Origin: an uncultured Eubacteriales bacterium | GTDB taxonomy: Bacteria; Bacillota; Clostridia; Oscillospirales; Oscillospiraceae | DNA: 64,000 nt | Reading direction: 5' to 3' | NCBI GenBank assembly: GCA_949525845.1 | Contig: CATEPI010000006.1 | Coordinates: 33,917-97,916 of the forward strand | In this document: positions 1-64,000 of the stretch, one piece after another | Layout of the letters: every line of letters begins with the position of its first letter | Numbering within the stretch: the first letter of the stretch is position 1 | Notes under the pieces: generated by a model | Database searches by the model: none | What the model saw: only the letters and a program-made list of their open reading frames with translations | Told to the model about the DNA's origin: nothing | Program-made: the position numbers and the translations under genes

Positions 1-68
1 ATAGAATGGATTGGTATTTCACAGACACACATCCCACATTCCCACAGAGACAGAAGGGGGCTATCCTT

Positions 69-1136
69 ATGCGCAAGCTGGTCATCGAGAGGGCCGCGGT
101 CAAGCACAACCTGTCCATCATCAAAGAGCGGGCCGCAGGGGCGGTCATCTACGGCGTCCTCACTGGCGACGGCGGAGGGGCGGGCATCGTCCCCATGGCC
201 AAGCTCCTCCGGGCGGAGGGCATCGGCCGCTTTGCCGTGTACGAGGTGAAGGAGGCGGAGAAGCTGCGCCAGGCCGGCTTTGAGGACGAAGAGATCCTCA
301 TGCTCCGCTCCACCACCGACCGGGAGGAGCTGGAGCAGCTGGTGGACCTGAACGTGGTGTGCACCATCTCCTCGGTGGACACCGGCCTGGCCCTCAACGC
401 CCTGGCAGAAAACCGGTCCACCGTGGCCTGCGCCCACATCCAGGTGGACACGGGTATGGGCTTTGGCGGCTTTCTGGTCGGCGAGCCGGAGAAGATTCTG
501 CTGGCCTACCGCTCCCTGCCCAACGTGGCCCTGGAGGGCATCTACACCCAGCTCCACGCCATGCGGGTGGGGGACCCGGAGTGCGCCCACCAGCTGGAGC
601 GGTTCCACCAGGTGCTGGACACCATCCACACCGCCGGGTTTGAGACAGGCACCGTCCACGCCGCCGGCTCCTTCGCCCTGCTCCACAACGACAGCGCCCG
701 GCTGGACGGCGTCCGGGCGGGCTCGGCCATCCTGGGCCGGTGCCGCCGCACCCGGGATGACCGGCTGAAGGCGGTGGGCTACGGCGAGGCCCCCCTGTCC
801 GAGGTCCGCTGGCTGCCCAAGGGCCATTCCGTGGGCACCTACCGGCCCATCACCCTGAAACGGCCCACCCGGGTGGCGGTGCTGCCCGTGGGCTATCAGA
901 ACGGTTTTGGCGTGGTCCGGCCCCGGGAGACCGGATTCTGGGCCCTGTGGCAGCAGTGGCGGCGTTCCAGAAAGCGGACGGTCCGCGTCGGCGGCCAGCG
1001 GGTGAAGCTTATCGGCCCCATCGGCGCCACCGAGACCCTGCTCAACGTCACCAACGTAAAGTGTTCCGCCGGCGACCTGGCCGTCTTTGATATCGACCCC
1101 ATCTTTGCCCGGGGCTTCGTCCGGGAGTTCCGGTAA
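69..1136 (+). CDS. Alanine-racemase-fold protein lacking the PLP-binding Lys (probable pseudo-enzyme)
   Basis: Alr motifs are recognisable (VDTGMG, VRAGSAILG, LPVGYQNGF), but AVVKANAYGHG reads GVLTGDGGGAG. Start placed at ATG 69 after GAAGGGGG. Confidence 0.8.
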   Translation: MRKLVIERAAVKHNLSIIKERAAGAVIYGVLTGDGGGAGIVPMAKLLRAEGIGRFAVYEVKEAEKLRQAGFEDEEILMLRSTTDREELEQLVDLNVVCTISSVDTGLALNALAENRSTVACAHIQVDTGMGFGGFLVGEPEKILLAYRSLPNVALEGIYTQLHAMRVGDPECAHQLERFHQVLDTIHTAGFETGTVHAAGSFALLHNDSARLDGVRAGSAILGRCRRTRDDRLKAVGYGEAPLSEVRWLPKGHSVGTYRPITLKRPTRVAVLPVGYQNGFGVVRPRETGFWALWQQWRRSRKRTVRVGGQRVKLIGPIGATETLLNVTNVKCSAGDLAVFDIDPIFARGFVREFR

Positions 1137-1141
1137 AAACA

Positions 1142-1232
1142 CCTCATCCGTCACGACCTGACGGTCGTGCCACCTTCCCCTAAAGGGGAGGGGTGCGCCA
1201 AAAAGCCTTCCCCCGAAGGGGGCGGATGAGGC
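1142..1232. repeat. REP-like two-hairpin palindrome doublet (CCGTCA-tagged)
   Basis: cctcatccgtca-[cacgacc/ggtcgtg]-ccaccttcccctaaagggga, then an inverted partial copy; same architecture as 46454-46612. Confidence 0.75.
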
Positions 1233-1267
1233 CCTTTCTGTTACAAAACATTAAGCGAGGTTTTATC

Positions 1268-2482
1268 ATGCCTGACCTGAAATTCCAGCCGCTGCTCTTC
1301 GGCGGCGATATCAACGTATACAGCGTGGCCCGGGCCTTCCACGAGGCCTACGGGGTGCGTTCCATCGCCTATGGCAAGTACCCATCCTTTCCCTGCCACG
1401 GCAGCGCCATCCTCGACTACCGGGTGTGCCCGGACAACGAGGACGAGGCCGCCTTCCGGCGTAACGTCCAGGCCGCGGCGGAGGAGTTCCCCCACAAGAA
1501 GATCATCCTGCTGGGCTGCGGGGACAGCTATGTCCAGCTGGCCGCCCACTGCAAGGACTCCCTGCCGGAAAATGTGATTGCCCCCTACATCGACGGCGGC
1601 CTGCTGGATACCCTCATCAACAAGGAGAAATTCTACCAGCTGTGCGACCAGCACGGCATCGACCACCCGGCCACCTTCATCTACGACAAATCCATGGGCC
1701 ACGACTTCTCCCTGCCTTGGGGCCCGCCCTACATCGCCAAGCCCGCCGACAGCGTGGCCTACTGGGCCTGCGGCGACCACTCCCTGGCCAAGGTATACAT
1801 CTGCCAGAGCTGGGAGGAGCTGCTGGAGAGCCTGGACCACGTCTACGCCGCCGGCTATCCGGACCACATGGTGCTCCAGGAGTTCATCCCCGGGGACGAC
1901 AGCTATATGCGGGTACTCACCAGCTACTCCGACCGGAACGCCCGGGTGACCACCATGTGCCTGGGCCATGTCCTGCTGGAGGAGCACTCCCCCCACGGCA
2001 TCGGCAACCACGCCGTCATTCTCACCGAGCGGGATGAGGAGCTGGAACAGAAAATCAAGGGGCTTCTGGAGTCCCTCCACTTTGTGGGCTTCTCCAATTT
2101 TGACATCAAATACGACCGCCGGGACGGCAAATACAAGGCCTTCGAGATCAACTGCCGCCAGGGCCGGAGCAACTACTACGTCACCGGCGCGGGGCATAAC
2201 ATCGCCCGGCTGGTGGTGGAGGACCGGGTAGAGGGGAAGGACCTCCCCTTCACCATGACGAAAAACCGCTCCCTGTGGCGGATGGTGCCCAAAAAGGTTG
2301 CGTTTAAATTCACCCCCAGGCAGTATCACGAGGAGATGCGGGCCCTTATCAAGGCGGGGGCGGATTCCCACTCCCTGGTGTATTCCAAAGACGCATCCCT
2401 GCGCCGCCGCCTACGGGTATGCAAAAACCACTTGGGCAACATCAAGCGGTTTGACCGGTACAATAAGGTACCGGAGGAGTAA
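1268..2482 (+). CDS. ATP-grasp carboxylate-amine ligase, D-aspartate ligase (Asl) family
   Basis: GGDINVYSVARAFHE, QEFIPGDD, FSNFDIKYD, FEINCRQGRS motifs; adjacent to an aspartate racemase. Confidence 0.85.
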   Translation: MPDLKFQPLLFGGDINVYSVARAFHEAYGVRSIAYGKYPSFPCHGSAILDYRVCPDNEDEAAFRRNVQAAAEEFPHKKIILLGCGDSYVQLAAHCKDSLPENVIAPYIDGGLLDTLINKEKFYQLCDQHGIDHPATFIYDKSMGHDFSLPWGPPYIAKPADSVAYWACGDHSLAKVYICQSWEELLESLDHVYAAGYPDHMVLQEFIPGDDSYMRVLTSYSDRNARVTTMCLGHVLLEEHSPHGIGNHAVILTERDEELEQKIKGLLESLHFVGFSNFDIKYDRRDGKYKAFEINCRQGRSNYYVTGAGHNIARLVVEDRVEGKDLPFTMTKNRSLWRMVPKKVAFKFTPRQYHEEMRALIKAGADSHSLVYSKDASLRRRLRVCKNHLGNIKRFDRYNKVPEE

Positions 2483-2502
2483 GTCTCTGACCGAACGCAC
2501 AC

Positions 2503-2633
2503 AAAAGCCCCCCTTGCCAAAGGGGGGAGGGCCGCGAAGCGGCGGGGGGATTCCGTCCACCGGCACGGCCCAGTTAAACGGAATCCCCCAGTCATTCGCT
2601 GCGCGAATGCCAGCCCCCTTTTGCAAGGGGGCC
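2503..2633. repeat. REP-like two-hairpin doublet (GGATTCCGT/ACGGAATCC ends)
   Basis: Inverted pair of units; the same two units occur in swapped order at 48613-48760. Confidence 0.8.
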
Positions 2634-2659
2634 ATCCACATCATCCAAAGGAGCATCCT

Positions 2660-3376
2660 ATGCAGTACCGTCTCGGCGTTCTTGGCGGCATGGGCCCCCA
2701 GGCCACCAACACCTTCTACCAATTTGTCATTGACCGCACCGCCGCCCGGTCTGACCAGGAGCACGTCAACGCCCTGATTCTCTCCGATGTGGACATGCCC
2801 GACCGCACCGCCGCCATCCTGGGCAGCGAGGAGGAGCGGGAGGCGGTGTACCGCCGCCTGCTGGCCGACGCCCGGCTGCTGGAAAACGCGGGGTGTACCT
2901 GCATCGCCGTCCCCTGCAACACCTCCCACTTCTTTCTGGACCGGGTGCAGGAGGGGGTCCGCGTTCCCATTCTCCACATGATTCGGGAGACCGCCCGGCT
3001 GCTGGCCGCCCGGGGGCTGCACCGGCCCGGCATCCTGGCCACCGACGGCACCATCCGGACCGGACTCTACCAAAAGGAATTTTCAGCCGCTGGAATACAG
3101 TCCGTTATCCCCACCCCTGAGGCTCAGGGGCTGGTAATGTCCCTTATCTACGACGACGTGAAGGCCGGCCGGGACGGCGACCCACAGAAGTTCGCCGCCA
3201 TCCACGAGGACCTGCTCTCCCAGGGCTGTGACTGCGGCGTGCTGGCCTGTACTGAGCTGTCGGTCTTCGCTGACCGGCACCACCTGCCCCCCTTCTACAC
3301 CGACGCCATGGCCGTCCTGGCCGAGCGGGCGGTGGAGGCCTGCCATAGGCCTCTGCGGCATATTTTTATCAAATAA
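2660..3376 (+). CDS. racD: Aspartate racemase (PLP-independent, two-Cys)
   Basis: GVLGGMGPQAT, PCNTSH and LACTELS motifs; RBS AAGGAG. Confidence 0.9.
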   Translation: MQYRLGVLGGMGPQATNTFYQFVIDRTAARSDQEHVNALILSDVDMPDRTAAILGSEEEREAVYRRLLADARLLENAGCTCIAVPCNTSHFFLDRVQEGVRVPILHMIRETARLLAARGLHRPGILATDGTIRTGLYQKEFSAAGIQSVIPTPEAQGLVMSLIYDDVKAGRDGDPQKFAAIHEDLLSQGCDCGVLACTELSVFADRHHLPPFYTDAMAVLAERAVEACHRPLRHIFIK

Positions 3377-3396
3377 TACTTAGAGGAGTAGCTATT

Positions 3397-4668
3397 ATGG
3401 ATAAAATAAAAGCCGACCCCCTGGCGCTAAACGCCGTCATCTGCGCCGTTTTAAAGGGGCCCAGCACCACCCCTGACGACTTCAAGCGGGCCACCCTGGT
3501 GGACAGCTTCTCTATGATCTACCAGAAATTCCCCGACTGGGCAGAGCCTGTCCCGGGGGACTTCTCCGTGTTAGGTATGCTGGAGAACATGCACACCCTC
3601 CACTTTCCCAACAACCCCGGCCGGGCGCCCATCCAGGTGGACGACTTCTCCTTTCTGGCCCGCTGCAAGCGGCTGAAGCGGCTGGATGTGGCCCGCACCA
3701 ACTTCTCCGACTGCTCCATCCTGCTCCAGCTGCCCTTTATGAGCTACGTCCACCTGCCCCCCAGAGAACAGCTCACCCACCTGGAGGTGCTGGACAAGCT
3801 GCCCTGGCGGCGGAGGGTGGACTTTCTCCCGCCGCCCCCCGCGCCTGTTCTGCCAAAGCCCAAGCCGGAGCCCAGTGAGATGGCCAGGGCCATTGTGGAG
3901 GAGATTAAACGGCGCACTGCTATGGACTGCTATAAGCTGACCATCCGGCCTGACAGCCAACCCGGGCTGTTTGACAGCAAATTTGGCGGCTTCCCCTACT
4001 GGGACCCGACCCTGCCCTACCCGGTGGACAGCGCAGGGGAGAAGCTGGTGCTGCTGGCTCAGATCAATTTTGACCAGTTCCCGGCTGACGACCCTCTGCC
4101 CCAGGGCGGGATGCTCCAGTTTTTCGTGGGGCAGGACGACTGCTTTGGCATGGAATTCAGCGGCGGCCGGGCCGACGGCTACCGGGTGGTGTACCATGAG
4201 AACATCGACCCCTCCATCACCGAGGAACAGCTCAAGCCGCTGGACATCCCTACTCAGGCAGAGACGGAGATCTTCCCCCTGGCAAGGCCCATAGCAGTGA
4301 CTATGGAAAAGAGTACCAGCTATATGGGCCCGGTGGACGGGCGGTTTGACGACCTCTTTTCCCAGGTGTACCAGGCCGTCACCGGGCAGGCCTCGAGAAA
4401 GGGGATACACCACTGGGGTACCCTGGAGCGCAACGACAGAGATTATCTGTGGGACCAGCTCGACACCGACGGCCACCATCTGCTGGGCTACCCCTACTTC
4501 ACCCAGGAGGACCCCCGGGAGGGTCTCTATGAGACCCTGCTCTTTCAGATGGACTCTGACGACGGTATCCTTTGGGGTGACGCCGGGGTGGGAAATTTCT
4601 TCATCGACCTGGAAAAGCTGAAACAGCGGGACTTTTCCGACGTGTTCTACACCTGGGACTGTTGCTGA
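3397..4668 (+). CDS. LRR-like N-terminus fused to a YwqG/DUF1963 domain
   Basis: LKRLDVARTNFSDCSILLQL is LRR-like; a Pro-rich linker follows; then SKFGGFPY, LLAQINF, LGYPYFTQEDPR, LLFQMDSD, WGDAGVGNFFI and YTWDCC, typical of DUF1963. Confidence 0.8.
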   Translation: MDKIKADPLALNAVICAVLKGPSTTPDDFKRATLVDSFSMIYQKFPDWAEPVPGDFSVLGMLENMHTLHFPNNPGRAPIQVDDFSFLARCKRLKRLDVARTNFSDCSILLQLPFMSYVHLPPREQLTHLEVLDKLPWRRRVDFLPPPPAPVLPKPKPEPSEMARAIVEEIKRRTAMDCYKLTIRPDSQPGLFDSKFGGFPYWDPTLPYPVDSAGEKLVLLAQINFDQFPADDPLPQGGMLQFFVGQDDCFGMEFSGGRADGYRVVYHENIDPSITEEQLKPLDIPTQAETEIFPLARPIAVTMEKSTSYMGPVDGRFDDLFSQVYQAVTGQASRKGIHHWGTLERNDRDYLWDQLDTDGHHLLGYPYFTQEDPREGLYETLLFQMDSDDGILWGDAGVGNFFIDLEKLKQRDFSDVFYTWDCC

Positions 4669-4698
4669 TTTCCACACTCATCAAGCGAGGTGTTTAAC

Positions 4699-6648
4699 GT
4701 GAAACACACCCTTAACGACTATATCGCCCTGCTGGAGGAGCGCTCCCTGCTGGCCGCCCCCGTCCCGGCGGATGTAAACCGGTCCGCCCCGGTGGAGCTG
4801 GTGTCCTACGACTCCCGGGAGGTGGTCCCCGGCACGCTGTTTCTCTGCAAGGGGGCCCACTTTAAGGAGGAGTTCCTGCAAATGGCCCGGGACAGGGGAG
4901 CCATCGCCTATGTGAGCGAGCAGCCCTACCCGTCCGTCAACCTGCCCTGTCTCCAGGTAAACGACATGCGCCTGACCATCGCCCCCCTGGCCGACCTGTT
5001 TTTTGACCACCCCTCGGGCAGACTGAAGGTGATCGGCCTGACGGGCACCAAGGGCAAATCCTCCACCGCCTACTACCTGAAGCACATTCTGGATGACTAT
5101 ATGGCCGAGAAAAGGGGGGCTGAAAGCGGCCTTATCTCCTCCATCGACACCTACGACGGGGTGGAGCGGTTCGAGTCCCACATCACCACCCCCGACGCCC
5201 TGGACCTCCAGCGCCATTTTGCCCGCGCGGTGGAGGCCGGGCTGGAGTACCTCACCATGGAGGTGTCCAGCCAGGCGCTGAAATACCACCGCTCCCTGTG
5301 CACCGACTTCGCCGCCGCCGTCTTTCTCAACATTGGCTACGACCACATCTCTCCCATCGAGCACACCGACTTTGAGGACTATTTTTCCGCAAAACTGCGG
5401 ATTTTTGCCCAGGGACAGATTAACTGCGTCAATCTGGACTGCGACCACGCCGACCGTATCCTGTCCGCCGCCCAAGCAGCGGGGGCCCCGGTGTACACCT
5501 TCTCCCAGAAAAATCCGGAGGCCGACGTCTACGCCTCCCAGGTGCGCAAGCGGGGGGAGGACATTCTGTTTCAGGTACGCACCCGGCGGTATGAGCGGGA
5601 GTTCCGGCTCACCATGCCGGGGCTGTTCAACGTGGAAAATGCCCTGGCCGCCATCGCGGTGTGTGAGGGTCTGCAAATTCCCCAGCGGCACATCTACACC
5701 GGCCTGGCCAAGGCCCGGGTGCCGGGACGGATGGAGGTGTTCTCCAACGCGGACAGCACCGTCACCGCCCTGGTGGACTACGCCCACAACCGCATGTCCT
5801 TCGAGACCCTGTTCCGCTCTGTTCAGGCCGAGTACCCCGGGCGGCGGATTGTCACTGTTTTCGGCTGTCCCGGCCTGAAGGCCCTGGACCGCCGCCGGGA
5901 TCTGGGGGAAATTGCGGGAAAATACTCCGACCTGGTGGTCCTCACCGAGGAGGACAGCGGGGAGGAGGACACCCTGTCCATCTGTCAACAGATTGCCGCC
6001 CACGTGGCGGAGCAAGGGGGAGCGTACCGCATTGAGCCCAACCGGGGGGAGGCCATCCGCCAGGCCGTTTTGAGCTGTGACCGGCCCTCCATCCTCCTCA
6101 TCACCGGCAAGGGCCGGGAGACCCGGCAGAAACGGGGCCGGGAGTATGTGGAGGTGCCCACCGATGTGGAGTATGTCCAGACCTTTTTGCGGGAGTACGA
6201 CGGGGCCCGCGCTCCGGACGGCATAGACCGGGTGCGCAGCCTGCTGGAGCTGCTGCCCGCCCTGAAGCGGCACCAGGGGAAAAAGGCGGCAGTATGGAGC
6301 GCCCACCCGGGGAAGGACCTGCTTCAGGACGCCGATGCCCTGCGGACGGTGGGGCTGGATGTGGTTCTGGTCTCACTGGGGGAGGACGCCCCCGGGGACG
6401 CGGACTATCTGGTGTATTTCACCGAACTGGGAGAGGACCGCCGGCTCATGCCGGGCCGGGTGGATTTTAGGCGCGCGGAGGAGCTGCTGGGGACCCTCAG
6501 CGGCGAACCGGCCGCCGCCGTCCGCCGCTGCCTGGACGCCCTCGCCGCCGGAGCGGAGGAGGCCGCCGTGCTGGACAGCACAGCCGAACATGCCCTGTTG
6601 CTGTATATGCTGGACCAGCGGACGCCGGGGATTGTAATTGCCAGATAA
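4699..6648 (+). CDS. murE: MurE-type UDP-MurNAc-tripeptide synthetase with a C-terminal degenerate ArgB-like domain
   Basis: P-loop TGTKGKSST, TTPD, MEVSS, FNVEN, VPGRME, VDYAHN; about 140 extra C-terminal aa resemble an amino-acid-kinase fold. Start placed at GTG 4699 behind GAGGTG. Confidence 0.85.
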   Translation: MKHTLNDYIALLEERSLLAAPVPADVNRSAPVELVSYDSREVVPGTLFLCKGAHFKEEFLQMARDRGAIAYVSEQPYPSVNLPCLQVNDMRLTIAPLADLFFDHPSGRLKVIGLTGTKGKSSTAYYLKHILDDYMAEKRGAESGLISSIDTYDGVERFESHITTPDALDLQRHFARAVEAGLEYLTMEVSSQALKYHRSLCTDFAAAVFLNIGYDHISPIEHTDFEDYFSAKLRIFAQGQINCVNLDCDHADRILSAAQAAGAPVYTFSQKNPEADVYASQVRKRGEDILFQVRTRRYEREFRLTMPGLFNVENALAAIAVCEGLQIPQRHIYTGLAKARVPGRMEVFSNADSTVTALVDYAHNRMSFETLFRSVQAEYPGRRIVTVFGCPGLKALDRRRDLGEIAGKYSDLVVLTEEDSGEEDTLSICQQIAAHVAEQGGAYRIEPNRGEAIRQAVLSCDRPSILLITGKGRETRQKRGREYVEVPTDVEYVQTFLREYDGARAPDGIDRVRSLLELLPALKRHQGKKAAVWSAHPGKDLLQDADALRTVGLDVVLVSLGEDAPGDADYLVYFTELGEDRRLMPGRVDFRRAEELLGTLSGEPAAAVRRCLDALAAGAEEAAVLDSTAEHALLLYMLDQRTPGIVIAR

Positions 6649-6654
6649 TATTAC

Positions 6655-6813
6655 GGGGTACAGGCAGAGCGCCTGTACCCCATGTTTATTTCGAAAAGCT
6701 TCCGAATGTAGGGCAAGGGCTCTGCCCTTGCCTGTCCTTACCCGCCCTGACCTCATTCCGATGCCGTTTTATCCCCTTCCGGGGATAGGCAGGGGTAGAA
6801 CCCCTGCCCTACA
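6655..6813. repeat. GTAG-type REP cluster
   Basis: gtagggcaagggctctgcccttgcc (6708) and inverted aggcaggggtagaacccctgccctac (to 6812), plus the hairpin ggggtacaggc/gcctgtacccc. Confidence 0.8.
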
Positions 6814-6874
6814 TGACGTACCGGCCGGTATTTTTGGAGGCTTTCTCCTTTATGAAAAGGAAATGCCCAGTAAT

Positions 6875-7045
6875 TTATTCAGCCATCCTTTTCTCATACT
6901 TTTTCAGAAGGTCCTCGATTGCTTCATCAATCAAGCGGGATTTTGGAACCCGTGTTTTTCTTGAAAGCTCATTGAAAGGCTCCACTAACTCATTTGCCAG
7001 AGAAGAAATTAACTTTGTTCTGTTTACAAGATTTGTTCCAGCCAT
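6875..7045 (-). CDS. Ribbon-helix-helix protein, 56 aa (not in ORF track)
   Basis: Manual translation MAGTNLVNRTKLISSLANELVEPFNELSRKTRVPKSRLIDEAIEDLLKKYEKRMAE; RBS AAGAGG. Confidence 0.8.
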   Translation of the reverse strand: MAGTNLVNRTKLISSLANELVEPFNELSRKTRVPKSRLIDEAIEDLLKKYEKRMAE

Positions 7046-7132
7046 ATGCTCGCCTCTTATGCACTATATAGTTACTACATGATGCAATTAGGTTACCATT
7101 AAAAATTCTTTTCGTCAATTACTCACCATCTA

Positions 7133-7161
7133 TTGACTTAGTAGTTACTACCTAGTACACT
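7133..7161 (+). promoter_or_regulatory. Sigma70 promoter with a palindromic operator in the spacer
   Basis: TTGACT-17-TACACT; GTAGTTACTAC at 7141-7151; second TAGTTACTAC at 7069-7078. Confidence 0.7.
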
Positions 7162-7178
7162 ATAGGTGGGGTGGTAAT

Positions 7179-7319
7179 ATGAAAAAAGCGGAAAAGAACG
7201 TCACGGTGGGAATGTCCCAGGAGCTCTACAGCGCATTGCAGCGGCTGGCAGAGGAGGACTGCCGGTCCGTCCCCAGCTACATCCGCATGGTCCTGCGGGA
7301 ACACACGAAGAAAAGATGA
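7179..7319 (+). CDS. Arc-like ribbon-helix-helix protein, 46 aa (not in ORF track)
   Basis: MKKAEKNVTVGMSQELYSALQRLAEEDCRSVPSYIRMVLREHTKKR; shares the LAE..RS..SYI..VLREH pattern with 33440-33604. Confidence 0.75.
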   Translation: MKKAEKNVTVGMSQELYSALQRLAEEDCRSVPSYIRMVLREHTKKR

Positions 7320-7340
7320 TTTCCGCCCCGGGTCGGACAT

Positions 7341-7371
7341 AAAAAACCGCCTCTTTTGGAGGCGGTTTCTT
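7341..7371. terminator. Bidirectional intrinsic terminator
   Basis: aaaaaaccgcctc-ttttg-gaggcggtttct between convergent genes. Confidence 0.7.
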
Positions 7372-7757
7372 CATGGAACACCGAGGCATTGCTTCAGTCC
7401 CTCCTGAAGGACCTGCGAGAAGTTGATCCCCGCCTTGACCGCCAGCTCATTGAGATAGTTGGGGATGGTTACATTTTTCCGCACAGCGCGCATATCATTG
7501 GCCCGGCGGTAGGCATCAAAATCCACCAGAGCAAAGACGGCAATTTCCCCCTCCCCGCACTTCGGCAGGGCAGAGGAGGCCGGCGGCAGCTCCTGCCCCA
7601 TATCCTGGAGGGTAATTCCGCACAGGCTGATGGCGTCGGCGGCCATTTCCATCGCGTCGGCCAAATCCTGGCCTTCGGTGTTGATGTTAAAATCCGGGGC
7701 ATATACCAGATAGCCCCCTTCACTGGGCGTCAGTATAATGGGATACGCAGTTTTCAC
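7371..7757 (-). CDS. hicB: HicB antitoxin
   Basis: YLVYAPDFNINTEGQDLADAMEMA N-terminus; RKNVTIPNYLNELA-GINFSQVLQE RHH C-terminus. Confidence 0.9.
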   Translation of the reverse strand: MKTAYPIILTPSEGGYLVYAPDFNINTEGQDLADAMEMAADAISLCGITLQDMGQELPPASSALPKCGEGEIAVFALVDFDAYRRANDMRAVRKNVTIPNYLNELAVKAGINFSQVLQEGLKQCLGVP

Positions 7758-7776
7758 AGCGGGAAGCCTCCTTCCG

Positions 7777-7950
7777 TTATTTCAGACCCCGGCGCCGGAT
7801 AATCGCCTTGGCGGTCTGCTCGTTGATCTCCTTATGACGAGGAATTGCTTCCACCTCTTTGCCGTCTGTCACAATCATGTGGCTGCCGCCCTCCCGAATC
7901 AGCCACCATCCATTCCTGTTGAACAGCTTCAGTAGATCCCTCTGTTTCAT
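7777..7950 (-). CDS. hicA: HicA toxin (mRNA interferase)
   Basis: MKQRDLLKLFNRNGWWLIREGGSHMIV-IPRHKEINEQTAKAII; conserved GSH motif. Confidence 0.9.
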   Translation of the reverse strand: MKQRDLLKLFNRNGWWLIREGGSHMIVTDGKEVEAIPRHKEINEQTAKAIIRRRGLK

Positions 7951-7970
7951 TCTATCCACTCCACACCACA

Positions 7971-7999
7971 ATTATACGCATCCAATGCGCATTTGTCAA
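7971..7999 (-). promoter_or_regulatory. hicAB promoter with an imperfect palindromic operator
   Basis: Minus strand TTGACA-17-TATAAT; TACGCAT-CCA-ATGCGCA overlaps the spacer. Confidence 0.8.
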
Positions 8000-8018
8000 A
8001 TGGGATCTTTACAGTGGT

Positions 8019-8612
8019 TTACCCGTTAAACTTCCCCATCCCCCGGTCGATGCCCTGGTCCAGAATGCACTCGATGGCGTCGGCGGCCCGTTTGACGGCG
8101 GCGTCGATGGCCTTTTTGTCCTCTCCCACGAACTTGCCCAGCACCCAGTCGGCCATATCGTAATCGGGGTGGGGCTTCTCTCCCACCCCCACCCGCAGGC
8201 GGGGGAATTGGTCGGTGCCCAGGTGCTGGATGATGTTTTTCAGCCCGTTGTGCCCCCCGGCGGAGCCCTTCACCCGGATGCGCAGCCGGCCCACCGGCAG
8301 GGCGGTGTCGTCGGACACCACCAGCACCCGGTCGGGGGGAATTTTGTAAAAATCCGCCGCCTGGCGCACTGCCTCCCCGGACAGATTCATATAGGTGATG
8401 GGCTTCATCACCAGCACCTTCTCCCCGGAAATGGTCAGCACATTGGTCAGCGCCTTGAATTTCAGCCGCTGGATGGGCTTTCTCTGGCGCTCGGCCACCT
8501 CGTCGGCCACCATAAAGCCCACATTGTGCCGGGTGTTCTCATACTTGTCCCCGGGATTGCCCAGGCAGACCAGCAGCCAGCTGACACCCCCGCTGTCTTT
8601 TTTGAAAAACAT
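8019..8612 (-). CDS. pth: Peptidyl-tRNA hydrolase
   Basis: LGNPGDKYENTRHNVGF, KPITYMNLSG, GSAGGHNGLK. Confidence 0.95.
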   Translation of the reverse strand: MFFKKDSGGVSWLLVCLGNPGDKYENTRHNVGFMVADEVAERQRKPIQRLKFKALTNVLTISGEKVLVMKPITYMNLSGEAVRQAADFYKIPPDRVLVVSDDTALPVGRLRIRVKGSAGGHNGLKNIIQHLGTDQFPRLRVGVGEKPHPDYDMADWVLGKFVGEDKKAIDAAVKRAADAIECILDQGIDRGMGKFNG

Positions 8613-8662
8613 GGTCGTCACCTCATAAAAATGGGGCGGCTCAGTGGCCGCCCCGGTCAAGC

Positions 8663-9646
8663 TTACAGGAAAAGCGGGGAGACGGAGGTCTCCATGTAGA
8701 TGTGGCTGATGGCCTCGGCAAAGAGGTGGGCCACCGAGATGTAGCGCAGCTTGTCGCATTGGACATCGGGCTTGGCGGGAATGGTGTTGAGGAAGACCAC
8801 CTCGTCCAGCACGCTCTCGTTGATGCGGCGGATGGCGGGACCGGACAGGATGCCATGGGTGGCGCAGGCGGTAATGTCTCTTGCGCCGCCGATCTCCACC
8901 AGGGCCTTGGCAGCGTGGCACAGGGAGCCGCCGGTGTCCACCATGTCGTCCAGCAGGATGACCCGCTTGTCCCGCACGTCGCCGATGATGTTCATTACCT
9001 CGGAGGAATTGGCCTTCTGCCGGCGCTTGTCCACAATGGCCAGGGGCATATTCAGCTTCTGGGCGAAGGCCCGGGCCCGGGCCACCGAGCCCACGTCGGG
9101 GGAGACCACCATGGTGTCCTCGTGGTCGTCCTTGAACTTGCGGTTGAAGTAGTCCACAAAGATGGGGGAGCCCAGCATGTTGTCCACCGGGATATCGAAG
9201 AAGCCCTGGATCTGGTTGGCGTGGAGGTCCATGGTGAGCACACGGTCGGCGCCGGCGGTGGTGATCAGGTTGGCCACCAGCTTGGCGGAGATGGGGTCCC
9301 GGGGCTTGGTCTTCCGGTCCTGCCGGGCATAGCCGAAGTAGGGGATCACAGCGGTGATCCGGCCGGCGGACGCCCGCTTCAGGGCGTCGATGATAATAAG
9401 CAGCTCCATCAGAGCGTCGTTGACAGTGTTGAGCTTTCCATCCTTTACGAAGGAGCAGGTGGACTGGACCACGAAGACGTCGGAGCCCCGGACGGTCTCA
9501 TAGATCGAGACAAAGTTCTCCCCGTCGGAGAAAGCGCCCACCTCCGAGTTGCCCAGAGGGATTCCCAACTCTTTGCAGATGTCCCTGGCCAGAGCGGGGT
9601 TGGAATTGCCCGTGATGACCTTGATGTCCTTCCCATGTGCTATCAT
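8663..9646 (-). CDS. prs: Ribose-phosphate pyrophosphokinase
   Basis: FSDGE, PYFGYARQDRK, DLHANQIQGFF, VSPDVG, DDMVDTGGS. Confidence 0.97.
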   Translation of the reverse strand: MIAHGKDIKVITGNSNPALARDICKELGIPLGNSEVGAFSDGENFVSIYETVRGSDVFVVQSTCSFVKDGKLNTVNDALMELLIIIDALKRASAGRITAVIPYFGYARQDRKTKPRDPISAKLVANLITTAGADRVLTMDLHANQIQGFFDIPVDNMLGSPIFVDYFNRKFKDDHEDTMVVSPDVGSVARARAFAQKLNMPLAIVDKRRQKANSSEVMNIIGDVRDKRVILLDDMVDTGGSLCHAAKALVEIGGARDITACATHGILSGPAIRRINESVLDEVVFLNTIPAKPDVQCDKLRYISVAHLFAEAISHIYMETSVSPLFL

Positions 9647-9723
9647 ATGACTTTCATCCTCCCAATTTTGCCGGCCCTGGGGCCGTTTTTTCTCTCGTAT
9701 CCCTTCTGTGTGAGGTCCCTTCC

Positions 9724-10407
9724 TCACTTTTTCCCTTTTCTTTTCCGGTTCTCCCCGGCCCAGCCCTCCTTGACCTCCTGGCGGGTCCGGCCAATGGCCA
9801 TGGCGTCCTCCGGGACGCGCCGGGTCACCGTGGTGCCGGCGGCGATAAAGGCCCCGTCCTCCACCGTCACCGGGGCGACGAAGTTGGTGTTGCAGCCCAC
9901 AAATACATGGCTGCCGATGGTGGTGCGGTGCTTCTGGAAGCCGTCGTAGTTGCAGGTAACAGTGCCGCAGCCGAAGTTGCAGTCCTCACCCACGTCACTG
10001 TCCCCCACATAGGTGAGGTGGGCCATCTTGGTCCCCCGGCCCAGATTGCAGTTTTTCAGCTGGACAAAGGCCCCGATTTTGGAGCCCTCCCCCACCACGC
10101 AGTGGGGCCGGATGTGGGTGTAGGGGCCGATCTGGCAGTCCGCCCGGAGCACGCTCTCCTCACACTGGGAGGCGTTGACGGTGCATCCGTCCTCCACGGT
10201 GGAGTCGGTAATCATGGTCTGGGGGCCGATGCAGCAGTTTTTCCCGATCACCGTCTTCCCCCGAAGGATGGTGCCGGGGAGGAGCAGGGTACCCGCCCCC
10301 ACGGTGACCTCCTCTTCCACATAGACGGCGGCGGGGTCCATCATCAGCACGCCTTGGGCTAGAAGCTGTTCCCGCTTGGCCTGAAGCGCGGCCGAATAAT
10401 CGTTCAT
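9724..10407 (-). CDS. glmU: Stand-alone C-terminal (acetyltransferase) half of GlmU
   Basis: Hexapeptide repeats, IGPYTHIRP, HLTYVGD, NFGCGTVTCNYDG, FVGCNTNFVAPV; 227 aa with its own RBS (GGAGG) and no nucleotidyltransferase domain. Confidence 0.85.
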   Translation of the reverse strand: MNDYSAALQAKREQLLAQGVLMMDPAAVYVEEEVTVGAGTLLLPGTILRGKTVIGKNCCIGPQTMITDSTVEDGCTVNASQCEESVLRADCQIGPYTHIRPHCVVGEGSKIGAFVQLKNCNLGRGTKMAHLTYVGDSDVGEDCNFGCGTVTCNYDGFQKHRTTIGSHVFVGCNTNFVAPVTVEDGAFIAAGTTVTRRVPEDAMAIGRTRQEVKEGWAGENRKRKGKK

Positions 10408-10630
10408 TCTGTTCCTCCCATATCAACCGGACAGGCGGCCCGGTATTTGCCGCCTGTAATTGAGTTTAACAAAGTTTTCCCAGTGGGCATTATAACACAG
10501 TTTGCGCTTTTTTTCCACCATTAGGGAATTATTTTCAAAAAGTTTAAATTGCCGCTTTTTCATCGGAATCATTCCAAATCCGACAAAAACCGCCCTCCAC
10601 AGTCTATGGAAGGCGGTCATTTGTCTTTTG

Positions 10631-11140
10631 TCAGCAGGCGGGCGCCAGCGGACGCACCCCAAGCCGCTCCCGCAGCCTGGAGGGCCGGCAGACCCGGGAC
10701 ATCTCCAGTCCGGCGCAGACGGTGTCCACCAGGTCCACCACCCAAGCCTCCAGCGACCGGGGCAGCGCGCCGCCCAGGGGCCACATGTGGGAGAGGATAA
10801 TGTTTTGCTCCTTGTCGGAGAGGGGGGTGAGGGCAGCGGCGTTCCGGGCGGCGAACCGGGGGTGGTCGAAGCACTGGTTGCCGGGGTGGGCCGATTTGTC
10901 CCTGGAGTCGTAGAGATACAGGTCGTGAAGCAGGGCTCCCCGGACGGCAGCGTGCACATCCATGCGGAGCAGCCGGGCCACCCGGTAGGTACTGAAGGCC
11001 ACAAACAGGGAGTGGTCCAGCGTAGTCACCGGACCGTGGTGCTTCCACCGGCCCATCATCCGCACCGGCTCGGAGTCCAGCAGTTCCCTGGTCAGCTCCA
11101 CAAACTCCCGTTCCCGCAGCTTACGGCTTAAACGGCTCAT
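10631..11140 (-). CDS. HD-domain protein
   Basis: HHGPVTTLDHS, GALLHDLYLYD, HPRFA, IILSHMWPL. Confidence 0.85.
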   Translation of the reverse strand: MSRLSRKLREREFVELTRELLDSEPVRMMGRWKHHGPVTTLDHSLFVAFSTYRVARLLRMDVHAAVRGALLHDLYLYDSRDKSAHPGNQCFDHPRFAARNAAALTPLSDKEQNIILSHMWPLGGALPRSLEAWVVDLVDTVCAGLEMSRVCRPSRLRERLGVRPLAPAC

Positions 11141-11247
11141 TGGAATCAGTCCTTTCGTCGTAATCGCAGGGTGTTCCCCGCGCAGTTGGTTCTGACCCTA
11201 TCATACACTATCTTCGCACCGTTGTCATCTGAGAATTTTTTACAATT

Positions 11248-12495
11248 TTACCGGGTCTGCCCCGCCCCTTTTATCACAAATTTAAAGGAACAAAGCTCTC
11301 CCAGGCCCAAAGGGCCCCTTGCGTGCAACTTTTGGGTGGAAATCCCCATCTCGCAGCCCAGGCCGAACTCCCCGCCGTCGGTGAAGCGGGTGGAGGCGTT
11401 CCAGTACACCGCCGCGCTGTCCACCTGGTTCAGGAAGGCATGGGCCGCCTGCTCCTCGCCGGTGACGATGGCCTCCGAGTGGCCGGTAGAGTGGGCGGCA
11501 ATGTGGGAAATGGCCTCCTCCAGACAGTCCACCACCTTAACGGCCATAATGTAATCCAGAAACTCGGTGTCAAAGTCGGCGGGCCCGGCGGGGGTGCCGT
11601 CGATGATGTTCGCCGCTTCCGGGTCCAGCCGCAGCTGGACCGGATGGCCGAAGCGGTTGTGCTCCAGCCGGTCCTTCAGCTTGGGCAGAAACTCCCCGGC
11701 CACCTCCCGGTGGACCAGGCAGACCTCGGCGGCGTTGCACACGCTGGGCCGGGAGCACTTGGCGTTTTCGAGGATGTCCAGGGCCATGTCCTGATCGGCC
11801 CACCTGTCCACATAGACGTGGCAGATGCCGGTGCCCGTCTCCAGCACGGGGACGGCGGCGTTGTCCACACAGGCCCGAATCAGCCCCGCGCCCCCCCGGG
11901 GGATAAGCAGGTCCACCAGCCCCCGGGCGGCCATCAGCTCGTTGGCGGAGGCCCGGGAGGTGTCCTCCACCAGCTGGAGGGCGTCGGGGGACAGGCCGGC
12001 GGTGGAAAGCCCCTCCTTCAAAGCGGACACAATGGCGGCGGCGGAGCGGTGGGCCTCCTTGCCCCCCCGCAGGACACAGGCGGAGCCCGCCTTCAGGGCC
12101 AGGGCGGCGGCGTCGCTGGTGACGTTGGGCCGGGACTCGTAAATAATGGCGATTACCCCCATGGGGACGGCGGTCTTCTCAATGACCAGCCCGTTGGGCC
12201 GCTCCACCCGGCTGAGGACCGCCCCCACCGGGTCGGGCAGCTCCGCCACCTCCCGCAGGCCGGCGGCCATGCCGGCAATTCGGTCGGGGCTGAGGGCCAG
12301 CCGGTCCAGCATTACCTCGGAGATGGTCCCCCGGGCCGCCTCCAGGTCCAGGGCGTTGGCGGCCAGGATGTCGTCACACCGGGCCTCCAGCGCATCGGCC
12401 ATGGCCAGCAGGGCCCGGTTTTTGGTTGCCGTGTCCGCCGCCGCCATATCCCACTTGGCCGCCCGGGCCTTTTGGAGCAGTTCCTGTGTTGTCAT
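11248..12495 (-). CDS. proA: Gamma-glutamyl phosphate reductase
   Basis: [46 protein letters not shown]. Confidence 0.97.
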
Positions 12496-12516
12496 ATTCT
12501 GTCACCTCAAATTTTT

Positions 12517-12580
12517 GTAGGGGCGGCCTGTGGCCGCCCGTGTGTTCCGGCTTATGCGGGCGGCCAAAGGCCGCCCCTAC
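12517..12580. repeat. GTAG-type REP doublet
   Basis: gtaggggcggcctgtggccgccc and inverted gggcggccaaaggccgcccctac. Confidence 0.85.
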
Positions 12581-12590
12581 ATACACCCCA

Positions 12591-13184
12591 TCAGTGGGGC
12601 CACACCAGGCTCACCGCGCACAGGGCCAGGGACAGGGCCATTGCCACGTCCACCGTCCGGCGGTGGCGGGCAAAGAGCTTTTGCAGCGACGCCCCGGCGA
12701 ACAGCCACACCAGATTGCACACCGGCCCGGTGAAGGGGAGGAACAGCCCCACCGCCAGCAGGGCCCAGATCGAGCTGTTGTAGGGCAGCACATAGCCGCT
12801 CAGGGCGGCGATGCAAAAGATGATTACCTTCACATTGGTCAGATTGACCAGCAGCCCCGTGAGGAAGGTGGGAGCCGCCGGGTCCCGGTCCGGGTCGGCC
12901 CCGCCGGGGCGCAGCATGTGCCAGGCCATCCACAGCAGGTAGGCCGCTCCCACCCAGGACAGCGCCCCCACATACCGGTCCAGGGCCGCCCCCAGCAGCC
13001 AGGTCACGGCCACCGCCCCCATGGAATCCAGAAAGAAGCCGCAGAACAGCCCCCGCCACTGCCGCAGGGCGGGCCCTCTCCCATACCGCAGGGCTGCCCC
13101 CAGGGAACAGAGATTGGCGGGTCCGGGGGTGATGGCCCCCACAAAGCAGTAGATTAAAAAGCTGGGAATCAGTGAAATCGGCAT
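12591..13184 (-). CDS. LysE/RhtB-family exporter (EamB-like)
   Basis: ITPGPANLCSL, GAAYLLWMAW, LLVNLTNVKVIIF. Confidence 0.85.
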   Translation of the reverse strand: MPISLIPSFLIYCFVGAITPGPANLCSLGAALRYGRGPALRQWRGLFCGFFLDSMGAVAVTWLLGAALDRYVGALSWVGAAYLLWMAWHMLRPGGADPDRDPAAPTFLTGLLVNLTNVKVIIFCIAALSGYVLPYNSSIWALLAVGLFLPFTGPVCNLVWLFAGASLQKLFARHRRTVDVAMALSLALCAVSLVWPH

Positions 13185-13297
13185 GGCTGCCACCGTCCTT
13201 TCCGTTGGTGGCTCTATCCTAGCAGAAAAAATAACAGTTGAAAAGCGAATGTTTTTAAAGTATAATATTGATATAGTCAATGATTGGAGGAATCCCC

Positions 13298-14176
13298 ATG
13301 GAGCTGAAAAATCTGCGGACCCTGCTGGCCGTGGTGGACCAGGGCAGCTACCAGAGAGCGGCGGAGCACCTGGGCTACACTCAGTCCACCATCACCGTGC
13401 AGATCCAGCAGCTGGAGGAGGAGCTGGGAGTCCCCCTCTTTCAGCGGGCGGGCCGGCGGATGGTACTCACCCCGGTGGGGGAGCAGGCCCTGGCCCAGGC
13501 CCGGGAGCTGCTGCTGGCCGCCGACCGGCTCTCTCAGCTGGGCCAGGCGGGGCGGGAGCCCCTGGGCACCCTGCGGGTGGACATGGCCGAGACCCTGCTG
13601 TGCTACCGGATGCAGCCAGTGATTCAGCAATTCCGCCGGCTGGCCCCCCAGGTCCGGCTTATCATCCGCAGCCGCAACTGCCTGCGCATCCCGGAAAACG
13701 TCCACACCGGGGCCTGCGACCTGGGGGTGGGCTACGACATGGACTGGAACCGGGAGACGCTGGAGGTGGAGTCTATGGGCCGCTACCCCATCGTCCTGCT
13801 GGCCTCGCCGGAGTTTGCCCACCCCGACTTCGTCACCCCCGGCCAGCGCAAGCCGGTTTCCCTTATCACCGACGAGCCGGACAGCCTTTTCCGCCGGAAT
13901 CTGGAGGACTACCTCCGCCGCCGGAGCATCACTCTGGACGCCACCCTGGAGCTGTGGAGCATTGAGACCATCAAGCGGTGTGCCATGTCCAACCTGGGCT
14001 TTACCTACCTGCCCCGGTTCGCCGCCCGGGAGGAGCTGGCCGACGGACGTCTGGTGGAGCTGGAGGCCCCCATCTCCGGGGTCCCGGCCCCCACCCTGTG
14101 CGCCTGGCGGAAAAACCGCTGGGTCACCCCGGCCATGGAGCTGTTTATGAATCTGCTCCGGGAGAGCATCTCCTAG
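13298..14176 (+). CDS. LysR-family regulator, divergent from the exporter
   Basis: GSYQRAAEHLGYTQSTITVQIQQLEEELGVPLF. Confidence 0.93.
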   Translation: MELKNLRTLLAVVDQGSYQRAAEHLGYTQSTITVQIQQLEEELGVPLFQRAGRRMVLTPVGEQALAQARELLLAADRLSQLGQAGREPLGTLRVDMAETLLCYRMQPVIQQFRRLAPQVRLIIRSRNCLRIPENVHTGACDLGVGYDMDWNRETLEVESMGRYPIVLLASPEFAHPDFVTPGQRKPVSLITDEPDSLFRRNLEDYLRRRSITLDATLELWSIETIKRCAMSNLGFTYLPRFAAREELADGRLVELEAPISGVPAPTLCAWRKNRWVTPAMELFMNLLRESIS

Positions 14177-14997
14177 CCGAACCGCCGGCGGAAGGGGGCG
14201 ATGTTGCCGTCCCGGCCGGGCCGCTCCAGAATGGAGAAGGTCACCGTCTCAAAGAGCCGGCCCCAGCCCTCCCCCTCCAGCAGCTCCTGCCAGAAGCGGG
14301 CCACATCCTCCGGGTCGTTGCGGAACACCCCGCAGCCGTAGGCCCCCAAAACCAGCTGGGCGCAGCCCCATTTGGCGAACAGGGCCAGAAGCTTCCGCAT
14401 CCGGCCCTTCATAACCGCCTTGGCCCGGTCTGCGCTGTCCCCGTTGCGCAGGACAATCCCCATGTTGACGGCGGGGGCGGTGATCACCGGGCAGGTGATG
14501 CTGTGCTCCGTCAGGGCGTAATCACTGGTGCGGAAGAAGGTGACGTCGCCAATGAGCATGGTGTCAGTGTACACCGGGTCCCGGTTGGCCCGGTTGATCT
14601 CGTAGTATCGGGGCCCCTGGCCGGTGGTCTGAGTGTGGTAGAGATTGGAGCAGAAGGCCAGGCACTCCTCCTGGGCCACCGAGCCGTTGAGAAAACCGCC
14701 CCCAGGATTTTTGGCGGAGGCGAAATTCAACACCCCGATCTTAGGGCAGAGGGTCTCCCCATCAGCCAGGCGGAAAATGGCGTCTACCGTCCCCTCGCCC
14801 CGGACCTCCAGGGCGGCGGCGGAGCCCTCCGCTGGAAGGACCGTCTCCTCCACCAGCTTATCCAGCGCCCCGGCGGTCCACAGCTCAGCAGGCCGGCAGG
14901 CGTCATACAGGATGACCTGACCGTTTACCGAATAGCGCCCCACCCGGCTGATTTCCACCGTCTCCTGGGCCAGGGCCTGAAGCTGTTCCTGGTTCAT
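14173..14997 (-). CDS. TIGR02452-family protein (microbial PARG-like macrodomain)
   Basis: LNFASAKNPGGGFLNGSVAQEECL, VITAPAVN, LVLGAYGCGVFRNDP. Confidence 0.88.
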   Translation of the reverse strand: MNQEQLQALAQETVEISRVGRYSVNGQVILYDACRPAELWTAGALDKLVEETVLPAEGSAAALEVRGEGTVDAIFRLADGETLCPKIGVLNFASAKNPGGGFLNGSVAQEECLAFCSNLYHTQTTGQGPRYYEINRANRDPVYTDTMLIGDVTFFRTSDYALTEHSITCPVITAPAVNMGIVLRNGDSADRAKAVMKGRMRKLLALFAKWGCAQLVLGAYGCGVFRNDPEDVARFWQELLEGEGWGRLFETVTFSILERPGRDGNIAPFRRRFG

Positions 14998-15764
14998 ACC
15001 CGCGCCCCCAGGAAGCGGGTGCCCACCGCCTTGCCCTCGGCGATGTCGTAGAGACGCTCGGGGTGCTCTCCGTTGGTAATTACCATGTCGCAGCCGGCCG
15101 CGGTGACCATCTTGGCCGCCCGCAGCTTGGTCTCCATTCCGCCGGTGGCCAGCTCGCTGCCCTTGCCCCCGGCCAGGGCCTCGATCTCAGGGGTGACAGC
15201 CTCCACCGTGGGAATCAGTTTGGCGGCGGGGTCTTTCCGGGGGTCGGCGGTGTACAGCCCCTCGATGTCGGACAGGAGGACCAGCAGGTCCGCCCCCACC
15301 GAGCAGGCCACAATGGCCCCCAGGGTGTCGTTGTCCCCCACCTTGATCTCGGCGGTGGCCACCGTGTCGTTCTCGTTGATGACGGGCAGGGCTCCCAGCT
15401 CCAGCAGCCGGGCCATGGTGTTTTCAAAATTCTGCCGGCGGCCGTCGTTGTCCACATCCTCGCTGGTCAGCAGGATCTGGGCCACCGTGTGGTTGTACTG
15501 GGAAAACAGCTTGTCATAGGTGTACATCAGCTCGCACTGGCCCACCGCCGCCGCCGCCTGCTTGGTGGGCATGTCGGAGGGCTTGCCGGGCAGATTCAGC
15601 TTGCCCACCCCCATGCCGATGGCCCCGGAGGACACCAGGATCATCTCGTGCCCTGCGTTCTTCAGGTCGGACAGCACCTTCACCAGCTCCTCCACGTGGC
15701 GGATGTTCAGCCGCCCGGTGGCGTGGGCCAGGGTGGAGGTGCCTACTTTTACTACAATACGCAT
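14994..15764 (-). CDS. proB: Glutamate 5-kinase (no PUA domain)
   Basis: VVKVGTSTL, VSSGAIGMG, INENDTV, GDNDTL, TGGMETKL. Confidence 0.96.
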   Translation of the reverse strand: MRIVVKVGTSTLAHATGRLNIRHVEELVKVLSDLKNAGHEMILVSSGAIGMGVGKLNLPGKPSDMPTKQAAAAVGQCELMYTYDKLFSQYNHTVAQILLTSEDVDNDGRRQNFENTMARLLELGALPVINENDTVATAEIKVGDNDTLGAIVACSVGADLLVLLSDIEGLYTADPRKDPAAKLIPTVEAVTPEIEALAGGKGSELATGGMETKLRAAKMVTAAGCDMVITNGEHPERLYDIAEGKAVGTRFLGARV

Positions 15765-15792
15765 GGTTTTCACTCCTTACTGCGTTTTTGCT

Positions 15793-15880
15793 GTAGGGAC
15801 GCATCACGATGCGTCCGCCCTCTCACAATGTGTCCGCCCTTTGGAGGGGGTGCGGCGGACGCTTCATGAAGCGTCCCTAC
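15793..15880. repeat. GTAG-type REP doublet; supplies the proC stop codon
   Basis: gtagggacgcatcacgatgcgtcc ... ggacgcttcatgaagcgtccctac; proC TAG at 15877-15879 lies within the tag. Confidence 0.85.
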
Positions 15881-16686
15881 TTTTTGCTCAAACTCACCGT
15901 CTTCTCATAGGCGGCAATCACCGCCTCCATGGCGGCGGACCGGAAGCCGCCCTTCTCCAGGGCCCGGATGCCCTGGATGGTGGTGCCGCCGGGGGAACAG
16001 ACGGCGTCCTTCAAAGCGCCGGGGTGTTGGCCGCTCTCCAGCACCATCCGGGCCGCTCCGACGGCCATCTGGGCAGCGTAGGCCACGGCCTTGTCCCGGG
16101 GCAGGCCGCAGGCCACGCCGCCGTCGGCCAGAGCCTCCAGAAACAGGTAGGCGAAGGCGGGGCCGCAGCCGGACACCGCGCTGGCCGCGTCGATAAATCC
16201 CTCGGGCACCGGGTCCACCAGTCCGGCGGGGGCGATCAAGGCGGCAAAGGCGTCCAGCTCCTCCACCGTCGCCAGCTGGCCGCAGTACTGCACCACTCCG
16301 GCTCCGATGGCGGAGGGGGTGTTGGGCATGATGCGGATGACGGGGCAGTCCAGGTCTACCATATCCTGAATCCGGTCGCAGGTCAGGCCCGCCGCCATGG
16401 TGACCAGAATGAACCGGTCCTCCCGCTTGCGCAGGATGGGCTCCAGGGGGTCCAGCACCAGCTGCATCATCTGGGGCTTCACCCCTAAAAAGATGAGCTT
16501 GGCGGTGCGGGCGATCTCCTCGTTGGTGGACAGGACCGCGCCAGGCAGCTCTGCCGCCAGGGCCTCCGCCTTGGCGGGGGTGCGGTTGGACAGCAGGATG
16601 GTCTCGGCCAGCCCGCTCCGGGCCGCCGCCCGGGCCACGGCAGAGCCCATGTTTCCGGTGCCGATAAAGCCGATGGTTTGATACAT
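15877..16686 (-). CDS. proC: Pyrroline-5-carboxylate reductase
   Basis: GFIGTGNMG, RIMPNTP, SGCGPAF, VCSPGGTTIQG. Confidence 0.97.
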   Translation of the reverse strand: MYQTIGFIGTGNMGSAVARAAARSGLAETILLSNRTPAKAEALAAELPGAVLSTNEEIARTAKLIFLGVKPQMMQLVLDPLEPILRKREDRFILVTMAAGLTCDRIQDMVDLDCPVIRIMPNTPSAIGAGVVQYCGQLATVEELDAFAALIAPAGLVDPVPEGFIDAASAVSGCGPAFAYLFLEALADGGVACGLPRDKAVAYAAQMAVGAARMVLESGQHPGALKDAVCSPGGTTIQGIRALEKGGFRSAAMEAVIAAYEKTVSLSKK

Positions 16687-16707
16687 AATTGGTTCCTCCT
16701 CGTAAAA

Positions 16708-17205
16708 TCAGACAGGCGTGGTATTCTTCGCCCTGTATTTCCCGCAGCACGCCTCCAGGCGCTTGAAATTACAGCAAACCTTTTGATAAAACGGGTTGTT
16801 TCCGGCAACTGCCTTCTCATAGGTCTTTTGCGCCCTGGCAAAAATCAATGCCCGGTTCTTTTCACAATAGTCCAGCTGTTTCAGCAGCAGCGCCCGATAC
16901 CGCTCGTCCGGCTCTGCCAGAATGTCAAAATCCAACAGCTGATATTTATGTACCGGAATCATGTTGTTAAAGCCCATAATTCCCAGCGTCCCGCCATCCA
17001 GCTTCAGAACGGGACCGCCCGATTTCAGGTTGACATGGTTCGGCTTGGGAGACTCCAGTGGAACGTAATAATCGAAGCTCCCGATTTTCAGCACGATTCC
17101 CACATATGGCCGCCTCTGTCCCTTGTTATGCTGGACACGGTTGTCCATTTTATGGAGAAATTCAATATAATCCTCCCGGACATGGTAAAATCGCAGCCTG
17201 CCCAT
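16708..17205 (-). CDS. toxN: Type III TA toxin, ToxN/AbiQ family endoribonuclease
   Basis: FYHVREDYIEFL, RPYVGIVL, YYVPLESPK, MGFNNMIPV, CCNFKRLE; 165 aa, preceded by a terminator and repeats. Confidence 0.88.
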   Translation of the reverse strand: MGRLRFYHVREDYIEFLHKMDNRVQHNKGQRRPYVGIVLKIGSFDYYVPLESPKPNHVNLKSGGPVLKLDGGTLGIMGFNNMIPVHKYQLLDFDILAEPDERYRALLLKQLDYCEKNRALIFARAQKTYEKAVAGNNPFYQKVCCNFKRLEACCGKYRAKNTTPV

Positions 17206-17224
17206 ACGGCCTCCTTTGTAACAA

Positions 17225-17443
17225 GAAATGCGGGACAGCAAGGCCGTCCCGCATTTTTTCGTTCCCCACTTCCGGCAGGGGGTCGCCGCTTTTTTCGCCC
17301 TCTTAATTACGGACAGAGTTCACCGCTTTTTTCGCTCCCCACTCTTGCAGGCAGGTAGGGGCTCACCTCTTTGAGAAGCGCAGAGGCAGAGATGACGGGA
17401 CGTCAATCTCGTATCTGACAGAACAGGATTACCCCATTCTGCG
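17225..17443 (-). ncRNA. toxI: Putative ToxI/antiQ-type antitoxin RNA: 5' structured domain, three degenerate repeats, terminator
   Basis: Extended -10 TGcTATAAT (17449-17457); units at 17367-17325, 17324-17288 and 17287-17251, each GG(T/C)GA...stem...CGAAAAAA; terminator atgcgggac/gtcccgcat at about 17226-17257. Confidence 0.72.
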
Positions 17444-17638
17444 TTTTTATTATAGCAACATTGCATCGAAAATAGAATCCGCAATTTTTACGAACTTTCC
17501 CGGGGTTTCTTGTGGACTTTTTTGCACCAAATCTGTTTGCCTACAACATATTGTATTTTAACGCTGTTTCGTACCTAACATTAAGAAATCTTAATCAATT
17601 CTTAATTGTATTTCCCCCGCCGCTGTTATATACTGACC

Positions 17639-17657
17639 GTACTAATACAGTTAGTAC
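17639..17657 (+). promoter_or_regulatory. GntR (YtrA-type) operator
   Basis: GTACTA-N7-TAGTAC directly upstream of the gntR-ABC operon. Confidence 0.7.
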
Positions 17658-17678
17658 AGTATCCGGAAAGGAGGAGCT

Positions 17679-18056
17679 GTGATGTTGAATTTAGACTACC
17701 GGGACGCCCGGCCCATTTATGAGCAGGTGAAGGACGGTCTGCGGCGGCTGATGGTCACAGGGGTGATACAGGAGGGGGAGAAGCTCCCCTCGGTGCGCAC
17801 CATGGCCGGGTCGCTGGCCATCAACCCCAACACCATCCAGCGGGCCTACGAGGCCCTGGAGTCGGAGGGCTATGTCTACTCGGTGCCCGGGAAGGGCTCC
17901 TTCGCCGCCCCCAACACCGGGGTGGACGAGGGGCGCAAGCATGACCTGCTGCACACCTTCGACCAGACGGCGGGGGAACTGCTGTTCCTGGGGGTAAGCG
18001 GCGAGGAGCTTTGGGCCCGCGTCCGGGCGCTGGAAGGGGGAGAAACGAATGATTAA
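17679..18056 (+). CDS. GntR-family regulator (YtrA-like)
   Basis: PIYEQVKD, LPSVRTMA, INPNTIQRAY, PGKGSF. Confidence 0.93.
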   Translation: MMLNLDYRDARPIYEQVKDGLRRLMVTGVIQEGEKLPSVRTMAGSLAINPNTIQRAYEALESEGYVYSVPGKGSFAAPNTGVDEGRKHDLLHTFDQTAGELLFLGVSGEELWARVRALEGGETND

Positions 18057-18951
18057 GGTAATCAATGTGGTAAAGACCTTCGACGGCTTTCGCGCCCTGG
18101 ACGGTCTCACCATGACGGCGGAGAAGGGCTCCATCTACGGGCTGGTGGGCCCCAACGGGGCGGGCAAATCCACCATTCTGCGGCACATCATGGGCATTTA
18201 CCGGCCCGACTCCGGGTCGGTGCTGGTGGACGGGGATCAGGTCTACGAAAATCCGGCGGTAAAGGCCAGGATCGCCGCCATCCCCGACGAGCTGTACTAC
18301 TTCAACTCCGCCTCCACCCGGGATATGATGCGCTTTTACCGGGGGATGTACCCAAATTTCGACGCAAAGCGGTACGAGGCCCTGGCCGAGGCCTTCCCGG
18401 AGGTGGATGAAAAGCTGCCCATCCGGCGGCTGTCCAAGGGGATGCAGAAGCAGAGTGCCTTCCGGCTGGCCCTGTGCTGCAATCCGGATGTACTGGTCCT
18501 TGATGAGCCGGTGGACGGCCTGGACCCGGTGATGCGGCGGCAGGTGTGGTCCCTGCTCATGGGGGACGTGGCCCAGCGGGGGACCACCGTGCTGGTCAGC
18601 TCCCACAACCTGCGGGAGCTGGAGGACGTGTGCGACCATGTGGGCATCCTGTCCCACGGCAGGGTGCTGCTGGAGCGGTCCCTCACCGATTTGCAGGACA
18701 ACGTAGTGAAGCTTCAAATCGCCTTTGCCGACGGTAAGCTGCCCGAGCTGCCCCGTGACCTGAACGTGCTCCATACCTCTCAGATCGGGCGGGTGTTCAC
18801 CCTCATTGTCCGGGGCAGCCCGGCGGAGATTAAAACCCGCATGGCGGGCTTCGCCCCCATTCTCATGGAGGCCCTGCCCCTGACACTGGAGGAAATCTTT
18901 ATCTATGAACTGGGAGGTGAGGACTATGCGGTCCGCGACATCGTACTTTAA
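18049..18951 (+). CDS. ABC transporter ATP-binding protein
   Basis: GPNGAGKST, LSKGMQ, LVLDEPVDGLD, SSH. Confidence 0.95.
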   Translation: MIKVINVVKTFDGFRALDGLTMTAEKGSIYGLVGPNGAGKSTILRHIMGIYRPDSGSVLVDGDQVYENPAVKARIAAIPDELYYFNSASTRDMMRFYRGMYPNFDAKRYEALAEAFPEVDEKLPIRRLSKGMQKQSAFRLALCCNPDVLVLDEPVDGLDPVMRRQVWSLLMGDVAQRGTTVLVSSHNLRELEDVCDHVGILSHGRVLLERSLTDLQDNVVKLQIAFADGKLPELPRDLNVLHTSQIGRVFTLIVRGSPAEIKTRMAGFAPILMEALPLTLEEIFIYELGGEDYAVRDIVL

Positions 18952-20860
18952 CGGCACCCTCTACCGCAAGACCCTGGCCCGCTTCTGGCCCCTGTGGGGG
19001 CTGTGGGGGCTGTGGGGGCTGGGCTGGCTCTTTCTGCTGCCCCTGAACTTCCTCAACAGCTGGCTGCGCTACTCCCGCCAGTCGAGCTCCAATGCCCTGC
19101 GCTTTATGCTGCAAGACGCCGAAAACGTCCCCAGCCTGCTGTCCCCCGGCGTGTTCCTGGCCCTGCTCTTTGCCATTCTGTGCGCCATGGCGGTGTTCGG
19201 CTACCTCTATAACAGCCGTTCCGCCTGCTGGACCCACGCCCTGCCCCTGCGGCGGGAAGCCCTGTTTACCACCCAGTACCTGGCGGGGCTCTCTTTCCTG
19301 CTGCTGCCTCTGGCGGCGGCGGGGGTGCTCACCGCCGCGGTGGAGGTGTCATTCCTGCCCATGGAGCAATGGGGCACGGCCCTGTCCGCCCTGCTGACCT
19401 GGCTGCTGGCCCAGAGCGGCATCTGCCTGTTTTTCTTCTCCTTCGCCGCCTTCTGCGCCATGTTCACCGGCCACATTCTGGCCCTGCCCGCCTTCTACTT
19501 TATCCTCAACTGCCTGGTCTCCGGGCTCTGGGCCCTGGTGGACGCACTGATGTCGGAATTCTTCTACGGCTACTGGAGCAGCTCCGGGGTGTTGACGGTG
19601 GTGGAATACCTCACCCCGGCACACGCCCTGAGCCGCGCGGTGAACTACGGCGTTGGCGATGAGGGAAACCAGCTCAGCAGCCCCGTAACGGTGGCGGTCT
19701 ACGCCCTCGCGGGGGCGGCCCTGTTCCTGGTCTCCCTGTATGTCTACCGCCGGCGGCATGTGGAGACCGCCGGGGACGTGGTGTCCATCCCCCTGGTGCG
19801 GCCCCTGTTCAAATACGGCGTGTCCTTCTGCGTCGGGCTGTGCTTCGGTATGTTCACCGTCGTCTTCTTCAACTTCTACAGCCTCACCGCCCTGATTCCC
19901 TTCATCCTCCTCTGGTCGGCGGTGGGCTATTTCGCCGCCGAAATGCTTTTGAAAAAGTCCTTCCGGGTGTTCAGGGCCTGGAAGGGGGCGGCGGTGATGG
20001 CCGCTGTGCTGCTGGCCCTGTGCCTGGGCTGTCTGGCCGACGTGTTTGGCGTGGCGGGCCGGGTACCCGCCCCCGGTCAGGTGACGTCGGTGGAGGTGAC
20101 GCTTGATATGGGTTACCCCTCCGACGGCGGCCGTTCTCTCGGCGCCTACCTCGATGATCCCAATCAAATCCAGATCATTACCGCCCTCCACCAGGCCATC
20201 GTGGACAACCGGGACCGCGAGGGCCTGGACCTCGACTCGGACAACGACTACACCTCCGCCTACCTCACCTACCAGCTCTCCAACGGCAGCGAGCTGAGGC
20301 GGAGATACGCAGGCGTCCCCATCCGCGCCGGCGACCTGGATACCCCCGGCACCGTGGCCCACGCCATGCAGCAGCTCCTTGCCGACCGGGAGCTGGTGGC
20401 CACGGCATATGGCTTTGACAAGTTCCTGGAGGACGGCCGCCTCACCTCCGCCTATCTGGACCGGGTTAACCTGAACGGAGCGCCCTACAGCGACAATCTC
20501 TACCTGGACGACTACCGCCAGGAGCTGTGGGACGCGGTCCAGGCCGACTTTGACGAGGGGACCATCGGTGTGCGCTACCTCTTTAACATGGATACGGAGC
20601 GCAGGGAAAACACCTACCAGACCGATCTGATCTTTGAGATGTCCTACGACCGCAGTGAGACCGCCGGCCCCGCCGCCAGCGGAAGGGCCTATTATGAGAC
20701 CTCTCCCTCCAACAACTGCCTCTATGTCACCCTCACCCCCCAGGCGCGCCACACCCTGGCCGTGCTGGAGCAGACCGGCATCTTTGAGGAGGGGTACTCC
20801 CTGGCAGCCCACGAAACCGCAGATTATGACCCGGCCTATCCCGACACGGCAGCGCATTAA
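18926..20860 (+). CDS. ABC transporter permease with a large extracytoplasmic C-terminal domain
   Basis: Multiple hydrophobic helices, HALPLRRE motif; overlaps the ATPase gene. Confidence 0.85.
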   Translation: MRSATSYFNGTLYRKTLARFWPLWGLWGLWGLGWLFLLPLNFLNSWLRYSRQSSSNALRFMLQDAENVPSLLSPGVFLALLFAILCAMAVFGYLYNSRSACWTHALPLRREALFTTQYLAGLSFLLLPLAAAGVLTAAVEVSFLPMEQWGTALSALLTWLLAQSGICLFFFSFAAFCAMFTGHILALPAFYFILNCLVSGLWALVDALMSEFFYGYWSSSGVLTVVEYLTPAHALSRAVNYGVGDEGNQLSSPVTVAVYALAGAALFLVSLYVYRRRHVETAGDVVSIPLVRPLFKYGVSFCVGLCFGMFTVVFFNFYSLTALIPFILLWSAVGYFAAEMLLKKSFRVFRAWKGAAVMAAVLLALCLGCLADVFGVAGRVPAPGQVTSVEVTLDMGYPSDGGRSLGAYLDDPNQIQIITALHQAIVDNRDREGLDLDSDNDYTSAYLTYQLSNGSELRRRYAGVPIRAGDLDTPGTVAHAMQQLLADRELVATAYGFDKFLEDGRLTSAYLDRVNLNGAPYSDNLYLDDYRQELWDAVQADFDEGTIGVRYLFNMDTERRENTYQTDLIFEMSYDRSETAGPAASGRAYYETSPSNNCLYVTLTPQARHTLAVLEQTGIFEEGYSLAAHETADYDPAYPDTAAH

Positions 20861-20924
20861 CCCCGTCCACTGTGCGGACCGCGCCGCGTATTAAAACGCA
20901 CAGCCCAAAGGACTGCGCCAAAAA

Positions 20925-21095
20925 GCCTCCTTTAGAAAGGAGGTGCCCCAGTGCGCACACTGGGGCGGAGGATTGCGTTTTGCGAAGCAAAACATACGAA
21001 GTAAACAAGGATTAGGATTATTTCATACATTTTGCCTTCGGCAAAATACAATCCTCAGTCAGCCTTCGGCTGACAGCTCCTTTCAAAAGGAGCCT
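20925..21095. mobile_element. Composite REP/MITE-like element, copy 1
   Basis: Outer units nearly identical to 59643-59823; the interior carries two GAA-loop hairpins. Confidence 0.75.
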
Positions 21096-21203
21096 GCCCC
21101 CTCTGTCGGCTTCGCCGACATCTCCCCCTGTCAGGGGGAGTCGGCCCTGCGGGGGCGGAGGTTTTTTGACAGTTTAAGCCTTCCCCCTTGAAGGGGGAAG
21201 GCG
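21096..21203. repeat. Additional REP-like palindromes
   Basis: ccctctgtcggcttcgccgacatctccccctgtcaggggga; gccttcccccttgaagggggaaggc. Confidence 0.65.
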
Positions 21204-21334
21204 TTTTCTTCGCCCAAAAACCGTAGAAAATCTTATTGCATTTTCGCCGGGTCTTCGGTATAATGAAGTGCAAGAGCGGTTATCCCGGGCACTCCCCGGA
21301 GCGCCCTATAAAAATTCAGGAGGTAATACACATC

Positions 21335-22591
21335 ATGAGAGAAGTTTATGTCGTCAACTGCTGCCGCACCGCCATCGGTTCCTTCGGCGGGTCCCTGAAG
21401 GACACCCCCGCCGCCGAGCTGGGCGCCACCGTCATCAAAGAGGCCCTGAACCGGGCCGGCGTAAAGCCCGAGAACGTGGACGAGGTTATGTTCGGCTGCA
21501 TCCTCACCGCCGGTCTGGGCCAGAACGTGGCCCGTCAGGCCAGCCTGAAGGCCGGCATCCCCACCTCCGTCCCCGCCTACACCGTGGGCATGGTGTGCGG
21601 CTCCGGTATGAAGTCGGTCATTGAGGCCGGCCGGACCATCGCCCTGGGCGACGCTGAGATCATCGTGGCCGGCGGCACCGAGAACATGTCCGCCGCCCCC
21701 TACGCCATCCCCGCCGCCCGCTGGGGCGCCCGCATGGGCGACAATAAGATGGTGGACACCATGATCAAGGACGGCCTGTGGGACGTGTATAACAACTACC
21801 ACATGGGCACCACCGCCGAGAACATCTGCGACGTGTGGGGCATCACCCGTGAGGAGCTGGACGAGTTCGGCTACAACTCCCAGAAGAAGGCCGCCGACGC
21901 CATGGAAGCCGGCAAGTTCGACGACGAGATCGTCCCCGTGATGATTAAGGTCAAGAAGGAAATGGTGGAGTTCAAAAAGGACGAATTCCCCCGCCTGTCC
22001 CCCCTGGATAAGCTGGCCAAGCTGCGCGGCGCCTTCCCCTGCGGCCCCGAGGGCGTGGAGGACGAAATTGTCCACACCTTCCAGCCCGCCGGCGTCCACG
22101 AGGCCGACGCCAAGAAGCATGTCCAGCGCGTGACCGCCGGCCAGGCCTCCGGCATCAACGACGGCGCCGCCGCCATCGTGCTGGCCTCCAAGGAGGCCGT
22201 TGAGAAGTACGGCCTGAAGCCCATGGCCAAGCTGGTCAGCTGGGGCCAGGGCGGCGTGGATCCCAAGATTATGGGCGTGGGCCCCGTGCCCGCCTCCCGT
22301 CAGGCCCTGGACAAGGCCGGCCTGAAGATCGAGGACATGGACCTGGTGGAGGCCAACGAGGCCTTTGCCGCCCAGTCCATCGCCGTGGCCCGTGAGCTGA
22401 ACTTCGACATGAGCAAGGTCAACGTTAACGGCGGCGCCATTGCCCTGGGCCACCCCGTGGGCGCTTCCGGCGCGCGGATCATCGTCACCCTGCTCCACGA
22501 GCTGGCCAAGCGGGACGACGCCAAGAAGGGCCTGGCCACCCTGTGCATCGGCGGCGGCATGGGCGTTGCCACCATTTTTGAGAAGTGCTAA
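21335..22591 (+). CDS. thlA: Acetyl-CoA C-acetyltransferase (thiolase) with an internal insertion
   Basis: [25 protein letters not shown] catalytic motifs intact; 418 aa. Confidence 0.93.
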
Positions 22592-22616
22592 GATTTTCGT
22601 AAATAGTACGCCTCAT

Positions 22617-22647
22617 GGCCCGGAGCTTTGCTCCGGGCCGTTTTTTG
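22617..22647 (+). terminator. Intrinsic terminator after the thiolase
   Basis: ggcccggagc-ttt-gctccgggcc-gtttttt. Confidence 0.85.
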
Positions 22648-22782
22648 AAATCGAATCATTTTTACAACAAATCCGGTGTGCGGCGCATACTATGGATTGG
22701 GATGCTGGCCGGCAAGCTGACCGAACCCGGACTGTCCACCAGTCCCCGCGTACCCAATGTGGAAAAATGTGTGGGAAAGTCC

Positions 22783-22811
22783 TTGACAAAGGTTATAACT
22801 GCTGGTATAGT
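22783..22811 (+). promoter_or_regulatory. Sigma70 promoter of the abi locus
   Basis: TTGACA-17-TATAGT. Confidence 0.8.
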
Positions 22812-22817
22812 AATCTC

Positions 22818-22885
22818 AGTGATTGTGTTGCAGAAACCTGTGAGGCCTGCGACCCAGGGGGTTCCTGCGGGGGCCCTCTTTTTTT
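22818..22885 (+). ncRNA. Putative abiF-type leader/antitoxin RNA
   Basis: Hairpin GTTGCAG..CTGCGAC (22827-22853), then a terminator hairpin (22856-22879) and T-run, between the promoter and the Abi CDS. Confidence 0.6.
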
Positions 22886-22911
22886 ATAAATGTCAGGTGG
22901 TGACTGACCGG

Positions 22912-23853
22912 ATGGCAAAACCGTTTTTGACCTATCCGCAGCAGATTGCGAAGCTGCGTGACGAGAAGGGCCTGATGATTCAGGACGAGCCTTATGCGGA
23001 AGCAATGCTTCGGCAGAACAGTTACTTTGCTCTCGTCACCGGGTATAAGCATCTGTTCAAGGACCAGGCAACCGGGAAATATAAGGCTGGCACCCGATTT
23101 GAGGACCTGGTTGCGCTTTATGAATTTGACCGCAGCCTGCGTGAGCTGTTTCTGCCCTACCTGTGCCGGGTGGAGCGGCACATTCGCTCCCTGATGTCAT
23201 ACTACTTTTCTGAAAAGTATGGAGAATCCCAGCAGGCCTATCTGGACAAAAGCAATTATCAGTACTCAGGTGACAACATACCGCGGGTTGACAAGCTGAT
23301 TTACAAATTATCCGGTATTATTTACGCGCCCAACAGTCCCTATGTGTACATCCGGCACTATGTATCCCGAAATCACAATGTTCCTCTCTGGGTGCTTTTA
23401 AATGCCGTCACATTTGGCACCCTCTCAAAAATGTACATGCTGCTGCCTCAAAATCTCCAAATTAAAATCAGCGCGAATTTTCCGGGCATCAACGAACGTC
23501 AGTTGTCCGCTGTTTTAAGCATCCTTTCCAAATACAGAAACGTCTGCGCCCACAATGAACGGTTGTTTTCCCACCGCTTTCGGGAAAGCATCCCCGATCT
23601 GCTCCTGCATCAAAAGCTCGGGATTCCAAAAACAGGAGCCCAATACAGCTGCGGAAAGTCAGACCTGTTTTCCGTGGTCATCGCACTGCGGTATCTTTTG
23701 CCGAAAAACGATTTTTTGGCGCTGAAGCAGGAACTTGTGCTGCTGATTAACAAGTTTAAGCGCAGTACGACAGCCATTCAGGAAAAAGAACTTCTTTCAG
23801 CTATGGGATTTCCTGAAAACTGGACCTCCATTACAAGGTTCCGCAAGCTATAA
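22912..23853 (+). CDS. Abi_2 (AbiD/AbiF-family) HEPN ribonuclease
   Basis: KPFLTYPQQIAKL, SYFALVTGYK, LYEFDRSLR, VERHIRS, TFGTLSKMY, HEPN motif RNVCAH. Confidence 0.9.
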   Translation: MAKPFLTYPQQIAKLRDEKGLMIQDEPYAEAMLRQNSYFALVTGYKHLFKDQATGKYKAGTRFEDLVALYEFDRSLRELFLPYLCRVERHIRSLMSYYFSEKYGESQQAYLDKSNYQYSGDNIPRVDKLIYKLSGIIYAPNSPYVYIRHYVSRNHNVPLWVLLNAVTFGTLSKMYMLLPQNLQIKISANFPGINERQLSAVLSILSKYRNVCAHNERLFSHRFRESIPDLLLHQKLGIPKTGAQYSCGKSDLFSVVIALRYLLPKNDFLALKQELVLLINKFKRSTTAIQEKELLSAMGFPENWTSITRFRKL

Positions 23854-23870
23854 GCACCATAATGCGAAAA

Positions 23871-23905
23871 ACCCCGGATACCTGCTCCAAGGTATCCGGG
23901 GCTTC
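23871..23905 (+). terminator. Terminator after the abi gene
   Basis: ccccggatacct-gctcca-aggtatccgggg. Confidence 0.7.
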
Positions 23906-24246
23906 CCGTTGAAAAAGAGGATTAAAATGAAACGAACTGTCTCTTGCAGATTTTATAATACAGGAAAGATATTAACAAATCCAACGTCAGTTGTTACAAA
24001 AGGATTAAATCATCCAAAAAATTTTGGAGGGGCGCAGGACCTTTTGGCAGATTTAGACAGGCCTCCAGACAGAGAGAAAGGCCAACGGAGCGACCCGTCA
24101 GCCTTTCAAAAAATGGAGGATAGAATGAAAAGATGTTCTTGCCTTGCGAGTATGAGTATAGACAAAAGATTTTACAAAAGTTCTTTCAAGATGTTACAAA
24201 AGCTTTAAATCTTTTCGAGAAAATTTCCCGCCGGAAGGAGGAGCCG

Positions 24247-25083
24247 CTATTTTCCGCCAAAAAGCTTTTTCAGCCATCCCGCTTTCTTCTTCCTGGCCGC
24301 CTCCGGGGCGGGCGGGTCCGGAACGTTCACGGTATGTACCTGCCGCTCCACCTGGGCCGTGGTCGGATCGCCGCCCTGGGCGCGGATGGCCTCCTCCAGC
24401 TGCCGCCGGCAGGTCTCCACATAGATGGTCACGCCTTCTATGTCGCAGTTATTCAAATAGGAACGGCACACCGTCTCCTGGATATTCATGGGGTTGGGCT
24501 CAATGACCTCGGTGGCCTCCAGCAGCCCCAGGTTCTCCCGCCCGGCGTGCTCCAGGGCCTTGAAAAATACAGGCAGCGTGTTGCCAAAGACCGACTCCAG
24601 CGCCGCCCGGACCGGGCCGCTCTGGCCGTCGGCCAGCAGCCGGGGCACCTGGTCCTCCGGGATGTACACCCCGCCGCTGTAGTTTTCCAGAATGCAGTTC
24701 TGAACCGGATTTGAAAGCCGGTCCCCCAGAATCTTCTGGAAGGGCAGGGTGTAGGCCGCCATGGCTGGCTGGTCCATCAGGTTGGAGTACAGTCCGCCCC
24801 GGGTGTAGTAATAGGTGCGGAACAGCCCCTGAACCGCCGCCAGGATGTAGCTGTGGGTCTTGTCGAAGGACTCCCTCGGCTGGACCTTCGCCGCCGTCTC
24901 CATAATCTCCTGGTACCGGGCGGCGCAGAATTTCTCGTTGCCGTTGTCGCTGCCCATCCGGTACTCCTCCGTCAGCGCCATAAGCCCGGAGTGGTCCCCT
25001 GAGCGCACCTCCTCCAGCCGGTCGAAATACCAGTGGAACATCTCCTTCTGACTGATTGGATGCCAGCTTACGTCAAATCCCAT
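24247..25083 (-). CDS. Hypothetical protein
   Basis: 278-aa ORF starting MGFDVSWHPIS, RBS AGGAGG; no family recognised. Confidence 0.75.
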   Translation of the reverse strand: MGFDVSWHPISQKEMFHWYFDRLEEVRSGDHSGLMALTEEYRMGSDNGNEKFCAARYQEIMETAAKVQPRESFDKTHSYILAAVQGLFRTYYYTRGGLYSNLMDQPAMAAYTLPFQKILGDRLSNPVQNCILENYSGGVYIPEDQVPRLLADGQSGPVRAALESVFGNTLPVFFKALEHAGRENLGLLEATEVIEPNPMNIQETVCRSYLNNCDIEGVTIYVETCRRQLEEAIRAQGGDPTTAQVERQVHTVNVPDPPAPEAARKKKAGWLKKLFGGK

Positions 25084-25190
25084 TTTATAATGCCTCCTTT
25101 GTTTGCACCGATATCGGAGCAATTATACCCCATTCCTTTGCTATTGTCAAACTATGTTTGTTCCGAAATTGGTGCAAAGGATGTGGGGTT

Positions 25191-25418
25191 TTGAATAAAG
25201 CGTATGAATATGCTCTGGGACAAAATATCCGCACACTTCGGGAGCAGCGAGGGCTGACACAGGAACAGTTATCCGCCCAACTGCAAGTCCGTGGCTGTGA
25301 TATCACCAGAAGCTGTCTGGCTAAAATCGAAGCTGGACAGCGGCACATTTATCCAGACGAGCTGCGCTGCGTAAAAGAGGTTCTGCGTGTTTCTTTTGAG
25401 GAGCTTTTCCCGAAATAG
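25191..25418 (+). CDS. XRE-family HTH regulator
   Basis: GQNIRTLREQRGLTQEQLSAQLQ-ITRSCLAKIEAGQR; TTG start inferred. Confidence 0.85.
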   Translation: MNKAYEYALGQNIRTLREQRGLTQEQLSAQLQVRGCDITRSCLAKIEAGQRHIYPDELRCVKEVLRVSFEELFPK

Positions 25419-25420
25419 CG

Positions 25421-25864
25421 TCACCGCAGACCTTGAAAAAATTCCTGGAGCACCGCCTCACACTCCCGCTCCAGGGGGCCCTGGTAGATGCGGGGACGGT
25501 GGTTAAATCGCTCCTCAAACAGGTTGAGCACCGACCCGCAGCACCCCGCCTTGGGGTCCTTCACGCCGTAGCGCACCTCCTCGATCCGGGCGTTGATGAT
25601 GGCTCCGGCGCACATGGGGCAGGGCTCCAGGGTGACATACAGGGCGCAGCCGTGGAGCCGCCAGCTCCCCAGCCGGGCGCAGGCCTCCCGGATGGCCTCC
25701 ACCTCCGCGTGGGCGGTGGCGTCGCCGCCCGCCTCCCGGCGGTTGCGGCCCCGGCCGATAATCTCCCCGTCCTTCACGATGACGCACCCCACCGGCACAT
25801 CGCCGTCAGTGATGGCCTCCCGGGCCAGACGCAGGGCCTCGGCCATGAAATATTCGTGGTTCAT
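25421..25864 (-). CDS. tadA: tRNA adenosine(34) deaminase
   Basis: DATAHAE, LYVTLEPCPMCAGA, DPKAG. Confidence 0.93.
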   Translation of the reverse strand: MNHEYFMAEALRLAREAITDGDVPVGCVIVKDGEIIGRGRNRREAGGDATAHAEVEAIREACARLGSWRLHGCALYVTLEPCPMCAGAIINARIEEVRYGVKDPKAGCCGSVLNLFEERFNHRPRIYQGPLERECEAVLQEFFQGLR

Positions 25865-25872
25865 ATTGATAC

Positions 25873-26124
25873 TTACCCTTTGTAAACGCCGCCCCGGTTG
25901 TCTACCTTGATGACCTGGACGGTCAAAATATCGTTGTACAGATAGTAAATTGCCCGGTACGTGCCGATGCGGACCCGATATTGCCCTTTGTGCCCCCGCA
26001 TAGGTGATACATCTCCCTCAAACGGAAGCTTGTAAAGTGCCCTCAATATCCGCTCCTGCTGGTCCCTGGACTGGGTCAGAATAAACTTTCGGGCGGGCTT
26101 TTCAATCAAAATCTTATACTTCAC
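25873..26124 (-). CDS. relE: RelE/ParE-family toxin
   Basis: YRVRIGTYRAIY, VQVIKVDNRGGVYK; 4-nt overlap with the upstream antitoxin. Confidence 0.88.
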   Translation of the reverse strand: MKYKILIEKPARKFILTQSRDQQERILRALYKLPFEGDVSPMRGHKGQYRVRIGTYRAIYYLYNDILTVQVIKVDNRGGVYKG

Positions 26125-26339
26125 AGCACAATCCCCAGCTGTTTCGCAAAGTCCTCAATGGGCATGGGGTCACCCCGCTCCGGGTCATTCTCATAATCCC
26201 GCGCCATTTTTTCACAGAATGCCTCGTCTGCCGTATCATCAATTGCCTGCTTCATGGCCTGGAGCACAGCCACAACATTGATAAGCTGCGTGTCGCTGAA
26301 GCTGTCCAGAATGGCGTTACATCGTTCACGGTTACTCAT
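26121..26339 (-). CDS. Putative antitoxin of the RelE toxin
   Basis: Small acidic protein ending PMPIEDFAKQLGIVL, translationally coupled to relE. Confidence 0.75.
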   Translation of the reverse strand: MSNRERCNAILDSFSDTQLINVVAVLQAMKQAIDDTADEAFCEKMARDYENDPERGDPMPIEDFAKQLGIVL

Positions 26340-26487
26340 GCCGCAAAACCTCCTTCTAAATCACAAAGATATGATTTATTGTACCATTTTAATTATACCA
26401 TGATAGGTAAATGAAAACAAGACCCCTTGCCCCAAACACCAAACCGTGATACAATACACGGCGAATCTATCCTGGGGAGCGCCGTCT

Positions 26488-28362
26488 ATGAAGACCTATT
26501 TCGCTGGACAATTTGATATCGCCGTCATCGGGGCGGGCCACGCGGGCATCGAGGCCGCGCTGGCCGCCGCCCGGATGGGGATGAAAACCCTTTGCTTCAC
26601 CGTCAACCTGGACGCGGTGGGCAACATGCCCTGCAATCCGGCTGTCGGGGGGACGGGGAAGGGCCATCTGGTCCGGGAGCTGGACGCCCTGGGGGGCGAG
26701 ATGGCCAAAGCCGCCGACAAGGCCTGCATCCAGTACCGGCTGCTCAACCGGAGCAAGGGCCCCGCCGTCTGGTCCCTCCGGGCCCAGGCCGACCGCCGGG
26801 AGTACCAGAAGGTGATGAAGCACACCCTGGAGAAGCAGGAGAACCTGTGGGTGAAGCAGGCGGAAATTGTGGATATCCTCACCGAAGACGGCGCGGTGTC
26901 CGGGGTGGTCACCCACACCGGGGCGGTGTATGAGGTGAAGGCCGCTGTCGTCGCCACCGGCACCCATTTAGGGGGCCGCATCGTGGTGGGAGAGGTGGTC
27001 CGGGACTCCGGCCCCGACGGCCTGTCCGCCGCCCTGGCCCTGACCCAATCGCTGATAAAGCTGGGCCTGTCCATCCGCCGGTTCAAGACGGGCACGCCCC
27101 CTCGGGTCAACGCCCGCAGCGTGGATTTCTCCAAAATGGAGCTCCAGGAGGGGGACGGGGAGGGGCTGGCCTTCTCCTTTCAGACGGAGCGCCCTCCGGA
27201 AAACCGGGCGGTGTGCTGGCTGACCTATACCAACGAGGAGACTCACAGGGTCATCCGGGCCAACCTGGACCGTTCCCCCCTCTACGACGGCACCATCGAG
27301 GGGGTGGGCCCGCGCTACTGCCCCTCCATCGAGACCAAGGTGGAGCGTTTCCCCGACAAGGAGCGCCACCAGCTGTTCATCGAACCCATGGGGCTGGACA
27401 CCGAGGAGCTGTATATCCAGGGCTTCTCCTCCTCCCTGCCTGAGGAGGTGCAGATCCAGATGCTCCACACCATCCCCGGCCTGGAGCAGGCCGAGATGAC
27501 CCGGTGCGCCTACGCCATTGAGTATGACTGCGTGGATCCCACCGGACTGGAGGCCACCCTGGAGACCAAGGCCGTCCCCGGCCTGTACGGGGCGGGGCAG
27601 TTCAACGGCTCCTCCGGCTATGAGGAGGCCGCTGTCCAGGGCTTTGTGGCCGGGGTGAACGCCGCCCTGAAAATCCAGGGAAAGCCGCCCCTGATCCTCC
27701 GCCGGGACCAGGGGTACATTGGGGTGCTCATCGACGACCTGGTCACCAAGGGCACCAACGAGCCCTACCGGATGATGACCTCCCGCACTGAGTACCGCCT
27801 GCTCCACCGCCAGGACAACGCCGACCGGCGGCTTGCCCCTGTCGGCTTTGAATTGGGGCTGGTCTCACGGGAACAATATGAGCGGGTGCAGCGGAAATAC
27901 GAGGCCGTGGACCGGGAGGTCCGCCGCCTGGAGCACACCGGCACGCCGCCCACCCCGGAGCTGGCCGCCCTGCTGGAGGCCCGGGGGGAGCCCCCGGTGA
28001 AGGACGGGGCCCGGCTGGCCGACCTGCTCCGCCGCCCCCGGCTGTCCTACGCCGATTTGGCCCCCTTCGACCCCGCCCGGCCGACCCTGGACCCGGCGGT
28101 GGTCAGCGAGGCGGAAATTACCATCAAATACGCCGGGTACATCGAACGCCAGCTGCGCCAGGTGGAGGAGGTCCGCCGCCTGGAGGAGCGGCCCATGCCG
28201 GAGGACATCGACTATGCGTCCATCGCCGGCCTGCGGCTGGAGGCCCGGCAGAAGCTGGATGCCATCCGCCCCAAAAACCTGGGCCAGGCGGGCCGGATGT
28301 CCGGGGTGTCCCCGGCGGACGTGGCGGTACTGATGGTGTATTTGAAGCAGAGAGAGGGATAG
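26488..28362 (+). CDS. mnmG: tRNA uridine-5-carboxymethylaminomethyl modification enzyme MnmG (GidA)
   Basis: [44 protein letters not shown]. Confidence 0.97.
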
Positions 28363-28368
28363 GGCACT

Positions 28369-28734
28369 GTGGATCAACAAAAGCAGCACGGCATCGCGTC
28401 CGCAGTGGAGGCCCTGAACCGGCACATCCGGTTAAAGGAGATTTCTGATTTCCGAATCGACAGGCTGGAAGGGGAGACCCTGACCCTTGTAGGCAGCTTT
28501 GACCTGTCCTACTACCACGACCTGGCCCTGGTGATTACAGGCGTCTCCTCAGTCAACCTGTCCTGCTGCTTCTGGGTGGACCTGTCGGAGCCCCAGCCCT
28601 TTTCTGCCGCCTTTCCCTTAGAGGATACCGCCGTCCTCAGCTTTACCGACTGCGGCGCCCGCCGGCGGGGGGAGATCGCCTTCGAGGGGGACATCTCCCT
28701 TCAGATTGAGCATGTATCCTATTATAAAAGATAG
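28369..28734 (+). CDS. Hypothetical protein (immunity-protein-like ORFan)
   Basis: 121 aa, GTG start 6 nt after the mnmG stop; LVGSFDLSYYHDL motif. Confidence 0.65.
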   Translation: MDQQKQHGIASAVEALNRHIRLKEISDFRIDRLEGETLTLVGSFDLSYYHDLALVITGVSSVNLSCCFWVDLSEPQPFSAAFPLEDTAVLSFTDCGARRRGEIAFEGDISLQIEHVSYYKR

Positions 28735-28746
28735 AGAGGTGCATCT

Positions 28747-29436
28747 ATGGAACGGTCAAGCGGTCTGCTGGGAAAGCTACAGGAATTTCTTGACCCCACG
28801 CCCATTGAGGACAAATATACCCAGCTGTTGAAGCGGGCGTATACAGAGATATTTCAGCCGCGGGGCTTCAAGCGGGCAGGGCAGAATTTTCGCTGGTTCG
28901 GTCCGGACGGTCTGGGAAAGATTGTCAATTTCCGAAAAGACAAGTGGAATCAGAAGGACCTCCGGCTGGGCTTCATGATTAACACCGGCGTCTATTTTGA
29001 GCCGGAGCCAGCCATTAAAAACCGAGCATTCAAGGAATACGCCTGCCAAATCAGAAATTCCGGATACAATCCGACCCCCACCGACGAATACGGAAAAAAG
29101 GGTGAGGAATTTTCCTATAATAAGCAGTTCTGGTATATTTTTAAGCGGACCGACATGGAGGCAATGTATCAGGATTTGAAGCAGTCAATGGAAGACGTAT
29201 TTGATTGGTTCGACCATTTTGAAAGCCGCCAGGCTGTCATTGACATGATTCTGGACGGCACGGCCCAGCAGTACTCCCACACAATTGTCATGAACTACAA
29301 TGTGGCAAAAATGCTGGCCGAGATGGGCTATCAGGCCCAGGTCTACCAGCAGATCAAGGACACCCGGACCACCAATTCCCAGGCATGGGCGGTGATCCGG
29401 CTGGCGGAGGACCTGGAAAAGGAGCTGGGGCTATAG
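28747..29436 (+). CDS. DUF4304-like protein
   Basis: FQPRGFKRAGQNF-IVNFRKDKWN-FMINTG pattern; lower GC. Confidence 0.65.
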   Translation: MERSSGLLGKLQEFLDPTPIEDKYTQLLKRAYTEIFQPRGFKRAGQNFRWFGPDGLGKIVNFRKDKWNQKDLRLGFMINTGVYFEPEPAIKNRAFKEYACQIRNSGYNPTPTDEYGKKGEEFSYNKQFWYIFKRTDMEAMYQDLKQSMEDVFDWFDHFESRQAVIDMILDGTAQQYSHTIVMNYNVAKMLAEMGYQAQVYQQIKDTRTTNSQAWAVIRLAEDLEKELGL

Positions 29437-29593
29437 GGGCGGATATCGTCCGCCCCTATGCAGAATGTAGAACTGCGGGCGCATAATATGCGCCCCTACA
29501 AAACGCATTGCGTAGGGGCCGACGACCTCGGCGGCCCGTCTCCCGCAGGCCACCCTATTCCTAAAAACGGCGCGCCGGGTCGTCGCGCCCTAC
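29433..29593. repeat. Cluster of four GTAG-type REP units; the first supplies the upstream stop codon
   Basis: taggggcggatatcgtccgccc; gggcgcataatatgcgccctac; gtaggggccgacgacctcggcggccc; ggcgcgccgggtcgtcgcgccctac. Confidence 0.8.
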
Positions 29594-29616
29594 ACAATGT
29601 TTCCGGGAGGAATCTT

Positions 29617-30516
29617 ATGAACCTGACACAAATCAAGGGAAACACCTGGGTCATTGAGGCCAGCGAGCTGATCCCCCTGTACCGGCTGGATGACAGACGG
29701 TGCGTCCTGCTGGACACCGGCCTGCCGGGGGAGCGGGATGAGCTGGACGACACCCTGCGCTCAGCCGGGCTGACCCCCGCCGGGGTGCTGTGCTCCCACG
29801 CCCACGTGGACCACTGCGCCAACAATGGCTATTTTCAAGAGAAATACGGCACGAAGGTGGCCCTCACCTTTCCCGAGGCGGGTATGTGCTCCTCCCTGCT
29901 GACGCTCAAGTGCTACTTCCTCACCCTCTCCCCGGGAACGGTGGAGCGGGAGTCGTCCTGCATGCTGCACACGCCCGACGTGATCATTCCGCCTGCGGAC
30001 GGCCCCTTCTCCTTTTGCGGGGCGGATTTCCGTATTGTCCACACCCCGGGGCACTCCTCGGGACACGTGTGTACCGTCACCCCGGACAACGTGTGCTACA
30101 CCGCCGACGCCCTCCTCAGCCAGGAGCTGCTGGAGGCCAAGCTGCCCTACAACCTGAGCCAGCGCATGGCCCTGGACAGCCGGGAGAAGCTGCGGGGGCT
30201 GGGCTGCGACTTCTACGTCATGGCCCACCGGGGGGTGTGCTCCGGGGCGGAGATCGGCCCTCTGATCGACGCCAATCAGGCCCTGATCCACCGCCGGGCG
30301 GAGGAAATCCTCTCCCTGGTGGGCCGGCCCATGACGGCCAGCCAGATCGCTGAGGCGGCCTGCCTGCACTACAAGCTGCTCACCCACAAGCCCTCCCGCT
30401 CCCTGCGCTTTGAGCGCAACGTCCGCTTCTTCATCGAGTACCTGGTGGACGCCGGCCGGCTGGACGAGGTATGCCAAAACGGGGCCACCTACTATATCAG
30501 ACAGGAAAATTCCTGA
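29617..30516 (+). CDS. MBL-fold metallo-hydrolase
   Basis: LLDTG, SHAHVDHC, HTPGHSSGH, ADA; start placed after RBS GGGAGG. Confidence 0.88.
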   Translation: MNLTQIKGNTWVIEASELIPLYRLDDRRCVLLDTGLPGERDELDDTLRSAGLTPAGVLCSHAHVDHCANNGYFQEKYGTKVALTFPEAGMCSSLLTLKCYFLTLSPGTVERESSCMLHTPDVIIPPADGPFSFCGADFRIVHTPGHSSGHVCTVTPDNVCYTADALLSQELLEAKLPYNLSQRMALDSREKLRGLGCDFYVMAHRGVCSGAEIGPLIDANQALIHRRAEEILSLVGRPMTASQIAEAACLHYKLLTHKPSRSLRFERNVRFFIEYLVDAGRLDEVCQNGATYYIRQENS

Positions 30517-30629
30517 AAGTTAGGGAAAAATACTTGCAATCCGTTTAAAACTGTGGTATGCTGTTTGTTACTTCCGGGTTTTTCCCGCCGTCAATTTTCG
30601 GCCCCAGGGCCTTGAAAGGAACGAGAGAC

Positions 30630-30866
30630 ATGAATACACTGAATTTAGTCCTTACCATCATTCAGGTCCTGTGCGGCCTGGCCGTTATCGCCGTGGTGAT
30701 GCTCCAGTCCGGCAAGAGCGCCGGCCTGTCCGGGGCCATCGCCGGCGGCGCTGACACCTTCCTGTCCAAGAACAAGGCCAAGAGCCTGGACGCCAAACTG
30801 GCCAAGATGACCAAGTGGGTAGCTATCCTCTGGATCGTCATTACCCTGGCCCTGAGCCTGATTTGA
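30630..30866 (+). CDS. secG: Preprotein translocase subunit SecG
   Basis: VVMLQSGKSAGLSGAIAGG; two TM helices. Confidence 0.93.
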   Translation: MNTLNLVLTIIQVLCGLAVIAVVMLQSGKSAGLSGAIAGGADTFLSKNKAKSLDAKLAKMTKWVAILWIVITLALSLI

Positions 30867-30882
30867 GCCCTGTCGCAATACC

Positions 30883-30917
30883 AAAGCACCTCACCGAAAA
30901 GGTGAGGTGCTTTCTTT
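30883..30917 (+). terminator. secG terminator
   Basis: aaagcacctcacc-gaaaa-ggtgaggtgcttt. Confidence 0.85.
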
Positions 30918-30999
30918 CTGCTTGCGAAATGGGTCGAAGCCTGATACAATAGCAATGCCGCCCTGCCCCTCCCTGTGCAAGGGAAGGAGGTGAAACCCT

Positions 31000-31095
31000 A
31001 TGGGAGACGCTCGAGAACTCTTACTAGCCGTCGCCGCAAATGTTATCGCATACTACATTTGCAAATGGTTTGATGGCCACAGCAAAGGGCGGTAA
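31000..31095 (+). CDS. Type I toxin, Fst/Ldr-like, 31 aa (not in ORF track)
   Basis: MGDARELLLAVAANVIAYYICKWFDGHSKGR; promoter TTGCGA-17-TACAAT (30922-30950); RBS GGAGG with an upstream anti-SD. Confidence 0.82.
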   Translation: MGDARELLLAVAANVIAYYICKWFDGHSKGR

Positions 31096-31099
31096 CCAT

Positions 31100-31181
31100 A
31101 GCGAAACCCCGGAGAGTCACACCTCTCCGGGGTTCTTTTTTTGGTGATACCCATGGGAGACGCTCATTTCTGCCTGGGTAC
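31100..31181 (-). ncRNA. Putative antisense antitoxin RNA 1 (par RNAII-like)
   Basis: Minus promoter TTGCAT-18-TATAAT (31217-31188); 31143-31165 repeats the toxin start region 30989-31012; shared hairpin aaccccggagag/ctctccggggtt. Confidence 0.75.
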
Positions 31182-31227
31182 AGATTGATTATAACACAGT
31201 TGCGCCGGGATATGCAAGAGAAAAGTT

Positions 31228-32676
31228 TTATTTCACCTCGTGGCTGTTCAGCAAAGACTGCTTGATATCCCACAGCTTCTGGGACAGGTCCACGTAGTAG
31301 TTGTGGGGGTTCTCGAAGCGTTTCACTTCGTCCCACAGGGCGTCCACCTGCCGCTGGCAGTAGGCCCGGCTGGTCTGGAGGTCGGGCACCTGATACACCA
31401 GCTCGCCCCCCCGGAAGATGGGCACCATCAGCTCCCGGGCCTCAATGTCGGTGTACACCTTCCGCTTCCAGGTAGCGTCCGGGTCGAAGAGCTCCAGGGG
31501 CTGGGAGAAGTCAAACTCCTCGTCGTGGAGGCAGATGAGATCGGCCTCCGCCTTGCCGGTGTCCTTGGAGAAGATGCGATAAATCTTCTTGAAGTGGGGG
31601 GTGGTGATTTTGGCGGCGTTCTCACTGATCTTGATTTTGGGAATGATGGTCCCGTCGTCCCCCTCGATGGCGGCCAGCTTGTAGACCCCGCCGAACACCG
31701 GCTCGCTGCGGGAGGTAATCAGCCGCTCGCCCACGCCGAAGGAGTCGATGCGGGCCCCCTGACGCACCAGGTCCCGGATGATGTACTCGTCCAGGGCGTT
31801 GGAGACCACGATCTTGCAGTCGGTGAATCCGGCCTCGTCCAGCATCTCCCGGGCCTTCTGGGAGAGGTAGGTGAGGTCGCCGGAGTCCAGGCGGATGCCG
31901 CATTTGGTGATGCCCTGGGGGACCAGGACCTCCCGGAAGGCCCGGATGGCGTTGGGCACGCCGGACTTCAGCACGTTGTAGGTGTCCACCAGCAGGGTGG
32001 CGTTGTTGGGGTAGAGCCGGCAGTAGGTCTTGAAGGCCGTAAGCTCGTCGGGGAACATCTGCACCCAGGAGTGGGCCATAGTGCCAGTGGCGGGGGAGCC
32101 GTACCGCTGGTCGGCCATGGTGCAGGCGGTGGCGGCGCAGCCGGCGATGTAGCTGGCCCGGGCCCCCAGCAGAGCGCCGTCCGCCCCCTGAGCCCGGCGG
32201 GAGCCAAACTCAGCCACCGGCCGGCCCTCGGCGGCCCGGACGATGCGGTTGGACTTGGTGGCGATGAGACTCTGGTGGTTCAGGGTGAGCAGGAGGAAAG
32301 TCTCCACAAACTGGGCCTGGATGGCCGGGGCCCGGACGGTGAGGATGGGCTCATTGGGGAAGACCGGGGTGCCCTCGGGGACGGCCCAGATGTCGCCGGT
32401 GAATTCGAAGCCCCGCAAGAAGGCCAGAAATTCCTCGCTGAAACAGCCCTTGGTACGCAGGTAGTCAACATCCTCCTGGTCAAAGCACAGCTCCTGGATG
32501 TACTCCACCACCTGGGCCAGGCCGGCGGCGATGGCAAAGCCCCCCTTGTCGGGGACGGAGCGGTAGAAGACGTCAAAATAGCAGATGCGGTCCTGCAAGC
32601 CGGTCTGGAAGTAGCCGTTGGCCATGGTCAGCTCGTAGAAGTCGCAGAGCATGGTCAGGTTGGTTTTCGCTTTCAT
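31228..32676 (-). CDS. pncB: Nicotinate phosphoribosyltransferase
   Basis: DFYELTMA, EFGSRRAQG, GTMAHSW, LLVDTY, GIRLDSGD, DSFGVG. Confidence 0.96.
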   Translation of the reverse strand: MKAKTNLTMLCDFYELTMANGYFQTGLQDRICYFDVFYRSVPDKGGFAIAAGLAQVVEYIQELCFDQEDVDYLRTKGCFSEEFLAFLRGFEFTGDIWAVPEGTPVFPNEPILTVRAPAIQAQFVETFLLLTLNHQSLIATKSNRIVRAAEGRPVAEFGSRRAQGADGALLGARASYIAGCAATACTMADQRYGSPATGTMAHSWVQMFPDELTAFKTYCRLYPNNATLLVDTYNVLKSGVPNAIRAFREVLVPQGITKCGIRLDSGDLTYLSQKAREMLDEAGFTDCKIVVSNALDEYIIRDLVRQGARIDSFGVGERLITSRSEPVFGGVYKLAAIEGDDGTIIPKIKISENAAKITTPHFKKIYRIFSKDTGKAEADLICLHDEEFDFSQPLELFDPDATWKRKVYTDIEARELMVPIFRGGELVYQVPDLQTSRAYCQRQVDALWDEVKRFENPHNYYVDLSQKLWDIKQSLLNSHEVK

Positions 32677-32696
32677 AGGGAAAGCCTCCTTGTGTC

Positions 32697-32714
32697 GGGG
32701 TGACAAGACACCCC
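32697..32714. promoter_or_regulatory. Palindromic operator at the pncB transcription start (possible NiaR site)
   Basis: GGGGTGAC-AA-GACACCCC about 12 nt downstream of a minus-strand TATAAT (32726-32731). Confidence 0.45.
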
Positions 32715-32918
32715 CATTTGACCCTATTATACTCCCTCCGGCCAAAAATGCAAGGAAAAGTGCAATTTTCTAAAAACAGGTGCGCCAGAGTCATCCCGCA
32801 GCTTTTTATGCAGGGGCGGACACTCCCTCCGCATCTGCCACCCTTGCATCATTTGCCGAATTTTGCTATAATATGGGCGGTTGCCTTTCCACCCTGGCAA
32901 CAGGGAGGAGGTGAAGAT

Positions 32919-33011
32919 ATGAACACGTTGGTAGACTATATTGTGGCTGTCATAGCAAGTGTGGTTGGTCATTACATCTGCAAGTGGTTTGACCGTCACA
33001 ACAAAAGGTAA
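32919..33011 (+). CDS. Type I toxin, Fst/Ldr-like, 30 aa
   Basis: MNTLVDYIVAVIASVVGHYICKWFDRHNKR; promoter TTGCAT-17-TATAAT (32844-32872). Confidence 0.82.
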   Translation: MNTLVDYIVAVIASVVGHYICKWFDRHNKR

Positions 33012-33019
33012 CCGAGCAT

Positions 33020-33102
33020 AAACCGAACCCCTGGGAGAGATAGCAGCTCTCCCAGGGGTTCAATTTTTGGTGAAGACAACAATGTTGGTAGACTTGTTGG
33101 TC
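33020..33102 (-). ncRNA. Putative antisense antitoxin RNA 2
   Basis: Minus promoter TTGCAA-18-TATAAT (33138-33109); 33069-33094 repeats 32910-32937; shared hairpin aacccctgggagag/ctctcccaggggtt. Confidence 0.75.
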
Positions 33103-33146
33103 GAGGTCATTATATCACAAGCGATCCTATCTTTGCAAGAGTAATT

Positions 33147-33338
33147 TTATATTTTTTCCTTCCCGCCGCCGGGGAACAGCTGAAAAATCTTTCCCACGTT
33201 GGGCGGGTCGCCTCCTGCAGCCACCCAGCCGGCGGCAAAGGCCCGGCGAGCCATGGAAAACAGGTAATTTTCCGCCTCGTCATACTCAGGTGCTTCTAAA
33301 AACTGTGAAAAGGCATCTTCAAAGTCGTTGGAAAACAT
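33147..33338 (-). CDS. Small acidic hypothetical protein
   Basis: 63 aa, RBS GGGGGTGG; divergent from an RHH gene. Confidence 0.65.
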   Translation of the reverse strand: MFSNDFEDAFSQFLEAPEYDEAENYLFSMARRAFAAGWVAAGGDPPNVGKIFQLFPGGGKEKI

Positions 33339-33439
33339 TTCACCACCCCCACTATTTAAAACTAATTTACGCGATTATACATTGTATGTCAATGTTTAAT
33401 GCGGAATTATAGTATCATACTTCAGGGAGGGGAGATTCT

Positions 33440-33604
33440 ATGAAGCCTGTTAAAACATCGGTAAGCATAACCATTGACAATCCTGTCCTGGAACAGATAA
33501 AATATTTGGCCGAACTGGAGGACCGCTCCCTGTCCAGCTATATCAACCTGGTTCTCCGGGAGCACTTAAAGCAGCTGGAGCGGAAAAAGGCTGAAAACCG
33601 CTAA
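33440..33604 (+). CDS. Arc-like ribbon-helix-helix protein, 54 aa (not in ORF track)
   Basis: MKPVKTSVSITIDNPVLEQIKYLAELEDRSLSSYINLVLREHLKQLERKKAENR; RBS GGGAGG. Confidence 0.8.
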   Translation: MKPVKTSVSITIDNPVLEQIKYLAELEDRSLSSYINLVLREHLKQLERKKAENR

Positions 33605-33646
33605 AATACCCTTGACAGAGTGGGAGAACTGGCATACAATAGGAAG

Positions 33647-33874
33647 TCACAAAGCCTTGACAGGGAACAGTACCTCACAGCGGGGTTTTAGAGAGAGGAT
33701 GGCCGGTGCAAATCCTCCGAAGCTGTGGCGGGAAGGCGCCCTGGAGCGCGGGGAGGAAATGCCCCGCCGGTCCCCGCCGTTACCGGGTTAGAGTGTCCCC
33801 CCAGGGGAAATTCAGGTGGAACCACGGACAGTTTTTGTTCGCCCTGAGCCGAAAGGCTCGGGGCGTTTTTGTTT
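33647..33874 (+). promoter_or_regulatory. Glycine T-box riboswitch
   Basis: Promoter TTGACA-17-TACAAT (33612-33640); AGAGA box, GGTGCAA, specifier GAA-GGC (33735-33737, Gly); T-box AGGTGGAACCACG (33813-33825); terminator 33840-33874. Confidence 0.88.
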
Positions 33875-33890
33875 GGAAAGGAGTGATTTT

Positions 33891-34274
33891 ATGACCGAAC
33901 AGCACAGGGAGCAGGCCATTGAGGTGGTGAAGAACATCTGCCATGTTCTCCACGAGAAGCGGTATGAGGACCTGCCCTCCTGCGTGGACAAGATGGAGTG
34001 GGACAACACCGACGAGATCCGGGAGTGTATCCAGGGCACGCTGGAGATGAACGACTTCGATGTGTTCGACGAGTACGGCGTCCCCTGCAATTTTAAACCG
34101 CAGTATGAGTACCACCACGAAGTGATGTTTTTCGAGTACAAGGACGGCAGCGGTTTCGCCGTGGACTATGAGCTGACCTCCGGCGGCGAGTTGGTTTATC
34201 TGACGTTACAGCTTGAGTTCTTGTACGAAAACGGCGGCTTGAAATCTATTTTCCGCACCATCGACCCCCAGTAG
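33891..34274 (+). CDS. Hypothetical acidic protein inserted directly behind the T-box
   Basis: 127 aa, RBS AAGGAG; the stop is supplied by a REP GTAG tag. Confidence 0.75.
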   Translation: MTEQHREQAIEVVKNICHVLHEKRYEDLPSCVDKMEWDNTDEIRECIQGTLEMNDFDVFDEYGVPCNFKPQYEYHHEVMFFEYKDGSGFAVDYELTSGGELVYLTLQLEFLYENGGLKSIFRTIDPQ

Positions 34275-34293
34275 GGGCGGCCTTTGGCCGCCC
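34271..34293. repeat. Single GTAG-type REP
   Basis: gtaggggcggcctttggccgccc, nearly identical to 12517-12539. Confidence 0.8.
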
Positions 34294-34315
34294 GCCGGGT
34301 ATCAGAGAGGACAGT

Positions 34316-34633
34316 ATGAAAAGAAAGCATCCTTGGTTTATCTGGCTGTCGTTCGTTGGTCTTGCCTGGTTTTCCGGGAGAGTTTCCTGTGAATACCGCA
34401 GCGAAAGGATGACAAAGTGGCCGGATGAGAAGGTCAACCGGTGGCTGGGCTGGTGTGGACGTTTGATTGGTTCAGTACTGGCTGGGGTAATTCTCCCTGT
34501 CATTTTGGCGGGCTGCTTTATTAAGCCGTTTGGCTTGATATGGAATATTTTGGTTGTCCCATATATCTATCTGGCTGGAGTTTTTATCACCAATTATCTC
34601 TATGACTGGCATAACAGGAACAAATTATCATAA
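34316..34633 (+). CDS. Small membrane hypothetical protein
   Basis: 105 aa, three hydrophobic segments, low GC, RBS GAGG. Confidence 0.6.
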
Positions 34634-34646
34634 GGAGTGCAACACT

Positions 34647-36071
34647 ATGAAAAACAGCGAAAAGACCATGGAAAAAATTGTGGCCCTGTGCAAGGGCCGG
34701 GGCTTCATCTTCGCCGGCAGTGAAATCTACGGCGGTCTGGCCAACACCTGGGACTACGGCCCCCTGGGTGTAGAGCTGAAAAACAACATCAAAAAAGCCT
34801 GGTGGAAGAAGTTCGTCCAGGAGAACCCCTACAACGTGGGTCTGGACGCCGCCATCCTGATGAATCCCCAGGTGTGGGTGGCCTCCGGCCACGTGGGCGG
34901 CTTCTCCGACCCGCTGATGGACTGCAAGGAGTGCAAGGAGCGCTTCCGCGCCGACAAGGTGATTGAGGACTGGTGCCAGGAGCACAGCTTCGACCTGGGC
35001 CACAGCGTGGACGCCATGTCCCAGGCCCAGATGAAGGAGTTTGTGGAGGAGCACCAGATCGTCTGCCCCTCCTGCGGCAAGTTCAACTGGACCGATATCC
35101 GCCAGTTCAACCTGATGTTCAAGACCTTCCAGGGGGTCACGGAGGACGCCAAGAACACCGTCTATCTCCGCCCCGAGACCGCCCAAGGCATCTTTGTCAA
35201 CTTCCAGAACGTCCAGCGCACCACCAGAAGAAAGCTGCCCTTCGGCGTGTGCCAGGTGGGCAAATCCTTCCGCAACGAGATCACCCCGGGCAACTTCACC
35301 TTCCGCACCCGGGAATTTGAGCAGATGGAGCTGGAATTTTTCTGCAAGCCGGGCACCGAGCTGGAGTGGTTCGCCTACTGGAAGAAGTTCTGTCATGAGT
35401 GGCTGCTGGGCCTGGGCATCAAGGACGAAAACCTCCGTCTCCGGGACCACGACCCCGAGGAGCTGAGCCACTACTCCAACGCCACCACCGACTTTGAGTT
35501 TGCCTTCCCCTTCACCGACTGGGGTGAGCTGTGGGGGGTGGCCAGCCGCACCGACTTTGACCTGAAGGCCCACCAGACCACCTCCGGCAAGGATCAGACC
35601 TACTTCGACCAGGAGACCAATGAGCACTATATCCCCTATGTGATCGAGCCCTCCCTGGGTGCCGACCGGGTCACCCTGGCCTTCCTGTGCGACGCCTACG
35701 ACGAGGAGGTGGTGGACGCCGAGAAGAACGACGTGCGCACCGTCCTGCGGCTGCACCCCGCCCTGGCCCCCTTCAAGTGCGCCGTGCTGCCCCTGTCCAA
35801 AAAGCTGGGGGATAAGGCCCGGGAGGTCCAGACCGAGCTGAGCAAGTATTTTATGGTGGACTACGACGACGCCGGGTCCATCGGCAAGCGCTACCGCCGT
35901 CAGGACGAGGTGGGCACCCCCTATTGCATCACCGTGGACTTCCAGACCGTCGGGAGCGACACCGAGGAGGCCGACCACGCCGTCACCATCCGGGACCGGG
36001 ACACCATGGACCAGGTCCGCGTGCCCATCAGCCAGCTGAAAAACTGGCTGGAGGAGAAGCTGGCGTACTAA
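34647..36071 (+). CDS. glyQS: Glycine--tRNA ligase (homodimeric, eukaryote/archaea-type)
   Basis: [55 protein letters not shown]. Confidence 0.96.
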
Positions 36072-36152
36072 GCTCTTAAAATATAGCGACAGGCCCCCTG
36101 TGCATACCGCGCAGGGGGCCTGCCCTCTAACCGCTGTGATGGAGGTGTTATT

Positions 36153-36404
36153 ATGCTACCACGTATTAAAGATGTAACGCCCATGCCGGAATATCAACTG
36201 CACGTTGTCTTTGATGACGGCAAATCCGTCATTTATGATATGATGGAGGATATCCGGCAAATCGAAAGCTACCGCGACCTGCTGAACATACACGGGCTGT
36301 TTGACCAGGTCTCTGTTGACCAGAGCCGGACCTGCGTGTACTGGAATGACGATATCGACCTGCCCAGCGATACGATTTATGAATATGGAATGCCCAAGGT
36401 TTAA
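36153..36404 (+). CDS. DUF2442-like protein (no partner gene visible)
   Basis: LHVVFDDGK, LFDQVSVD-VYWNDDIDLPSDTIYE. Confidence 0.75.
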   Translation: MLPRIKDVTPMPEYQLHVVFDDGKSVIYDMMEDIRQIESYRDLLNIHGLFDQVSVDQSRTCVYWNDDIDLPSDTIYEYGMPKV

Positions 36405-36446
36405 ATAAACGTCTCGTATTTTATTGTCGGTAAAATACGAGACATT

Positions 36447-36683
36447 TTAATTTTCTGCCTCCCTGTGAGCATCCTCGATGGACTTCAGGATCACATGGGG
36501 CGGCACATCCAAAGCCTGGCCGATTTTAAAGAGGGTATCCAGGGTAGGACTACGCAGTCCCCGTTCCAGTTTGCTGTAGTGGGTGCGGTCCAGTCCAGCC
36601 AGTCCGCTGAGCACATCCTGAGTTAAGCCTTTTCGCTCCCTGTACTCTACCAAAACGCGGCCGACAATTTCAGGTTTTACCAT
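36447..36683 (-). CDS. XRE-family HTH regulator
   Basis: RERKGLTQDVLSGLAGLDRTHYSKLERGLRSPTLDTL. Confidence 0.9.
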   Translation of the reverse strand: MVKPEIVGRVLVEYRERKGLTQDVLSGLAGLDRTHYSKLERGLRSPTLDTLFKIGQALDVPPHVILKSIEDAHREAEN

Positions 36684-36738
36684 CCTTTACTCCCTCCTTC
36701 GTACACCTATAGCATACCAATGAGGGAATTTCTTTATG

Positions 36739-36774
36739 GGGTCACTTGACCCCAAAGAAAAAAAGTAGTATAGT
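36739..36774 (+). promoter_or_regulatory. Promoter with an operator overlapping the -35 box
   Basis: GGGTCA-CT-TGACCC (36739-36752); TTGACC-17-TATAGT. Confidence 0.65.
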
Positions 36775-36809
36775 TATGTTACAGTAAAAAGGAAGGAAGC
36801 CTGATACAG

Positions 36810-36968
36810 ATGAAAAAAGTAACCCTATTGGTCCCGGAATACCTGTTCGACTTCTATGAGAAGGTAGGAAAAACAGCGGGCGGCCTTTCTCCAGAAAAAG
36901 TCACGTCGGACGCACTCTTTAAACTGGCAGGGGAATTATCCTTCAACGCCATCTATAAGGAAAAATAA
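36810..36968 (+). CDS. Small RHH-like protein, 52 aa, paralog of 43713-43874 (not in ORF track)
   Basis: MKKVTLLVPEYLFDFYEKVGKTAGGLSPEKVTSDALFKLAGELSFNAIYKEK; 33 of the first 47 aa identical to the paralog. Confidence 0.82.
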   Translation: MKKVTLLVPEYLFDFYEKVGKTAGGLSPEKVTSDALFKLAGELSFNAIYKEK

Positions 36969-37106
36969 GGGGCACCCCCGTCCAGTGGTCGAGAGTGCGT
37001 CAGTGCGTCAAAAAAGCGCACTGTGAAAGAACGCGTCCATTTTTTCTGTTCCTATTGACACACATGGAAAACAAATCTATAATAACAGGCGACAACTAAA
37101 TAGAGC

Positions 37107-37217
37107 GAATGTCTTCAAGGCAGGGTGAAATTCCCGATCGGCGGTAAAGTCCGCGAGCACACAGGTGCTGATTTGGTGAAAGTCCAAAACCGACAGTACA
37201 GTCTGGATTAAAGAAGG
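37107..37217 (+). promoter_or_regulatory. FMN riboswitch (RFN element)
   Basis: tcttcaaggcagggtgaaattcccgatcggcggtaaagtccgcgagc...gctgatttggtgaaagtccaaaaccgacagtacagtctggat..gaag; promoter TTGACA-17-TATAAT (37055-37083); terminator before the RBS. Confidence 0.92.
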
Positions 37218-37365
37218 TGTATTGAATTTGTCAGAACTGTTCTGACAGCATACACGTTTCCTGTCCGGCCAAGAAATGCTTTGTTGACATGTTCAATATA
37301 CCTCTTAATTACACCGAAAGGCATTGCGTTGCTTTTAGGTGTTAATTTTTTTGGAGGTAATTGAA

Positions 37366-37926
37366 ATGAACCACAAAACAAAAACGCTCACAGCCGTCGG
37401 GACCCTCTGCGCCCTTGCCTATGCTGCCACTGCGGTGGGCCGGATTCCCCTGATACTCTTTTTAAAGTATGACCCAAAGGACATCATCATTGCCACCGGC
37501 GGGTTTTTGTTCGGTCCCCTGGCCGCCGGTTCCATCGCCCTGCTTGTTTCCCTTGCCGAAATGCTTACCATCAGCGAGAATGGTGTGCTGGGCTTTCTCA
37601 TGAATGTCATCTCAAGCAGCTCCTTTACCTGTACCGCCGCCTTCATCTACCGGAAAAAGCGGACTTTCCCGGCCGCCGCCACGGGGCTGCTCTGCGGCTG
37701 GGGGGCGATGGTCTCTGTGATGATGCTCTGGAACTACCTGATTGCCCCCATCTACATGGGCTGCTCCAGAGAAGAAGTGGTACTGCTTCTGCTCCCGGCG
37801 TTTCTGCCCTTTAACCTGATAAAAGGCGGCCTCAATGCGGCGGGTGTCCTGCTGGTTTACCGGCCTGTCATAACCGCCTTGGTGCGCTCCCATCTTGTGG
37901 AAGCCGGGCAGGGGACCAGAGGCTGA
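37366..37926 (+). CDS. ribU: ECF transporter S component (riboflavin, RibU-like)
   Basis: FLKYDPKD, FGP, LPFNLIKG; downstream of the FMN riboswitch. Confidence 0.85.
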   Translation: MNHKTKTLTAVGTLCALAYAATAVGRIPLILFLKYDPKDIIIATGGFLFGPLAAGSIALLVSLAEMLTISENGVLGFLMNVISSSSFTCTAAFIYRKKRTFPAAATGLLCGWGAMVSVMMLWNYLIAPIYMGCSREEVVLLLLPAFLPFNLIKGGLNAAGVLLVYRPVITALVRSHLVEAGQGTRG

Positions 37927-37994
37927 ACCCGCCCTGGGCCAAAATCCAAGCGGCATATAAAATGCCCGCCGGCAGTGCCGGCGGGCGTTCAGCG

Positions 37995-39602
37995 TTATCT
38001 CAGATAATTCAGCGGATTCACCGCAGTGCCGCGGACGCGGACCTCGAAGTGGCAGTGGACGCCGGTGGAGCGGCCGGTGGAACCGGCCTTGGCCACAGTC
38101 TGGCCCTGGTAGACCTTCTGTCCCGCAGACACCACCAGACTGGAGTTGTGGGCGTAGTAGGTTTGGGTGCCGTTGTCGTGGGTGATGATGACCAGGTTGC
38201 CGTAGCTGCCCTTGTAGCCGGCGAAGGTGACGGTGCCGCCGTCGGCCGCCTTGACGGCCTCGCCGTACACGGCGTGGATATCCAGGCCGGAGTGGTAGCT
38301 GTAGCTGCCGAAAATCTTCCGCCCGCCGAAGTAGGAGTTGATGCGGTGGCTGCTGACGGGCCACAGGTAGGTGCCCTTGGACGCGGTCTTGGGCCGCTCC
38401 TTGGTGCCCACGGCCTTTACGGTGGTGGTGGGCTCCCGCAGGGTGGTGGTGTCGGTGACGGTGCGGTCCCGCTCGTAGCCGTTGACATAGACCACATCCG
38501 CCTGAACCTGGGCCTCGCCCTCCTCGCCCTGGGTGAGGATCTTGGAGTCGCCCTTATACATCTTGTCGTCCTGGACCTCCTCCACCGGGCAGGGGATGGC
38601 CTCGGTATAGGTCACATGCTCGGTGGTCTGGACGGACAGGGCGGGGATGACCTCCTTCACGTTGAGCACGTCGCCCACCATCAGCCGGTTGAGGCTGGCC
38701 TGGGGGTTGAGCTCCATCAGGTCGCTGAGGGACATGTCGTTGCGGTAGGCGATGCCGTTGTAGGTGTCCCCCTTCACCACGGTGTAGGTGGTCTCGCCGG
38801 TGGTGTTGGCTTTCAGGGCCTCCTCCACCTGGTCCACGCTCATCAGGTTGTCCGCCGCGTAGACGGGCGTAATGGACACATCCTCCACAAACTCGGCGGA
38901 GGTGGTGGCGTCGGTGACGAACTCGGCCTTGATGCTGTCCAGCATGGTGTTCAGGGCCTCCTGGTCCTTCACCACACCCACCGCCCGGCCGTCCAGAGTG
39001 ATCTGGTAGGCCCGCAGCTGGTCGCTGAGCTCGTTGAGCTGGCCATAGAAGTAGTTGCTGATATCCTGCTCCCGGCTCAGGCCACTTTTCAGGGTGAGGG
39101 TAAAGCTGTAGTCAATCTCGCTGTCCACCTGGTAGCGGTAGCCCAGCAGCTGACTGCCCCGGGTCTCCACCGTCTGGATGGCGTTGTCCACCACGCTCTG
39201 GTCTGCCACAATGCCCACCTCCTGGCCGTCCACAATGACGGCGTAGCTGGTGGAGTAGAGGGTGGTCAGGGTGAGGGCGGCGCCCAGGGCCCCGGCTACC
39301 AGCAGGAAGGAAACGGGGCCCACCGCCAGCGTTCCGGCGGCGGCGCCGTGGAACAGGTGGGCCCAGCGGCGGAAGTGGATTCGTGCCCACTCCCGCATCC
39401 CCTTGGCATAGAGCTTGAACTCTTCCCGCCAGTCGGGGGCGGCGGGGGCGGCGGGGGCATCGGAGGCCCGGGCCTCCTCTTTGGGGGGCTGGACCTTCTT
39501 GGGCTCGGCCTTGGGGGGCTTGGGCTGCCGGATGGGTCCGGTCTGGTCCAGCTCCGCAATGGGGAGCCGGGCGGTCCAGCTCTGATCCTGTACTTGGTTC
39601 AT
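37995..39602 (-). CDS. Membrane-anchored LysM-G5-M23 peptidoglycan endopeptidase
   Basis: TM helix, LysM (YTVVKGDTYNGIA), G5, M23 motifs HSGLD and YYAHNS, HCHFEV. Confidence 0.9.
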   Translation of the reverse strand: MNQVQDQSWTARLPIAELDQTGPIRQPKPPKAEPKKVQPPKEEARASDAPAAPAAPDWREEFKLYAKGMREWARIHFRRWAHLFHGAAAGTLAVGPVSFLLVAGALGAALTLTTLYSTSYAVIVDGQEVGIVADQSVVDNAIQTVETRGSQLLGYRYQVDSEIDYSFTLTLKSGLSREQDISNYFYGQLNELSDQLRAYQITLDGRAVGVVKDQEALNTMLDSIKAEFVTDATTSAEFVEDVSITPVYAADNLMSVDQVEEALKANTTGETTYTVVKGDTYNGIAYRNDMSLSDLMELNPQASLNRLMVGDVLNVKEVIPALSVQTTEHVTYTEAIPCPVEEVQDDKMYKGDSKILTQGEEGEAQVQADVVYVNGYERDRTVTDTTTLREPTTTVKAVGTKERPKTASKGTYLWPVSSHRINSYFGGRKIFGSYSYHSGLDIHAVYGEAVKAADGGTVTFAGYKGSYGNLVIITHDNGTQTYYAHNSSLVVSAGQKVYQGQTVAKAGSTGRSTGVHCHFEVRVRGTAVNPLNYLR

Positions 39603-39650
39603 GGTAATCACCTCTTGTTCTGAGGAAAAAATGACAATCGTGAAATAAGA

Positions 39651-39667
39651 GTTACAAAACGGTAACA
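39651..39667 (-). promoter_or_regulatory. WalR-like direct repeat at the M23 gene promoter
   Basis: Minus strand TGTTAC-N5-TGTAAC just after TTGACG-17-TATATT. Confidence 0.45.
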
Positions 39668-39825
39668 ACAATATACACATTTTCCCGCCATCCGTCAAGC
39701 CCTTTTTTCGCTTCGCCGCAAATTTTTTACCGAAAAAGTGTACAAAAATAGAACGCCGCAGGAGGTTTTGCGGCGTTCTTCGTCTAAATAGTATATAAAA
39801 CTGCAAATATCCCTAGATATTGTGG

Positions 39826-40122
39826 TTATACCACCATCCGCAGGAGGAAGGCCAGCGTCATAACAATCACCGCCGCGCTGGCGCAGGCGTCCAGCCGCCA
39901 GGCCCGCCGCTCCCGCCGGGCGCGGCGGCGCTCCTCGGGGGAGAGGGTGAGCACCACGGGCCGGAACCCGGGCTCCTCCTCAGGGAGGTACGCCTCCACC
40001 TCAGGCTGTCGGGCCAGACTGTCCCGCTGAGCGGCGGCCTGCCGGCGGCGCAGCTCGGTCAGGTCGATGATGTTGCCGGTGTGCCGAATAAAGTTGGAAG
40101 TCTTATAGTACATGGTCTGCAT
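39826..40122 (-). CDS. 98-aa protein with a C-terminal TM helix, under putative LexA control
   Basis: MQTMYYKTSNFIRHTGNIIDL...ACASAAVIVMTLAFLLRMVV; RBS GGAGG. Confidence 0.75.
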   Translation of the reverse strand: MQTMYYKTSNFIRHTGNIIDLTELRRRQAAAQRDSLARQPEVEAYLPEEEPGFRPVVLTLSPEERRRARRERRAWRLDACASAAVIVMTLAFLLRMVV

Positions 40123-40211
40123 AGGTTTCCCCTCCAAGAGTTTGATGTTAGGGTAAGTATAGACCAGAAGCTGTCCAAAAAACCGGACTATTGCGGCGCT
40201 GCCCGGAAAAG

Positions 40212-40259
40212 AAACATTCGTTCTAAGGCGACTATACAACATCCGTTCGAGAATGTCAA
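40212..40259 (-). promoter_or_regulatory. Promoter with two Firmicutes SOS (LexA) boxes
   Basis: TTGACA-17-TATAGT; GAACggatGTTG (40248-40237, in the spacer) and GAACgaatGTTT (40223-40212). Confidence 0.7.
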
Positions 40260-40783
40260 GGGATAATCGAAAATTTGTTTGATTTTTTATAGTGCCACGC
40301 CGGGTTATAGGGCCCCTCGCTTAACTGTATGATCTCCTGAGCGGTATAGAACCAGTCGGTGTCATCGATCCATACATAATCCCGTGCGTTCTCCTCTAAT
40401 TTGAAGTATTGGGACAAAAATCGGAAGGCAAACTCAAAATCTCCGCCTAAATAGTCCAAATCCAGTGCCCAGAAGTAATTTTTCTTTTGAATCAGCCAGC
40501 TAAAGCTGCCATAGGAGCTGTCCTCCGGCCCCTGAATGCTAAATCCGCACTGCCTTGTTTGGATTCCCTTCTCAAAGCTCGTTTTCACCGCCTCGGCGCC
40601 CAGTTCAGACAACGTGCCGTCTACACACTCCGTTTCAGCCCCTGTTATAGGGTCCACATATCGGGACGCCTTCAGACCAATGCAGTGAATGCCCGCCCTG
40701 TCCGCCGCCTGCCGGACGCCGGACAGCGTAGCCTCACAGGAAAATCCCTCTATTTCCTTCAGAATAATGATAGAAACACCCAT
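40256..40783 (-). CDS. Hypothetical protein (low-GC ORFan)
   Basis: 175-aa open frame; no family recognised. Confidence 0.65.
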   Translation of the reverse strand: MGVSIIILKEIEGFSCEATLSGVRQAADRAGIHCIGLKASRYVDPITGAETECVDGTLSELGAEAVKTSFEKGIQTRQCGFSIQGPEDSSYGSFSWLIQKKNYFWALDLDYLGGDFEFAFRFLSQYFKLEENARDYVWIDDTDWFYTAQEIIQLSEGPYNPAWHYKKSNKFSIIP

Positions 40784-40969
40784 TTGGGTCCCTTCCCTCT
40801 TGTCATCTCTCCGCGGCCCTGTTCGCTTCCTATATATTATACAGACGAAGAAAGGGAAAAAAGGTTCCCTTTGTACGTGTTTTTTTCCAGCCCGTGTTGC
40901 TTTTTCGGTAAAAAGGGGGTATAATGCTTTGGCTTATTGAGACATCCACAGATTTGAGGTGCAATTCCC

Positions 40970-42799
40970 ATGAAAAATGAGAAATTAAGAAATATCGCCA
41001 TCATCGCCCACGTAGACCACGGCAAGACCACCCTGGTGGACGAGATGTTGAAGCAGTCCGGCGTCTACCGGGAGAATCAGGCGGTCACCGACCGGGTGAT
41101 GGACTCCGGCGACCTGGAGCGGGAGCGGGGCATCACCATCACCGCCAAGAACACCGCCGTACAGTACGGCGGGGTGAAGATCAACATCGTGGACACCCCG
41201 GGCCACGCCGATTTCGGCGGCGAGGTGGAGCGCATCCTGAAGATGGTCAACGGCGTTATCCTGCTGGTTGACGCCGCCGAGGGCCCTATGCCCCAGACCC
41301 GTTTTGTGCTCTCCAAGGCCCTGGAGCTGGGCCACAAGGTGATTGTGGTGGTGAACAAGATCGACCGCCCCGACCAACGGGTTTACGAAGTGGTGGACGA
41401 GTGCCTGGAGCTGCTGCTGGACCTGGACGCCACCGACGAACAGTTGGACTCCCCCATGCTGTTCTGCTCCGGCCGCCAGGGCACCGCCTCGGTGCAGCCC
41501 GATGTGGCGGGCAGCGACTTGAAGCCCCTGTTTGAGACCATTATCGACTATATCCCCGCCCCCGACGTGGAGGTGGACGCCCCCTTTCAGATGCTGGTGT
41601 CCTCCATCGACTACAACGAATTCGTGGGCCGCATCGCCATCGGCCGCATCGAGCGGGGCAGCGTGAGGCAGAATCAGGAAATCGCGGTGTGCAACTTCCA
41701 CCACCCCGACGCCGCCCCCATGAAGGCCAAGGCCACCGCCCTCTACGAGTTCGACGGCCTGGGCAAGGTCCCTGTGCAGGAGGCCGCCGCCGGCAACATC
41801 ATCGCCCTCAGCGGCATTGGCGACGTGACCATCGGCGACACCATCTGCGCCCCGGACGCGGTGGAGCCCATTGAGTTCGTTCAGATCTCCGCCCCCACCA
41901 TTGAGATGACCTTCTCCGTCAACGACTCCCCCTTTGCCGGCCGGGAGGGCAAATTCGTCACCTCCCGCCAGCTCCGGGATCGGCTGTTCCGGGAGACGCT
42001 GAAGGACGTGTCTCTGAAGGTCTCCGAGATGGAGGGGGCCACCGACTCCTTCAACGTGGCCGGCCGGGGGGAGATGTCCCTGTCCATCCTCATTGAGACC
42101 ATGCGCCGGGAGGGGTATGAGCTGCAAGTCTCCCCGCCCCGCGTCCTCTACCAGGAGGTGGATGGGGTCAAGTGCGAGCCCATCGAGCGGGTAGTGATTG
42201 ACGTGCCCACCGACTATGTGGGGGCCGTGATGGAGAAGCTGGGTTCCCGCAAGGGGGAGTTTGTCACCATGAATCCCGTGGGGAACCGCACCAAGCTGGA
42301 GTTCCTGGTCCCCGCCCGGGGCCTGTTCGGCTACCGCAGCGAGTTTTTAACCGACACCAAGGGCGAGGGCATCATGGCCTCCGTCTTCGACAGCTACGCC
42401 CCCGTCAAGGGAGAAATCCAGCGCCGGTCCACCGGCTCCCTGGTGGCCTTCGAGACGGGCGAGGCGGTCACCTACGGCCTGTTCAACGCCCAGGAGCGGG
42501 GGGCCCTGTTCATCGGGGCGGGCACGCCGGTCTACGGCGGCATGATTGTGGGCGAGTGCCCCAAGGCGGAGGATATCTCCGTCAACGTATGTAAAAAGAA
42601 GCAGCTGACCAACATGCGGGCCTCCGGCTCCGACGAGGCCCTGCGCCTGGTCACCCCCCGCACCCTCTCCCTGGAGCAGTGCCTGGAGTTTCTGGCCGAT
42701 GATGAGCTTCTGGAGTGTACCCCGGAGAATCTGCGCCTGCGCAAGCGCCTGCTGGACCACGGCGCCCGCATGCGGGAGGCCTCCAAGAAAAAAGGTTGA
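40970..42799 (+). CDS. typA: Translational GTPase TypA/BipA
   Basis: [38 protein letters not shown]-like LECTPEN. Confidence 0.97.
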
Positions 42800-43273
42800 T
42801 TGGAATATATGACGCACACGCTCTTAAAAGTACGCTGTCCTGGCATCGAAAACGGAAAATTTCTCATCGGTCACACCGGCCGGGGGGCTGACCGCTCCCC
42901 GGAGTTGGTGCTGGAAAACCTGTCCCCGGAGGCGGTCACTTTGGGGGTTGTGCTGGAGGACATGAGCCACCCCATAAAGGGCTTCACCCACTGGGTCATC
43001 TGGAACCTGCCCGTCTCGGACCGGATTCCGGGGAACATTCCGGCGGGGAAGGCCCTGCCGGAATTGGGCGGCGCGGTGCAGGGGGTGGCCTACGGCCTCC
43101 ACCGCTACGCCGGACCCAAGCCGCCGAAAGGGAGGACTCACACCTACTGCCTTACTGTTTACACCTTGGACTGCGCCTTAGACCTGCCAAGCGGCGCGCG
43201 GAAAAAGGCTTTCCTGCGGGCGGCGGAAGGACATATCCTTCAAAGCGGGAGTATCTCTGGAGAATTTGAGTAA
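42800..43273 (+). CDS. YbhB/YbcL (PEBP/Raf kinase inhibitor-like) protein
   Basis: SPEL, EDMSHP, FTHWVIWN, YAGPKPP, HTY. Confidence 0.88.
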   Translation: MEYMTHTLLKVRCPGIENGKFLIGHTGRGADRSPELVLENLSPEAVTLGVVLEDMSHPIKGFTHWVIWNLPVSDRIPGNIPAGKALPELGGAVQGVAYGLHRYAGPKPPKGRTHTYCLTVYTLDCALDLPSGARKKAFLRAAEGHILQSGSISGEFE

Positions 43274-43278
43274 AATAG

Positions 43279-43323
43279 AAAACGTTCCGTATTTTACGAT
43301 GCGTAAAGTACGGAACGTTTTTA
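43279..43323. terminator. Bidirectional terminator
   Basis: aaaacgttccgta...tacggaacgtttt between convergent genes. Confidence 0.7.
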
Positions 43324-43324
43324 C

Positions 43325-43564
43325 TTATAAGCCTCTAAAGAATTCATCAAAAGAATCGACCTGATAGATATCCTTTAATGCCTGCAATACGCTGACTTTT
43401 ATGCTGTAATTACCCAATTCCATTTGAGAAATGATCTCACGGCTTATATCAATGCCCACCAGTTGCAGTTTTGCGGCAGCCTTTTCCTGAGAAAGTCCCG
43501 ATTGTTTTCTCAAACGCCGCAGGTTTGCCCCGATCGAGATATCCTGTTTCAGCTTTTTTGACAT
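43325..43564 (-). CDS. XRE-family HTH regulator
   Basis: IGANLRRLRKQSGLSQEKAAAKLQL-ISREIISQMELG; same subfamily as 25191-25418. Confidence 0.88.
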   Translation of the reverse strand: MSKKLKQDISIGANLRRLRKQSGLSQEKAAAKLQLVGIDISREIISQMELGNYSIKVSVLQALKDIYQVDSFDEFFRGL

Positions 43565-43589
43565 CCCTATTCTCTCCAAAAATTTTTTT

Positions 43590-43655
43590 GGAATATATAC
43601 ATTCCACTATTGATTTTAGGTTATTGCCATGGTAATATTGGAATGAATAGATTCC
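43590..43655. promoter_or_regulatory. Two GGAAT-N6-ATTCC operators 50 bp apart
   Basis: 43590-43605 and 43640-43655, in the divergent intergenic region. Confidence 0.65.
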
Positions 43656-43712
43656 GAAAATGAAGAGGGATATAAAATATTTGACAATATTGAGAAGGGA
43701 AGTCTAATTAAG

Positions 43713-43874
43713 ATGAAAAAACTAACAATAGAGGTTCCAGACTACATATTTACGTTTTATAAAAAAGTTGGGGAACAAGCAGGTGGCATTACGGTGGAAA
43801 AAGTAATGTCAGACGCACTGTTCAAATTAGCGGGAGAGCTGTCGCTAAATGCGCTCAAAGATACGGATGGCTGA
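43713..43874 (+). CDS. Small RHH-like protein, 53 aa, paralog of 36810-36968 (not in ORF track)
   Basis: MKKLTIEVPDYIFTFYKKVGEQAGGITVEKVMSDALFKLAGELSLNALKDTDG. Confidence 0.82.
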   Translation: MKKLTIEVPDYIFTFYKKVGEQAGGITVEKVMSDALFKLAGELSLNALKDTDG

Positions 43875-43896
43875 ATCATCAGCCATCCGTTTTCGT

Positions 43897-44499
43897 TCAA
43901 CTCCAGGGCGCCAGCTCAAACCGCACAAAATACCCCTGGGGGTGACGGCAGACGGGGCAGTGGGCGGGGGCGGCGGTGGCCTCCACCGCGAAGCCGCAGT
44001 GCAGGCACATCCACTGTGTCTCCACCTCGGAGAAGAACAGCTGGTCCTTCTCCATCAGGTCAGCGAATTTGCCGAACCGGTCCCCGTGGGTCTTCTCCAC
44101 CTTGGCGATATTCTCAAACAGCTTGCCCACCAGGGGGAAGCCCTCGCTCATAGCCGTCCTGGCGAAGTGGTCATAGTCGTGCTCCCACTCCTGATACTCG
44201 TTGTGCTGGGCGGCCCGCAGATAGTCCAGCACCCCGGAGTAGATATCCACCGGGTAGGTGCCGTCCACCTTGACGGTCTGGCCGGCGCAGTCCTCCAGGG
44301 CGGAATAAAACTGCTTGGCGTGGACCCGCTCCTGCTCGGCGGTAAAGAGGAATACCCCCTGGATAACGGCCAACCCCGCCTTGTTGGCCACTCCGGCGGC
44401 GATGGTGTAGCGGTTTCGGGCCTGGCTCTCCCCGGCGAAGGCCCGCATGAGATTTTCCCGGGTCTGGCTGTGGAGAAAGGCCTCGGTTTTGTCGGACAT
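43897..44499 (-). CDS. rbr: Rubrerythrin
   Basis: AFAGESQARNRY, EQERVHA, VEKTH, C-terminal CLHCG..CPVC. Confidence 0.93.
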   Translation of the reverse strand: MSDKTEAFLHSQTRENLMRAFAGESQARNRYTIAAGVANKAGLAVIQGVFLFTAEQERVHAKQFYSALEDCAGQTVKVDGTYPVDIYSGVLDYLRAAQHNEYQEWEHDYDHFARTAMSEGFPLVGKLFENIAKVEKTHGDRFGKFADLMEKDQLFFSEVETQWMCLHCGFAVEATAAPAHCPVCRHPQGYFVRFELAPWS

Positions 44500-44591
44500 A
44501 ATAAACCCTCCCTGCGATATTTTTGATTCCCGCCCTTTCGGGCGGGAATATGAGCATCGCTGTGGGTTCAGTATGCCTCAAAAGCTGGAAA

Positions 44592-45749
44592 TTATCCGGC
44601 GTTGACGGGAATCTTGTTGTCCCCGTACTGCAAATGGTCCACCTTGCTCAGGTCCAAGGGCTGGTCGAAGACGGCGAAGCCCTCCAGCTCCCGCGTGCCG
44701 GCCTGGGAATTGCCAACATCTGTGTCGCGGCCGTGGATGCAGGGGATCGACGTGCCGTCCGTCAAAACGATTTCCACAGGGCCCAGGCCGGCGCCGATCC
44801 AGTTGTTGTCCGCCGGCAGGGTGGTGGTGTAGCGGTAGGACAGGCTCAGCGGGGACAGGGACATCTGCTCCACGGTGTTGGTCACGTCGTAGACCGCCCC
44901 GCGCAGCTCGTCCTCCGCCCGGGTGCTCCAGGTGAGGCCCCCGGCCTCCAGCTCCGCCAGCTGGGACTGGAAGTTCAGGCCGATGTCAAAGGCAAAGGTC
45001 CCGGTGAAAATGGGGGTGTAGCCCTTGTCGGAATCCTGGGTCCACAGACCCCGGACGGTGAAGACCTTGGACACACCATCGTTAAGGGCGATCCCGCCGT
45101 CGCTGAGGTTGGTGAACCGGGCCACGAACTCCTTCACATTGTCGTTGGGCTCGCTGTCGGGCAGGGGGCGGAAGTTCAGCTGATAGCCGAAGGTGTCCGC
45201 CGGATAGGCCCCCTCCGCAGGCTCCAGAGTGAGGTGGTCGTCCGCCTCGGGGCCAAAGAGCTGATAGCAGGCCCCGTCCCGCTCCCAGTCCAGGTCGGGC
45301 AGGGCGGTCCCCTCCGGGGCCTCCACCCGCAGGCGCAGGTAGTAGACGTTTTCGTCTGCCAGGGCGGCCAGGGGGGTGATGCTGGCCCCGTTGTCGGTGA
45401 CGGCGGCGGGGGCAGCCCCGTCCTGCCCCTCAAAGGTTTGGACCAGCCGGTCGATGGTCTCCATCTGGCCCGGGGTAAGGGAGTCGTTCCCCCGGGAGAA
45501 CACATCCCCGAACAGCTCCCCGCCCAGCAGCCGGCCGGCGGCCAGGGCGGAGACGGTAAAGGCGGCCGCCACAGCGGCGGCGACGAGCAGGCGGGCGGGC
45601 TTAAAGCCCCTCTTTCTGGATTTCGTCTCGGTATGAATATTTTTCATGGTAATCTCCTTTATTCTGGTTGGGGAATAGGGGGTATTTCCGCCCAATTCCA
45701 CGTCCTCCGCCGGATAGCGGTCCAGCAGGTCCGAAATGTTACGCTTCAC
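44592..45749 (-). CDS. Anti-sigma factor (DUF4179-like)
   Basis: Single TM helix, extracytoplasmic domain; coupled to the upstream ECF sigma factor. Confidence 0.75.
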   Translation of the reverse strand: MKRNISDLLDRYPAEDVELGGNTPYSPTRIKEITMKNIHTETKSRKRGFKPARLLVAAAVAAAFTVSALAAGRLLGGELFGDVFSRGNDSLTPGQMETIDRLVQTFEGQDGAAPAAVTDNGASITPLAALADENVYYLRLRVEAPEGTALPDLDWERDGACYQLFGPEADDHLTLEPAEGAYPADTFGYQLNFRPLPDSEPNDNVKEFVARFTNLSDGGIALNDGVSKVFTVRGLWTQDSDKGYTPIFTGTFAFDIGLNFQSQLAELEAGGLTWSTRAEDELRGAVYDVTNTVEQMSLSPLSLSYRYTTTLPADNNWIGAGLGPVEIVLTDGTSIPCIHGRDTDVGNSQAGTRELEGFAVFDQPLDLSKVDHLQYGDNKIPVNAG

Positions 45750-46290
45750 GGAGAAACCCCTCCCTTGTCAAAATGTCTTTCAGCTTCATCCGGCCCCGCC
45801 GGAGCTTGGTTTTTATGGTGGACTCATTGAGCCCCATTTGGCGGGCAATCTCCTGCACCGTCTGGGCGTAGTAGTAGTGGCGCAGGAAGATTTCCCGGTC
45901 CGGCCCGGGCAGGGAGTCCACCGCCTGGCGGACCTGCTGCCGTTCCACCGCCCGCTCATATTCGCCGGGCGGGTCGTCGGGGCCTGGGATGTCCAGGGCG
46001 TCCTCCTCCAGAGGGATGGTCTGGCTGATCTGCCGCAGCCGGTTTTTGGCCTTGTTCCGGGCCACCGCCCCCAGCCAGGCCTTCACTGATCCCGCCCGCA
46101 GGGCCTCGGGCCGGTTCCAGGCGGCCAGAAACACGTCGGATACGATCTCCTCTCCGTCCTCAACGGACATGGCGTTTCGCAAAATGTTCCACACCACCGC
46201 TGAGACGTAGGGGAGGTAACGATCCATCAGCCCCTCCAGCCCGGCGGGATTGCCGGCCCGTATTTTGTTGATTATCGCTTCTTCCCACAT
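45739..46290 (-). CDS. ECF RNA polymerase sigma factor
   Basis: EEIVSDVFLAAW, WLGAVARNKA, DREIFLRHYYY, STIKTKLRRGR. Confidence 0.9.
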   Translation of the reverse strand: MWEEAIINKIRAGNPAGLEGLMDRYLPYVSAVVWNILRNAMSVEDGEEIVSDVFLAAWNRPEALRAGSVKAWLGAVARNKAKNRLRQISQTIPLEEDALDIPGPDDPPGEYERAVERQQVRQAVDSLPGPDREIFLRHYYYAQTVQEIARQMGLNESTIKTKLRRGRMKLKDILTREGFLREA

Positions 46291-46453
46291 AAGGAACACC
46301 TCTGAACTGATTTGAAAGCCGCTTTCACTTATCATATCACACCGACCGGCCCTTTGGTTTCACCCGGAAGGCCGTCTTTGCACAAAAAATCCCCCGGAGC
46401 ACGCTCCGAGGGATTCAGCTTGTTATAGGCATATTACGGAAGGGCTATCCGCC

Positions 46454-46612
46454 AAAGCCTTCCCCCTTCCAGGGGGAAGGTGGCACGGGCGAAGCCCGTG
46501 ACGGATGAGGGTGCGCGGCAGGTTTCTGCCTCTTATCGAAAGGACAGCTTGCCCGCCCCGCCCCCTCATCCGCCCCCTTCGGGGGCACCTTCCCCCCGGA
46601 GGGTGGAAGGCT
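46454..46612. repeat. REP-like two-hairpin doublet
   Basis: gccttccccc..gggggaaggtggcacgggcgaagcccgtgacggatgaggg and an inverted copy. Confidence 0.8.
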
Positions 46613-46641
46613 TACCCTGCGGGGGACGAGGGGATTTACCC

Positions 46642-47175
46642 TCACAGGTCCAGTTTTTTCTCCAGACAGACCAGCTGCACATCAGGGATGCCGTTGAACA
46701 CGCAGGGAACGATTCCCGCTTCCCAGTAGCCCAGCCCGGCATAGAGCCGCCGGGCGGCGGTGTTTCTGGCGTTGGTGTCCATGCGGAGGTAGGGGCAGCC
46801 GTGGCTCCGGGCGTGCTCCTCATAGAAGGCCACAAAGGCCTTCCCGCAGCCCTTTCCTCCAAAGGCGGGATCCACCACCAGGGTGTGTAGCACCAACACC
46901 TGCTCAGGCGGAGCGTCGGGGTATCGCCAGGGAGCCCCGGCGTACTCGGGCACCTGGTTCTGGTCGATCTTGGCAGCGGCGGCAATTACGCCCTCCCGCT
47001 CCAGTACAAACAGACTTCCCGCCTTCAGGGCGTCCAGGGCGGTCTGCTCGGTGGGGTAGACCCCTCGAATCCATCCCACAGCCGCCCGGCCCTGTTCCTC
47101 CTCAGTCAGGATACGGCCGTAGATGGCAGCCACCTGGGGAATGTCCTCCAAAACTGCCTTTCGGATTCCTTCCAT
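46642..47175 (-). CDS. GNAT N-acetyltransferase
   Basis: LHTLVVDPAFGGKGCG, LRMDTNARNTAARRLY. Confidence 0.9.
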   Translation of the reverse strand: MEGIRKAVLEDIPQVAAIYGRILTEEEQGRAAVGWIRGVYPTEQTALDALKAGSLFVLEREGVIAAAAKIDQNQVPEYAGAPWRYPDAPPEQVLVLHTLVVDPAFGGKGCGKAFVAFYEEHARSHGCPYLRMDTNARNTAARRLYAGLGYWEAGIVPCVFNGIPDVQLVCLEKKLDL

Positions 47176-47189
47176 GATACTTTCCTCCT

Positions 47190-48389
47190 CTATCTCACCA
47201 GCAGCTTTTTCATGCCCTCCTCCAGACCGTCCACGGTGAGGGGGAACATGGGCAGCTCCCGGGCGATGGCATCGTAGGTCTGGCACCAGTACTCCCCCCA
47301 GTCGGGCCGGCGGCTGGGGTTGAGCCAGACGGTGTGCCGGAAACGGCCCTTCAGCAGCCGCAGCCAGTCCATGCCGCACTGCGGACCCCCCGCCCGTTCG
47401 CTCCGGCCGTAGTAACCCCCCATCAGCTCATAGGGGGCCATCTGGGCGTCCCCCACCAGAATCAGCTTGTAGTCCCCGGGGAGGTTGGACAACACCCAGT
47501 CGGTGGGCACGCTGTCCCGGGACATAAGGGTGGGGGCGTTGTACAGCCGCCCATAGGGGCAGTTGTGGAAATAGTAGACCTTCAGGTCCTTAAAATGCCC
47601 CGACTTGCTCACCGCCTGAAACAGGGCGGAGCACAGCTGGGCGTAGTAGTCCATGGAGCCACCGGAATCCATCAGAAGGAGCACCTTCACCGTGTTTTCA
47701 CGGGGGCGCTTGTAGCGCACCTTGAGCACGCCCCCGTTGTCCGCCGTGTCCCGGATGGTGCTGTCCACGTCAAACTCAGTAGGGGGGAGGTCCACCAGAC
47801 CGGAGAACTGGCGCAGGTGGCGCAGGGCCACCTGAAACTGCCGGGTATCCAAAGTGTTGTCCCGGCGGAAGTCCCGGAATTTCCGCTCCCCCGCCACCCG
47901 GAAGGCCCGGCGGTACATGGACCGTCCACCCACCCGAATGCCCACCGGGGAGAGGCCCGCGTTGCCAAAGGTGGACATGCCGTGGGTGCCCACCCAGTAA
48001 TTGCCCCCGTTGTGCTCCTCGTTCTGCTCCAGCATCCGCTCCTTGAGCATCTGCTCGATCTCCTCCTCGGAGAACCCTAGGTTTTTCAAGGCCTGGATTT
48101 CATCCCAGTTGGCGTAGTCGGATAATACATCTGGTTTATTCAGCCAGTCTAATAACTCCTTGGATACTTCCTGCTGGAAGGGGACGTCCTTGAAATACTC
48201 CAGAAAGGTGCGGTCGAAGGCGTCGAAGTCGGCCTCGCTCTTCACCAGCAGACACCGGGCCAGATGGTAGAAGCCGGTAAAGCTGGCGTTGTGGAGATTT
48301 TTGTGGAGCCCCTCCATCAGAGCCATCCACTCGGTGAGGGACACCTTTAAGCCGTTTCGCCGCAGCAGATATAACAGGTCTTCAAACAT
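47190..48389 (-). CDS. VWA/CoxE-like domain protein
   Basis: MIDAS-like LLMDSGGSM, YYFHNC, ILVGDAQMAPYEL, VWLNP. Confidence 0.85.
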   Translation of the reverse strand: MFEDLLYLLRRNGLKVSLTEWMALMEGLHKNLHNASFTGFYHLARCLLVKSEADFDAFDRTFLEYFKDVPFQQEVSKELLDWLNKPDVLSDYANWDEIQALKNLGFSEEEIEQMLKERMLEQNEEHNGGNYWVGTHGMSTFGNAGLSPVGIRVGGRSMYRRAFRVAGERKFRDFRRDNTLDTRQFQVALRHLRQFSGLVDLPPTEFDVDSTIRDTADNGGVLKVRYKRPRENTVKVLLLMDSGGSMDYYAQLCSALFQAVSKSGHFKDLKVYYFHNCPYGRLYNAPTLMSRDSVPTDWVLSNLPGDYKLILVGDAQMAPYELMGGYYGRSERAGGPQCGMDWLRLLKGRFRHTVWLNPSRRPDWGEYWCQTYDAIARELPMFPLTVDGLEEGMKKLLVR

Positions 48390-48423
48390 GGCTTTGCCCT
48401 CCCATTCGCTTCAGAATCGTCAT

Positions 48424-48495
48424 GCAGGGCAAGGGCTCTGCCCTTGCATGATGCTGGCTGTCTCGAAAAAGGCAAGGGCAGAGTCCTTGCCCTAC
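48424..48495. repeat. GTAG-type REP doublet
   Basis: gggcaagggctctgcccttgc / ggcaagggcagagtccttgccctac; same family as 6708 and 61183. Confidence 0.8.
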
Positions 48496-48612
48496 ATATT
48501 GTAGCGTCTTTTAAGAAAAAAGGCAAGCCTATTCTTGCCTGCGGGAGTGTCTTAGCGCGTACTTTATCACAATCAGGAGAAAAGTTGCAAATGTGACACA
48601 CCTTGGCAAACA

Positions 48613-48760
48613 ACGGAATCCCCCGCCACCGGACTGCGTCCGGCGGCCCTCCCCCCTTTAGCAAGGGGGGCTTTTGGCGCTGGCTGGTCCGTTTCCGCTC
48701 CAAAGGCCCCCTTGCTAAAGGGGGCTGGCATTTGCGTAGCAAATGACTGGGGGATTCCGT
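48613..48760. repeat. REP-like two-hairpin doublet
   Basis: Same two units as 2503-2633 but arranged tail-to-tail. Confidence 0.8.
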
Positions 48761-48949
48761 CTCTCCCTGTCCGACAAGTCACGCCTCTGCATAAAATCTG
48801 CGAAAAGTACACATCCCCCTTCCTGCCAAGTTTCATTATTTTTTTGACAAGTATACTTGACAACACAGCCCCCACCGTGCTATGATACCCTCAACGGAGG
48901 AGGTCACGGCCGGACCTGCGCCGGAATCATTTGAAAAGAGGTCTTTCAC

Positions 48950-49264
48950 TTGGAAAAGGACAAAATTCTGGAAAAAAGCCGTATGGAAAACAAAAATCAG
49001 GACGAGATGGAGCGGACCATTACCATCGAGGGGGAGTCCTTCAGCCTGGCTTTTACATTAATGGCGGGGCTGGCTATTGTAGTCTTTAATCACTTCCACA
49101 ATCTGTCTTCCGACAGTGTCATGATTATGTTCTGGACCTCCTGCGTCAGCAACCGCCTGTACCGCCTTACGAAGCGGAGAAGCACCTCCGACCTGATTAC
49201 CATGATAATTTCCCTTGTCATTCTGGTGTTTTATGTGGTAAAATACTTCTCACAGGGATGGTGA
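48950..49264 (+). CDS. DUF6442-like small membrane protein
   Basis: MEKDKILEKSRMENKNQDEME N-terminus, three TM helices; upstream of an XRE gene. Confidence 0.7.
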   Translation: MEKDKILEKSRMENKNQDEMERTITIEGESFSLAFTLMAGLAIVVFNHFHNLSSDSVMIMFWTSCVSNRLYRLTKRRSTSDLITMIISLVILVFYVVKYFSQGW

Positions 49265-49268
49265 GGGC

Positions 49269-49478
49269 ATGGACGACCAGTTGGTCCTGAAAAATCGGTT
49301 AAAGGTGGCCCGGGCGGAGCGGTCCCTGTCCCAGGGGGAGCTGGCCAGGCTGGTTGGCGTCTCCCGCCAGACCATCAGCTCCATCGAAACGGGCCAGTTC
49401 AACCCCACCGCCAAGCTGGCCCTGGTGCTGTGCGTCGCCCTGGATAAGAAGTTTGAGGAATTATTCTATTTCGACTGA
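49269..49478 (+). CDS. XRE-family HTH regulator
   Basis: LKNRLKVARAERSLSQGELARLVGVSRQTISSIETGQFNP. Confidence 0.92.
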   Translation: MDDQLVLKNRLKVARAERSLSQGELARLVGVSRQTISSIETGQFNPTAKLALVLCVALDKKFEELFYFD

Positions 49479-49492
49479 GAGGAGGCCCGCCT

Positions 49493-49678
49493 GTGGAGCC
49501 TTTTGCCATTGGACTGTTCGCCGTGGCAGTAATCGGCATTCCCATCGCCATACTGCTGTTTAACGACTACGGCAAGAAGCGGGGGTGCGGCCGGGGCTGC
49601 GCCACCTGCAGAAACCGGGATATCTGCTACCGGAAGAAGAAAAATACCCAACAAGGAGGTGCAAAGCATGGGGACTGA
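49493..49678 (+). CDS. FeoB-associated Cys-rich membrane protein-like
   Basis: TM helix followed by GCGRGCATC..C. Confidence 0.65.
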   Translation: MEPFAIGLFAVAVIGIPIAILLFNDYGKKRGCGRGCATCRNRDICYRKKKNTQQGGAKHGD

Positions 49679-49817
49679 AAAAGAACGCAAGGACACTCAA
49701 AAAGCCGTTCTCTATGACCTGCGGCGGCTGTTGAAAAACAGCGGCAAAGACACCTATTCTGTGGACGAGCTCTGTAATTTGCTGGACACCATAGCCGACG
49801 CGAAGGATCAGGAGTAA
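49668..49817 (+). CDS. 49-aa hypothetical protein (not in ORF track)
   Basis: MGTEKERKDTQKAVLYDLRRLLKNSGKDTYSVDELCNLLDTIADAKDQE; RBS AGGAGGT. Confidence 0.7.
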   Translation: MGTEKERKDTQKAVLYDLRRLLKNSGKDTYSVDELCNLLDTIADAKDQE

Positions 49818-49856
49818 CACAACAGCCCGGAACCAAATTGGTTCCGGGCTTAACAT

Positions 49857-50240
49857 TTACTCGTCCTCTTTGGGCTCCTCAATTTTGGCGTCGGGGGCGT
49901 TCTTGCCCACGGAGGCGATGCCGTTGAGACAGCTGTCCTTCCGTTTGTAGCCCTCGCTCTTGCCAATGTTCTCACCGTTCTTGGCCTTCAGGCGGAAACG
50001 GAACTCACCGGCCTTGTCCTTGTAGACCTCAAACTTGGGGTGGGTCAGCTTCTCAAAGCCCTCCACCGTCTGGTCCTCCACGTGGGCCAGGGCGTTCTTC
50101 TGCACCGAGGCGATGCCCCCCTGGCAGCCGGACATGCTGGTGTAGCTCTCGGAGGCGGTGAGGATTACCTCGCCGTTGCCCGCCTTCAGGTTAAAGGTAA
50201 ATTCGCCGCCTTTGGTCTTGGTGATCACAAATTTTCCCAT
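49857..50240 (-). CDS. yegP: YegP (DUF1508) family protein
   Basis: Two repeats of F.F.LKA.NGE.I..SE.Y......GI.SV.KNA. Confidence 0.92.
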   Translation of the reverse strand: MGKFVITKTKGGEFTFNLKAGNGEVILTASESYTSMSGCQGGIASVQKNALAHVEDQTVEGFEKLTHPKFEVYKDKAGEFRFRLKAKNGENIGKSEGYKRKDSCLNGIASVGKNAPDAKIEEPKEDE

Positions 50241-50290
50241 TGTATGTGCCTTCTTTCTCTTTATTTTGAGGTCCGGGTGACCTTGTTCAC

Positions 50291-50728
50291 CTATTTAAAT
50301 TTCTGGCTCTCCGCCACCGCCAGCTGGTCGCAGCGGTTGTTGAACTCGTTTTCAGCGTGGCCCTTCACCCAGTGGAGGTTTACCGTGTGCTTTTCGCACA
50401 GGTCCAGCAGACGGCCCCACAGGTCGGGGTTGAGGGCGGGCTTTTTGTCCGACTTCACCCATCCCCGGGCCCGCCAGCCCTTGGCCCAGCCCTTGCCCAG
50501 GCCGTCGATGACATATTTGCTGTCAGAGTACAGCTCAACAGTGCAGGGCTCTTTCAGCGCCTCCAGGGCAGCAATCACCCCGGTGAGCTCCATCCGGTTG
50601 TTGGTGGTCTGGGCCTCGCCCCCGGACAGCTCCTTTTTGTGTTCGCCGTACATCAGGATGGCCCCCCAGCCTCCGGGTCCGGGATTGCCGGAGCAGGCTC
50701 CGTCGGTGTAGATGGTGACAATTTTCAT
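50291..50728 (-). CDS. rnhA: Ribonuclease HI
   Basis: [43 protein letters not shown]. Confidence 0.96.
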
Positions 50729-50744
50729 AAATTCCCCAAACCCT

Positions 50745-50914
50745 CCCGCGCAAAATCGACGTCCGGTAATAAAGGTAAGCGTCCTGAAGACATAAACGTA
50801 CCGGTGTAATGATAACGGACCTGATAAAAAGCTGGGATTCGAACCCAAGCAAGGTCCCATTGCCGCCATAAAGTCGCCTGATGGCTCCGGCGCGGAGCTG
50901 ACGTCCGCTTTTTA
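50745..50914 (-). ncRNA. Candidate tRNA-like structured RNA between the DIP1984 gene and rnhA
   Basis: TAAAAAG (50914-50908) pairs with CTTTTTA (50831-50825) directly after the T-arm TTGGG-TTCGAAT-CCCAG; three internal hairpins; 3' tail with a CCGGTA/TACCGG stem. Confidence 0.6.
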
Positions 50915-50928
50915 CGCAACCAAAGATT

Positions 50929-51384
50929 TTACATCAGCTCGGTGGTCCAGTTCTTCTCCTGGATGGTTTCCTCCAGCTCCCGCAGGTCCTTGGACAGGCT
51001 GTCCACCTGCTTTTGCAGCTTCCGGACGTCCACGGTGCTCTTTACCTTAATCTCGCTGACAGAGTGGCGGCGGACTAGGGCGCTGGCGCTGTTCAGGAAC
51101 CCGCGCAGGATGGACAATTTGCCCTTGAGACAGTCCCGCTTGGCCAACAGGTCGGACAGGGTGGTCCCGTCCCCCGCCCGGGTGGAATTATTGGTGCGGT
51201 TGATGGCGGAGATCAGCTCCTCCAGCCGGGCATAGTCCGCGTCCAGCTCTTTCAGCAGCTCCATGGGGTCCTCGGCGGGCCGTTCCCCCTCCTGAACCTG
51301 GGCATTGTTGTCCAGCCGGTCCTCCAGCTGGCGGATGCGGGTCTGGAGCTCAGACCGCTGGGACAGGGCGTTGGCCAATTTCAT
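50929..51384 (-). CDS. DIP1984-family coiled-coil protein (often misnamed septicolysin)
   Basis: MKLANAL..RSELQTRI.QL..RL..NAQVQEGE.PAEDP..LL, INRTN, SEIK, IQEKNWTTEL. Confidence 0.88.
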   Translation of the reverse strand: MKLANALSQRSELQTRIRQLEDRLDNNAQVQEGERPAEDPMELLKELDADYARLEELISAINRTNNSTRAGDGTTLSDLLAKRDCLKGKLSILRGFLNSASALVRRHSVSEIKVKSTVDVRKLQKQVDSLSKDLRELEETIQEKNWTTELM

Positions 51385-51418
51385 AAATCACAGCTCCCCC
51401 TAAATTTTAATATTCGGA

Positions 51419-51793
51419 TCAAGGAAATCTTTTAATCAGAGACATGATTCCTTTTTGCAGAAGTGTCAATAGCCAAAGGAATAGTCCAACACCGGATGCC
51501 ACAGCTATTGCTCCCACTCGCTGTTGTTTCCAGGCAAATCCATGGTACGTCATATTACAAACATCCCAGTACCGCTTATATATTTCCTCAAACCGTTCCA
51601 TGTCCTCTTTATTTGCTTTTTGGCTTATCATCAAAGTACTTAAATTCTGATACTCCTTTTCCACCTGTACCTGGTATGACCTCATAGCCAACCAGATGCC
51701 CCCAAATATTAGGAACACAACCAGTAATAACATACCGACCTTCCTAAATGTCAGCGGTCCAGCCAGGCTCAAGCGTATTTTATCAGAGCCCAT
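51419..51793 (-). CDS. Hypothetical membrane protein (low GC)
   Basis: Two TM helices, 124 aa. Confidence 0.6.
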   Translation of the reverse strand: MGSDKIRLSLAGPLTFRKVGMLLLVVFLIFGGIWLAMRSYQVQVEKEYQNLSTLMISQKANKEDMERFEEIYKRYWDVCNMTYHGFAWKQQRVGAIAVASGVGLFLWLLTLLQKGIMSLIKRFP

Positions 51794-52265
51794 TCAAAAT
51801 CTCCTGCCGCTTCTCCCAATACTCCTTTTCGTCCATCATCCCGGCGGCCCTCAGGCTCTCCAGCAGGGCCAGCTGGCGCTGGACCTCCGGGGCGAGCCCT
51901 CTGTCCCGGGGGCGGGCCCTGACATACCGCTTTATAAAGGCCTGATAGACGTCCAGTGCGGTAAATATGCCGGCCAAGAGGGTCCATATGACTCCGAAAG
52001 GGGCAGTGGCGGGAACGATCACAGCCAGCCCAAACAGGACAAAAACTCCGCCCCACACTGCGCCCACCACCCCCTGCGTCCTGCTGGGAAGATGGGCGTC
52101 GTTTCCCCCGGCCCGCTTCCGCAGCCAGCTCATGGTCCACTCATAGACCTTATTGAGGGCGGCGAATTCCAGACACAGTCCGATCAGGGACAGCACCACA
52201 TACAGCATCACATCTGTATTGCCGCCGGGGTCAACCATGGACTCCCACATTGGCACAAAATACAT
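51783..52265 (-). CDS. Membrane protein with a C-terminal SHOCT domain
   Basis: LESLRAAGMMDEKEYWEKRQEIL; three TM helices; exact start uncertain. Confidence 0.7.
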   Translation of the reverse strand: MYFVPMWESMVDPGGNTDVMLYVVLSLIGLCLEFAALNKVYEWTMSWLRKRAGGNDAHLPSRTQGVVGAVWGGVFVLFGLAVIVPATAPFGVIWTLLAGIFTALDVYQAFIKRYVRARPRDRGLAPEVQRQLALLESLRAAGMMDEKEYWEKRQEILNGL

Positions 52266-52268
52266 AGA

Positions 52269-54794
52269 TTACTCCTCTGATTTCTCCTCATCAGGCAAAG
52301 ACTCGGGCTCGACGGTCTCGGCGCTCTCCTCCCGGTCGGCCAGGGCCAGGGAAATCACCTTGTCCCCCTCCTCCTTAAAGCGCATCACGATGACGCCCTG
52401 GGTGGCCCGGCCGGCCATGCGGATGGCGTCCACATGGGTGCGGATGAGGATGCCCGCCTGGGTGACCACCAGCAGGTCCTCGCTGCCGTCCACCACCTTG
52501 ACCCCCACAATGGGGCCGGTCTTTTCAGTGACCATATAGTTTTTGATGCCCAGGCCGCCCCGGTTGGTGATGCGGTACTCCTCCACAGGCGTCCGCTTGC
52601 CGAAGCCCTTCTCGGTGATGGACAGCACCGTCTTGCCCTCGATGGCCCGGGCGGCGCCCACCACATAGTCCCCCTCCCGCAGGCGGATGCCCCGGACGCC
52701 CATGGCGTCCCGGCCCATGGAGCGCACATCGTTCTCGTCGAAGCACACCGCCATGCCGTCGTGGGTGGCAATGAGGATCTTTTTGTTTCCGTCCGTCTCC
52801 CGCACGCAGACCAGCTCGTCCCCCTCGTCCAGCCGCAGAGCCCGGATGCCGTTGTTCCGCAGGTTTTTCAGGGCCTGAACGGGCAGGCGCTTCACCGTAC
52901 CCTGGCGGGTGACCATGAACAGATATAACTCCTCCTCGCCGGCCTCCCGGTAGTGGAGCATGGTCTGCACCCGCTCCCCCTGCTCCACTTGCAGAATGTT
53001 GATAATATTGGTGCCCTTGGCGGTCTTGCCGCTCTCTGGGATCTGATAGCCCTTCTTCCGGTAGACCTTTCCGGTGTCGGTGAAGAACAGAATATAGTCA
53101 TGGGTGGAGGCGGTGAACACGTCCACCACATAGTCCTCCTCCCGGGTGGTGATGCCCTTCTTGCCCATGCCGCCCTTGGACTGAGCGGCGTACTCGCTCA
53201 CCGGGGTGCGCTTGATATAGCCCGCCTGGGTGAGGGTGAAGACGCACTGTTCCTCCTCAATGAGGTCCTCAATGTCGATCTCGTCCTCCACGTCCTGAAT
53301 CTCGGTGACCCGGTCGTCGCCGTACTTGTCCCGGATGGCGGTGAGCTCGTCCTTGAGGACCCCCCGCAGCATCTCCTCGGAGGCCAACAGCTGGTTGAAG
53401 TAGGCGATGCGCTCCTCCAGCTCCTTGTACTCCGCCTCCAGCTTCTCCCGGTTCAGACCCTGGAGGGAGATCAGCCGCATGTCGCAGATGGCCTGGGCCT
53501 GGACGTCGTCCAACTCAAACCGCTCCATCAGCCGCTCCTTGCCGTTGTCGTAGCTGGTACGGAGAATATGGATAACCTCGTCGATGTGGTCCTGGGCGAT
53601 AAGCAGTCCCTCCAGCAGGTGGGCCCGCTCCTGGGCCTTGCGCAGGTCGTATTTGGTGCGGCGGATGATGACCTGCTCCTGATAGGCGATATACTCATCC
53701 AGGATATGCCGCAGGGACAGAATCCGGGGCTGGAGCTTGCCATTCACCTCCACCAGGGCCAGCATGTTGATGGCGAAGGTGGTCTGGAGCTGGGTCTGGG
53801 CAAAGAGGCGGTTGAGCACCACCTGGGGGTTGGCGTCCCGCTTCAGCTCGATGACGATGCGCATGCCGTTGCGGTCGGTCTCGTCCCGGATGTCGGAGAT
53901 GCCCTCCAGCCGTTTGTCCTCCACCTGGTCGGCCATGTTTTTAATCAGCATCCGCTTGTTCACCTGGTAGGGAATCTCGGTGATGACAATGCGGGTGCGG
54001 TCCTTGCCGAACTCCTCAAACTCGTGCCGCGCCCGGATGGTCACCCGGCCCCGGCCGGTGGCGTAGGCGGCGCGGATGCCCGACCGGCCCATAATGATGG
54101 CCCGGGTGGGGAAGTCGGGGCCGTGGATGTGCTCCATCAGGTCGGCCAGGGTGGCCTCGGGGTCGTCCAGCACGCAGATGGCGGCATTGATTACCTCCCG
54201 CATGTTGTGGGGAGGGATGTTAGTGGCCATGCCCACGGCGATGCCGCTGGAGCCGTTCACCAGCAGGTTGGGGAAACGGGAGGGCAGGGTCCGGGGCTCC
54301 TTCCTCGTCTCGTCGAAGTTGGGTTCCCAGTCCACCGTGTCCTTCTCGATGTCCCGGAGCATCTCGTCGGAGAGCTTGGACATGCGGGCCTCGGTGTAAC
54401 GGTAGGCCGCCGGGGGGTCGCCATCCACGCTGCCGAAGTTGCCGTGACCGTCCACCAGCATGTACCGCATGGAGAAGTCCTGGGCCAGGCGGACCAGGGC
54501 GTCGTAGACGCTTTGGTCGCCGTGGGGGTGGTAGCGGCCCAGCACGTCGCCCACGCAGGTGGCCGACTTCTTGAAGGGCTTATCCGCCGTGAGATTGTCC
54601 TCATACATGGCGTAGAGGATACGCCGGTGGACGGGCTTCAGGCCGTCCCGCACGTCGGGCAGGGCCCGGCCCACGATGACCGACATGGCGTATTCAATGT
54701 AGGAGTTCTCCATCTCCGGCACCAGGGAAGATGTGATAATCTTCTGGTCCGGGTAGCGGATCTCCTCGGGATCGTATTGGGGTTTTTTAGACAT
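52269..54794 (-). CDS. gyrA: DNA gyrase subunit A
   Basis: [22 protein letters not shown] catalytic Tyr, GyrA-box-like QSKGGMG. Confidence 0.97.
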
Positions 54795-54854
54795 TTATTG
54801 TGTTCCTCCTTGTTAGAGGTGGGTGATATGGGAAAAGTAGCAGATTTGCTCCAA

Positions 54855-54970
54855 AAGGCTCCCTCTAAGAGGGAGCTGTCACCGCCGTAGGCGGTGACTG
54901 AGGGAGTCTTTTCGTTGGCGTACTCCCTCCGTCACGGCTTCGCCGTGCCACCTCCCTCTGAGAGGGAGGC
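54855..54970. repeat. REP-like two-hairpin doublet
   Basis: ggctccctct..gagggagctgtc.ccg..ggcggtgactgagggag / ctccctccgtca..gccacctccctct..gagggaggc; near copy at 57895-58009. Confidence 0.85.
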
Positions 54971-54990
54971 TTTTTGCGCTTTCCTGTCAG

Positions 54991-55464
54991 CTACCAGGTC
55001 ATTTTCAGCCAGTCCATACCGGGGTAGGGCTCCAAGGTGTGGGCGTACCACTCCACGCATTTTGCCGCAAGTTCCCGGTCCCGCATGGTGATTTTCATGC
55101 CAATCTCAGATTGCCCATCGCTGCACTCAATGGGAGATATCTCGTCAGAGTTCAGATATTCCGGATTGAAGCAGGCCCAGGCAATACACTCCTCTTCTCT
55201 GCTGATTTGCAGAAAAATCAATCCATCGCCGCCAGCACTCTCCAGCTGGAAAAACCCCTCCTCGATTTCTCCATCCTCGTTAGGGGTCAGATACAGGCTT
55301 TCATAGCGTCCATTGCGCACTTTCTCCACAATATCCCGCACACCCGCCTCTGACAGGTCTTTGATTTCCGTGTCCTCGCCAGAGTTGAACTCTTTATTGG
55401 CATACTGGATTCGGATTTCTGAGGGCATTGCGGGAACCACGCTTTTTTTAATAATTTCTTCCAT
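54991..55464 (-). CDS. Hypothetical acidic protein (Imm1-like) between gyrB and gyrA
   Basis: 157 aa, low GC, ends AKCVEWYAHTLEPYPGMDW; RBS AAGGGAG. Confidence 0.65.
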   Translation of the reverse strand: MEEIIKKSVVPAMPSEIRIQYANKEFNSGEDTEIKDLSEAGVRDIVEKVRNGRYESLYLTPNEDGEIEEGFFQLESAGGDGLIFLQISREEECIAWACFNPEYLNSDEISPIECSDGQSEIGMKITMRDRELAAKCVEWYAHTLEPYPGMDWLKMTW

Positions 55465-55475
55465 AGCAATCTCCC

Positions 55476-57431
55476 TTAGTAGTCCAGATTCACCGCATAT
55501 TTGGCGTTGCGCTCGATGAACTCCTTCCGGGGCTCCACCTTCTCGCCCATCAGGATGGTAAAGGTCTCGTCGGCCCGGACGGCGTCGTCCAGCTCGATGC
55601 GGCGCAGGGTGCGCTTCTCCGGGTCCATGGTGGTGTCCCACAGTTCCTGGGGGTTCATCTCGCCCAGGCCCTTAAAGCGGTTAATCTCCACCTTGGCGTT
55701 GGGGTTATCCCCCCGCAGCTCGGCGGAAATGGCGTCCCGCTCCTCCTCAGAGAAGGCCAGACGGGTGGTTTTGCCCCTTGTCAGCTTGAACAGGGGGGGG
55801 ACGGCGGAGTAGACATAGCCGTTTTCAATCAGCGGACGCATGAAGCGGAAGAAGAAGGTGAGCAGCAGGGTACGGATGTGGGCGCCGTCCACGTCGGCGT
55901 CGGCCATGATAATCACTTTATGATACCGCAGTCGGTTCAGGTCGAAGTCCTCCCCGATGCCCGCCCCCAGGGCGGTGATGACGGGGGTGAGCTTGTCATT
56001 GCCATAGACCTTATCCGCCCGGGCCTTCTCTACGTTGAGCATCTTGCCCCACAGGGGGAGGATAGCCTGAAAGCGGCTGTCCCGGCCCTGGGTGGCGGAG
56101 CCGCCGGCGGAGTCGCCCTCGACGATATAAATTTCGGTGAGCTCCGGGTTGGCCTCGTTGCAGTCCCGCAGCTTGTCGGGCATGGCCGCGCCGCCTAAGG
56201 CGGTCTTCCGGCGGATGGATTCCCTGGCCTTCCGGGCGGCCTCCCGGGCCCGGTTGGCCATCAGGGCCTTGTCCAGGATGGCCCGGCCCACGGCGGGGTT
56301 CTCCTCCAGGTAAATCTCCAGCTTCTCGGACACGATGGCGTTGACCAGGGTGCGCATCTCGCTGTTGCCCAGCTTGGCCTTGGTCTGACCCTCGAACTGA
56401 GCCTCGGTAAGCTTCACTGAAATGACCACGGTAAGGCCCTCCCGGCAGTCCTCGCCGGACACCTTCTCGTCGTCCTTGAGCATTTTGATTTTCCGGCCGT
56501 AGGCGTTGAGGGCGTTGGTCAGCGCCCGGCGGAAGCCCTCCTCGTGCATACCGCCCTCGGGGGTGTGGACGTTGTTGGCGAAGGAGACCATAACCTCCTG
56601 GTAGCCGTCGTTGTACTGCATGGCCACCTCGGCCATGGAGTCCTCCCGGGCCCCGGACATATAGATCACCTCATTGTGCAGGGGATCCTTGTTCCTGTTG
56701 ATGAAGGTGACAAATTCCCGGATGCCGCCCTCATAACACATGTCGTCCTCCTGCTCCTGGCCGGGGCGCAGGTCCACCGTCTGGATCCGCAGGCCGGCGT
56801 TGAGGAAGGCCTCCTCCCGCATACGGGTATGGAGGGTGTCGTAGCTGTACTCCAGGGTCTCGAACATCTCCGGGTCGGGCTTAAAGGTGACAGTGGTGCC
56901 GGTGTGGTCGGTCTTACCCACCACCTTCATCTCCTGGGTGATCTTGCCCCGGGCAAACTTCATCTCATAGATTTCCCCGTTCTTGTGGACCTGTACCTCC
57001 AGCCACTCGGACAGGGCGTTGACAACAGACGCGCCTACCCCGTGGAGGCCGCCGGATACCTTATACCCGCCGCCGCCGAACTTGCCGCCGGCGTGGAGGA
57101 TGGTAAATACTACCTCCAGAGCGGGTTTACCGGTCTGGGGCTGAATGTCAACCGGGATACCCCGGCCATTGTCGGTGACAGTGACGGTGTTGCCCGGGTT
57201 GATGGTGACGGTGATATCGGTGCAGTGGCCGGCCAGGGCCTCGTCGATGGAGTTGTCCACAATTTCATACACCAGGTGGTGCAGGCCCGACTCCGAGGTG
57301 GAGCCGATATACATGCCCGGCCGCTTGCGCACCGCCTCCAGGCCCTCCAGGACCTGGATCTCCGACCCGCCGTACTCGTGGTCGGTCTGAGTGGTGTTCA
57401 GTTCGTTCAGTTGATTCAGTTCTTCTGACAT
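55476..57431 (-). CDS. gyrB: DNA gyrase subunit B
   Basis: [52 protein letters not shown]. Confidence 0.97.
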
Positions 57432-57460
57432 AGTTACCTCCGCGATGGTGAAATTCTTAA

Positions 57461-57871
57461 TCAATCCAATTCTTCGCCGTCCAGATCGGCGGTGTCGTGG
57501 TAGTCGTCCTCGCCGCCCTCGGCGCCCACCAGCTCGGTGGTCCGCATCCGGCGCTTGTCCTTGGCCGCCTCCACATTCCTGTGGATCAGTTCCTTGACCT
57601 CCCGGGGATTTTTTACGTTTTTCAGGTCCAGGTGGGGGATGCTCTTGTCCGAGGACACCACGCACACCGTCCCCACGCCGAAGATACGCTGACCCAGCGA
57701 CATGTTCAGCTGAAGGTCCCGCACCCGGTAGAGCAGGACCTCGTCGGATTTGATGTTGAAAAATCCGGTCTCGCAGAACAGCCGGTCCCCGCTGAGGCGG
57801 TAGCGGGTGAAGGACAGGGGCAGCCCAAAATGACGCTTGCGGTCCTTCCACAGATATTCGATGGATTCCAT
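57461..57871 (-). CDS. Bacterial PH-domain protein
   Basis: [35 protein letters not shown]. Confidence 0.8.
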
Positions 57872-57894
57872 ATATTGACCCTCCTTATCTTTAT

Positions 57895-58009
57895 GGCTCC
57901 CTCTCTGAGGGAGCTGTCGCCGCCGCAGGCGGTGACTGAGGGAGTTTTCCGTGGACGGACTCCCTCCGTCATTTGCTTCGCAAATGCCACCTCCCTCTGG
58001 GAGGGAGGC
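57895..58009. repeat. REP-like two-hairpin doublet
   Basis: Near copy of 54855-54970. Confidence 0.85.
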
Positions 58010-58015
58010 TTTTTT

Positions 58016-58279
58016 CTACTCCAGCCCGCCCCGTTCCGCTCGGTGGGCCAGGGTGGCGGAGGACAGGGGGGAGATATAGACCACCGGCTCCCCCCAGCGG
58101 CTGTCGGCCAGGATGAAGGACCGGGGCAGGTCGTCGGTGAGCCAGATGGCCCGGCCCTCCGACTCCGCCCGCTCCAGCAGCTCACGGGTCTTATAGGCCC
58201 AGCTAGCGTTGTCCAGGTCGAAAATGCCTAAAATATCCCGGTCGGGGATGACGACGGATTGACCCAAATGCAGGTACAT
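58016..58279 (-). CDS. remB: RemB (DUF370/YaaB-like) protein
   Basis: MYLHLG-ILGIFDLD, PRSFIL, YISPLSSATL; conserved position between recF and gyrB. Confidence 0.85.
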   Translation of the reverse strand: MYLHLGQSVVIPDRDILGIFDLDNASWAYKTRELLERAESEGRAIWLTDDLPRSFILADSRWGEPVVYISPLSSATLAHRAERGGLE

Positions 58280-58282
58280 CTG

Positions 58283-59386
58283 CTACACCAACCTTCCTCC
58301 GTGGATATGAAAGGCCTTTCCACCCTCCAGTCCTTCCAGCTTTTCCTCCTCGCAGCAGGTGATGAATACCTGCCCGCCCCGAATGCGGTTGAGGACGAAG
58401 GCCTGCCGCCGGGGGTCCAGTTCGGAGAGGACGTCGTCCAGCAGGAGGACGGGCCATTCTCCTGTCTCCTCCTGAAAAATCTCCCGCTGGGCCAGCTTGA
58501 GGGACAGCGCCGCCGTCCGGGTCTGGCCCTGGGAGGCGTAGGTCTTGGCGTTTTTCCCGCCGATATCCACGGTTAAATCGTCCTTGTGGGGCCCTGACAG
58601 GCACTGCCGGCTGTCGATTTCCGCCTTGCGGTGCTTCTCCTGGTGTTCCAGCAGCAGGGGGAGCAGTTCCCGGGGCGGGGCCTGGGGGTCGGGGATGTTG
58701 GACACCGTGCTGTACCCCAGATCCAGCCCCTCCCGCCCACCGGAAAACTCCCCGTGGATGGCGGGGGCCCGCTCCCGCAGGCGCTTGACAAAGTGGGCCC
58801 GGTAGTGGATCACAATGGCCCCGGTCTGGGCCATGCGCAGGTTGAAATCGTCCAGGGTGTCCAGCATGGAGGGGTTTTCCGGCCAGTCCCGGAGGATGCG
58901 GGTCTTGTGGCCGTAGAGCCGGCTGTACTCGGCCAGCGCCTGGGCGTATCGGGGCCGCAGCTGACAGATGGCCCCGTCCAAAAACCGCCGCCGCTCCTCG
59001 CTGCCCGCCCGGATCAGGGACAGGTCCTCGGGGCAGAACAGCACGGTATTCAGAATCCCCGCCAGCTCTCCGGCGGTTTTCAGCCGCACCCCGTTGGACC
59101 ACAGCTGCCGGCCCCGCCCCCGGAGGAGCCTGGCCTCCAGGGTAAAATCCCGGTCCCGGCTGAATACCTCCCCCTTGACAAAGGCGGTGTCGACGTCCAG
59201 CATTATCATCTCCCGGTCGTACCGGGCCCGGTGGGACCGGGCGGCGGAGAGATAGGCTACCGCCTCCAGCAGGTTGGTCTTGCCCTGGGCGTTGTCGCCG
59301 TAGATCAGATTGACCCGGGGGTCAAATTCCGCCTCCAGGTGGGGGTAGTTGCGGAAAAAATCCAGCTCCAGCCGCTTGACAATCAC
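58283..59386 (-). CDS. recF: DNA replication/repair protein RecF
   Basis: [36 protein letters not shown]. Confidence 0.97.
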
Positions 59387-59598
59387 GTGACCACAAGCTC
59401 CGTCTCGCCGTCAATCACTGCCCGGTCTCCGGGGCGCAGCTTCTTCCCCCGCATGGGGCAGACCTCCCCGTTGACAGCCACCCGGCCCTCCTGGATAATC
59501 AGCTTGGCATCCCCGCCCGTCTCCACCGCCCCGGCGAATTTGAGCAGGTCCTGGAGCTTGATAAATTCGGTGTGTATTTTGATTTCGTGGGTTTCCAT
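59383..59598 (-). CDS. yaaA: S4-domain RNA-binding protein YaaA
   Basis: [25 protein letters not shown]. Confidence 0.92.
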
Positions 59599-59642
59599 TG
59601 CTATCCTCTTTTCAAGCGTCTTTCGTCCCCCCGCAGGGGCAA

Positions 59643-59823
59643 GCCTCCTTTTGAAAGGAGGTGCCCCAGTGCGCACACTGGGGCGGAGGATTGCATTTTG
59701 GCGAAGCCAAAATATGCGGAGCAAACCCAGGTTTGCAAAACTTTGTTTACTCCGTATGTTTTGCTTTGCAAAACGCAATCCTCAGTCAGCCTTACGGCTG
59801 ACAGCTCCTTTCCAAAGGAGCCT
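59643..59823. mobile_element. Composite REP/MITE-like element, copy 2 (interior inverted relative to copy 1)
   Basis: Outer units match 20925-21095; the interior matches the reverse complement of that copy's interior. Confidence 0.75.
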
Positions 59824-59847
59824 TACCCCCTGAAGCAAGACGGGAAT

Positions 59848-60954
59848 TTAATTCGCCTTCAACCGCACAGGCAGCACCATATAGGTAAAATTCTCCTCCC
59901 CCTCGGCGGGCAGGATAACGCAGGGGGCCACGCCGGAAGTAAACTCCATGCGCAGCTTGTCGGCGGGGGCGGCCTTCAGGGCGTCCATAAGGAACTTGTT
60001 GTTAAAGCCGATTTCCAACCCGCCGCCGTCGCCGGAGATCACGCACTGGTCGGCGGCGTCGCCGATGGCGGTCTTGGTGGTGATATCCACCATACCGTCT
60101 CCAAAGACGCAGCGCAGAGGGGATTTCAGCTTTTCGCTGATGATAAGAGACACCCGGTCAATGGAGGACAGCAGGGCCCGGGCCTCTACCTCCACCTTGA
60201 TGGAGTTGTTCCGGGGGATGGCGTTGCGGTAAGCCAGAAAATCCCCCTCCAGCCGGCGGCACACCAGCACGGTGTCCCCTGTCTGAAACAGGATATGGCG
60301 GGCCCCCTGGGTAATGGTGACCTGCTCTTCACCGGAACAGATCTTCTCTACCTCACCCAGGGCGGAGCCGGGCACCACGAAGGAAAAGGTCTCCGCCCCT
60401 TTTTTCTCCTCCACCGCCTCATGGCGCAGGGCCAGCCGGTAGCCGTCCACCGATACCACGGTAAGGCCGTCCCCCTCCACCTCAAAGAGGGAACCGGTGT
60501 GGATGGGCCGGCTCTCGTTGTCGCTGACGGCAAAGAGGGTCTGTCCGATCATGGACCGCAGCACCGGCTGACCGATGGTGAGGGAGTTCTGCTGGTCCAC
60601 AGTGGGCAGCTCGGGGAACTCCTCCGGGTCAGTGCCCAGGATGTTGAACTCAGACAGGCCGCACTTGATATTCACCGTGTATCCCTGGGAGGTAAACACC
60701 ACCACGTCGTCGGGCATCTTGCGGACAATCTCCCCAAAGAGCCGGGCGGAGAGCACCAGGGAGCCCCCTTCGGCAATCTCGGCGGGGACGGTGGCCTGGA
60801 TGCCGGTCTCCAGGTTGTAGCCGGTGAGGCGCAGGGTCTGGCCCGCCTCAATGAGAATCCCCTCCATGGCGGGGATGGAGCTCTTGGCGGCCACCGCCCG
60901 GGAGGTAATGGACACCGCGCTGGACAGCAGGGCCTTTTCACAGGAGAATTTCAT
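59848..60954 (-). CDS. dnaN: DNA polymerase III beta clamp
   Basis: MKFSCEK, GYNLETGI, VSVDGYRLA, IGFNNKFL, VLPVRL. Confidence 0.96.
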   Translation of the reverse strand: MKFSCEKALLSSAVSITSRAVAAKSSIPAMEGILIEAGQTLRLTGYNLETGIQATVPAEIAEGGSLVLSARLFGEIVRKMPDDVVVFTSQGYTVNIKCGLSEFNILGTDPEEFPELPTVDQQNSLTIGQPVLRSMIGQTLFAVSDNESRPIHTGSLFEVEGDGLTVVSVDGYRLALRHEAVEEKKGAETFSFVVPGSALGEVEKICSGEEQVTITQGARHILFQTGDTVLVCRRLEGDFLAYRNAIPRNNSIKVEVEARALLSSIDRVSLIISEKLKSPLRCVFGDGMVDITTKTAIGDAADQCVISGDGGGLEIGFNNKFLMDALKAAPADKLRMEFTSGVAPCVILPAEGEENFTYMVLPVRLKAN

Positions 60955-61004
60955 AGAGGTGCCTCCAATCTCGTTCTCTCTCTCCCGCAGGAGGGGAGGA
61001 GAGG

Positions 61005-61180
61005 ATTTTTTTAGTAACAGTAGTCTATAGGCGAAAAAAATGTGGAAACATAGCGCAAAGCCTTGCAGCACTAAGAAAAGCGTCTCAACAGGGGGTGTGG
61101 ACAGAGACGGAGGGTTTTCCACAGGGGCCAAACTGTCCACATTTCTCCACAGACAATCCACATTTTTTTGTGGAGAACTT
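61005..61180. other. Probable oriC (dnaA-dnaN intergenic region)
   Basis: Seven DnaA-box-like 9-mers (61041, 61096, 61115, 61133, 61143, 61154, 61169) next to TAG-TAA-CAG-TAG trio-like repeats (61012-61023) and a T-run. Confidence 0.8.
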
Positions 61181-61182
61181 GT

Positions 61183-61261
61183 GTAGGGCAAGGGCTCTGC
61201 CCTTGCCTTTCTTACAAGGGTTAAAGACCTGTTCCAGGCAAGGGCAGAGCCCTTGCCCTAC
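61183..61261. repeat. GTAG-type REP doublet abutting oriC
   Basis: gtagggcaagggctctgcccttgcc / ggcaagggcagagcccttgccctac. Confidence 0.85.
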
Positions 61262-61284
61262 ATTACGAAAGCGGCGGAAATGCC

Positions 61285-62601
61285 CTACTCGTACCGGGAA
61301 TTGATATTGGTGGTAATGTCCTTGATGATCTCCGCCTTTTCCGGGTCGGTTTTCACCAGGTCCTCAATGCGGTTGAGGGCGTTCAAAACGGTGCTGTGGT
61401 CCCGGCCGCCGAACTCGGCGCCGATCTCCTTCAGCGACAGGTTGGTCATGCGGCGGATCTGGAACATGGCGATCTGCCGGGCCAGGGAAATGTCCTTGGA
61501 GCGCCCCTGCCCCCGGAGGAGGGAGGGCTCCAGGTTATAGAACTTGCACACCTCCTCAATAATCACGTCGGCGGTGGGCAGAATGTCGGACTTCTCCTTA
61601 AAAATGTCCTTTACCGCCCGGATGACCGTGTTTTTATCCACCTTGTCCCCATTGATATCCTGATAGGCCATAATCTTGTTCACGGTGCCCTCAATCTGCC
61701 GCACATTGGCGGTGATGGTCTCGGCGATGAGCTGGATAATATAGTCGGGCAGTTCCATCCCCATACGGATGGCCTTGTTTTTGATGATGGCGGTGCGGGT
61801 CTCGTAGTCCGGGGGGATGATATCGGCCAGCAGGCCCCACTCGAAGCGGGTTTTTAGCCGGTCCTCCAGCCGAAGCATCTCCTTGGGGGGGCGGTCGGAG
61901 GTGAAGGCGATCTGTTTTTTCAGCTCATAGAGGGTGTTGAAGGTGTGAAACATCTCCTCCTGGGTGGAGTCCCGGCCGGCGATAAACTGCACGTCGTCCA
62001 TGAGAAACACGTCCGCCCGGCGGTACTTGTCCCGGAACTCCTGGGTGCGCCCCTCCCGGATGGCGGCCACCAGCTCGTTGGTGAAGGCGTCCCCCTTCAC
62101 GTAGATGATTTTATAGTCCGGGTGGTCGGCGTGGATGGCGTGGGCGATGGAGTAGAGCAGGTGGGTCTTGCCCAGGCCGGACTCGCCGTAGATGAACAGG
62201 GGGTTATAGCTCAGCCCGGGATTCTCCGCCGCCTTCCGGGCGGCGGCGTGGGCAAACTTATTGGAGGAGCCCACCACAAAGCGGTCGAAGGTGTATTCCT
62301 CGGTGCCCGGGAGGAAGATGGAGGGCTTTGGCTTGGCGGCAAAGGTGTTCAGTTCCCCCTCGGTGAGCACCTCCACCTGGAAGTCGGCGGAGAACAGCTC
62401 ATGGAGGGCGTTCTGGATGGGGAGGACATACCGGGCGGCGATGATATCCCGCTTGAACCGGGTGGGGCTGTACAGGACAAGGCGGCTCTCCTCCAGGGTG
62501 ACGGCCTGGGTATCGTCAAACCAGGTATTCAGGGTGGTGGCGGTCATCTCCGCTCCCATGAGGGCTTTCACCTTCTCCCAGACTTCGGCGGCGGGATTCA
62601 T
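61285..62601 (-). CDS. dnaA: Chromosomal replication initiator DnaA
   Basis: YNPLFIYGESGLGKTHL, DDVQF, RLKTRFEWG, GGRDHSTV. Confidence 0.98.
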   Translation of the reverse strand: MNPAAEVWEKVKALMGAEMTATTLNTWFDDTQAVTLEESRLVLYSPTRFKRDIIAARYVLPIQNALHELFSADFQVEVLTEGELNTFAAKPKPSIFLPGTEEYTFDRFVVGSSNKFAHAAARKAAENPGLSYNPLFIYGESGLGKTHLLYSIAHAIHADHPDYKIIYVKGDAFTNELVAAIREGRTQEFRDKYRRADVFLMDDVQFIAGRDSTQEEMFHTFNTLYELKKQIAFTSDRPPKEMLRLEDRLKTRFEWGLLADIIPPDYETRTAIIKNKAIRMGMELPDYIIQLIAETITANVRQIEGTVNKIMAYQDINGDKVDKNTVIRAVKDIFKEKSDILPTADVIIEEVCKFYNLEPSLLRGQGRSKDISLARQIAMFQIRRMTNLSLKEIGAEFGGRDHSTVLNALNRIEDLVKTDPEKAEIIKDITTNINSRYE

Positions 62602-62849
62602 GGCGCTCCTCCTTTTCATTCATTCAAAGCGCCTTCTCCGCCCGGAGGGGAGAAGGCACAGAAATATGTGGTTTTCCACTCCTTACATTATACCAAAAAA
62701 CGGGAGAGTCGGCAAGGTTTTTCCACATTTTTTATTTTAAATGTATAAAAAAAGAGGACAGCTCTTGTGTGTGGAGGAAAAAGACGCTACAAGATGTTGC
62801 AGGACGGGAAAAAACTGAAAAAAAACCCCTCCCCGGAGAAAAAAAGATG

Positions 62850-62879
62850 GTTGACAGGGGCGGCAGTTATCCGTTATAA
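62850..62879 (+). promoter_or_regulatory. rpmH operon promoter
   Basis: TTGACA-18-TATAAT. Confidence 0.75.
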
Positions 62880-63030
62880 TGTTGGTCGTATCTTTTGGAG
62901 GAAAGGGCGGCGCCCTTCCCCTCCGGCCGTCCTGACGGGACGGCGCAGATCCGCAGACCGCAGCTCTGCAACAGGGCTGTTGTTGGGCCGGGAGAGCCGG
63001 CTTGAAATCTAAACTGAGGAGGTGTCCCCC

Positions 63031-63165
63031 ATGCTTCGTACCTATCAGCCCAAAAAGCGTCAGCGCTCCAAGGAGCACGGCTTCCGCAAGCGTATGGCCA
63101 CCCGCAATGGCCGCAAGGTGCTGGCTCGCCGCCGCGCCAAGGGCCGCGCCCGCCTGACCCACTAA
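63031..63165 (+). CDS. rpmH: 50S ribosomal protein L34 (not in ORF track)
   Basis: [44 protein letters not shown]. Confidence 0.97.
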
Positions 63166-63289
63166 GGGCAAGGCAGCCGGCCGCCCCTGCCGCCTGTGTG
63201 CGGCCCCACCGGGACAGACAGTTTAGATAGCGCACAACCAGGGGCGTGGGATCAGATCCTCCGCCCTCTCTGTGCATACGGAGGAAAAC

Positions 63290-63646
63290 ATGAAGCATAC
63301 CATCCCTCTGAAACAGAATCATGAGTTTCGCCGGCTGTACAGCAAGGGAAAGAGTGCTGTCTCCCCCTACTTTGTCGTCTACTGCCGGAGGACCAACCGG
63401 CCTCTCAGCCGGCTGGGCATCACCACCGGGGTAAAGCTGGGCAACGCCGTCAAGCGCAACCGGGTCCGCCGCCGCATCCGGGAACTGTACCGCATCCACG
63501 AGGCGGACCTGCTCCCCGGCTACGACATTGTGATTGTGGCCCGCACCCGGGCCATCTACGGCCGTTACTCTGAGCTGAAACGCAGCTTCGTCCAGCAGAT
63601 GAAAAAGCTGGGCCTTGCCGCACCAAAGGGGGATGGGCCCCGGTGA
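63290..63646 (+). CDS. rnpA: Ribonuclease P protein component
   Basis: [25 protein letters not shown] (RNR motif). Confidence 0.96.
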
Positions 63647-63861
63647 AGCGGCTGCTTCTGTCCCTGATTCGGTTCTACCGGCAGGAAATCTCACCCCTGC
63701 GCCCCCCATGCTGCCGTTTCATCCCTACCTGCTCGGAGTACGCCCTGGAGGCGGTGGAAAAGTATGGTGTTTTCAGGGGGGGCTGGCTGGCCCTGCGCCG
63801 GCTGGCGCGGTGCCACCCCTTCCACCGGCAGAAGTCCGTGGAGTACGATCCGGTACCGTAA
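63643..63861 (+). CDS. yidD: Membrane protein insertion efficiency factor
   Basis: [20 protein letters not shown]. Confidence 0.95.
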
Positions 63862-63963
63862 CCCTGTCAGCCTCTGGCTGACGGAGAGGGCCCTCTCCGG
63901 CCCTCCGGGCCGCCTCCCTCATAGGGAGGTAAGGCCTTAACTTGATATGCGGAGGTATTTTTA

Positions 63964-64000
63964 GTGGGTATTATTTTACAACCCTTTGCCTGGCTGCTGC
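63964..64000 (+). CDS. yidC: Start of a probable YidC/Oxa1 insertase (truncated by window edge)
   Basis: GTG after GGAGGT, MGIILQPFAWLL; call rests mainly on synteny. Confidence 0.55.
   Translation, partial: MGIILQPFAWLL

Follow-up and report, generated by a model that had tools for sequence, protein, structure and literature searches.

AlrL, encoded near the start of the window (the whole 64-kb stretch of DNA analysed), belongs to a real and previously undescribed family of pseudo-racemases that is annotated as alanine racemase. Four residues with which alanine racemase (Alr) holds or uses pyridoxal phosphate (PLP) have been replaced, so that, judged from its sequence, AlrL is almost certainly not a racemase. 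Its role is probably non-catalytic and tied to the building of peptidoglycan side branches. No relevant report of an alanine-racemase pseudoenzyme, or of a homolog without the lysine, was found in the searchable literature.

An Alanine Racemase Fold Without Four Catalytic Residues

The AlrL reading frame extends from an ATG at 69 to a stop codon ending at 1136 with no frame breaks, and is thus full-length and uninterrupted, as the initial annotation had read it. The product of 355 residues matches both Alr domains in Pfam (Ala_racemase_N, PF01168, 9.8e-42; Ala_racemase_C, PF00842, 3.1e-9), and RefSeq, GenBank and IMG all label it 'alanine racemase'. Its score against TIGR00492 is 123.4, under the cutoff of 168, and it falls far under the cutoffs of all other NCBIfam alr, dadX and vanT models. 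The AF2 model has a pLDDT of 92, and its best Foldseek matches are VanTg and Alr, with TM scores of 0.85–0.88. Pfam, AF2 and Foldseek therefore agree on a confidently predicted two-domain Alr fold, with an N-terminal eight-stranded barrel and a C-terminal beta domain.

Table 1. Features of the AlrL gene and of the genes that follow it, in window coordinates.
Feature	Position	Strand	Basis or remark
Ribosome-binding site GAAGGGGG	53..60	+	8 nt 5′ of the ATG at 69; read from sequence
AlrL (P0001), Alr-fold protein without PLP lysine, 355 aa	69..1136	+	PF01168 + PF00842
Codons T32-G36 (TGDGG) in place of K-A-N-A-Y, PLP-lysine motif	162..176	+	alignment
Q125-F132 of HIQVDTGMGF; F132 in place of Arg	441..464	+	alignment
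Q161 in place of His, (F/Y)TH motif	549..551	+	alignment
Kept cofactor cradle S201, R216, G218, S219	669..725	+	(near-)invariant among orthologs
Y276 in PVGYQNGF, site of second catalytic base Tyr265′	894..896	+	alignment
Spacer with GC-rich hairpins, no plus-strand terminator	1137..1267	+	
ATP-grasp carboxylate-amine ligase, candidate D-Asp ligase	1268..2482	+	weak Pfam ATP-grasp_3
Asp/Glu-family racemase	2660..3376	+	TIGR00035, 205.9 bits (cutoff 93)
DUF1963 protein	3397..4668	+	Pfam 2.4e-55
MurE-type ligase with C-terminal truncated ArgB remnant	4690..6648	+	TIGR01085, 312 bits (cutoff 257)
Terminator-like hairpin closing the block	6655..6681	+	11-bp stem, then T-run

Alr binds PLP through a Schiff-base lysine. 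In HMMER alignments of AlrL to VanTg (4ECL) and to Alr (4Y2W, 4LUY), the motif carrying this lysine, VVKAEAYGHG, corresponds to GVLTGDGGGAG, with Lys replaced by T32, Tyr by G36 and His by A38. These alignments bear out the loss of the Schiff-base Lys and of the Tyr that the initial annotation had read from AVVKANAYGHG, as well as its third change, FSH to YTQ, where FTHL corresponds to YTQL and the His site is occupied by Q161. Its second motif fared less evenly. The correspondence of HIKIDTGMHRLG to HIQVDTGMGFGG (Lys to Q125, Arg to F132) is real at both positions, but the Lys of the HLK motif (Geobacillus K129) is not conserved even among the nearest Lys-bearing relatives, and its loss from AlrL weighs little for that reason. 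The arginine replaced by F132 is the one that binds PLP O3′ and the substrate carboxylate. In Geobacillus numbering, T32, G36, F132 and Q161 occupy the K39, Y43, R136 and H166 sites of Alr, whose residues tether the PLP aldimine and pass on protons.

Conservation of the Replacements

Species-level orthologs of AlrL number 79, share 62–99% identity and are intact without exception; 69 of them have the same length of 355 residues. Lys is present at position 32 in none of them (T in 69, S in 7, A in 2 and N in 1), and the other replacements are nearly fixed: G36 in 70/79, Q125 and Q161 in 79/79, and F132 in 74/79. The corresponding sites of 86 Lys-bearing relatives are K in 100%, Y in 99%, R in 100% and H in 100%. 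When type-II sites were defined as positions at which each set, the 86 relatives with Lys and the 79 orthologs, is at least 85% conserved but for a different residue, only four were found among the 355 positions of AlrL: K32T, Y36G, R132F and H161Q. A rough hypergeometric estimate for this pattern (4 changed of 44 co-conserved sites, all four among the 8 cofactor contacts) is ~5e-4.

The dN/dS of AlrL is about 0.06–0.3, and in the species pairs compared its amino-acid identity is as high as, or higher than, that of the enzymes encoded beside it. Since the loss of the lysine is conserved in all orthologs and dN/dS is well below 1, the gene is not decaying. AlrL represents an old Lys-less lineage of Oscillospiraceae. 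On the tree, Lys was lost at least 3–4 times, and the clade containing AlrL (95% support) comprises 19 Lys-less and 2 Lys-bearing representatives. Two apparent fusion proteins (P0143, P0192) were set aside as assembly chimeras, in which peptides from adapter sequence accompany a truncated Alr portion.

Gene Neighbourhoods and Expression

AlrL is the first gene of a same-strand block that continues with an ATP-grasp protein, an Asp/Glu-family racemase, a DUF1963 protein and a MurE-type ligase (Table 1). The ATP-grasp protein, named 'ATP-grasp domain-containing protein' by PGAP, has an AF2 model with a pLDDT of 86 and only weak matches to Pfam and NCBIfam families; a PDB search with its sequence gave no match, and structurally it comes closest to the L-amino-acid ligase 3VOT and to PylC (4FFL), an enzyme that acylates the epsilon-amine of Lys with D-Orn. 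D-Asp ligase is thus a candidate label, taken from context and fold only. The racemase, which looks active, has both catalytic cysteines, C86 and C197, in the motifs CNTSH and ACTE, and it also clears the cysteate-racemase (CuyB) model (197 vs 190). The DUF1963 gene is found at only some of the syntenic loci and species. The MurE-type ligase clears the murE subfamily model and is under the cutoffs of the Lys-type and DAP-type equivalogs; it has EEDSG at the DNPR position, the L-Lys-type motif D(D/N)P(N/A) is absent, and the extension at its C-terminus is similar to the ArgB domain in a fusion protein from another locus (L096), at 8e-13 and 4e-8. An Rfam search of positions 1–9000 found no leader or riboswitch, and a literature search on peptidoglycan type in Flintibacter returned no match.

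Across relatives, the most stable neighbour of the Lys-less genes is miaB, usually divergent, and the genes on their 3′ side vary: mutL(-miaA-hfq), dtd(-MBL), or the ATP-grasp/racemase/MurE block. The order AlrL, ATP-grasp, AspR, MurE is found in 66 of the 89 rows of the context tree. No cell-wall gene lies near the Lys-less loci that adjoin mutL or dtd. The Lys-bearing sister genes are located directly 3′ of a femX-like gene in 6/6 independent contexts.

Gut metatranscriptome contigs, which are assembled and may contain DNA, cover AlrL, and with that reservation AlrL is transcribed in the mouse gut. Two contigs from RNA runs (690–1345 and 725–1345, likewise assembled and possibly containing DNA) cross the AlrL/ligase junction, and AlrL and the downstream ligase gene are apparently co-transcribed. 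RNA-run depth is 0 at 6423–6669.

The arrangement of these loci bears on a reading in which AlrL is non-catalytic and conserved for reasons unrelated to peptidoglycan, the ligase block having come to lie beside it by an accident of insertion near a stable housekeeping gene. This we consider somewhat unlikely. It would account for the pairing of miaB with AlrL as the shared anchor of every Lys-less clade, whereas the genes downstream differ, and for the at least three nested lineages that retain AlrL under the same selection with no block at that locus (in close relatives such as L019, L031, L016 and L024 the gene is intact, dN/dS is 0.11–0.2, and the block is absent from that position); on the context tree, moreover, loci of the dtd type fall as a grade between the two groups that have the block. 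However, AlrL and the block stay joined across different upstream neighbours (miaB, PNP/MtaD and murC) and down to 54% identity, in two loci with murC upstream (L096 and L097). The femX linkage of the Lys-bearing sisters and the contigs that cross the AlrL/ligase junction also argue against an accidental pairing. The proposal that AlrL heads a D-Asp peptidoglycan operon thus stands in that the block recurs at such distance, but AlrL is not confined to that block; its Lys-less family goes back further and is more widespread than the D-Asp-type block.

An Apparently Remodelled Pocket

Several parts of the active site outside the four replaced positions have been retained. The phosphate contacts S201 and G218 and the pyridine-N arginine R216 are kept in AlrL, and S201, R216, G218 and S219 correspond to Geobacillus S204, R219, G221 and I222. 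These cradle sites are conserved in the Lys-less and Lys-bearing groups alike, with R216 in 79/79 orthologs. The site of the second catalytic base, Y276, is Tyr in 78/79 orthologs, and the equivalents of M312′ and D313′ are gone (A320, T321). A relocated lysine, which the initial annotation had named, together with racemase activity, among the observations that would overturn its reading, was sought among the conserved residues of the family: no conserved alternative base or Lys was found. The candidates were K142, the sole invariant Lys, which lies in the helix after a barrel strand and is not conserved family-wide, and K251 (WxPKGH), which is also present in a Lys-bearing sister (P0133); both were rejected.

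These features could mean that AlrL is still an enzyme. It could retain PLP or PMP with no Schiff-base link, employ some other cofactor or do without one, and act on an amino acid or the stem-peptide branch in a reaction other than racemisation. The replacements are invariant, with no sign of drift, and a pocket in which S201, R216, G218, S219 and Y276 are kept appears remodelled, not abandoned. Nevertheless, we regard continued catalysis as distinctly unlikely: Y43, R136 and H166 have gone along with the Lys, more distant Lys-less homologs have no Y276, the search for another base or Lys was negative, and an Alr in which the Lys is changed to Ala is inactive unless an amine is added.

The active sites of Alr lie at the dimer interface, with the Lys of one chain facing Tyr265′ of the other, and the near-invariance of Y276 would suit a prozyme, that is, an AlrL that forms a heterodimer with a catalytic Alr paralog, donates Tyr276, and activates or regulates its partner. 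Such an arrangement is highly improbable, since the M312′/D313′ equivalents are lost, two more distant Lys-less homologs (P0366, P0343) have S or T at the Y276 site, and no Alr paralog is encoded in the 64-kb window or in the fetched flanks of 86 loci, where YggS was the only second Alr-like ORF (a separate YggS gene is present in the related genomes L081 and L100). A reading of AlrL as a pseudogene in decay, or as an error of sequencing, has nothing in its favour except the loss of catalytic residues and is refuted by the 79 intact orthologs, the selection against amino-acid change, the invariant replacements, the confident fold and the RNA coverage.

A Possible Role in Peptidoglycan Branch Synthesis

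The explanation that we prefer, and in which our confidence is evenly balanced, is that AlrL is a disabled Alr-fold protein serving as a non-catalytic helper of branch decoration. The lineage of AlrL goes back to racemase-like genes with the Lys, which always lie 3′ of a femX-like gene for a branch-adding transferase. AlrL itself would have abandoned amino-acid racemisation to serve as a non-catalytic subunit, either binding a ligand or acting as a partner. What was the PLP/amino-acid pocket, now remodelled, may take up a small ligand, phosphorylated or an amino acid, and AlrL could assist or regulate the decoration of the peptidoglycan stem peptide with side branches, the racemisation for the side branch being supplied by the neighbouring cofactor-independent racemase. 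The tie to branch synthesis is plausible but not exclusive; the 'sensor or scaffold' role proposed in the initial annotation is a putative one. The mutL and dtd loci, the anchoring to miaB and the block-less lineages weaken the assignment of a branch role.

A broader proposal, which we hold to be unlikely, is that all members of the short Alr-like clade in Oscillospiraceae, with or without the Lys, are dedicated partners of the side-branch-adding enzymes, FemX-type transferases or Asl-type ligases. If the partner role were the selected one, this would explain how Lys could be lost repeatedly and independently without loss of the gene, and no pseudo-racemase subunit of cell-wall precursor synthesis would have been described before AlrL.

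AlrL is almost certainly mis-labelled 'alanine racemase' across a large group of abundant gut Clostridia. Metabolic reconstructions that use it as a source of D-alanine are likely to be in error, and where these bacteria really obtain their D-Ala needs checking. AlrL is also a very clean natural pseudoenzyme, with four catalytic residues gone, the remainder frozen, and the Lys lost repeatedly within one clade. The three arrangements in which these genes occur (femX-Alr-like, AlrL-ligase-racemase-MurE, and AlrL-dtd) offer a concrete and testable entry to the study of peptidoglycan branch building in these little-studied bacteria.

Comparison With Known Systems

Alanine racemase and VanT (EC 5.1.1.1; 1SFT of G. 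stearothermophilus, VanTg 4ECL) share with AlrL the two-domain fold, the DTGxGxxGF loop and the equivalents of Arg219, Ser204 and Tyr265′. Unlike canonical Alr, AlrL has no Lys39, Tyr43, Arg136 or His166, is ~30 residues shorter, lacks GRxxMD and has an extra helix at residues 290–301. The femX-linked short Alr-like proteins (P0468, P0502, P0520, P0476, P0444) are closer. They belong to the same short clade (35–45% identity), have the length and C-terminal peculiarities of AlrL and, like it, are encoded beside an enzyme that attaches a branch to the stem peptide. They differ from AlrL in keeping K, Y, R and H and in clearing TIGR00492, if marginally, and their genes lie 3′ of femX, whereas AlrL is 5′ of an ATP-grasp ligase.

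In the D-Asp cross-bridge pathway of Enterococcus faecium and Lactococcus lactis, the ATP-grasp ligase Aslfm/AslA is paired with RacD (Bellais et al., 2006, cited in PMC13631041). An ATP-grasp ligase and an Asp/Glu-family racemase likewise stand together in the block described here, with a MurE-type ligase in addition; this MurE has EEDSG instead of a Lys- or DAP-type motif, and an ArgB remnant. The described D-Asp cross-bridge systems are not known to contain an Alr-like component, in contrast to this block with its AlrL.

Two further comparisons concern proteins of fold-type III. The YggS/PLPBP proteins of PLP homeostasis are non-enzymatic barrels of this type; unlike AlrL, they consist of a single domain of ~230 aa and bind PLP via a conserved Lys. 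The antizyme inhibitor AZIN1 differs from AlrL in its eukaryotic source, its origin from a decarboxylase and its known partner, antizyme. However, it is a dead paralog of ornithine decarboxylase that, like AlrL, has kept its fold and lost its cofactor residues; AZIN1 gave up both cofactor use and catalysis and has been kept for a non-catalytic binding role.

Fold and active site of AlrL

AlrL, the Alr-fold protein without the PLP lysine, is encoded, as the initial annotation had it, by a full-length frame free of interruptions, and Pfam assigns it the two domains of alanine racemase (PF01168, 9.8e-42; PF00842, 3.1e-9). It scores below every curated NCBIfam racemase cutoff (e.g., 123 against 168 for TIGR00492). 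Structure prediction, one of the checks proposed in that annotation, returned a racemase fold with high confidence: the AlphaFold2 model, computed from an input alignment of 112 homologs, reached a pLDDT of 92 and a pTM of 0.86, and its top structural hits were without exception racemases, of the alanine, serine, lysine or broad-spectrum kind (TM 0.85-0.88).

Residue-by-residue alignment to the solved structures of VanTg (4ECL), Alr (4Y2W) and C. difficile Alr (4LUY) bore out the earlier motif readings. Residue names such as K39, Y43, R136, H166, S204, R219, G221 and Y265' are in the numbering of the Geobacillus stearothermophilus enzyme. The AlrL version of the PLP-lysine motif is GVLTGDGGGAG, which puts T32, G36 and A38 where Alr has the Lys, the Tyr and the His; HIQVDTGMGFGG stands at the position of HxKxDTGMxRxG, with Q125 and F132, and (F/Y)TH has become YTQ, with Q161. 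AlrL keeps R216 as pyridine-N arginine, S201 and G218 as phosphate contacts, and Y276 (within PVGYQNGF) as second catalytic tyrosine. The catalytic changes listed in the initial annotation therefore stand; its loss of the HLK lysine (K129) is real but carries little weight, because this residue varies even among Lys-bearing relatives.

A type-II comparison of 86 Lys-bearing relatives from the short clade with 79 AlrL orthologs, taking at least 85% as conserved, found 40 positions where the two groups share the conserved residue, among them S201, R216, G218, S219, H197 and D127-T128-G129. Sites conserved but different were only K32T, Y36G, R132F and H161Q, precisely the residues that serve for holding the aldimine, phosphate and O3'/carboxylate and for proton relay. 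By a rough hypergeometric estimate, the probability that all 4 changes among 44 co-conserved positions fall within 8 cofactor contacts is ~5e-4 (70/135751). Residue loss in AlrL is surgical, confined to four cofactor or catalytic sites.

Conservation and selection

An ortholog scan with one genome per species yielded 80 loci, from Lawsonibacter, Flintibacter, Pseudoflavonifractor, Flavonifractor, Intestinimonas, Colidextribacter, Muriventricola and many MAGs. All 79 full-length orthologs (62-99% identity) are intact, and position 32 holds T, S, A or N, never K (0/79). No variation was seen at Q125, Q161 or R216 or in the DTG.G.GGF loop; F132 is found in 74 and Y276 in 78 of the 79. Compared pairwise with the window copy, the orthologs have dN/dS values of 0.06-0.3, and AlrL is at least as conserved as the bona fide downstream enzymes in the same species pairs. 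These data show that the gene is not decaying and that the replacement residues are themselves under constraint.

The initial annotation had also considered a relocated lysine. K142 is the only invariant Lys in the orthologs but is not conserved across the wider family; K251 (WxPKGH) is nearly invariant but also occurs in a Lys-bearing sister protein and is therefore no stand-in. Neither qualifies as a replacement Schiff-base lysine.

The block and its expression

Features of the window at and around AlrL
Feature	Position	Strand	Remark
Ribosome-binding site GAAGGGGG	53-60	+	5' of AlrL ATG
AlrL ORF	69-1136	+	ATG at 69, 355 aa, uninterrupted
ATP-grasp ligase	1268-2482	+	second gene of block
Asp/Glu-family racemase	2660-3376	+	both catalytic cysteines present
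DUF1963 protein	3397-4668	+	between racemase and MurE
MurE-type ligase	4690-6648	+	last gene of block
MurE C-terminal extension	about 6160-6645		~150 aa
Terminator-like hairpin	6655-6681	+	3' of MurE
HicB-like antitoxin	7371-7757	-	between MurE terminator and pth-prs
HicA toxin	7777-7971	-	between MurE terminator and pth-prs
GC-rich hairpin elements	~1160-1225, 2503-2631, 6706-6814		inverted repeats I13, I1; in spacers

No terminator was found in the window's AlrL-ATP-grasp spacer. At a 99% identical locus (L001) the genes upstream of AlrL are divergent, and AlrL is therefore the first gene of the block. In a context tree of 89 loci (79 orthologs and 10 more distant homologs), 66 carry the ATP-grasp gene 3' of AlrL at a distance of no more than a few hundred bases, normally with the racemase and MurE next. 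The four-gene set (AlrL, ATP-grasp, racemase, MurE) was found again in L096 and L097, where AlrL is only 54% identical and its partners 59%, 52% and 56%, murC lies immediately upstream of AlrL, and MurE carries a full ArgB as fusion partner.

The ATP-grasp protein, which PGAP names only 'ATP-grasp domain-containing protein', is confidently modelled as an ATP-grasp fold (pLDDT 86), and its best structural matches, L-amino-acid ligase 3VOT and PylC 4FFL, are consistent with a D-Asp-ligase-like role. PylC acylates the lysine epsilon-amine with D-ornithine. The Asp/Glu-family racemase passes the asp_race model (206 against 93) and, narrowly, that of cysteate racemase CuyB (197 against 190), so that on sequence both amino acids are candidate substrates. 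The MurE extension is a truncated acetylglutamate kinase (ArgB) with its mid-domain missing (BLASTP 8e-13 and 4e-8 to the L096 ArgB domain); the ArgB fusion is complete in L096 (MurE, 10351-12747) and L097 (TIGR00761, 233 bits). EEDSG stands where the specificity motif DNPR or D(D/N)P(N/A) is expected. With an ornithine-pathway enzyme as its fusion partner, this MurE may use neither DAP nor Lys but another substrate, perhaps L-ornithine. The DUF1963 (YwqG-like) protein is weakly LRR-like over its N-terminal ~190 aa, and its gene is present, fragmentary or absent among species with the same block. Block-less L031 lacks the HicB/HicA pair.

Expression evidence consists of assembled metatranscriptome contigs, which could include DNA. 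In two mouse-gut runs, contigs cover AlrL at 98-99% identity; those at 690-1345 and 725-1345 extend past its stop and through the spacer of 131 bp as far as the ligase gene, and a further one (2524-5163) takes in racemase, DUF1963 and MurE. Coverage drops to zero depth at 6423-6669, beside the predicted terminator, and uniform DNA carry-over is disfavoured because of these gaps after MurE. The hairpin elements are probably multi-copy; a 5-10 fold depth spike with many contig breaks at 2471-2717 is as expected for a dispersed REP/MITE-like repeat.

Lys-less and Lys-bearing relatives

An exhaustive HMMER search gave 241 clusters (50% identity) at E <1e-30. K, Y, R and H are retained by most full-length relatives (340-390 aa), which make up a 'short Alr' clade of their own that only just clears the TIGR00492 cutoff. 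When 110 representatives were placed in a maximum-likelihood tree, AlrL fell in a 95%-supported clade of 19 Lys-less and 2 Lys-bearing members, and at least three to four changes of Lys state are needed on the whole tree. Sporobacter termitidis and one complete Oscillospiraceae genome belong to a second abundant Lys-less clade (motifs DLSANAxGMG, GLGRYGF, FT(T/S)F and SVGYYHGFG). There only K39 and H166 are gone, Y43 is variable, and K129, R136, Y265', M312 and Y354 are kept; loss of lysine and histidine is therefore the common denominator of the Lys-less clades, and the window's AlrL lineage has gone further.

A FemAB-family gene lies 12-51 bp upstream, on the same strand, of the Lys-bearing short-clade gene in 6/6 independent genomic contexts examined, all unrelated and from Oscillospiraceae (L087, L091, L093, L094, L102 and L103). 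Its best NCBIfam match is FemX, UDP-MurNAc-pentapeptide-lysine N6-alanyltransferase; the sixth context is a short contig holding only the FemX C-terminus (E 3e-26). Several of these Lys-bearing proteins lack Tyr at the Tyr265' position. We found no description of this pairing. With femX beside the Lys-bearing ancestors and an ATP-grasp amino-acid ligase gene beside the Lys-less descendants here, both adjoin enzymes of the kind attaching the side branch's first residue to the stem peptide.

The neighbour that changes least across the Lys-less family is a divergent miaB. Downstream lie mutL-miaA-hfq in the DLSANA-type and a third clade, and dtd, an MBL hydrolase and a radical-SAM gene in lineages with 62-68% identical AlrL. 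The AlrL-dtd gap is 3-121 bp (L080, 3561-5068; L083, 6513-8039; L098, 6857-8387); dtd, encoding D-aminoacyl-tRNA deacylase, is a further D-amino-acid-related neighbour. In the AlrL tree, block-bearing L096 branches first, dtd-type loci form a grade, and the ligase block is the arrangement of a crown clade (74 rows, 99% support), present there except for nested exceptions. A close relative (L016) has a gerA operon in its place (10236-13986; spore germination type, GerA Pfam 6e-144), the block is absent at L024, L019 and L031, the last with the window's flanking genes, and at L058 MurE directly follows AlrL. Block-less loci keep AlrL intact with the same motifs and a dN/dS of 0.11-0.2, equal to block-linked copies. 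Of the D-Asp peptidoglycan operon that AlrL was initially said to head, its leading position in the block holds, but the Lys-less family is wider than the block.

Possible roles and comparison with known systems

These data show AlrL to be a conserved, expressed Alr-fold protein, predicted to be unable to form the PLP aldimine. It is very probably a conserved non-racemase pseudoenzyme. The neighbouring cofactor-independent racemase could supply the D-amino acid, and the retained phosphate and pyridine cradle with its frozen substitutions would make a remodelled binding pocket; AlrL may serve as a non-catalytic partner or regulator of stem-peptide branch synthesis. This fuller account is about as apt to be wrong as right. 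The cell-wall link is favoured because the block recurs at deep divergence, the AlrL-ligase junction persists through changes of upstream neighbour, and the sister group is femX-linked; the mutL and dtd contexts and the block-less relatives speak against it, and they leave an unrelated housekeeping role unlikely but worth weighing. That the remodelled pocket has acquired a different catalytic activity is rather improbable. A prozyme-like heterodimer with a catalytic Alr, to which the kept Y276 might contribute, is very doubtful because this tyrosine is lost in more distant Lys-less homologs and no Alr paralog lies nearby in the window or locus flanks. Decay of the gene, named initially as a refuting case, is negligibly probable given 79 intact orthologs under low dN/dS.

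Known D-Asp cross-bridge systems comprise Asl plus RacD (PMC13631041, citing Bellais 2006). No AlrL-like component is known in them. In full-text literature searches, no account of an alanine racemase family lacking the lysine turned up. AlrL would work unlike Alr and fails its defining features, and therefore should not be filed as an alanine racemase; the closest parallel is with dead paralogs of fold-type III PLP enzymes, such as antizyme inhibitor.

Follow-up and report, generated by a model that had tools for sequence, protein, structure and literature searches.

Type III antitoxins are usually found by their near-identical tandem repeats. The type system, ToxIN_Pa of Pectobacterium atrosepticum (PDB 2XDD), fits this picture, with 5.5 to 9.8 copies of ToxI_Pa that match at 98% (score 671 in Tandem Repeats Finder, TRF), each copy being a 36-nt pseudoknot; it comes from a Gram-negative plasmid and is cleaved at AA/AU. 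The pseudoknot of such antitoxins was described as having stems of 3–4 bp, a medium first loop, a second loop of 1–2 nt and a variable third loop (Blower 2012, PMC3401426). AbiQ/antiQ of Lactococcus lactis (PDB 4GLK), which belongs to the same ToxN/AbiQ family, has 2.8 repeats of 35 nt, reported as near-identical, and AbiQ cleaves at A/AAA (PMC5086642). Among the solved systems, closest to the locus studied here is the toxin of ToxIN_Bt from the Bacillus thuringiensis plasmid pAW63 (PDB 4ATO), a system that lines up a promoter, about three ToxI units, a terminator and toxN, its units ending in A-runs that are cleaved at A/AAAA (PMC5086642). The three ToxI_Bt copies are themselves non-identical (75% matches by TRF), with compensatory differences visible in the sequence, and TRF finds them (score 128) because they are equal in length (34 nt). 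Moreover, the -10 element of ToxI_Bt lies only about 10 nt from its first unit, which leaves no folded leader. The near-identity of the repeats, which the sequence-only reading of our locus had given as usual for ToxI, thus holds for ToxI_Pa but not for ToxI_Bt; it is a descriptive habit and not a requirement, and unit divergence is not unique to the locus described below. Finally, tenpIN loci (Sci Rep 2025, PMC12283969), which encode a toxin of a different family (TenpN), have two longer, pseudoknot-capable repeats that vary by up to 35% and are missed by TRF. That study asks whether all the non-identical tenpIN copies function and calls toxIN repeats “nearly identical”; its account of tenpIN comes without position-specific orthology, covariation analysis or a leader.

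A ToxIN-type module on a gut Clostridia chromosome

The window, i.e., the whole 64-kb stretch of DNA analysed here, contains a low-GC islet of roughly 0.95 kb on a mouse-gut Oscillospiraceae-like chromosome. Its minus strand carries, in this order, an extended -10 promoter, a leader, three ToxI units, a terminator and toxN, so that every part of the canonical promoter–RNA–terminator–toxN succession proposed by the sequence-only reading is present. The locus is a ToxIN-type RNA-antitoxin/toxin module, real and transcribed, from a mouse-gut Clostridium relative. Taking identity and anatomy jointly, it is highly probable that we are dealing with a minus-strand ToxIN module whose three units are maintained separately and whose leader is conserved. 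As in the type III layout, the repeats fall in the 31–46 nt class and lie on the same strand as the toxin gene, directly upstream of it. The order of the parts is that of ToxIN_Bt, but the module here is chromosomal instead of plasmid-borne.

The toxN gene (16708..17205, minus strand) encodes a ToxN/AbiQ-family endoribonuclease toxin of 165 amino acids plus a stop codon, and is preceded by a Shine-Dalgarno sequence, AAAGGAGG, read from the sequence at 17210..17217 (minus strand). Its product matches the Pfam family PF13958 (ToxN_toxin) at E 2e-45 over profile positions 1–159 of 159. All four solved ToxN/AbiQ structures are matched: ToxN_Bt (4ATO), the closest, at E 1e-22, AbiQ (4GLK) at E 7e-16, ToxN_Pa (2XD0), which shares the ToxN fold, at E 2e-12, and also ToxN_Ec (7D8O). 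The product has 447 homologues, with PF13958 in every one listed. The toxin is already named in public records. Membership of CptIN or TenpIN was considered and rejected, ToxN_toxin being the sole Pfam family at E <= 0.01. The catalytic residues named for ToxN_Pa and ToxN_Ec are K33, T52, S53 and K55 (PMC8860590). In the alignment, S52 and K54 of our protein correspond to S53 and K55, whereas K33 of ToxN_Pa is replaced by R32 and T52 by E51. These two replacements mean that the active site differs from those already solved. All four aligned positions are invariant or nearly so within the clade, and AbiQ likewise lacks the Thr.

Promoter, terminator and transcription

The extended -10 element, TGcTATAAT (17449..17457, minus strand), and a weak -35, TTCTAT (about 17477-17472, minus strand), were read from the sequence. 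A promoter consensus scan did not flag the -10 element, because the -35 is poor. In relatives, the spacing between a TATAAT-like box and the first hairpin is the same. The intrinsic terminator (17220..17253, minus strand) is an inverted repeat of 17 nt, 88% complementary (I1), with a stem UGCGGGAC / GUCCCGCA followed by UUUCUUGUU, the hairpin spanning 17253-17229 and the U-rich part 17228-17220. A simple terminator scan of the region did not flag it. The A-run of unit 3 can pair with the U tract, which would extend the stem.

Metatranscriptome contigs from four RNA runs end at 17426-17442, just downstream of the -10 element, though, being assembled, their ends are not mapped 5' ends and processed 36-nt products are not visible in them. 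We place the approximate transcription start at 17442 (minus strand), 7 nt after the -10 element. Two of the contigs, from X31 (17248-17442, depth 36.6, with a toxN depth of 0 in that run) and X30 (17255-17436), stop inside the terminator, and the other two, from X25 (17029-17430) and X26 (16688-17426), read through into toxN. One promoter yields an RNA of about 195 nt, comprising the leader, the three ToxI units and the terminator; some transcripts continue into toxN, and some uncleaved precursor exists.

Three unlike pseudoknots

The three units follow one another on the minus strand: unit 1, GAGGUGAGCCCC...GAAAAAA (17327..17369, 43 nt), unit 2, GCGGUGAACUCU...GAAAAAA (17290..17326, 37 nt) and unit 3, GCGGCGACCCCC...GAAAAAA (17254..17289, 36 nt). 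Each is supported by covariation and by a match to our unit covariance model R3 (E 6.6e-6, 1.9e-4 and 2.5e-8, respectively), whose training set of 139 sequences includes the window's own three units. This model returns exactly three contiguous matches in the 64 kb, the next best having E = 1. The lengths of 43, 37 and 37 nt first read from the sequence are right for units 1 and 2; unit 3 reaches 37 nt if one flanking base is counted.

In unit 1, stem 1 is AGGU/ACCU and stem 2 is CCCC/GGGG, with a 12-nt loop between the stems; unit 2 has CGG/CCG and CUCU/AGAG, and unit 3 CGGC/GCCG and CCCC/GGGG, all three ending in a run of six A at the 3' side. The features that the sequence-only reading listed as common to the units are indeed shared, but its list was incomplete, since it missed a second conserved stem, in which N-G-G-N (positions 2-5) pairs with N-C-C-N (positions 14-17). 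On a 45-column alignment (A2), stem 1 occupies columns 2-5/14-17 and stem 2 columns 9-12/31-34, i.e., the two cross, and by combining stem 1 with the CCCC/GGGG-type stem each unit forms an H-type pseudoknot. This structure is supported by a covariation score of 0.511 vs 0.177 in shuffles (as high in 0/500) and pairing in 91.5% of cells vs 74.7%. Stem 2 is 99.1% paired, with 4/4 pairs covarying, while unit positions 2/17 are C-G in 118 units, A-U in 21 and unpaired in none. With loops of 3, 1 and 5-13 nt, the units belong to the pseudoknot type of Blower 2012 and follow the same two-stem, three-loop pattern as ToxI_Pa (PMC3401426); the long third loop of unit 1 corresponds to their “Group II” and the short loop of units 2 and 3 to their “Group I”. 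At E <= 0.1, model R3 has no match on ToxI_Bt. Regarding ToxI_Pa, a GGUGA...UACC...UAAGU pattern is common to its sequence and to the units here.

Copies of a repeat described as (nearly) identical are not what this array contains. A repeat search gives copy pairs that are 71-76% identical and spaced by 36-37 nt, and the identities between units within the array are 0.63, 0.74 and 0.68, against a median of 0.75 across arrays. Run on the region down to a score of 30, TRF does not detect the array, yet it finds both ToxI_Bt, whose units are all of one length, and ToxI_Pa. The RNA part is also absent from family models: Rfam 15 covariance models, searched at permissive thresholds over 16000-18500, yield nothing better than E = 1, the weak matches being to unrelated families. 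Accordingly, two claims made from the sequence alone hold, namely that this is a type III module whose units are conserved in structure and diverged in sequence, and that repeat searches would miss it.

A conserved two-hairpin leader

Between the RNA start near 17442 and unit 1 lies a leader of 73 nt. Hairpin HP1 (17418..17442, minus strand; GCAGAAUGGG / CCUGUUCUGU, loop GUAAU) is located right at the 5' terminus of the RNA and is present in both the MFE and the centroid fold (z = -2.71). From folding, it is followed by hairpin HP2 (17381..17417, minus strand), with an outer stem CAGA/UCUG, an inner stem GAGAU.UGACG / CGUCAUCUC and a UCC loop. The junction J0 (17370..17380, minus strand), single-stranded and pyrimidine-rich (CGCUUCUC plus AAA), then leads into unit 1. 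MAFFT with RNAalifold predicted no structure for the leaders, because they do not align by sequence; their structure was instead obtained by folding each sequence, voting column by column and building two covariance models, of which R2 matches 17366-17444 with 59 bits (E 2.5e-12). The covariation score of the leader is 0.363 vs 0.160 in the near clade and 0.258 vs 0.149 in the far clade, in both cases reached by 0/500 shuffles. In every leader that was folded, another folded element comes after the 5' hairpin, and nearly all of these leaders consist of two tandem hairpins. In HP1, 8/8 modelled pairs have changed on both sides in relatives, and its sequence identity to orthologues is just 0.37-0.76. 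In HP2, covariation is seen in the inner stem and sequence conservation in the outer one, with a core GUGA..AUGAC/GUCAU..UCAC common to the far clade. In this clade of Clostridia, the two-hairpin leader belongs to the conserved parts of the antitoxin RNA. We also considered the leader as a degenerate fourth unit, a candidate that was dropped, R3 giving no match within it.

Two other readings of the leader deserve discussion. The sequence-only reading had described a 5' domain closed by CGCAGA/UCUGCG around a UGACG/CGUCA hairpin; the domain is real and conserved and the hairpin is the tip of HP2, but the closing stem shows no covariation in 15 relatives. A single closed domain, perhaps switching with the two-hairpin form, seems quite improbable to us: the six pairs are present in the window, and 72.9% of cells are pairable in the 15 near-clade leaders vs 29-55% in slid controls, but no pair has changed on both sides, 499/500 shuffles do as well, and the ability to pair is explained by the CAGA with which HP1 and HP2 alike start. 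Moreover, the MFE and centroid folds both choose the two hairpins, which do covary. The pyrimidine-rich end of the leader could alternatively act as an anti-Shine-Dalgarno, hiding the ribosome-binding site of toxN when transcription reads through. Leader tails are indeed 77% pyrimidine (43% C and 34% U in 62 arrays, i.e., the 55 arrays analysed below plus extras), often CACCUCCUUUC, and GCCUCU pairs with the toxN Shine-Dalgarno in the full-length MFE fold of the window. Such pairing, however, is found in 47% of loci vs 46% after shuffling either the whole leader or the tail alone, and CCUCC occurs in just 10/62 tails, which leaves the masking role improbable.

Evolution of the array

The 58 loci gathered represent 55 distinct arrays, each with exactly three units, and this layout persists until ToxN identity falls to about 47%. 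For 157/165 units, the closest relative belongs to another locus, and it sits at the same array position in 48/55, 41/55 and 49/55 arrays for units 1, 2 and 3, respectively, which implies long-term maintenance. In global alignments, identity to orthologues is 0.81-0.98 for unit 1, 0.73-0.95 for unit 2 and 0.81-0.97 for unit 3; for toxN DNA it is 0.65-0.80, below each of the units. Finally, compensatory changes affect both pseudoknot stems, at all three array positions. The divergence of the units, their same-position orthology, the compensatory changes and a conservation above that of toxN DNA together indicate three old, separately maintained paralogues and no decaying repeat. The three units are ancient paralogues without mutual homogenisation, each kept by compensatory substitution and purifying selection.

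At face value, the low identity within the array and its invisibility to TRF could also point to decay, one unit being functional and the other two the remnants of once-identical repeats. Given that stems are kept by compensatory change at every position, that each unit exceeds toxN DNA in conservation and that the three-unit layout and position-specific orthology extend so far, we regard decay as very improbable. The sequence-only reading had itself named an inactive toxin with decaying repeats as the finding that would speak against it, and the opposite was found, the toxin being full-length and conserved and the units more constrained than the coding sequence. The same reading had suggested that diverged units might neutralise several different toxins. 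The pseudoknot cores do differ between units, and selectivity between ToxI and ToxN partners is known (PMC5086642), but the 64-kb window holds a single toxN and no second ToxN, every related array lies directly upstream of the toxN match by which its locus was retrieved, and the single-stranded tails GAAAAAAGCGG, which are ToxN contacts in solved complexes, are the most conserved parts of all units; several targets are thus extremely improbable. Another proposal is that divergence between units is selected and not merely tolerated, because it avoids cross-unit mispairing of stem 2 during folding or the deletion of direct repeats by recombination. Identical 5' arms of stem 2 are found for adjacent units in 6/55 and 4/55 arrays, against 14/55 for the non-adjacent units 1 and 3, and the stem-2 pattern of the near clade is CCCC, CUCU, CCCC. 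When G-U pairs are allowed, however, the stem-2 arms of neighbours are cross-compatible in 39/55 and 21/55 arrays; besides, shared phylogeny makes the array counts non-independent, arrays L040 and L030 are among the few with identical units, and ToxI_Pa works with copies that are 98% identical. A rule by which neighbouring units must differ in stem 2 is thus a weak hint, and selection for divergence is possible but doubtful.

A working model of the module

By analogy with ToxIN_Bt and ToxIN_Pa, ToxN would cut the precursor in the A5-7 runs that close each of the three units (junctions J1-J3) and would remain bound to the pseudoknots as an inactive closed 3:3 assembly, a single transcript providing exactly the three RNAs of one triangle. 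Should the supply of antitoxin fail, e.g., because a phage infects or the element is lost, the freed ToxN would then cut A-rich cellular or phage RNA, as expected from the same two systems.

J0, between the leader and unit 1, has 1-3 A in 55/55 arrays vs 4-7 A at J1-J3, and as no array has an A-run there, the leader is probably not cut off. In the near clade, J0 reads AAA, where an enzyme of the A/AAA type might still cut. Cleavage by ToxN would leave units 2 and 3 with 5'-OH ends, and the primary 5' end would stay on unit 1, where HP1, located at the extreme 5' end, may shield the RNA against 5'-dependent decay. That the leader both stays attached to unit 1 and protects the 5' end is a tentative proposal, which we would not yet call probable. 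A 5' stabiliser is in any case no general need, since the host of ToxI_Bt has RNase J and yet ToxI_Bt is devoid of a leader hairpin. The sequence conservation of HP2 argues that this hairpin probably does something more specific. If HP2 is a handle on the ToxIN complex, toxin release could be triggered or tuned at this site, e.g., by a factor from the host or a phage or by an RNase. The fullest version of the model, a ring of three non-equivalent RNAs from one transcript, with unit 1 permanently carrying the leader, HP2 as the handle and an assembly that depends on the order and identity of the units, is speculative and, on present evidence, unlikely to be right in all its parts.

Significance

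A large branch of ToxIN from gut Clostridia relies on three pseudoknots that are unlike and position-specific, together with a structured leader. Surveys based on repeats will under-count such loci and, as no Rfam family matches, their RNA part goes unannotated. The roughly 55 arrays can serve as a natural mutagenesis set from which to learn what ToxN requires of its RNA partner. They also raise the questions of whether the three positions are equivalent in the triangular complex, whether the 5' end of the primary transcript has to be protected in a way that ends cut by ToxN do not, and which role the conserved HP2 plays. Since these modules are often neighbours of integrases on prophages or integrative elements of the gut, they are probably relevant to the dynamics between phages and their hosts there.

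The ToxIN Locus and Its Expression

The locus is a genuine, expressed ToxIN module. As read from the sequence, the region displays a complete type III layout on the minus strand: an extended -10 promoter reading TGcTATAAT at 17457-17449, then ~73 nt of leader (17442-17370), three units arranged head-to-tail, each with an A6 3' end (unit 1, 17369-17327; unit 2, 17326-17290; unit 3, 17289-17254), a hairpin terminator (17253-17229) followed by UUUCUUGUU, then the toxN Shine-Dalgarno sequence AAAGGAGG and toxN itself, a 165-codon ORF (17205-16708). The ORF matches the Pfam ToxN_toxin profile end to end (E 2e-45), as well as all four solved ToxN/AbiQ proteins, the best being the B. thuringiensis toxin (4ATO, E 1e-22). 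Of the residues that PMC8860590 names for the Pectobacterium and E. coli enzymes, the catalytic S53 and K55 correspond in the alignment to S52 and K54 of this protein, while K33 and T52 are replaced by R32 and E51, respectively. Among 447 ToxN homologues, the closest (97% identical), annotated ToxN/AbiQ, belongs to a Lawsonibacter MAG; no second ToxN was found in the 64-kb window, which carries a single copy.

Sequencing runs containing the locus sequence are mostly mouse-gut metagenomes. In one metatranscriptome (X31), a 203-nt contig (depth 36.6) covers 17248-17442, i.e., from the terminator interior to 7 nt beyond the -10 element, with toxN at depth 0. A second run (X30) yields a contig spanning 17255-17436, and read-through contigs including toxN come from two others (X25, 17029-17430; X26, 16688-17426). 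Since these contigs cover the leader, it belongs to the RNA; together they indicate that antitoxin RNA exceeds toxin mRNA and that some precursor is uncleaved, on evidence consisting of assembled contigs, which do not give true ends and in which 36-nt products are undetectable. The same strand carries proC, whose start (16686) follows the toxN stop (16708) after only 22 nt; no terminator was seen in between, and the X26 read-through contig ends at 16688.

Three Diverged Pseudoknot Units

Tandem Repeats Finder (TRF) reports no repeats in the region, even at score 30. A repeat search recovers copy pairs that are 71-76% identical at a spacing of 36-37 nt; pairwise identities between the three units are 0.63, 0.74 and 0.68. 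A covariance model trained on 139 distinct units, which were taken from related loci and include the window's own three, matches exactly units 1, 2 and 3 in an unbroken row (E 6.6e-6, 1.9e-4 and 2.5e-8, respectively) and nothing else in the 64 kb. The unit lengths and shared motifs of the sequence-only reading are correct, but it had overlooked a second shared stem, in which N-G-G-N (unit positions 2-5) pairs with N-C-C-N (14-17). The added stem (stem 1) crosses the one of the CCCC/GGGG type (stem 2), which makes every unit an H-type pseudoknot.

Scanning a single genome for each species yielded 80 loci, almost all of them from MAGs or genomes labelled Clostridia or other Bacillota. An array of exactly three units that each end in an A-run, spaced 35-37 nt apart, occurs in 58 loci (55 distinct arrays), whose ToxN is at least 47% identical to that of the window. 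Pairing holds for 91.5% of the stem cells in the alignment of units (74.7% in shuffles) and the covariation score reaches 0.511 vs. 0.177, a value attained by none of 500 shuffles, while slid controls do not exceed 0.107. Stem 2 is 99.1% paired, with covariation at all four pairs; the pair at positions 2/17 is C-G in 118 units, A-U in 21 and unpaired in none.

Within arrays, median identity is 0.75 (55 arrays), and for 157 of the 165 units the nearest relative lies in another genome. This relative occupies the matching array position for unit 1 in 48, for unit 2 in 41 and for unit 3 in 49 of the 55 arrays, and units of orthologous loci are more conserved (0.73-0.98 identical) than toxN DNA (0.65-0.80). 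Such position-specific orthology and stronger conservation imply that the units are old paralogues without mutual homogenisation. Judging by these identities, every unit is under purifying selection of its own, which contradicts a decay of the array. The stem-2 arm is identical between neighbouring units in only 6/55 and 4/55 arrays, vs. 14/55 for units 1 and 3, which hints at avoidance of mispairing, even though these counts are non-independent and G-U pairing is still possible.

Some loci depart from this pattern: L027, L042 and L054 have just two units after the same leader, L075 combines a 117-nt leader bearing an additional inserted hairpin with three nearly identical units, and the units of L040 and L030 are (almost) identical. 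In the window, several runs carry a variant in loop 1 of unit 3 (17282 G>T on the plus strand; in the RNA a C>A change that turns GCGGCGAC into GCGGCGAA), which is the state of the 97%-identical relative.

A Conserved Two-Hairpin Leader

In every leader folded, a first hairpin starts ~6 nt past the -10 element and is followed by a second folded element; nearly all consist of two tandem hairpins and a pyrimidine-rich tail (43% C, 34% U). For the window leader, minimum free energy and centroid folds concur (z = -2.71) on HP1 (17442-17418, minus strand) and HP2 (17417-17381, minus strand). Because MAFFT combined with RNAalifold failed on the leaders, two covariance models were built, one for the near clade (R2) and one for the far clade (R1). 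R2 matches the window leader with 59 bits (E 2.5e-12); in its alignment, 84% of cells are paired, covariation is 0.363 vs. 0.160 (0/500 shuffles as high), and both-sided changes affect every pair of HP1 and most pairs of the inner HP2 stem. Covariation is 0.258 vs. 0.149 for R1 (again 0/500 shuffles as high). HP1 is conserved as structure only (identity 0.37-0.76), while HP2 also keeps its sequence (CAGAU...AUGAC/GUCAU...AUCUG; identity 0.58-0.97).

The 5' domain had been proposed to be closed by CGCAGA/UCUGCG around a UGACG/CGUCA hairpin. Both motifs are present, but the former, taken as a closing helix, displays no compensatory change among 15 relatives and does not exceed shuffles, and the latter is the tip of HP2. 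That the leader might be a decayed unit is ruled out, as the unit model has no match in it, and Rfam likewise has no match in the leader. A role of the leader tail as an anti-Shine-Dalgarno sequence is unsupported: pairing of the leader with the Shine-Dalgarno sequence of toxN occurs in 47% of loci for native leaders and in 46% for shuffled ones.

Genomic Context

The module forms a ~0.95-kb islet whose GC content is ~50%, as against 63-69% in its flanks, with a GntR/ABC operon on one side and proC-proB on the other, neighbours that recur in the 97%-identical relative. Along 16690-17650, GC ranges from 0.41 to 0.55 (0.61-0.72 in the flanks), and no integrase adjoins. The islet has the look of a small insert, acquired horizontally and lodged between the GntR/ABC operon and proC. 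Relatives at 74-77% identity (L088-L095, P0005-P0008) directly adjoin genes for serine recombinases or phage integrases, and genes for KilA-N, S24 peptidase (repressor-like) and SocA_Panacea proteins lie nearby. This setting suggests that these toxIN relatives are carried on prophages or integrative elements. More distant homologues are found in four phage and 241 plasmid records. Such a context is consistent with a mobile module for defence or addiction. A gene at 14173-14997 (minus strand), unrelated to toxIN, has a 274-aa counterpart just past proB in the loci of relatives; this counterpart bears a domain resembling microbial poly(ADP-ribose) glycohydrolase (PF10021).

Comparison with Known Systems

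Blower et al. 2012 (PMC3401426) detected toxIN loci by TRF and represented each locus in their comparison by a single consensus repeat, and recent literature describes the repeats as nearly identical (PMC12283969). We fetched two reference arrays. ToxI_Pa (pPA21A) has 9.8 copies of 36 nt with 98% matches, the stretch read being the array interior only. ToxI_Bt (pAW63; L097, 313-418) has 3.1 copies of 34 nt with 75% matches by TRF and compensatory differences between copies, so diverged ToxI copies are already present in a solved system; only ~10 nt separate its -10 element from the first unit. With repeat numbers of 2.9 and 2.8 reported for Firmicutes (PMC5086642), about three units are the norm there. 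As far as we found, what is new is the unequal unit length, with one long-loop "Group II" and two short-loop "Group I" units (in the terms of Blower et al.), the position-specific orthology over a large clade and the conserved two-hairpin leader. Overall, the observation behind the sequence-only reading, a type III module with diverged repeats and a folded 5' domain, is essentially right, its interpretation only in part.

In a more distant branch (L062-L080, ToxN 40-47% identical), the region ~250 nt upstream of toxN holds a single leader hairpin (GUAAUAUUGCAAAAUAUUAC) and two or three units, which follow the pattern AAGAGGAAAUCCCUAGCCU...AGGGUAU and are devoid of long A-runs; the middle unit has a ~20-nt hairpin insertion in its third loop, resembling an entry that Blower et al. 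noted for Clostridium sp. HGF2. Given these differences between units, it seems that arrays in this part of the family are generally heterotypic.

Proposed Processing

In ToxIN_Bt and ToxIN_Pa, the toxin cuts its own precursor and remains bound in a 3:3 triangle (PMC5086642, PMC8860590). By analogy, the window ToxN would cleave within the A5-7 runs and be kept inactive by the pseudoknots, the cleavage sites of its nearest relatives being A/AAAA (Bt) and A/AAA (AbiQ) (PMC5086642). The junctions after units 1, 2 and 3 hold 4-7 A's, vs. only 1-3 at the leader/unit-1 junction in 55/55 arrays, from which we infer that the leader remains fused to unit 1. Cleavage by ToxN would leave 5'-OH ends on units 2 and 3, and unit 1 would retain the primary 5' end. 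5'-terminal stem-loops are known RNA stabilisers, and HP1 may, on this basis, shield the primary 5' end of unit 1. This reading of the leader is a concrete, testable prediction.

Follow-up and report, generated by a model that had tools for sequence, protein, structure and literature searches.

A probable pair of independent, mutually orthogonal par-design toxin–antitoxin cassettes with variable, lineage-specific placement around pncB

Introduction

Why should a gene for NAD salvage lie between two similar loci, each resembling a small toxin–antitoxin (TA) system, and does their position matter to the gene that they enclose? In the window analysed here, the whole 64-kb stretch of DNA, pncB is the sole gene between two such loci, which a first-pass annotation had read as Fst-like type I TA systems that either doubly addict the cell to NAD salvage or mark an insertion hotspot. 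The par systems are defined by convergent promoters, a shared terminator, direct repeats and sequestering structures (PMC7472228); a YUNR U-turn in the terminator loop, from which the kissing complex starts, is not found in all par homologues, and a PxxxG motif is essential for the toxicity of Fst (PMC7472228). We conclude that the two loci are very probably independent and mutually orthogonal type I TA cassettes of par design, following the Fst RNA I/RNA II plan, whose placement around pncB is lineage-specific and variable.

Results

The two cassettes, of ~300 bp each (window positions 30922–31217 to the left of pncB and 32844–33138 to its right), are homologous and lie in the same orientation, aligning with a mean column identity of 76% and longest identical runs of ~10 nt. 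Both follow a common layout, consisting of a sigma-70-like promoter, an anti-SD/SD leader, a 30- or 31-aa peptide with YICKWFD and a charged tail, a bidirectional terminator, a direct repeat that copies the start region of the same cassette's toxin, and a convergent TGnTATAAT promoter. The first-pass description of two same-orientation loci with identical architecture was accurate, as every element was found at both loci and at the coordinates it had given. Promoter-like sites number 7, against 1.3 expected, and a six-frame scan of the window returned only two peptides of the CKW[FL]D kind, toxin 1 and toxin 2.

Cassette 1 opens with the toxin-1 promoter on the plus strand (30922–30950), in which a 17-nt spacer follows TTGCGA (30922–30927) and the −10 element of TGaTACAAT occupies 30945–30950. 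The predicted toxin-1 mRNA (RNA I-like, ~186 nt, 30957–31142, plus strand) has a minimum-free-energy (MFE) fold in which the 5′ end GCCGCCCT (30957–30964) pairs with AGGGCGGT at the stop codon (31086–31093), while the anti-SD CCCCTCCCT (30966–30974) pairs with the SD region (30981–30991) around the SD GGAGG (30986–30990). The 31-aa plus-strand ORF that follows (31000–31095), MGDARELLLAVAANVIAYYICKWFDGHSKGR, encodes a peptide predicted by AlphaFold2 to form a single helix over residues 3–28 (pLDDT 86). Next comes a terminator serving both strands (31105–31142; hairpin 31105–31134, 12-bp stem, 6-nt loop), with a T7 run on the plus strand and a weak U-tract on the minus strand, which is common to the toxin-1 mRNA, antitoxin 1 and pncB. 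The start-region repeat GGTGATACCCATGGGAGACGCTC (31143–31165, minus strand) is a copy of 30989–31012 (z = 9.3 against shuffles) and, transcribed from the minus strand, forms the anti-start-region segment of antitoxin 1. From the promoter position, the terminator and the fold, we predict antitoxin 1 to be an RNA II-like sRNA of ~84 nt (31098–31181, minus strand), driven by a minus-strand promoter at 31188–31217 made up of TTGCAT (31217–31212), an 18-nt spacer and TGTTATAAT (31196–31188). Directly left of the cassette lies the plus-strand secG terminator hairpin (30883–30913, 13-bp stem), which would also be able to stop minus-strand read-through.

Cassette 2 repeats this arrangement. Its toxin promoter (32844–32872, plus strand) combines TTGCAT (32844–32849), a 17-nt spacer and TGcTATAAT with its −10 at 32867–32872, and the predicted toxin-2 mRNA (~191 nt, 32879–33069, plus strand) folds so that its 5′ end GGTTGCCTT (32879–32887) pairs with AAGGTAACC at the stop codon (33005–33013); the anti-SD CCACCCTG occupies 32889–32896 and the 30-aa ORF MNTLVDYIVAVIASVVGHYICKWFDRHNKR 32919–33011, all on the plus strand. 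The bidirectional terminator (33025–33069; hairpin 33025–33061, 15-bp stem, 7-nt loop) has a good T-run on the plus strand and a weak U-tract on the minus strand. Repeat 2 (33069–33094, minus strand) is a copy of 32910–32937 (z = 7.2 against shuffles) composed of two perfect blocks, 8 and 11 nt long, around an internal loop at the AUG. Promoter, terminator and fold together predict an antitoxin-2 sRNA of ~88 nt (33015–33102, minus strand), with its promoter at 33109–33138 (minus strand; TTGCAA at 33138–33133, an 18-nt spacer and TGATATAAT at 33117–33109). Both terminators have a weak U-tract on the minus strand, which leaves the 3′ ends of both sRNAs uncertain. A reading of the ORFs as leader peptides or attenuators was considered and rejected, since each ORF has a promoter and a terminator of its own with a convergent promoter beyond it.

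In the MFE folds of both toxin mRNAs, the SD and the 5′ end are hidden. The helix between the 5′ end and the stop codon covaries across the related loci, in at least 8 different sequence pairs, and the leader anti-SD structure is 69% paired, compared with 42–55% in slid controls, and includes covarying pairs; the leader count was made on a hand-specified structure, so that its support is only moderate, and no consensus structure emerged when RNAalifold was run on 51 leaders aligned with MAFFT. At the level of consensus matches, both loci have −35 and −10 elements on both strands, with TGn extended −10 sites, and the ATTATAnCA downstream of the repeat is conserved across the family; of 67 related toxin loci, nearly all have the start-region repeat together with ATTATAnCA. 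All architectural features of the par/Fst RNA I–RNA II design named in the first-pass annotation are therefore present, and they are conserved, with covariation, in dozens of loci. Rfam searches at both loci returned nothing when the gathering thresholds were applied, and relaxing the limit to E ≤ 10 brought up terminator-like noise only. A YUNR U-turn is absent from both terminator loops (UCACAC and AUAGCAG) and likewise from their complements (GUGUGA and CUGCUAU).

Duplex predictions favour the cognate pairs. Cognate RNA duplexes reach −46.0 kcal/mol for cassette 1 and −40.6 kcal/mol for cassette 2, compared with −15.2 and −24.9 kcal/mol for the non-cognate combinations and shuffled means of −23 and −19, and the cofold gains are −41 and −46 for the cognate pairs versus −2 and −4 for the non-cognate ones. 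The same holds in the wider family, where a locus's own repeat is the best match of its toxin start region in 51 of 59 loci, with a mean repeat-match score of 29.7 for cognate and 14.4 for non-cognate pairs, even within tandem arrays. No cross-protection is expected between the two cassettes, whose repeats each match their own toxin only, in line with the orthogonality proposed in the first-pass annotation, for which these in silico energies speak.

Locus 1 is transcribed, as seen in the metatranscriptome run X8, where coverage of unstranded contigs begins sharply at 30963–30966, 6–9 nt downstream of the predicted toxin-1 mRNA start, at a depth of 200–500 and with zero coverage upstream. Coverage in X8 is continuous across 31143–31230, including the gap between the pncB stop codon and antitoxin 1. 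All RNA runs containing the loci consist of unstranded assembled contigs whose coverage carries no strand, and most of these contigs have low depth and may stem from carried-over DNA, leaving X8 as the informative run.

Beyond the window, DNA-pattern scans traced the same design to some 60 loci, genomic or on plasmids, and some 80 viral contigs in Firmicutes; the family counts 56 genomic loci, 81 viral contigs and 726 clusters at 50% identity. Its hosts include gut Clostridia, streptococci, lactococci and Negativicutes, and it occurs on enterococcal and other plasmids (399 plasmid records, 330 of them from Enterococcus, many conjugative), on small plasmids with resistance genes, such as one from Streptococcus suis that carries a tet gene, and on predicted gut-bacterial phages. 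One locus, L048, is a tandem array of cassettes with mutually distinct repeats. Exact look-ups of family peptides in databases gave no meaningful names, the family goes unrecognised in Pfam, NCBIfam, Rfam and the source annotations, and the peptide motif turned up in no paper in a full-text literature search. These CKW[FL]D peptides constitute a large, so far unnamed family of predicted toxins.

Across 53 aligned members, the tryptophan (W) is invariant (53/53) and lies between a hydrophobic stretch, within a peptide predicted to be a single helix, and D plus a charged tail of 3–12 residues. Position W-13 is S in 35, A in 11 and T in 3 members, and W-9 is S in 29, G in 12 and N in 8, the same register as the P and G of Fst, PepA1 and LdrD. 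The P/D/S/T-xxx-G(C) motif itself is absent from the window peptides, which have A-VAA-N and A-VIA-S instead, and is fitted by a minority of the family. Among the curated models, PF13955 (Fst_toxin) matched none of the 53 members, PF13940 (Ldr_toxin) one (E = 0.15) and NF033608 one (E = 3), and the family profile did not match the solved chains 2KV5, 4B19 and 5LBJ (Fst, PepA1 and LdrD). An hhalign comparison of the 53-member alignment with Fst, PepA1 and LdrD, a template of three sequences only, gave 73.8% probability (E = 2.9e-5) in an alignment of 28 columns that pairs the W residues. NF047374, the profile of Clostridioides difficile type I toxins, produced weak matches in 35 of 53 members (best E = 5.7e-5) that score 13–21 bits against a cut-off of 60 and cover profile positions 1–29 of 51, the helix only; it did not match the two window peptides. 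A below-cut-off match to Pfam DUF2158 in 47 of 53 members was judged to be a short-motif coincidence. The CKW[FL]D family most plausibly represents a divergent branch of the Fst/Ldr superfamily; the label 'Fst-like' given in the first-pass annotation suits the design and the peptide signature, but by the curated Fst HMMs the peptides are not members.

The gene between the cassettes, pncB (31228–32676, minus strand), encodes a 482-aa nicotinate phosphoribosyltransferase (NF006695, E = 8e-211, 700.8 bits against a cut-off of 469) with NAPRTase_N and NAPRTase_C domains. Its predicted minus-strand promoter (32726–32753; TTGCAT, a 16-nt spacer, TATAAT) is conserved in the related loci L062, L063 and L066, and a conserved palindrome in the leader comes after it, at 32697–32714. 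Between the pncB stop codon and the antitoxin-1 −35 element there are 10 nt and no terminator, and relatives with an empty site have an ordinary bidirectional terminator at the secG/pncB position. Cassette 1 has replaced this secG/pncB terminator, so that pncB transcripts must continue past the antitoxin-1 promoter and gene as far as the cassette terminator, and the pncB 3′ UTR would therefore carry antitoxin-1 sequence. The suggestion in the first-pass annotation that the pncB transcript could run into antitoxin 1 gains weight from the 10-nt gap, the missing terminator and the continuous X8 coverage.

Discussion

Each cassette would work as follows. A constitutive promoter would give a stable mRNA of ~190 nt for a 30–31-aa, single-helix membrane peptide, and this mRNA would silence itself through pairing of its 5′ end with the stop-codon region and of the anti-SD with the SD. 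The convergent extended −10 promoter would produce an sRNA of ~85 nt ending at the bidirectional terminator that both RNAs use. Being read backwards through the direct-repeat copy of the toxin's SD, start and first codons, this sRNA would be complementary to the translation initiation region of the toxin and would block its translation. The toxicity of the peptides, and the existence and action of the sRNAs, are inferred.

Two other accounts of the cassettes are far less probable than a pair of independent TA systems. They might not be TA loci at all, encoding small, harmless membrane proteins that an antisense RNA controls, or surviving as decaying, functionless relics. The toxicity of CKW[FL]D peptides is so far a prediction, neither databases nor papers name the motif, and the peptides lack the PxxxG that Fst requires for toxicity (PMC7472228). 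Against this, the ORFs, promoters, repeats and structures are intact and co-evolve across phyla-level distances, which argues for purifying selection; small cryptic plasmids, conjugative plasmids of enterococci and predicted phages often carry the family; its tandem arrays with mutually distinct repeats (L048) are typical of addiction-type type I systems; and locus 1 is highly represented in a metatranscriptome, and we regard a non-TA role as very unlikely. The other account is the double addiction of the first-pass annotation or, as a further form of it, an anti-deletion guard, with two orthogonal cassettes selected for jointly protecting pncB, for example where a recombination deletion joins the toxin-1 start region to antitoxin 2 and kills the recombinant. 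The cassettes do share orientation, homology and predicted orthogonality, a crossover between start region and repeat would by inference create a mismatched pair, and a similar speculation has been published for parEF0409 (PMC7472228). However, the recombination to be guarded against would exist only because of the cassettes themselves, and it is unlikely because their longest identical runs are so short. Moreover, the arrangement is not conserved: close relatives (94–100% pncB identity) have both cassettes, only the left one (L004, L006, L007) or only the right one (L017, L018), and no cassette lies within 1.5 kb of seven independently chosen pncB orthologues (86–95% identity, eleven contigs). 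Zero, one and two loci around pncB are thus all found among relatives, as the first-pass annotation had asked to be examined. Nor does the family associate with pncB in general, as only the loci of the closest relatives, among 56 genome-wide, are near this gene. We therefore hold joint protection to be very improbable, and the claim that pncB is 'protected' does not hold. The alternative offered alongside it, a hotspot or variable intergenic site, fits better. At empty sites the whole intergenic region is replaced; target-site duplications or other mobility scars were looked for at the cassette borders and none were found. As far as sequence comparison goes, placement around pncB seems to be a lineage-specific, variable arrangement in two intergenic regions and not a conserved functional unit, and the relatives give no sign that the flanking is more than a local accident.

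The read-through from pncB might have a physiological effect. It could be a selected input, with NAD-salvage transcription setting the dosage of antitoxin 1 and hence the expression of toxin 1, so that cassette 1 would regulate growth by niacin or NAD status. Besides the terminator-free gap, the terminator present there in empty-site relatives and the unbroken X8 coverage, the surroundings of other family loci are consistent with such coupling: according to crude ORF calls, 12 of 45 loci have an ORF of ≥ 120 aa that runs in the direction of the antitoxin and stops no more than 60 nt from the antitoxin −10, and the right-hand neighbour is co-oriented in 22 of 31; the same feature has been noted at parEF0409 and mtlF (PMC7472228). 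Yet close relatives with the same pncB lack cassette 1 (L018, at 98.5% identity, L062 and L063), neighbour genes vary between loci, making any coupling generic rather than NAD-specific, antitoxin sequence inside a long mRNA may be inactive, and the orientation bias may merely reflect insertions tolerated between convergent genes. A selected NAD input is consequently doubtful in our judgement. Somewhat less doubtful, and offered as a tentative proposal, is the broader idea that CKW[FL]D is a very large unnamed par-type branch that habitually replaces the terminator of a co-oriented gene, whose read-through would feed the antitoxin, toxin-1 repression here being tied to pncB transcription.

The wider family is of practical interest. 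Gut Firmicutes and plasmid-stability functions would be better annotated once it is recognised, and it would supply naturally orthogonal, RNA-controlled kill switches. The locus-specific pairs of repeat and toxin start form a ready covariation data set for the evolution of antisense specificity. The pncB read-through arrangement is a second, independent example of what was proposed for parEF0409, and could serve to test whether host-gene transcription tunes antitoxin supply.

Among known systems, the cassettes most resemble par of the Enterococcus faecalis plasmid pAD1 (PMC7472228), with which they share convergent promoters and a bidirectional intrinsic terminator, toxin-start complementarity that comes from oppositely transcribed DNA direct repeats, a stem-loop at the 5′ end hiding the SD, a helix sequestering the mRNA 5′ end, and a peptide of ~30 aa with a charged tail and, as predicted here, a single helix. 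They differ in having one contiguous or bipartite repeat, whereas par has DRa plus DRb, and in terminator loops without the YUNR U-turn, with a predicted sRNA of ~85 nt. Unlike Fst, with its essential PxxxG, the peptides match neither PF13955 nor NF033608, and the family has A/S-xxx-S/N/G and an invariant C-K-W-[FL]-D. A parallel in genomic setting is parEF0409, the chromosomal Fst homologue of E. faecalis, which lies between two mannitol PTS operons with no terminator between mtlF and its antitoxin, so that read-through may add antitoxin; parEF0409 and pAD1 par do not cross-react because their repeats differ (PMC7472228). Like it, cassette 1 is a chromosomal par-type locus between metabolic genes that lacks a terminator between the upstream gene and the antitoxin, whereas parEF0409 is present in all E. 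faecalis strains and the pncB-flanking cassettes are variably present, two around one gene, with peptides of a different subfamily.

The peptides also share with SprA1/SprA1AS (PepA1), other staphylococcal and streptococcal Fst-like loci and enterobacterial Ldr the Fst/Ldr superfamily signature, a conserved Trp that separates the transmembrane helix from a charged C-terminus, and the family's W-13 and W-9, which are small or polar, fall in register with the P and G of PepA1, Fst and LdrD; there is no HMM-level match, and ldr/rdl regulation is hok-like, not par-like. The type I toxins of C. difficile (CD2517.1-RCd8 and others) are likewise clostridial, with convergent transcripts and a hydrophobic N-terminal helix, but those toxins are 34–53 aa long with Lys-rich tails, and their antitoxins overlap the mRNA by 131–283 nt (PMC5961336, PMC7699646), whereas here the pairing would be made by a displaced repeat.

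Two same-orientation cassettes flank pncB

Reading of the sequence bore out all elements of the two-cassette layout described in the first-pass annotation. Two cassettes of ~300 bp in the same orientation (cassette 1, 30922–31217; cassette 2, 32844–33138; mean column identity 76%) lie on either side of a nicotinate phosphoribosyltransferase gene (pncB, 31228–32676, minus strand; NF006695, 700.8 bits), with secG as the left-hand neighbour. Each starts with a plus-strand, sigma-70-like promoter carrying a TGn extended -10, followed by a leader of ~40 nt with a C-rich anti-Shine-Dalgarno (anti-SD) element opposite GGAGG, and a plus-strand ORF for a peptide of 31 aa (toxin 1, 31000–31095) or 30 aa (toxin 2, 32919–33011). 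Both peptides have a C-terminal YICKWFD and a short charged tail, and are the only two of this type in the whole 64-kb window. A G+C-rich hairpin and a T-run follow each ORF; immediately 3' of the T-run, a direct repeat copies the 3' end of that toxin's own SD, its start codon and first codons, scoring 9.3 (cassette 1) and 7.2 (cassette 2) standard deviations above shuffles. The distal end holds a minus-strand antitoxin promoter (TGnTATAAT, with a -35 of TTGCAT or TTGCAA at 18 nt), and the region contains 7 promoter-like sites against 1.3 expected. In the repeat copies (31143–31165 and 33069–33094), and in most family loci, the start codon is as a rule changed or shifted by a 1–5-nt indel; the predicted toxin/antitoxin duplex would therefore be bulged, or open into an internal loop, at the AUG, with perfect blocks on either side.

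Antitoxins predicted to be specific for their own toxin mRNA

The predicted folds of both toxin mRNAs, taken from the predicted start to the T-run, base-pair the SD to the anti-SD and join the very 5' terminus to the segment around the stop codon (locus 1, GCCGCCCT and AGGGCGGT; locus 2, GGTTGCCTT and AAGGTAACC). In the predicted minus-strand RNAs (about 84 and 88 nt), a 5' stretch that is the complement of the toxin start region leads into the shared terminator. Cognate duplexes reached -46.0 kcal/mol for pair 1 and -40.6 kcal/mol for pair 2 (cofold gains -41 and -46 kcal/mol), whereas toxin 1 with antitoxin 2 gave -15.2 kcal/mol and toxin 2 with antitoxin 1 gave -24.9 kcal/mol (gains -2 and -4 kcal/mol), no better than shuffled controls (about -23 and -19 kcal/mol). 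The two antitoxins are thus orthogonal in silico, in line with the earlier expectation that cross-neutralisation is unlikely. We infer that the peptides are toxic and that the antisense RNAs exist, with approximately these ends.

Comparison of related loci points to a maintained design. In 67 loci, a second copy of the start region lies 50–100 nt past the stop codon, usually with ATTATAnCA 4–22 nt after the repeat. In an all-against-all test, 51 of 59 distinct loci had their own downstream repeat as the best match of the start region (mean score 29.7; non-cognate pairs, mean 14.4 and 99th percentile 23), and therefore the repeat co-evolves with the toxin start, even between adjacent tandem copies. 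The helix between the 5' end and the stop codon occurs in many compensatory versions, e.g. GTTACCG/CGGTAAC, GCTGCG/CGCAGC, CCATGCG/CGCATGG and GTCTTC/GAAGAC. Over 51 leaders, the leader stem and anti-SD/SD pairing were 69% paired, versus 42–55% with slid partners, with clear double changes at two positions; RNAalifold alone found no structure in this alignment.

Cassettes come and go around pncB

Both cassettes are present in relatives whose pncB is 100% (L001, L002) or 97.9% (L005) identical to that of the window, cassette 1 only at 99.2% (L004), 95.4% (L007) and 94.4% (L006) identity, and cassette 2 only at 98.5% (L018) and 94.8% (L017). Seven further orthologues (86–95% identity, 11 contigs, unbiased sample) have no cassette within 1.5 kb of pncB, so that zero, one and two loci all occur. 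RNA run X28 contains an empty-site allele of the secG–pncB spacer along with contigs carrying cassette 1; the two forms therefore co-exist in one mouse-gut sample. From this patchy presence, the bracketing of pncB is recent and patchy, and no conserved unit. Double addiction protecting pncB, proposed in the first-pass annotation, is thus unsupported, relatives having both, one or no cassettes; the same presence/absence pattern favours its alternative, a variable intergenic site.

In L017 and L018, window positions 30863–31225 are replaced as a block, and the entire secG–pncB spacer is a bidirectional terminator of 46–50 nt. The left edge of cassette 2 (32822–32835) is a breakpoint in L004 and a junction in metagenome contigs; in L018, an interspersed repeat of about 260 nt (L018 2654–2917) is inserted exactly there (window junction 32821/32835). 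This short interspersed repeat has several copies in the window, at 2503–2557, 6697–6831, 48605–48691 and 61179–61263. In the cassette-less L062 (pncB 95% identical), the pncB terminator (2953–2995) has the 10-bp stem of the cassette-1 terminator (CCCCGGAGAG/CTCTCCGGGG) and, judging from this stem, may be a remnant of a lost cassette.

Other elements lie nearby. The leader of the minus-strand pncB contains a perfect palindrome or hairpin, GGGGTGACAAGACACCCC (32697–32714), between the predicted promoter and SD; kept in three cassette-less relatives (L062, L063, L066), it may serve as an operator or a regulatory hairpin, and a link to the niacin repressor NiaR is conceivable. To the right of cassette 2 are divergent small ORFs (33147–33338, minus; 33440–33604, plus). 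A 63-aa protein there matched no family, and a 54-aa ribbon-helix-helix protein had weak CopG/MazE-antitoxin matches and no obvious toxin partner. A T-box leader (33648–33849, plus) stands after cassette 2 and ahead of the glycyl-tRNA synthetase gene that L001, the equivalent locus, shows; an FMN riboswitch (37107–37222) lies beyond it, both above Rfam gathering thresholds.

pncB transcripts may run into antitoxin 1

The minus strand reads antitoxin 2, terminator, pncB promoter, pncB, antitoxin 1, terminator. The pncB stop codon (31228–31230) is 10 nt from the antitoxin-1 -35, and no terminator-like site was found in this gap; to reach the cassette hairpin, transcription of pncB therefore has to pass through the promoter and gene of antitoxin 1. 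In metatranscriptome X8, depth is zero at 30860–30955 and 200–500 from 30963–30966, where an adapter junction lies, showing strong transcription of locus 1 that begins close to the predicted promoter. A single X8 contig (30996–31411) spans the terminator, repeat, antitoxin promoter and pncB 3' end, so transcripts reading through from one of the two sides cover the gap at 31182–31227, the strands being indistinguishable in X8. The suggested run-in of pncB transcripts agrees with the missing terminator and the covered gap; any effect of it would be conjectural. By crude ORF calls, the antitoxin-side neighbour points the same way as the antitoxin in 22 of 31 family cases; in 12 of 45 loci, its stop codon is no more than 60 nt away from the antitoxin -10.

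A widespread, unnamed peptide family

The family was sampled by the exact motif YICKW[FL]D, so the figures here understate its breadth and diversity. Scanning a single genome for each species yielded 56 loci encoding YICKWFD-type peptides, in Oscillospiraceae, Lachnospiraceae, Streptococcus, Pseudolactococcus, Enterococcus and Negativicutes. Some genomes have the cassettes in tandem, 2 to 6 at intervals of about 330 bp (L016, L028, L029 and L048, 1322–3100), each copy with a start-region/repeat pair distinct from the others. By tblastn, 399 plasmid records carry the family: 330 are from Enterococcus, many conjugative, and the others include small plasmids of Streptococcus suis, Waltera, Mediterraneibacter and Ligilactobacillus; the architecture was identical in all three records inspected. 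The conjugative E. faecium plasmid pEfm12493 (L059, 1501–1575) encodes an unannotated member, MKYLFDFVFAILAEVAAHYICKWLDCKIAKKDSKPTR, with full cassette architecture, adjoining ssb and an AbiEii-family gene. In IMG/VR, at least 81 contigs carry the family; of 78 toxin ORFs there that have an SD, 70 show a significant start-region repeat.

A two-sequence profile matched 726 50%-identity clusters among 1.84 billion proteins (E <= 1e-3), many with spurious N-terminal extensions from gene callers. Some database 'proteins' (P0008, P0010) join both family peptides of a tandem pair in one reading frame; such fusions and long extensions show that gene callers mis-handle these loci. Database look-ups of selected members returned no meaningful name, and a literature search for the motif found no paper containing it.

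Relation to known type I systems

The earlier label 'Fst-like' fits the par-like design, that of the RNA I–RNA II system of E. faecalis pAD1, and the conserved Trp between transmembrane helix and charged tail, the published superfamily signature (PMC7472228), which the family peptides share; it is not borne out by curated models or by the PDB search. Pfam Fst_toxin matched none of 53 members, Ldr_toxin one and NCBIfam Fst one (E = 3), ruling out Fst membership by these models, and a PDB search with the family profile missed 2KV5, 4B19 and 5LBJ (chain sequences verified). Relative to the Trp, positions -13 and -9 are S/A/T and S/G/N in the family; in Fst, PepA1 and LdrD, these same positions are taken by the P and G of the PxxxG motif. 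Hhalign against these three toxins only gave 73.8% probability with the Trp aligned, and AlphaFold2 predicts one helix (residues 3–28). The C. difficile toxin model NF047374 matched 35 of 53 members weakly (<=21 bits against a cut-off of 60), over the helix alone, and C. difficile type I systems have long 3' overlaps (PMC5961336, PMC7699646) in contrast to the displaced repeat seen here. Homology of the family to Fst/Ldr is probable though not demonstrable, and we file it as a divergent, unannotated branch that is par-like in working. The run-in of a neighbouring gene to the antitoxin RNA also has a parallel: a like situation to that of pncB and antitoxin 1 has been discussed for mtlF and RNA II of the chromosomal homologue parEF0409 (PMC7472228).
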